Of a DNA stretch of 15,171 bases, positions 1 to 15,171 are shown piece after piece. Numbering within the stretch: the stretch's first letter is position 1; every line of letters begins with the position of its first letter. Position numbers and translations under genes: made by a program. Source of the DNA: Bacteriovoracia bacterium (GTDB lineage Bacteria; Bdellovibrionota; Bacteriovoracia; Bacteriovoracales; Bacteriovoracaceae). The notes under the pieces are model-generated. The model saw only the letters and a list, made by a program, of their open reading frames with translations, had not been told where the DNA came from and did not search any database. The stretch spans positions 1 through 15,171 of the forward strand of contig JBKHVI010000060.1 of the NCBI GenBank assembly GCA_046570105.1. Direction: 5' to 3'.

Positions 1-405
1 CTTAAAGAAGCCAATCTGCAACTCAACATCACTCCACGTCAGCTCTTCTTAGAAATCACAAAACTCTTTGAAACCTTTCAGCGTTTTAAACCCAAAGAAA
101 TTAAAACCGCCAAGGACGCGGTTGAATTTAAAATGATCCCACCGACTTCCAGAGATTTTGCTCACGTCGAGACACTGCACCTTTTACAAAGTCTTGATGG
201 AGATAAACTTAATCTGGATTTCACTTTTAAAGTCAAAGTCCTCGACACAAAATCAGTCACCACCAAAGTCGCTAAAGATGAAAGGCATTTGGTGAAAAGC
301 CTCACTCCTCGTGAATATTCACTGGGCCGAGACATGATCAATCAGGATGGAATACTTAAAGCACTTGAAGAAGTTCTCTCTCAAGTGCGTATGAAGGGCC
401 TCTAG
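1..405 (+). CDS. Hypothetical protein, C-terminal part (5' truncated by window edge)
   Basis: Frame +1 is open from base 1 (LKEANLQLNITPRQLFLEITKLFETFQRFKPKEIKTAKDAVEFK-MIPPT...) to TAG at 403-405, so the listed ATG at 133 is probably internal. No recognisable motif. Confidence 0.7.
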   Translation, partial: LKEANLQLNITPRQLFLEITKLFETFQRFKPKEIKTAKDAVEFKMIPPTSRDFAHVETLHLLQSLDGDKLNLDFTFKVKVLDTKSVTTKVAKDERHLVKSLTPREYSLGRDMINQDGILKALEEVLSQVRMKGL

Positions 406-407
406 TT

Positions 408-1985
408 TTAGGCCGCTTTCTTATTCACCGGCAGAGGCGATTTTTTACCACGAGAGCGACGCAAAAGTGGACGATAGATACGTCCATGAACTTTCACCAC
501 ATGCATGGCCGCCAGACGACGGGCACGTCGTACGCAGGGAACTTTTTCTTCCGCAATTGAGAGTAAAAATTCACGATCTTGTTTGCGATCAAGAAACACC
601 GCCAAGCGAATAAGGGCCAATTGATGAGTTTCATCCAAGCGTGGGAAAGCGGCGTAAAAAGAATTCACCACTTCTCCACCGGCATCGGCAGTAAGACCTT
701 GCAGAATCTCTGGCGGAAGTCCCTGCATACTGCCACCTCGGCGACCCGACCACATCAGCGCATGCACTAAGAAGTGACGAGGTGATAAAAGCGCCAGCAT
801 CGCCATCGGGCGTGAGCCACCCAGTGCTCCGGCCTTGCGGGTTTCGATATCCAGTGCTTGAACAATTTTTTGAATCAGTTTTCCAGCAACAAAAGCAATC
901 ACCAACACCGCCACAATATGAGCGACACTCATGCCTTTCATCACAATGGATGGTGCACCTAAATAACCATGGCCCATGAAGGCCACAAGTCCGATGAATG
1001 AACCCAGCGCCAAGAATGCGGTCACATGCCAGCGACGCAAGAGTTCTTGCACCGGAGGAGTAAATCCAGAAGTGAGAAGCTGCAAAGTAGGTTGATAAAA
1101 AATCTTATCTACACTGCGCTGAAGGGCACCAGCATAGACCATCGCTTGGATATTGCCCGAAAAGAGCGCCATTCCAAATAATCCCTGAGCAACAGCGAGA
1201 CCCATCAGAGAGGCTTCAGGACAACCCATACGAGGCGCAAGCCAGCGAAATTTTCTGACGACTGAAAGGGCCAAGGTAAAAAGCGCACTGTAGAGGTAGA
1301 AATTAGAAACTTCCAGGCCCACATTTTCTTGAGTGACACTCAAAGCAAATTTGAAACCAGTATCGGCAGAGACTTTGAGAAAGCCCGCGAGAACACCCAA
1401 ACCGACTAACCAAGGCAGCAGTGAAGTCGGTGCTAGCGTTGATGCTGCCCCCTGCTGGCGGGCACTTTCATCATCTTCCGTCTGGCCAACAAAGAATGGA
1501 AGATAAACTCCCACGATGGCGACAGTTTCAAGAGCATGAATCAAGAGACCTGCTTCAAAGCGCGCACTCAAGGCCGCACAGATTGTTCCCAATTCGTAGG
1601 CCAGTACCGCCCACCCCATGATTCGTCCGGCACTTAGTGGACCAAAGCGATTAAGTACTTGCGAGTAAGCATGATACTTAATGAGCTCTCCGAACAATAA
1701 TGCGCTCAAAGCAGGCCAAACCGGAAATTCTGGATAGTACGCTCGAAGAACCGCTGTTGTTCCAAACACTGGCAACATCAACCAAGCAACGATATTAGGC
1801 CTAGAGAAGCGACTCAAAAACCTAAGAAGCACGAAGAATGAGAGACCAGCACAAGAGCTGACGGCCAAAATGAGCTCGAGCGAAGATGACTGCAAGAGAG
1901 CGGTGGTTGTATGGATGATGGCCAGGTTCGAGAGCCAGCTACCAGCAAAGAAGGTAAAAAATAGACTGAAAAGCGAGACGTTCAT
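408..1985 (-). CDS. Multi-pass membrane protein (MFS-like, possibly distant Npt/TLC-type) with soluble helical C-terminal domain
   Basis: 525 aa with about 11-12 hydrophobic segments in the first ~370 aa, then a soluble helical, basic tail. SD-like AGAAGGA lies upstream. The segment QRSVDKIFYQPTLQLL loosely resembles Npt/TLC-family loops. Family assignment is tentative. Confidence 0.6.
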   Translation of the reverse strand: MNVSLFSLFFTFFAGSWLSNLAIIHTTTALLQSSSLELILAVSSCAGLSFFVLLRFLSRFSRPNIVAWLMLPVFGTTAVLRAYYPEFPVWPALSALLFGELIKYHAYSQVLNRFGPLSAGRIMGWAVLAYELGTICAALSARFEAGLLIHALETVAIVGVYLPFFVGQTEDDESARQQGAASTLAPTSLLPWLVGLGVLAGFLKVSADTGFKFALSVTQENVGLEVSNFYLYSALFTLALSVVRKFRWLAPRMGCPEASLMGLAVAQGLFGMALFSGNIQAMVYAGALQRSVDKIFYQPTLQLLTSGFTPPVQELLRRWHVTAFLALGSFIGLVAFMGHGYLGAPSIVMKGMSVAHIVAVLVIAFVAGKLIQKIVQALDIETRKAGALGGSRPMAMLALLSPRHFLVHALMWSGRRGGSMQGLPPEILQGLTADAGGEVVNSFYAAFPRLDETHQLALIRLAVFLDRKQDREFLLSIAEEKVPCVRRARRLAAMHVVKVHGRIYRPLLRRSRGKKSPLPVNKKAA

Positions 1986-2105
1986 CCTGATCCTTCTCGA
2001 CTTAAAAAGACATGAGGTTTAGCCTTTTTAAAGCTTTTGATGCCACTCCTGCAGCACCATGAGACATCTTCGCACAACTGTGGCCAGATGCAAGACGGTC
2101 AAGAA

Positions 2106-3488
2106 TTACTGTATCGATTTTTTAGAATCTCTTGCCGTGTTAATTTCTCTTAACCACTGCCCATCCAGTAAGCGCCTCTCAGCGACCATCAACTCGTGGA
2201 GCGCTTCGGTTTCTATCAAGCGGACTTGTGCCTCGGCTTCATCTTGTTCTCGGATATTTACGAAGAAAATATCACTATCACCTTGGTTGAAACGGGTCAG
2301 TTCTGCTCTCGCCATTTTGGAGGTATCACTCACCTCCGATTGTTGCAGCTCAAGTTGCTGACGTGTGGTGGTAAGCGCTTGAGCATTTTGTTTAATCCTC
2401 GCCTCCCATTCACGCTCTAACCACTCTCTGCGATAATTAAGCGCCGCTTTTTTACCCGCAATCTCGCCTCGCTTCCCTTTTCCTTTACGATTTTCTAGTG
2501 GGATCTCCAACATGACTCCTACTCTCAGTTGGTCTTGGCCACCTGGCGCCTGCGACTGCACTCCTACATCTCTCGCCCCTTCGACAGCAAGGCGTAAATC
2601 AGGGAGCTGTTGAGAAATGGCAAATTCTCTTTCTTGCGCCAAAATCTCTTCTTCTAGTTTGACCAATTTAAAAGGGGGTAATTGATCACGAATGCTCACT
2701 TGCGGCAGATCAATCTTATCTTCTGATAACTTAATTTCTGTTTTAACTTCTGATAGCGAGGGAGTGCGATTGATATAGAGCGCGAGTTCGGCCGAGGCCA
2801 TCTCAAAATCTCTTCTCACCTTCACCACATCAGCTTGGCGCTTTAAAAGTGTACGTCGATTATCTGTGAGTTTAATTTGACTGGTATCTCCTGCGCGGAC
2901 TTTTTTCTCCAGAAACTGCTGACGATCCTCGGCTTGCTTTACCCAGTTCTCAAGAATGCGTAATTTTTGACCGGCCATTGTCCATTTCCAAAAGACTTGC
3001 GCCGCCTTAAATAAAACATCCAAACGCTTTTGCTGAACATCGGCTTCGGCTTTTTGCACTTGAATTGAAGACTTAAGTCGATTTAAGCGAAATTCATCAA
3101 TCGCGCGATCTCTTAAAAGTGGAACATCGACGCCTGCAAACAATTCGCCTAAGGAGGATGTTTCATATTTGCCATCGTAAGCGGCAAACACCCCGTTGCC
3201 TTGGCGATGCCCCACGAACATGCGCGATCCCATCCATGGTGTTTGGCGTTCAAGCTTCGTTTCAAAAACTTGGTTGTCATAATTGTCTTCGATCTGGTTC
3301 ATCGATTTAAATTTGATTTTGTGATCAAAAGAACCCTCTTGAGCTTCAAGTACTCCTTCAGCTGCGCGCTTCTTTTCCATCGCTTCCATAATCAAAGGCA
3401 TGCGACTCGCGACAATCCCTTGAACGTCTTCAAACTTTAATGCTGTTCCTGCATGAGCAGTTAAACTCAGCCAGAGAAGAAGAATCAT
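2106..3488 (-). CDS. TolC-family outer membrane efflux protein
   Basis: Signal peptide (MILLLWLSLTAHA), two OEP-like repeats of long amphipathic helices (VDVPLLR..., LEIPLENR..., RFNQGDSDIFFVNIRE), ATGA overlap with the upstream HlyD gene. Confidence 0.9.
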   Translation of the reverse strand: MILLLWLSLTAHAGTALKFEDVQGIVASRMPLIMEAMEKKRAAEGVLEAQEGSFDHKIKFKSMNQIEDNYDNQVFETKLERQTPWMGSRMFVGHRQGNGVFAAYDGKYETSSLGELFAGVDVPLLRDRAIDEFRLNRLKSSIQVQKAEADVQQKRLDVLFKAAQVFWKWTMAGQKLRILENWVKQAEDRQQFLEKKVRAGDTSQIKLTDNRRTLLKRQADVVKVRRDFEMASAELALYINRTPSLSEVKTEIKLSEDKIDLPQVSIRDQLPPFKLVKLEEEILAQEREFAISQQLPDLRLAVEGARDVGVQSQAPGGQDQLRVGVMLEIPLENRKGKGKRGEIAGKKAALNYRREWLEREWEARIKQNAQALTTTRQQLELQQSEVSDTSKMARAELTRFNQGDSDIFFVNIREQDEAEAQVRLIETEALHELMVAERRLLDGQWLREINTARDSKKSIQ

Positions 3489-4522
3489 TTACTCTCCTCT
3501 TTTTTCTCGGCTTTTTCATCCTTGCTGGGAGCTTTCGTTTCCAAGAGACGCTGCAATTCATCTTGAATCGGAGAAATATCCGCTGGCATACCATTAAATT
3601 GTCGCCAGATTTCCCAACCCAGGCTCACAACTGAGAGCCTCACAAATCCACTGGTACGAGCACCTTGGCGAACAAAAAGTTCTGTCGGCCATTTTTCGGC
3701 AGGAACTAACAGCACTCGAAACATGCCGTTTTTTGATGCGACCGCATCCACCAGTTCTACTTTTGCTTTAAAGGTTCCCACTGAAATGGAGGGCCATCCG
3801 GCCGATTGAATGGCCGGCCATCCCGCAAATTTCAAAATTGCTTTCGCTTCTTTTTTAATCAAGGCCACATCATTGGCATTGACCCAAATTTCTGCTGCTA
3901 AGTTTTCTGTTTTGGGAGCTAATACCAAAAGAGCATCTCCCGATTTTACAATCTGGGCCCCTTCACCACTTCTCACTCTCACCACCCAGCCATCGCGAGG
4001 GGACACCACTGATTGGGTTTCTTGGCGAGCGACTTCTCTTTGCGCACGTGCAACGGTTGCTTGCGCCTTCGAGACTTCAATCTCGTATTTGGAAACACTG
4101 ATACGCTCTTTTTCCCAATCTTTTCTCGCTACTAAACCTTGCTCAAATAATTTTTTTTGTCGCTCAAGATTAATCCGACCGGTTTTAAGTGCTAGCTCCG
4201 CCGCCGCTAAGGCTTCTTCCGCAGCTTTTCTCTCGAATTCAAGTCGTCCCACTAAATCTGCGTCGGTATCTGAAAGTGAAACCAAGGGATCGCCCGCCTT
4301 GACCCAGCTCCCCTCTCTGACATGCCACCTTCTCACGAACCCACTGATGGGCGCGTGAATCTCTTGGAAACGCTCATTGGGATCAAGGGCGATGACACGC
4401 CCTTCGCCACTTGAAAATTGCTCCCACGGAAGCACCATCGCCACCGCTGTCACAATCAATAGAATCTTTAAATAAAAAGAAAAACGCAAAAGTGCAGGAG
4501 GTGTTTGTGTAAGATTACTCAT
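3485..4522 (-). CDS. HlyD-family periplasmic adaptor (membrane fusion protein)
   Basis: N-terminal TM, lipoyl half-motifs (IHAPISGFVRRWHVREGSWVKAGDPL; VVSPRDGWVVRV), coiled-coil hairpin (ERQKKLFEQGLV) and GWPAIQSAGWP segment; lies between the ABC-TMD and TolC genes. Confidence 0.92.
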   Translation of the reverse strand: MSNLTQTPPALLRFSFYLKILLIVTAVAMVLPWEQFSSGEGRVIALDPNERFQEIHAPISGFVRRWHVREGSWVKAGDPLVSLSDTDADLVGRLEFERKAAEEALAAAELALKTGRINLERQKKLFEQGLVARKDWEKERISVSKYEIEVSKAQATVARAQREVARQETQSVVSPRDGWVVRVRSGEGAQIVKSGDALLVLAPKTENLAAEIWVNANDVALIKKEAKAILKFAGWPAIQSAGWPSISVGTFKAKVELVDAVASKNGMFRVLLVPAEKWPTELFVRQGARTSGFVRLSVVSLGWEIWRQFNGMPADISPIQDELQRLLETKAPSKDEKAEKKEESK

Positions 4523-5369
4523 TTCCTACTCCGATCGCAGAATCAATTTTCACTAAGGAAGTGATCAGTGAGTAATGCAACTCCAGAAACTTGGACAATT
4601 TCCCAATGGCCAAGAATAGGCCCGTGCCGATCAGCTCAGCTGCAACGAATTGCCCGATACTCAGTTGATTGGCCTGAAATAAAAGGGCGCCTCCCATCAG
4701 CAAGGCCAGTGATCCAACCACCTGTAAGACGATTAAAACAATTAACTGACGTTTGAGAATTTTAAAATGCAAGGCCCGCGCAGTTAGCCATTTACTGCCT
4801 TCTTCTTTACGGCCCTGACTTAACTCATTCCAGGCAAGATACTTTTGATTCGATTCTTCAATCGCGGTCTCAAGACCAGTTGAGCCTAGTTTCCATACCA
4901 CATAAATTCCTCCCCAGACTAAAACGGAGAGCACCACGAAGTAGGGATGATAAATCATCAAGACAACTGTTCCCACAATGAGGGCCAAAAAAGTCTCGAA
5001 GCCATCCAATGCCCATTTGGAAATCGTTTTTATCATCATAGCGATTTCAAAAAACTTGATCTGCTTGCCAGCATCTTTTTGTTCGAAACGAAAAGTCAGG
5101 CGCTCGATAAATTGGCGCTCGATATATTCCAACAACAGCACTTGCGAAAAACGACATAACTGCAAGGCCATCAGACCTAGTCCCAGCATAATACTCAAAG
5201 TAAACAGAGAGAGCCCCAGGCCACTGAACATCAGGTTAGTAACAAGTAACTGAACAATCAGCGGAACTAATAAGGTGAGAAGCGCAAAACCTAGTCCATA
5301 GACCGTAAAGGCACGCCATTCTTTGCGACCGATTAAGAGATACCGATAGATCAAATTGGAAGTTTTCAT
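4515..5369 (-). CDS. ABC exporter transmembrane-domain-only protein (no ATP-binding domain)
   Basis: About 6 TM segments with ABC_membrane-like motifs (LLTLLVPLIVQLLV, GLETAIEESNQKY, ARALHFKIL, QLSIGQFVAAELI) and no Walker A/B. ATG at 5369 is preferred over TTG at 5387. Its stop overlaps the HlyD start by 8 bp. Confidence 0.8.
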   Translation of the reverse strand: MKTSNLIYRYLLIGRKEWRAFTVYGLGFALLTLLVPLIVQLLVTNLMFSGLGLSLFTLSIMLGLGLMALQLCRFSQVLLLEYIERQFIERLTFRFEQKDAGKQIKFFEIAMMIKTISKWALDGFETFLALIVGTVVLMIYHPYFVVLSVLVWGGIYVVWKLGSTGLETAIEESNQKYLAWNELSQGRKEEGSKWLTARALHFKILKRQLIVLIVLQVVGSLALLMGGALLFQANQLSIGQFVAAELIGTGLFLAIGKLSKFLELHYSLITSLVKIDSAIGVGNE

Positions 5370-5376
5370 ATGTTGG

Positions 5377-5405
5377 ATTTTAGCCAATAAATGATTGAAA
5401 TTAAA
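5377..5405 (-). promoter_or_regulatory. Putative sigma70 promoter for the ABC-TMD/HlyD/TolC operon
   Basis: Minus strand TTTAAT (5405-5400), 17-nt spacer, TAAAAT (5382-5377), ending 7 nt before the ATG at 5369; no SD. Confidence 0.4.
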
Positions 5406-5551
5406 GAGTTGTCGAGGTTCAGTCTAGCTTAAATAGACGCAATCACAGAAATTTAACATTCATCGATCTATTTTTTCGAACTATAGCATCAGGACATCTT
5501 ATTTCTCATAGCACCACAAACAAGCGATAACCCGCCCATCAAAGGAATTCT

Positions 5552-6208
5552 ATGAAATGGTTATGGCTCTGACTCATTCTCACAACTTCAAGCTGGGCAC
5601 TCACATCGCCCTTTGCTTCCACTGTTGAAGGCATCACCATCGGTAATACCCACGAAGTCACACAAGGCATTTTACGTGGCCCTCAACCCGGAAAGAAGCT
5701 CTCCGAGTTAGCCGATTATGGCATCGAAGAAGTGATCATTTTCAAATCTCAGACTAAAAATGAAGTCGACCAGGAATTGGCCGAACTTAAAAACCTTGGT
5801 ATCAAATCTCACCACATCCCTTTTCGCTGGAAAGACCTAGGGAGCGTACAGGTCGCCTGTGAACAAACAGTGAAGGCCCTGCAACTTTTGCGAAAAGCCC
5901 ATAAGGCCTCTCGCACAGTGTTCTTTCATTGCACAGTTGGTGAAGACCGCACGGGTCTATTGGCAGGACTTTGGCGAATGGAGCAAGAAAACCTCTCAAC
6001 GGAAGAAGCTTGGCAGACAGAAATGTGCGAGCGCGGTTATGCCGATGGCAATCGCAAAAAACCTTGGGTTGTGACAAAAAGCATTCACCAAGAACTCACT
6101 CCACTCTTTTTGGCTTTAGCCGAAAAAATTGAGGCTGGCGAACAACTCACAATGAAGTCATGTTTGAATTTAGTCGTCACCCCAGTAAAAAAGAACTGCC
6201 AGAGATAA
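5552..6208 (+). pseudogene. Secreted protein-tyrosine/dual-specificity phosphatase family protein interrupted by in-frame TGA at codon 7 (5570-5572)
   Basis: AAAGGA SD, then ATG 5552: MKWLWL*LILTTSSWA-LTSPFASTVEGITIGNTHEVTQGILRGPQPGKKLSELADYGIEEVIIF..., in frame with the listed 5732 ORF. The catalytic loop FFHCTVGEDRTG (HCxxGxDRTG) is intact. Confidence 0.7.
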
Positions 6209-6229
6209 AGGAGTTCGATAACATCGGCC

Positions 6230-7099
6230 ATGCTTTTTCGTCCAAAGATTGGTCTGGCCTTAGGTGGTGGCGGTGCTCGTGGTGCCGCCCATATTGGGGT
6301 ATTACAGCAACTCAAAATTGCAAAAATTCACCCTCATTGCATTGCTGGAACGAGCGCTGGTGCCATCGTTGCCAGTCTTTATGCTTTTGACGTTGATCTT
6401 GCCGTCATTGAACAAGAGATGAAACAGCTCAAACCCGTCGACTTCACTTCTTTTCGTTTTAAGGGCCTGGGCCTGTTTGAAAATTCTGAAATCAAAGAAC
6501 TCTTAACGAAACTACTCCCGGCCGACGCTCGTATAGAACAAGCTCGTATTCCGCTAGCAGTGAAAGCGACCAACCTCTTAACGGGTCGCGGAGTCGTTCT
6601 TGATCATGGCCCCGTTATTCCGGCCGTACTCGCCAGCTGTTGTGTGCCGGGCATCTACATGGCGCAAGAAATAGATGGCATGATTTTGGTTGATGGTGGA
6701 TTAACAGAAAATGTTCCTTTAAGTGCTCTCAAAAAACTCGGCGCCCATTTAACCATTGGAGTGAATCTCAATGGTAACTCCGGTTATACCCGCCCCCAGG
6801 GTGTAGTCGATGTGCTCTCAAGCGCCATGGACATCGCCATCGACGCCCAAACACGCCGGCAGCTCAACGATGCTCATGTTGTGATATCGATGGATCTCAC
6901 GCAATATAGCCGCACTTCAAGTGAGCACTTTGATCAGCTCGTTGAGATTGGTAAGAAGGCCACCCAAGAGAAGATCTGGAATGAAACCGCTCTTCGGACA
7001 TGGGTTCAGGCCAAGAAGACCTGGTACCTCGTCCGTGCTCTCTTACCCCTTAAAATCCCTGATTTCCTTAAGAAATTCTTGCGTTTAGAGGCTCCCTAG
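6230..7099 (+). CDS. Patatin-like phospholipase (NTE/RssA family)
   Basis: GLALGGGGARG oxyanion motif, GTSAG nucleophile, DGG catalytic Asp motif. Confidence 0.95.
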   Translation: MLFRPKIGLALGGGGARGAAHIGVLQQLKIAKIHPHCIAGTSAGAIVASLYAFDVDLAVIEQEMKQLKPVDFTSFRFKGLGLFENSEIKELLTKLLPADARIEQARIPLAVKATNLLTGRGVVLDHGPVIPAVLASCCVPGIYMAQEIDGMILVDGGLTENVPLSALKKLGAHLTIGVNLNGNSGYTRPQGVVDVLSSAMDIAIDAQTRRQLNDAHVVISMDLTQYSRTSSEHFDQLVEIGKKATQEKIWNETALRTWVQAKKTWYLVRALLPLKIPDFLKKFLRLEAP

Positions 7100-7120
7100 G
7101 GACAAGTCCCTATCCTTTTT
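7097..7120 (+). terminator. Possible intrinsic terminator after patatin
   Basis: TAGGGA-CAAG-TCCCTA hairpin followed by TCCTTTTT. Confidence 0.45.
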
Positions 7121-7187
7121 ACCACCTAATTTGGCAGAGCAGCAAAGCGATGCTACTTCCTTGCCACACACAACAAAGGATATTTTC

Positions 7188-7808
7188 ATGAAAAAGCTCG
7201 CGCTTCTCATTCTCGCCTCGTTGTCTTTGACAGCTTTTGCTCAGCACCGCCCGGCCGCCTACACTTGTCGTGGCAGCGATTTGATTTCCAACAACGGTCG
7301 TTTGGTTCATAGCTTTAGTTTTAGCTCTGATTGCCAAGAGGCGCTTTCGCAGTCTCGCCAATACCGTGGTCGTTTCTGTGATCGCTCAGAACTCTACCGC
7401 ATCAGTGGCGAGCTTCTTCACCGCTTCTCTTTCTCAAGTGATTGCAAAAATTCTCTCTCACAAAGTAACAACCGCTACGGCATTTTCTGTGATCGCTCAA
7501 ATATGATTGGCGACCAAGGCCTCGTTCATACCTTCAACTTTAGCTCTGATTGTTCTAAGGCGATTACTCAGGCCATCAGCGGCCCAGGACTTTTCTGTGA
7601 TAGCTCGGCGATGGTCAGTGTGTTTGATGGTCAAATTCATAACTTCCGCTTTAGCTCAGATTGTACCAACGGCGTTCGCCAGGCCTCTCAGTTCCGCGGC
7701 CGCTTCTGTGATGGCTCAACGATGTATAACCGTCGTGGCCAGGTAACAGGTAACTTCCGCTACTCGCAAGAATGTGAGAACGCACTCCGTCGCAACACTG
7801 AATGGTAG
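7188..7808 (+). CDS. Secreted hypothetical protein with five ~37-aa two-cysteine repeats
   Basis: AAAGGA SD and ATG at 7188; signal peptide MKKLALLILASLSLTAFA; repeats with consensus FCDxS...G.L.H.F.FSSDC...L.Q. Confidence 0.85.
   Translation: MKKLALLILASLSLTAFAQHRPAAYTCRGSDLISNNGRLVHSFSFSSDCQEALSQSRQYRGRFCDRSELYRISGELLHRFSFSSDCKNSLSQSNNRYGIFCDRSNMIGDQGLVHTFNFSSDCSKAITQAISGPGLFCDSSAMVSVFDGQIHNFRFSSDCTNGVRQASQFRGRFCDGSTMYNRRGQVTGNFRYSQECENALRRNTEW
7260..7805 (+). repeat. Intragenic tandem repeat, 5 x ~111 bp (36-37 aa)
   Basis: Recurring TTCTGTGAT and TTTAGCTCTGATTG-like blocks; protein units start YTCRGS, RFCDRS, IFCDRS, LFCDSS, RFCDGS. Confidence 0.85.
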
Positions 7809-7815
7809 TTTCTCG

Positions 7816-7840
7816 GGGGGCCTTCAAGGCCCCCTTTTTC
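7816..7840 (+). terminator. Rho-independent terminator
   Basis: GGGGGCCT-TCA-AGGCCCCC followed by TTTTT, just after the stop at 7808. Confidence 0.85.
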
Positions 7841-7922
7841 TTCCCTAACAATTCCTAACATCGATATCCAAGCAGAACTCCTAGGTCTAGGATTTTATCC
7901 TTCACACACCTCAGGAGGACTC

Positions 7923-8765
7923 GTGAAAATATTTATCGCCATGCTGGCCCTTTCTCTCAATGCTTTTGCTCTCGAACTTCCCGTAGGTTCTTTCAATGCT
8001 CTCGAAACAAAAAACAATTCTCCTCTCGCTTTGGATAATGCTCCTTTGTTCGAAGGGATTGTTAAGCTTTCAAACTGTTCAGGCTCATTGGTGATATTTG
8101 ATGGCCAACCAACTACCAGCAAAGCATTGGTACTTACCAATGGTCACTGCTTGGGTGGTGGTTTCTTGAAGCCAAACGAAGTTGTCGTGAACAAGTCAGT
8201 ACGTCGCTCAATGCGCGTTTATGATGCCAAAATGAAATTGCATAACATCAACGCCACTAAGATCGTTTACGGCACCATGACTGATACCGATGCTGCCCTC
8301 TACGAGTTGGATGCGACTTATAACGATATCCAAACTCGCACCAGCATTCGTCCCTTGCTTCTCGCCAATACGCGCCCGTTGGCCGGTGTGAAAATCGATA
8401 TTCCTTCAGGCTACTGGGACCGTAACTGGGCCTGTGAGATTGATGGTTTCGTTCACCAATTGCGTGAAGCTGATTGGCTCTTCACTGATTCAATCCGTTA
8501 CAACCAAGGTTGTGAAACAATCGGTGGGACTTCTGGTTCTCCAGTGGTGGAAAACGGTACACGTATCGTGATCGGTATTAATAACACCGGTAACGAATCT
8601 GGTCGTCGTTGTACAATGAACAATCCATGTGAAGTAGATGAAACTGGTCGCGTAGTGGTTCTTCCGAAGCGCTCTTACGGTCAACAAACCTACAAGTTCT
8701 ACGGCTGTTTCAATGAGAACTTCGCTCTCGATCTTGCTCTCTCGTCGTGTGATCTTCCGAAATAG
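7923..8765 (+). CDS. Secreted trypsin-like (S1) serine protease, paralog 1
   Basis: AGGAGG SD, GTG start, signal peptide; NCSG...LTNGHC (His), TDAALY (Asp), GGTSGSP (Ser); Cys-rich C-terminus CTMNNPCE. Confidence 0.92.
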   Translation: MKIFIAMLALSLNAFALELPVGSFNALETKNNSPLALDNAPLFEGIVKLSNCSGSLVIFDGQPTTSKALVLTNGHCLGGGFLKPNEVVVNKSVRRSMRVYDAKMKLHNINATKIVYGTMTDTDAALYELDATYNDIQTRTSIRPLLLANTRPLAGVKIDIPSGYWDRNWACEIDGFVHQLREADWLFTDSIRYNQGCETIGGTSGSPVVENGTRIVIGINNTGNESGRRCTMNNPCEVDETGRVVVLPKRSYGQQTYKFYGCFNENFALDLALSSCDLPK

Positions 8766-8825
8766 AGTCAACGCCGCCTCTCGCCTCCTGGCTACGGCGG
8801 CATACAGATCATCCTGATCATAAAA

Positions 8826-8854
8826 TAAAAAACCCCGGTTTTATCCCGGGGTTT
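8826..8854 (-). terminator. Rho-independent terminator for a minus-strand transcript (possibly bidirectional)
   Basis: Minus strand AAACCCCGG-GATAAAA-CCGGGGTTT followed by TTTATTTTA. The long U tract is on the minus strand; the plus strand has only TTTG. Confidence 0.8.
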
Positions 8855-8880
8855 GTATCAGGCCGAAGCCTTTCTATAAT
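8853..8880 (+). promoter_or_regulatory. Putative sigma70 promoter, plus strand, antisense to the small minus-strand ORF
   Basis: TTGTAT (8853-8858), 16-nt spacer, TATAAT (8875-8880); predicted start ~8887. Confidence 0.55.
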
Positions 8881-8917
8881 TTCAAATTGAATGTAGTGAA
8901 AACTGAGGCGGCTAATC

Positions 8918-9127
8918 TCATGGAGGACCTTCTCCGTGATGAAGCGGATCTCGGATCTCCGCATAGCCGTGGGAACCAGTTGGTCCATTCCTCACAAGCT
9001 TGTTCGTACTCCAGGCCATCGACTCGGCTCGCGTACTCCAAAACTCATTTTCTGCTCTTGTACTCCGATTCTGGTTCTGGCCTCTAGTACTCCGGAAGCG
9101 AGGGCGGAACGAACGGACAACTCCCAT
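8918..9127 (-). CDS. Small 69-aa hydrophilic peptide with four 9-aa (R/W)ST(RAE) repeats, ending GPP-stop
   Basis: AGGAGG SD (9138-9133) 5 nt before ATG 9127, an upstream promoter and a downstream terminator. Repeats RSTRGQNQN/RSTRAENEF/WSTRAESMA/WSTNKLVRN show synonymous codon variation (Thr ACT/ACA/ACG, Arg AGA/CGA, Ala GCA/GCC, Glu GAA/GAG). Confidence 0.55.
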   Translation of the reverse strand: MGVVRSFRPRFRSTRGQNQNRSTRAENEFWSTRAESMAWSTNKLVRNGPTGSHGYAEIRDPLHHGEGPP

Positions 9128-9151
9128 CAAGACCTCCTATGGTGTCAGTGA
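8936..9151 (+). CDS. Possible 71-aa antisense small ORF (xTP repeats), codon-aligned with the minus-strand peptide
   Basis: GGAGG at 8922-8926, GTG-ATG at 8936-8941, stop TGA at 9149-9151; downstream of the plus-strand TATAAT promoter. May be non-coding antisense RNA instead. Confidence 0.25.
   Translation: MMKRISDLRIAVGTSWSIPHKLVRTPGHRLGSRTPKLIFCSCTPILVLASSTPEARAERTDNSHQDLLWCQ
9006..9093. repeat. Four GTACTCC motifs at exact 27-bp period with 20-bp divergent spacers
   Basis: GTACTCC at 9006, 9033, 9060 and 9087; spacers AGGCCATCGACTCGGCTCGC, AAAACTCATTTTCTGCTCTT, GATTCTGGTTCTGGCCTCTA. Confidence 0.9.
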
Positions 9152-9157
9152 GATTTC

Positions 9158-9186
9158 ATTATGAAGTCGTTTCGTCTCAGCACCAA
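9158..9186 (-). promoter_or_regulatory. Putative sigma70 promoter, minus strand, for the small repeat ORF
   Basis: Minus strand TTGGTG (9186-9181), 17-nt spacer, CATAAT (9163-9158); predicted start ~9151. Confidence 0.45.
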
Positions 9187-9332
9187 ATCGGCCTATCACG
9201 GACATTTTCGTGAACGACAAATTGAGTGCTTAACTCTCCATAAAGCATAAATATTTGCAGGAATGACAGGAATTCTGGGCAAGTTGGTCGCATTTTGTGG
9301 CTTCAAAGCGCTTAAATCCGTAACATTTCTGC

Positions 9333-10109
9333 ATGCACTATTTCCTTAAAAACTATGTTTTGGGCCTCATGACCCCCACCGCTCTCTTTGCCTTGCTCAT
9401 TTTGACGGGTGTTGTTCTCGTGCTTAAAAATAAGCACCGACTTTCTCGTTCATTTTTAATCGTCGGCACATTGCTACTCTTCACCTGGTCATTGACTCCT
9501 CTTACAGAGTTGATGATTCGTCAGTATGAAGGACAGTTCCCGGCCTTTGAGGTCGATGTTCTCAATGAACAACAGCGCAGCGAGATTCCTTATGTCGTAG
9601 TCTTAAGTGGTGGCTACGCTCCTAATGAGCATCAGCCTTTATCATCACAACTAGGCTCCTTTACTCTTACACGTTTGATTGAAGGGATCCGCCTCCACAA
9701 AGCTCTACCCAACAGTCGCTTAGTCGTGTCCGGCTCAAGTGACCTCAAATTCACTGAAGCCGAGGCGATGCAAAAGCTGGCCCTCTCTCTGGGAGTGGCG
9801 GCGGACAAAATCATCATTGAGACCCAGTCACGCAATACCTACCAGCATCCTCGTTATATCGCTCCCATCGTGGGCAAAAATCCTTTTATTCTGGTGACCT
9901 CAGCGCTACACATGCCGCGAGCAATGGGCCAGTTTCGAGGCTTTGGGCTGTATCCCATGGCCGCTCCCACTCACTTTCTTTATCTAGGTGAATACCGCTT
10001 ATTCAATCGCCCACCGTATCCTCGCGGTGAGAATCTCTTTTACTTAGATCTATTTTTTACGGAAGCGGTAGGAACGATGGTGGCGTGGCTGAAAGGTGAG
10101 CTGAAATAG
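9333..10109 (+). CDS. YdcF/ElyC/SanA family (DUF218) envelope protein
   Basis: Two N-terminal TMs, then VVVLSGG, LVVSGS, EAEAM, ETQSRNT and LVTSALHMPRA motifs. Confidence 0.92.
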   Translation: MHYFLKNYVLGLMTPTALFALLILTGVVLVLKNKHRLSRSFLIVGTLLLFTWSLTPLTELMIRQYEGQFPAFEVDVLNEQQRSEIPYVVVLSGGYAPNEHQPLSSQLGSFTLTRLIEGIRLHKALPNSRLVVSGSSDLKFTEAEAMQKLALSLGVAADKIIIETQSRNTYQHPRYIAPIVGKNPFILVTSALHMPRAMGQFRGFGLYPMAAPTHFLYLGEYRLFNRPPYPRGENLFYLDLFFTEAVGTMVAWLKGELK

Positions 10110-10116
10110 CTGCCGA

Positions 10117-10767
10117 CTAATCTTTGTGAGTAAGGCGAATCATCGTCAGGACAAGCGATTCACTTACTTGCCATTCACCTCGATAAGTACCATTTAAACT
10201 TTTAATCTCAGATTGCGAACTGTTGAGATAGATCTCCCATCGATTCCCATCAGCACCTTTCCATTCTACTTCATGAAAACCGATATACTTATGACACAAA
10301 GGATAGAGAGCTTTAAAGAATGCCTCTTTGGCCGAAAACATCATCGTAAAGGCCAATTGAGGATCAGCGTTGGAATGAATTAACTCACTCTCTCGTTGAT
10401 TCGCGACTTGATGAATCAGCTCCTGATACCTTTCTTGCGAGATTCTCGCTTCTAAATCAATCCCCAAACTCAGTGTCTCGATTTTAAGGTCGACCCATGC
10501 CACCGCAAACTCTTTGGTGTGACTGATGCTCCCCACTAAATTATCAGGCCAAAGTGGCTCGCGCTTTGGCCCTCGCGGAAGAGATGTAAGTTCAACCGCC
10601 ATCTCTTTAGCTGCCTCAACTGCACAGAATCGTCCGGCAACAAATTCTTGCTGACGTGCGGGGCTCATTGAAGAAGCAGGCAACCAAGTTTTGAAGCGTT
10701 CAAAGGTGGATGGTGCGAGAGGGAGCTTGCTCAAATGAAACTTACCACTGTTGGGTGGATAAAACAT
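10117..10767 (-). CDS. 4'-phosphopantetheinyl transferase, EntD/Sfp type
   Basis: RQQEFVAGRFCA, PLWPDNLVGSISHT, GIDLE and FSAKEAFFKA motifs. TAAGGAG precedes ATG 10767; the ORF track starts at TTG 10785. Confidence 0.92.
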   Translation of the reverse strand: MFYPPNSGKFHLSKLPLAPSTFERFKTWLPASSMSPARQQEFVAGRFCAVEAAKEMAVELTSLPRGPKREPLWPDNLVGSISHTKEFAVAWVDLKIETLSLGIDLEARISQERYQELIHQVANQRESELIHSNADPQLAFTMMFSAKEAFFKALYPLCHKYIGFHEVEWKGADGNRWEIYLNSSQSEIKSLNGTYRGEWQVSESLVLTMIRLTHKD

Positions 10768-10824
10768 ATGCTCCTTAGATAGCAATGAATACGTAAAATA
10801 TTATTGAAATCACATTCCCACTAG

Positions 10825-10840
10825 TGTCATGTCAGTGACA
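10825..10840. promoter_or_regulatory. Palindromic TGTCA-N6-TGACA site between divergent PPTase and dedA genes
   Basis: TGTCA TGTCAG TGACA; 5-6-5 geometry as in CRP/FNR-family operators. Confidence 0.35.
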
Positions 10841-10913
10841 ATTTAACAATAGTTTTTGCCCTCTTCGTCATTCTGAACTTTCCAGAATACTTCTGACAAT
10901 CTAAAATGCCCCC

Positions 10914-11573
10914 ATGCAAAACCTAATTGATTTCGCTTGGACTGTGATTAATTTCATTCTTAAAATTGATGTGCACTTAGTCGCCATCACCACAGAATAT
11001 GGCGCATGGACTTATGCCGTCTTATTTCTCATCGTCTTTGCTGAAACTGGCTTTGTGGTCACTCCTTTTTTACCAGGTGACTCACTTTTGTTCGCCGCTG
11101 GCGCACTCGCCGCACTAGGTTCACTTGATCTCTATATCATGATGGGAACTCTCTTTGTTGCTGCTGTAATTGGCGACGCTGTCAATTATCATATCGGGCG
11201 CTACTTAGGGCCAAAGGTTCTTTCTGGAAAGTATCCATTCCTGAAAAAAGAGTATTTGGAAAAAACCCAGGGCTTCTACGACAAGTACGGCGTGAAAACC
11301 ATTATCATCGCGCGTTTTGTTCCCATCGTGCGCACCTTCGCACCTTTCATGGCAGGCGTTGGCAATATGAACTACGGTCGCTTCTTTACCTACAATGTGG
11401 TCGGTGCACTTTTGTGGGTTTTGATTTGCTGTCTGGCGGGCTTTTTCTTTGGCAATATTCCCGTGGTGAAGAAAAACTTTGGTTTAGTAGTCATTGGCAT
11501 CATCATTGTTTCAGTACTTCCCATGGCGGTCGAAATTCTCAGAGCAAAGTTTTCTCATAAGGCACAAGCATGA
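10914..11573 (+). CDS. dedA: DedA family membrane protein
   Basis: LIVFAETGFVVTPFLPGDSLLFAAGA, GDAVNYHIGR, ARFVPIVRTFAPF motifs; ATGA overlap with the next gene. Confidence 0.95.
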   Translation: MQNLIDFAWTVINFILKIDVHLVAITTEYGAWTYAVLFLIVFAETGFVVTPFLPGDSLLFAAGALAALGSLDLYIMMGTLFVAAVIGDAVNYHIGRYLGPKVLSGKYPFLKKEYLEKTQGFYDKYGVKTIIIARFVPIVRTFAPFMAGVGNMNYGRFFTYNVVGALLWVLICCLAGFFFGNIPVVKKNFGLVVIGIIIVSVLPMAVEILRAKFSHKAQA

Positions 11574-13198
11574 TCGCAATTAGTGATATCACCGAGACTC
11601 ACTCAGGGCACACCCTTTATGAGAAGGCCTCGTTCCAAATTAAGCCCGGTGAAAAAATCGGTTTAGTAGGACCCAACGGTGCCGGTAAAACAACTTTCTT
11701 TCGTTTGATTGTTGGCGAGGAAAAAGCGGATACTGGTTCGATTTCGATGCCCTCAGGTTGGCGCGTTTCCTACTTCTCGCAAAACGTAGGAGAAATGAAA
11801 GGCCGCTCGGCTCTCTCTGAAGTTATGACGGGTGACCTACAAATTGTTAAACTCAAAGACGAACTCGACAACCTGCAAGCGCAACTCGATAACGCCTATG
11901 CAGACCCAAACAATGCGCCAGACGACGACTGGCTTGCTGGGATTCTAGAAAAACTTGGCGACGCCCAAACTGCTTTTGAGCAGCGAGGCGGCTTTGATAT
12001 GGAAACTCGCGCGCAAGAAGTTCTGACTGGTCTAGGCATTGGCCCTGATCGCTTTAATACACCCGTCGAGCACTTCTCGGGTGGCTGGAAGATGCGGATC
12101 GCACTAGCAAAAGTTCTCATCACAAAACCCGATGTCATCCTAATGGATGAGCCGACCAACTATCTCGATCTCGAGACAATTCTTTGGCTAGAAGCGTGGC
12201 TTAAGGCCTTTCAAGGTGCCATCCTTATGACCAGCCACGATCGCTGGTTTATGAATGCTATTGTGAACAAGATTGTCGAAGTCCGCCATGGTGCAGTTAC
12301 CACTTATACTGGCAATTATGATTTTTATGAGCGCGAAAGAAATATTCGTCGCGAGCAACTTGAAGCGCAGAAAGATCGCCAGGATGCTATGCTCAAAAAA
12401 GAAGAAGAATTTATTGCTAAGTTCGCCGCACGTGCATCTCACGCTGCTCAAGTTCAATCACGAGTCAAAAAGCTTGATAAAATCGAGCGCGTTGAAGTCA
12501 CTCCTGATGAAATGGCCATTCAGTTTGAATTTCCGCAAGCACCACGCGGTGGCAACGATGTCGTGGTTATTGAAAATCTTGGGAAAACTTGGAAGCGCGA
12601 TGACGGTGTTGAAAATAAAGTCTTCTCAGGACTCTCCGCAACTGTTCGCCGCCAAGAAAAGCTCGCAGTCATTGGAGTCAACGGAGCAGGTAAATCAACT
12701 CTCCTAAAAATGGTCACCGGTGATGTTGAAGCGACTGAAGGAAAAGTCAAAACGGGTGAAGGAATTAAGTTTGGCTACTTCGGCCAATTCACTTTGGATG
12801 TTTTAAAGCCTGACAACACCGTGTGGGATGAAGTTAAAAACTATGTCCCCATGATGACTGATGGTGCAGTAAGATCTCTTCTCGCTGCCTTCTTATTTCG
12901 CGGTGACGATGTTGAAAAGAAAGTTAAGTATCTCTCGGGCGGGGAAAAGGCGCGCTTGGTACTTGCCGGCATTCTCGCGACTCCAAAAAATCTTCTCGTC
13001 TTGGATGAGCCAACCAACCATTTGGACATTCGCTCGCGTGAAATTCTTCTCGATGCATTGAAAGCCTACGACGGCACCGTTATGCTCGTGAGTCACGATC
13101 GTCACTTCTTGCGCGAGTTATGTAATCGCGTGTGGGAAGTCGACAAAGGTGTCATCCGCCAATTTCCTGGGACATATAAAGAATGGTTGGAGCGTTAA
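11570..13198 (+). CDS. ABC-F family ATPase (ribosome-associated; YheS/YbiT/Uup-like)
   Basis: Two NBDs (GPNGAGKT...FSGGWKMR...DEPTN; GVNGAGKS...LSGGEKAR...DEPTNHLD), inter-domain linker YTGNYDFY..., no TM segments. Confidence 0.95.
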   Translation: MIAISDITETHSGHTLYEKASFQIKPGEKIGLVGPNGAGKTTFFRLIVGEEKADTGSISMPSGWRVSYFSQNVGEMKGRSALSEVMTGDLQIVKLKDELDNLQAQLDNAYADPNNAPDDDWLAGILEKLGDAQTAFEQRGGFDMETRAQEVLTGLGIGPDRFNTPVEHFSGGWKMRIALAKVLITKPDVILMDEPTNYLDLETILWLEAWLKAFQGAILMTSHDRWFMNAIVNKIVEVRHGAVTTYTGNYDFYERERNIRREQLEAQKDRQDAMLKKEEEFIAKFAARASHAAQVQSRVKKLDKIERVEVTPDEMAIQFEFPQAPRGGNDVVVIENLGKTWKRDDGVENKVFSGLSATVRRQEKLAVIGVNGAGKSTLLKMVTGDVEATEGKVKTGEGIKFGYFGQFTLDVLKPDNTVWDEVKNYVPMMTDGAVRSLLAAFLFRGDDVEKKVKYLSGGEKARLVLAGILATPKNLLVLDEPTNHLDIRSREILLDALKAYDGTVMLVSHDRHFLRELCNRVWEVDKGVIRQFPGTYKEWLER

Positions 13199-13201
13199 TT
13201 C

Positions 13202-13546
13202 TTACTTAATTGAATTGATATACGAACGGATTAGTTCTAGCTCTCTCGTTGGAAGCGGCGGAGCATCTTCCGGCATCTCTCCTGACTCGACTACTTGAAA
13301 GAGTTCACTTTCATCAGCGTTGCCAGGCACAAGTTTTCGTCTCACACGCGCTTCATCACGTACCCACTTGTGACACTCAAGGCATCTAGGAACCAAAATA
13401 TCGTTTTTGATTTGTTCAAATGTTGCAGGCGTAGTGATGGGAGTGATTTCTTCCCTCATTTTACCATCTAATGAATAGGTCAACTTGCCCTTATCAGGCA
13501 CACAGGAGATCAAGAATATACTGAGGATTACTAAGGCCAAACGCAT
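13202..13546 (-). CDS. Lipoprotein with monoheme c-type cytochrome domain (planctomycete cytochrome C-like)
   Basis: Lipobox LISC; CxxCH (CLECH); VPGNADESEL...GEMP...PL distal-Met motif. Confidence 0.85.
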   Translation of the reverse strand: MRLALVILSIFLISCVPDKGKLTYSLDGKMREEITPITTPATFEQIKNDILVPRCLECHKWVRDEARVRRKLVPGNADESELFQVVESGEMPEDAPPLPTRELELIRSYINSIK

Positions 13547-13666
13547 GAATACTAATTTGCAATTTCCAGAAACATTTGAAAAGTCGAAGAAGCTCGATAA
13601 TAGCTAACCCTGAAATATCTACCCTGTCCAAGGCACCCCATGGTTTTGGTGCTAAAACCCACAACT

Positions 13667-14449
13667 ATGAAATACCTACTTTTAGCACTCATCAGTTTCC
13701 CTCTATGGGCCCTCGATGCCCGCTATGAAGGCACGGCCGATTTCTCTAATTGCTCGGGTTTTGTGTTCAAAACGGCCGACACTCCGATGACTAATAAAGC
13801 GTGGGTCATGACCAACGGTCATTGTGTTACAAATTTACTTGGCCGCATGGTACTCTCACCAGGACAAGCGATTGTTAACCAATCTAAATCTCGCTCTGTT
13901 TCTCTGGTAACAGAGCGTCTCACAAAACTAAAACTTAATACCCGCAAAATTGTCTACGCTACAATGACTGGCACCGATATGGCGGTCTATGAACTTCATT
14001 TAAGCTATCAAGAACTACTTGATCGTGGGATTCGCTCGTTTGAGCTAGCCGCTCTCCCTCCTAAAAAAGCCGATTTAGTTGAAGTCATTTCAGGACACAA
14101 GAATGTGGACTACGATTGTGCGATTGATGAAGTTTTAGTTGGATTACGCGAAGGTGGATTTGCTTTTAATCAAAGCCTTCGCTTCTCGGGCACTTGCGAA
14201 CAGAGCAATGGCACTTCGGGCTCTCCCGTAATATTAAAAGATACCCGCCAAGTGGTGGGCATAAGTAATACCTTCAATAAGAGCGGTCGCTCTTGTACTG
14301 ATAACAATCCTTGCGAAGTCGATGCTGATGGCTCAGTCAGTATTTTTCATGGTGCCCGCTATGGACAACAGACTGCTCTGCTTACCGACTGTATAAAAAG
14401 TGCGAGTTTGGATTTAAGTTTAGCTGACTGTAAGCTTACGAGGCCCTAA
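13667..14449 (+). CDS. Secreted trypsin-like (S1) serine protease, paralog 2
   Basis: Signal peptide MKYLLLALISFPLWA from ATG 13667; NCSG...MTNGHC, TDMAVY, NGTSGSP, CTDNNPCE. Confidence 0.92.
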   Translation: MKYLLLALISFPLWALDARYEGTADFSNCSGFVFKTADTPMTNKAWVMTNGHCVTNLLGRMVLSPGQAIVNQSKSRSVSLVTERLTKLKLNTRKIVYATMTGTDMAVYELHLSYQELLDRGIRSFELAALPPKKADLVEVISGHKNVDYDCAIDEVLVGLREGGFAFNQSLRFSGTCEQSNGTSGSPVILKDTRQVVGISNTFNKSGRSCTDNNPCEVDADGSVSIFHGARYGQQTALLTDCIKSASLDLSLADCKLTRP

Positions 14450-15090
14450 ATATTTTTAGCTGACGAAAACTTATTCAAGAAGTCTCTCAGCGCATCGTTA
14501 TAATCACCAAGATCACACACGACCGTGCCTGCAAACTTCTTTGATGGTTCTACAAATTGATCATGCATCGGTTTAACTTGCTTCATGAATTGTGCACGTA
14601 CCCCATCAGGCGTGCGTCCCCGCTCTTCAACATCACGCTTTAGTCTGCGTTCAAAACGAAGATCTTCTGGTGTATCAAAGAAAATCATTTCATCAAATAG
14701 TTCGCGCACATAAGGCGGATGGAAAATTAGAATCCCATCAACAATAATGACCTTGCGTGGTGCTACATGAAGAGTGTCCTGTCGACGTTTATGAGTGGCA
14801 AAATCATAAATAGGAACTGAGGCCGCGTGTCCAGTTTTTAACTCTTTGAGCTTTTCCGCCAGGAGTGGAAAATCAAGGCTTTCAGGATGGTCGAAGTTAA
14901 CCGATCCGCCATCGTGATCAAACTTATGTGATTGATCGATATAGAAATTATCTTGATAGACAATTGTGCTTAACTCATTGCCCAGGGCCTTGTGTAAGGC
15001 CTCAGCAAAAAAGGTTTTACCGGAACCAGAGCCTCCGGCGACACCAATAATGAAGATCTTATTTAGTTTGGTAGAGTCGGTCACCCGCAT
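14446..15090 (-). CDS. udk: Uridine kinase
   Basis: [13 protein letters not shown]alker [51 protein letters not shown]. Confidence 0.95.
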
Positions 15091-15171
15091 CTCCTAGGCC
15101 CGGCACTAAATAACCAAGCTCATTCATTTCTTTTTCTACATTTAAGGTAATGATTTTTACGTCAGGATGGA

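Follow-up and report, generated by a model that had tools for sequence, protein, structure and literature searches.

A conserved small minus-strand gene of a Bacteriovoracaceae genus may encode a nascent-chain pausing peptide that has no downstream gene

The window analysed here is a stretch of 15,171 nucleotides from a Bacteriovoracia bacterium (assembly GCA_046570105.1, contig JBKHVI010000060.1). Between a gene for a trypsin-like protease (7923-8765, plus strand) and a DUF218 gene (9333, plus strand) lies a short region that the initial annotation had described as a two-fold symmetric cassette expressed from both strands. All motif letters of that description are in place. On the plus strand, TTGTAT (8853-8858) is separated from TATAAT (8875-8880) by 16 nt, and on the minus strand TTGGTG (9186-9181) from CATAAT (9163-9158) by 17 nt. 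The words AATCTCA (8914-8920) and GGAGG (8922-8926) are matched by TGAGATT (9149-9155) and CCTCC (9133-9137), and each strand carries an ORF (8936-9151, plus; 9130-8918, minus). By BLASTN, the locus is present in 10 of 10 other genomes of the same Bacteriovoracaceae genus. DNA comparisons were made over 16 loci, comprising those of the 11 genus genomes and five of six metagenome loci (L080 was excluded as a near-duplicate of L079). The features of the region are listed below.

9251..9258, minus strand: upstream box, GCAAATAT here and CTCAATATT in relatives, 94-95 nt upstream of the -10 box in 7 of 16 loci
9158..9186, minus strand: sigma-70-type promoter (-35 TTGGTG, -10 CATAAT), with a -10 box in 16 of 16 loci
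9133..9138, minus strand: Shine-Dalgarno (SD) sequence AGGAGG, 5 nt ahead of the ATG; all 16 loci carry GGAGG at -9 to -11
8918..9127, minus strand: conserved small ORF of 69 aa, hydrophilic and predicted disordered, in 11 of 11 genus genomes
8987..9094, minus strand: four 27-nt (9-codon) units of the R/W-S-T-R-A-E type, each beginning with GGAGT
9023..9031, minus strand: last R-A-E motif, exactly 37 residues ahead of the Pro-Pro end
8921..8960, minus strand: C-terminal motif ExxD(P/K)xHxGEGPP, with two GGAG words (8960-8957, 8935-8932) and CCY as first Pro codon
8888..8894, minus strand: 3'-UTR word ACAUUCA, 15-29 nt past the stop in 10 of 16 loci
8860..8871, minus strand: small 3'-UTR hairpin ahead of the terminator, recognised by eye in roughly half the loci of the alignment
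8820..8854, minus strand: intrinsic terminator (called at 8854-8830), a hairpin with a T run in 16 of 16 loci
8936..9151, plus strand: antisense shadow ORF sharing the codon register of the minus ORF, without support as a gene
8853..8880, plus strand: promoter-like match TTGTAT-16-TATAAT, strain-specific

The small gene on the minus strand is real, unnamed and unusual. Its ORF is intact in all 11 genus genomes, where it spans 51-71 aa, and it occurs as a single copy per genome. A profile search of 237 family genomes gave matches in 11, every one in this genus; the gene was not found in the other 226, a negative that incomplete genomes and remote homology weaken. Of 401 phylum genomes, four gave matches, again only from this genus, and viral contigs contained no homologue. 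The minus frame has a pN/pS of 0.50 over the 16 loci, the differences fall mostly on third positions (2621 versus 1666 and 1519), and indels within the ORF among aligned loci measure 3 or 27 nt. The gene is thus under purifying selection at the protein level, and its promoter-like site, SD and terminator are conserved with it. The -10 box reads [CG]ATA[AC]T in 14 loci and TAAG[AC]T in the other two, lies 27-30 nt from the ATG in 15 of 16, and predicts a transcript start near 9151; a consensus promoter scanner called neither the minus nor the plus promoter. The upstream box at 9251..9258 is a possible regulator site of the minus promoter. At the other end, the terminator hairpin has a predicted energy of -16 to -25 kcal/mol ahead of the T run in every locus, and compensatory changes occur in four of the seven pairs of its stem. 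The terminator probably works in both directions and serves the convergent protease gene as well.

Part of the interval 8700-9400 is present in 24 sequencing runs of 15 studies, and 16 of these runs are recorded as RNA. One contig each from four of the 24 runs (four studies) was compared; they span 8916-9125, 8896-9118, 8852-9138 and 8896-9137. The metatranscriptome contigs are confined to 8852-9138 and leave the flanking genes in the query uncovered, which we do not take as proof that those genes are silent. Their extents are compatible with a separate transcript that starts near 9151 and ends at the terminator. The minus gene is apparently a well-expressed monocistronic mRNA running from about 9151 to 8825, where abundance is inferred from contigs that are unstranded, carry no level and may include DNA. 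The RNA contigs of two studies end exactly at 8896, one of them with adapter letters, 2 nt before ACAUUCA. These ends possibly reflect a processing site, the start region of an antisense RNA or a break in assembly.

Within the transcript, the RNAalifold consensus keeps only the terminator and an invariant three-pair mini-helix, and the 3'-UTR hairpin at 8860..8871 was not recovered by the program. Rfam searches at gathering and E-value thresholds gave nothing real, only weak terminator-driven matches. The window contains no tRNA or tmRNA, the tmRNA of the genome lying elsewhere. We also considered that the 3' UTR might act by seed targeting through ACAUUCA, and rejected this: the complement of the word is not enriched at start regions (18 versus 14.8 expected), and no Hfq was found. 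Likewise rejected was a second ORF starting on the stop codon (AUGA) or a +1/-1 frameshift product, for which neither sequence nor frame is conserved.

The available sequence reaches far enough past the gene in 14 loci; in each of these the neighbour behind it is convergent, and no co-directional gene follows. Together with the terminator of all 16 loci, this bears out the earlier view of a minus RNA with its own terminator and no gene behind it. In the GC-rich locus L015, an open frame additionally shadows the protease gene. A tie to the convergent protease was discarded, as 16 loci of other genera that carry a protease orthologue show no such ORF behind it, and the protease is replaced by other genes in 3 of the 14 loci. 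Upstream, the neighbours differ among loci (DUF218, DUF455 ferritin-like, desaturase, DedA, ExbD), and there is no syntenic partner gene.

Some neighbouring genes deserve mention in their own right. Upstream of the protease, and kept there throughout the genus, 7131-7808 encodes a secreted-looking protein of Cys-containing repeats (FSFSSDC / RFCD) with no Pfam match. A 525-aa membrane protein without a Pfam match (408-1985) is also found near the locus in L029. The stretch 2106-5387 holds TolC-like and HlyD-like genes and a short ABC membrane-domain gene that has no nucleotide-binding domain; L080, L081 and L033 have short genes of a similar kind close to the locus. At 10914-13198, and also in L027, L029, L033 and L034, an operon points away from the small gene; it encodes DedA and what we take, by sequence pattern, to be an ABC-F protein (a ribosome-associated ATPase family). 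A DUF455 ferritin-like gene sits directly upstream on the same strand in L008:1974-2456, L009:1766-2380 and L081:789-1310, and is absent from that place in the window.

How, then, does the appearance of a mirrored cassette arise? The mirrored motifs are there, whereas the mirror itself is inexact: AATCTCA and GGAGG are 1 nt apart on the plus strand and 11 nt apart on the minus strand, and the SD-to-ATG gaps are 12 and 5 nt, respectively. The plus 'SD' is the reverse complement of the minus Pro-Pro codons, the plus ATG that of a His codon, and the TCA within AATCTCA that of the minus stop codon, while the plus ORF overlays the minus ORF codon for codon. Most of the symmetry therefore follows from the minus gene. 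This genome also provides chance baselines. A same-register antisense frame is open in 699 of 9471 gene windows of 65 codons (about 7%), and among 20000 random 245-nt stretches, 676 have ends that share an exact inverted repeat of at least 7 nt. Within 110 nt after the stop, an antisense promoter-like site scoring 9/12 follows 48 of 1593 genes, and an exact antisense TATAAT follows 17 of 1593. Neither strand folds better than its shuffles (z-scores of -1.15 for minus and -0.58 for plus). The apparent two-strand cassette is one unnamed small minus-strand gene, and the symmetric cassette is not real as such.

The initial annotation had further placed the region close to type I toxin-antitoxin loci, with hok/sok and aapA/isoA as the comparison; both strands would be expressed, the gene would be antisense-regulated, and the 3' part of the RNA would mask its own SD. 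In this strain a perfect TATAAT does face the gene, and the two RNA contigs ending at 8896 stop 9 nt away from the plus start predicted near 8887. In all 16 loci the first Pro is encoded by CCC or CCT, so that an antisense GG(A/G)GG is retained, and half of the loci (8 of 16) have an open plus frame, above the 7% baseline. Comparison of the homologous loci upheld the minus promoter and SD, and it did not uphold the plus promoter or the inverted repeat. The exact TATAAT occurs in 1 of 16 loci; the promoter-like score reaches 9/12 only in the window, is 6-8 at shifting places in 14 loci, and no such site exists in one. The AATCTCA/TGAGATT repeat is also found in 1 of 16 loci and is already broken in the nearest genome (96% identical); of the four compared metatranscriptome contigs, three have one arm altered and the fourth does not reach the site. 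In 8 of 16 loci the plus ORF is broken downstream of its would-be start, two further loci have a stop just ahead of that start, and the plus frame has a pN/pS of 1.07. Predicted pairing of the minus SD with the Pro-Pro codons, which would mask the SD, has a probability of 0.12 or less in 15 of 16 folds (0.01 in the window) and of 0.63 in one, and this pairing is absent from the RNAalifold consensus. One RNA contig continues to 8852, beyond the plus start and within the minus terminator; no contig extends past 9138, though the plus strand has no terminator there.

The peptide is also unlike a type I toxin. It is hydrophilic and repetitive, as had been proposed from the start, with a 19-residue hydropathy of -0.62 (1.34 for the plus shadow) and direct repeats spaced 27 and 27. 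None of 31 homologues has a transmembrane-like segment (maximum 19-residue hydropathy 0.84), and no helix is predicted. The likeness to hok/sok and aapA/isoA (excerpts of PMC8309996) is confined to a small ORF and, in this strain, a convergent promoter-like site; they differ from a gene that encodes a hydrophilic, disordered peptide, is kept vertically in one genus as a single copy, and has no conserved antisense promoter, inverted repeat or SD masking. We therefore regard a toxin-antitoxin-like, antisense-regulated cassette as highly improbable, and what stands of the original proposal is a stand-alone small-peptide unit that matches no family. Antisense transcription may nevertheless occur in this strain, given that the RNA contigs carry no strand.

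Protein searches returned 28 homologues of the minus peptide, and 9 of 13 matches in a 50%-cluster library are homologues. The set of 31 proteins used below consists of 90%-identity clusters and their members at 35-94% identity, and partly represents the same organisms as the 16 loci. Four long matches from a search of 1.84 billion sequences are unrelated repeats and were excluded from all counts; two of them look, in our reading, like translated CRISPR arrays. The predicted 'proteins' P0029 and P0033 resemble translated CRISPR arrays, with a repeat that spells HLGEGP and so matches the motif by chance. On contig C36, a second HRGEGPP-stop lacks a start and runs antisense within relA/spoT, and was likewise set aside as chance. 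A more distant subfamily ending in EMRDKTHRGEGPPx is known only from metagenomes; in one member (L078:758-827) the 5' leader is 24 nt longer and can form a hairpin before the SD. Among 8000 scored candidates there were no longer or fused forms, which is weak evidence, and the peptide belongs to no family in Pfam, NCBIfam, PHROGs or the ESM Atlas.

Conservation is concentrated in the last 13-20 residues and in an RA[ED] motif 37 residues upstream. This motif is present in one to three copies, always 9 residues apart, and the last copy is exactly 37 residues from the end of Pro-Pro in all 31 proteins and all 16 loci. Nine positions are invariant in all 31 proteins (R-36, A-35, E-12, D-9, H-6, G-4, E-3, P-1 and P0); they cluster at -36/-35 and from -12 to 0, and the spacer between them is highly variable yet free of indels. 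GEGPP (GEDPP in one protein) always lies 0-2 residues from the C-terminal end. The stop follows Pro-Pro directly in 19 of 31 proteins, and one or two residues later in 12. AlphaFold predicts a disordered peptide (pLDDT 54.6, pTM 0.11).

A further layer of conservation is found at the codon level. All 16 loci use GGA for the G of GEGPP, and either CCC (13 loci) or CCT (three loci) for the first Pro, while in the most codon-biased genes of genome G000 GGA and CCC make up 8% and 1% (23% and 18% genome-wide). With the peptide and G000 codon usage taken into account, GGAG ranks first in over-use among the 256 tetramers (mean z 2.67); the G000 usage was applied to all 16 loci, whose kinship makes them non-independent, and the GGA excess is smaller under uniform codon usage (mean z 0.82). 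Counted from the GGAG at 8935-8932 (position 0), which is present in 16 of 16 loci versus 3.8 expected, a second lies at -25 (8960-8957; 14 of 16 versus 1.0 expected). Further sites follow at -77, -104, -131 and -158 nt (in the window, GGAG at 9012, 9039, 9066 and 9093); these upstream sites are repeat copies of one another, and the first and last of the four 27-nt units are degenerate. The Arg or Trp before S/T is encoded by CGG, AGG or TGG in 21 of 28 motifs, and 4 of the 28 (RETRAE) have no GGAG. The codon before the conserved Glu ends in G in 15 of 16 loci, whether it encodes Ala, Ser or Arg. Rare codons thus maintain a CCY Pro codon and, at intervals of about 26 nt, SD-like GGAG words.

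An excess of GGA poses the question whether the RNA itself is the product. An abundant, GGA-rich mRNA could titrate CsrA and also encode a peptide, and csrA adjoins fliW in G000. The window transcript has 11 GGA in about 330 nt (5-12 in homologues), the CDS has 9 versus 3.1 expected, exceeding all 400 control windows, the GGAs of the window repeats are predicted to be mostly unpaired (0.6-0.9), and the gene has its own promoter and terminator. CsrA sites follow an ANGGA consensus. The conserved word is GGAG rather than ANGGA, with G at +1 in 59 of 103 CDS sites, and A at -2 in 24 of 103 compared with 13 of 27 in six G000 flagellin leaders. In addition, the two most conserved GGAs are predicted to be paired in the window, RNAalifold finds no conserved GGA hairpins, Rfam gives no Csr/Rsm match, and short homologues have only 3-8 GGA in the CDS. 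In Bdellovibrio, according to the excerpted text of PMC13443453, CsrA is a working repressor at a flagellin leader, which counts for titration. The locus resembles the CsrB/CsrC/RsmZ sponges and the dual-function flaA mRNA of FliW-type systems (excerpts of PMC4894983) in being a stand-alone RNA of 220-340 nt with repeated GGA, an intrinsic terminator and CsrA in the genome. It differs from them in its conserved translated ORF, its GGAG word, and the lack of GGA-loop hairpins and of an Rfam match. A titrating RNA is, in our view, quite unlikely.

Alternatively, the peptide could be an orphan RiPP or pheromone precursor, with the RA[ED] repeats as recognition or cleavage sites and a C-terminal product of fixed length. 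The variable N-terminal repeats and the conserved C-terminal part of fixed length would suit this, and G000 has 27 radical-SAM matches (a bulk count). No modifying or export gene is conserved beside the small gene, though, none of its varying neighbours is a RiPP enzyme, and neither a signal nor a double-Gly leader nor a Pfam or NCBIfam precursor match is present. Lasso peptidase, RRE and MvdD-type domains were not found in G000 (88% complete), although the MvdD-type search gave no match in any control genome either. The sole MNIO cluster of G000 has its own Cys-rich precursor, and we consider a precursor role improbable. That cluster (L085, G000:C1:74722-78495) comprises genes for an ECF sigma factor, an anti-sigma factor, the Cys-rich secreted precursor, MNIO and a partner, and is presumably of the bufferin type.

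We tentatively favour the explanation that the minus ORF encodes a nascent-chain pausing peptide that has no downstream gene. Here, the disordered peptide of 51-71 residues would act mainly as a nascent chain, and ribosomes would pause at Pro-Pro, at or just before termination. The pause may be aided by tunnel contacts of the C-terminal motif and by pairing of the anti-SD with the GGAG about 9-12 nt behind the P site. During the pause RA[ED] would sit at the tunnel mouth, within reach of a factor that might sense the complex or release it. As there is no gene to regulate, the stalled complex itself would be the output: the RNA with its ACAUUCA-bearing 3' UTR may be protected or processed, the amount of free peptide released may be controlled, or ribosomes may be held.

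Several lines of evidence point to this reading. The ribosomal tunnel accommodates 30-40 residues, and stalling and tagging are known at Pro-stop. The conserved C-terminus is of tunnel length, and it is joined by a fixed spacer to a motif that would lie at the tunnel mouth, and by an SD-like word and a slow Pro codon. These elements are kept in intact ORFs under protein-level selection, with the distance of 37 residues in every protein, and the disorder prediction offers no stable fold that could explain the fixed spacer. At the nucleotide level, the GGA and CCC codons, the top-ranking GGAG tetramer and the CGG/AGG/TGG codons before the repeat motifs are in line with pausing, as are the terminator, the convergent next gene and the confinement of the RNA contigs. 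According to the excerpted texts of PMC12992588 and PMC11890864, arrest peptides typically carry a C-terminal xGPP core and stall in a Pro-dependent manner.

Other observations argue against pausing. The core has Glu where ApcA, ApdA and ApdP depend on Arg. Nine of the 11 genus genomes, G000 among them, have EF-P. In E. coli, according to the excerpted text of PMC4140641, only 2.8% of PPX motifs are paused even without EF-P, and internal SDs have no effect on those pauses. The stop adjoins Pro-Pro in just 19 of the 31 proteins, some repeats have no GGAG, and the GGA excess weakens under uniform codon usage. Finally, the arrest peptides known so far regulate a downstream gene, of which there is none here.

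A fixed spacer would also fit a peptide that folds on a partner. The product could thus be an ordinary disordered protein that is released and binds a partner via its two short motifs, the nucleotide biases being due to common descent. RA[ED] would be repeated for avidity, and the His/acidic C-terminal motif is possibly a ligand for a metal or the ribosome surface. The clear protein-level selection, with synonymous change at R, A and D, agrees with this, as do repeats that retain TRAE even where GGAG is lost, the C-terminal extensions of one or two residues in 12 of 31 proteins and the predicted disorder. Such a protein leaves the invariant rare codons (GGA and CCY, each in 16 of 16 loci) and the G-ending codon before the conserved Glu (15 of 16) unexplained, and a partner gene is not syntenic, with upstream neighbours varying. 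We consider a released protein somewhat unlikely.

If the peptide does pause ribosomes, a more elaborate and rather improbable extension is that the mRNA parks them. Behind a lead ribosome stalled at GEGPP, trailing ribosomes would line up at intervals of about 26-27 nt. An SD-like GGAG would hold each of them, and each would expose its own RA[ED] 37 residues from its catalytic centre, so that every 27-nt duplication would add one slot. A starving, non-growing predator could in this way store ribosomes on one abundant transcript. All GGAG sites from 0 to -158 nt fall within 2 nt of a 26-nt lattice; the test was post hoc and is borderline, with chance probabilities of 0.044 (two independent sites), 0.004 (three) and 0.064 (a looser test). 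Queued ribosomes lie about 27 nt apart according to the excerpted text of PMC7544508, which matches the duplication unit.

Under the preferred pausing reading, several of the nearest counterparts of the peptide are arrest peptides. With the RAPP/RGPP-type (ApdA, ApdP, ApcA, SecM, CruR; excerpts of PMC12992588) it shares a small ORF with a conservation peak at a C-terminal x-G-P-P, a variable spacer and a conserved N-terminal element outside the tunnel. In contrast to these, it has no signal or transmembrane segment and no downstream gene, and it contains repeats and SD-like words inside the ORF. In ApcA, ApdA and ApdP, the Arg at the first place of the core is irreplaceable in the same excerpts; here the core is E-G-P-P, with Glu at that place in 31 of 31 proteins. 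Because the essential Arg is replaced by Glu and no downstream gene is present, the minus peptide is not a RAPP peptide. TnaC, PepNL and SpeFL (excerpts of PMC11890864) are similar in having prolines at or next to the stop and conserved upstream residues. Compared with these and with CMV uORF2, the minus peptide is two to three times longer, its stop is non-adjacent in 12 of 31 proteins, it is made from a stand-alone transcript rather than a leader, and no sequence similarity was found. The likeness to CMV gp48 uORF2 itself lies in its Pro-Pro-stop end. Our full-text literature search, which covered main texts and few subscription papers, turned up no publication that deals with this family or with a stand-alone arrest ORF from Bdellovibrionota.

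The arrest peptides known so far act as switches of the gene that follows them. If the pausing reading is true, stalling can be a product rather than a sensor, serving to protect an RNA, to release a 3'-UTR RNA or to store ribosomes. This would be of interest in predatory bacteria, whose starvation physiology is poorly known. At a minimum, the locus adds an unnamed, genus-diagnostic family of small proteins whose RNA is found in many metatranscriptomes.
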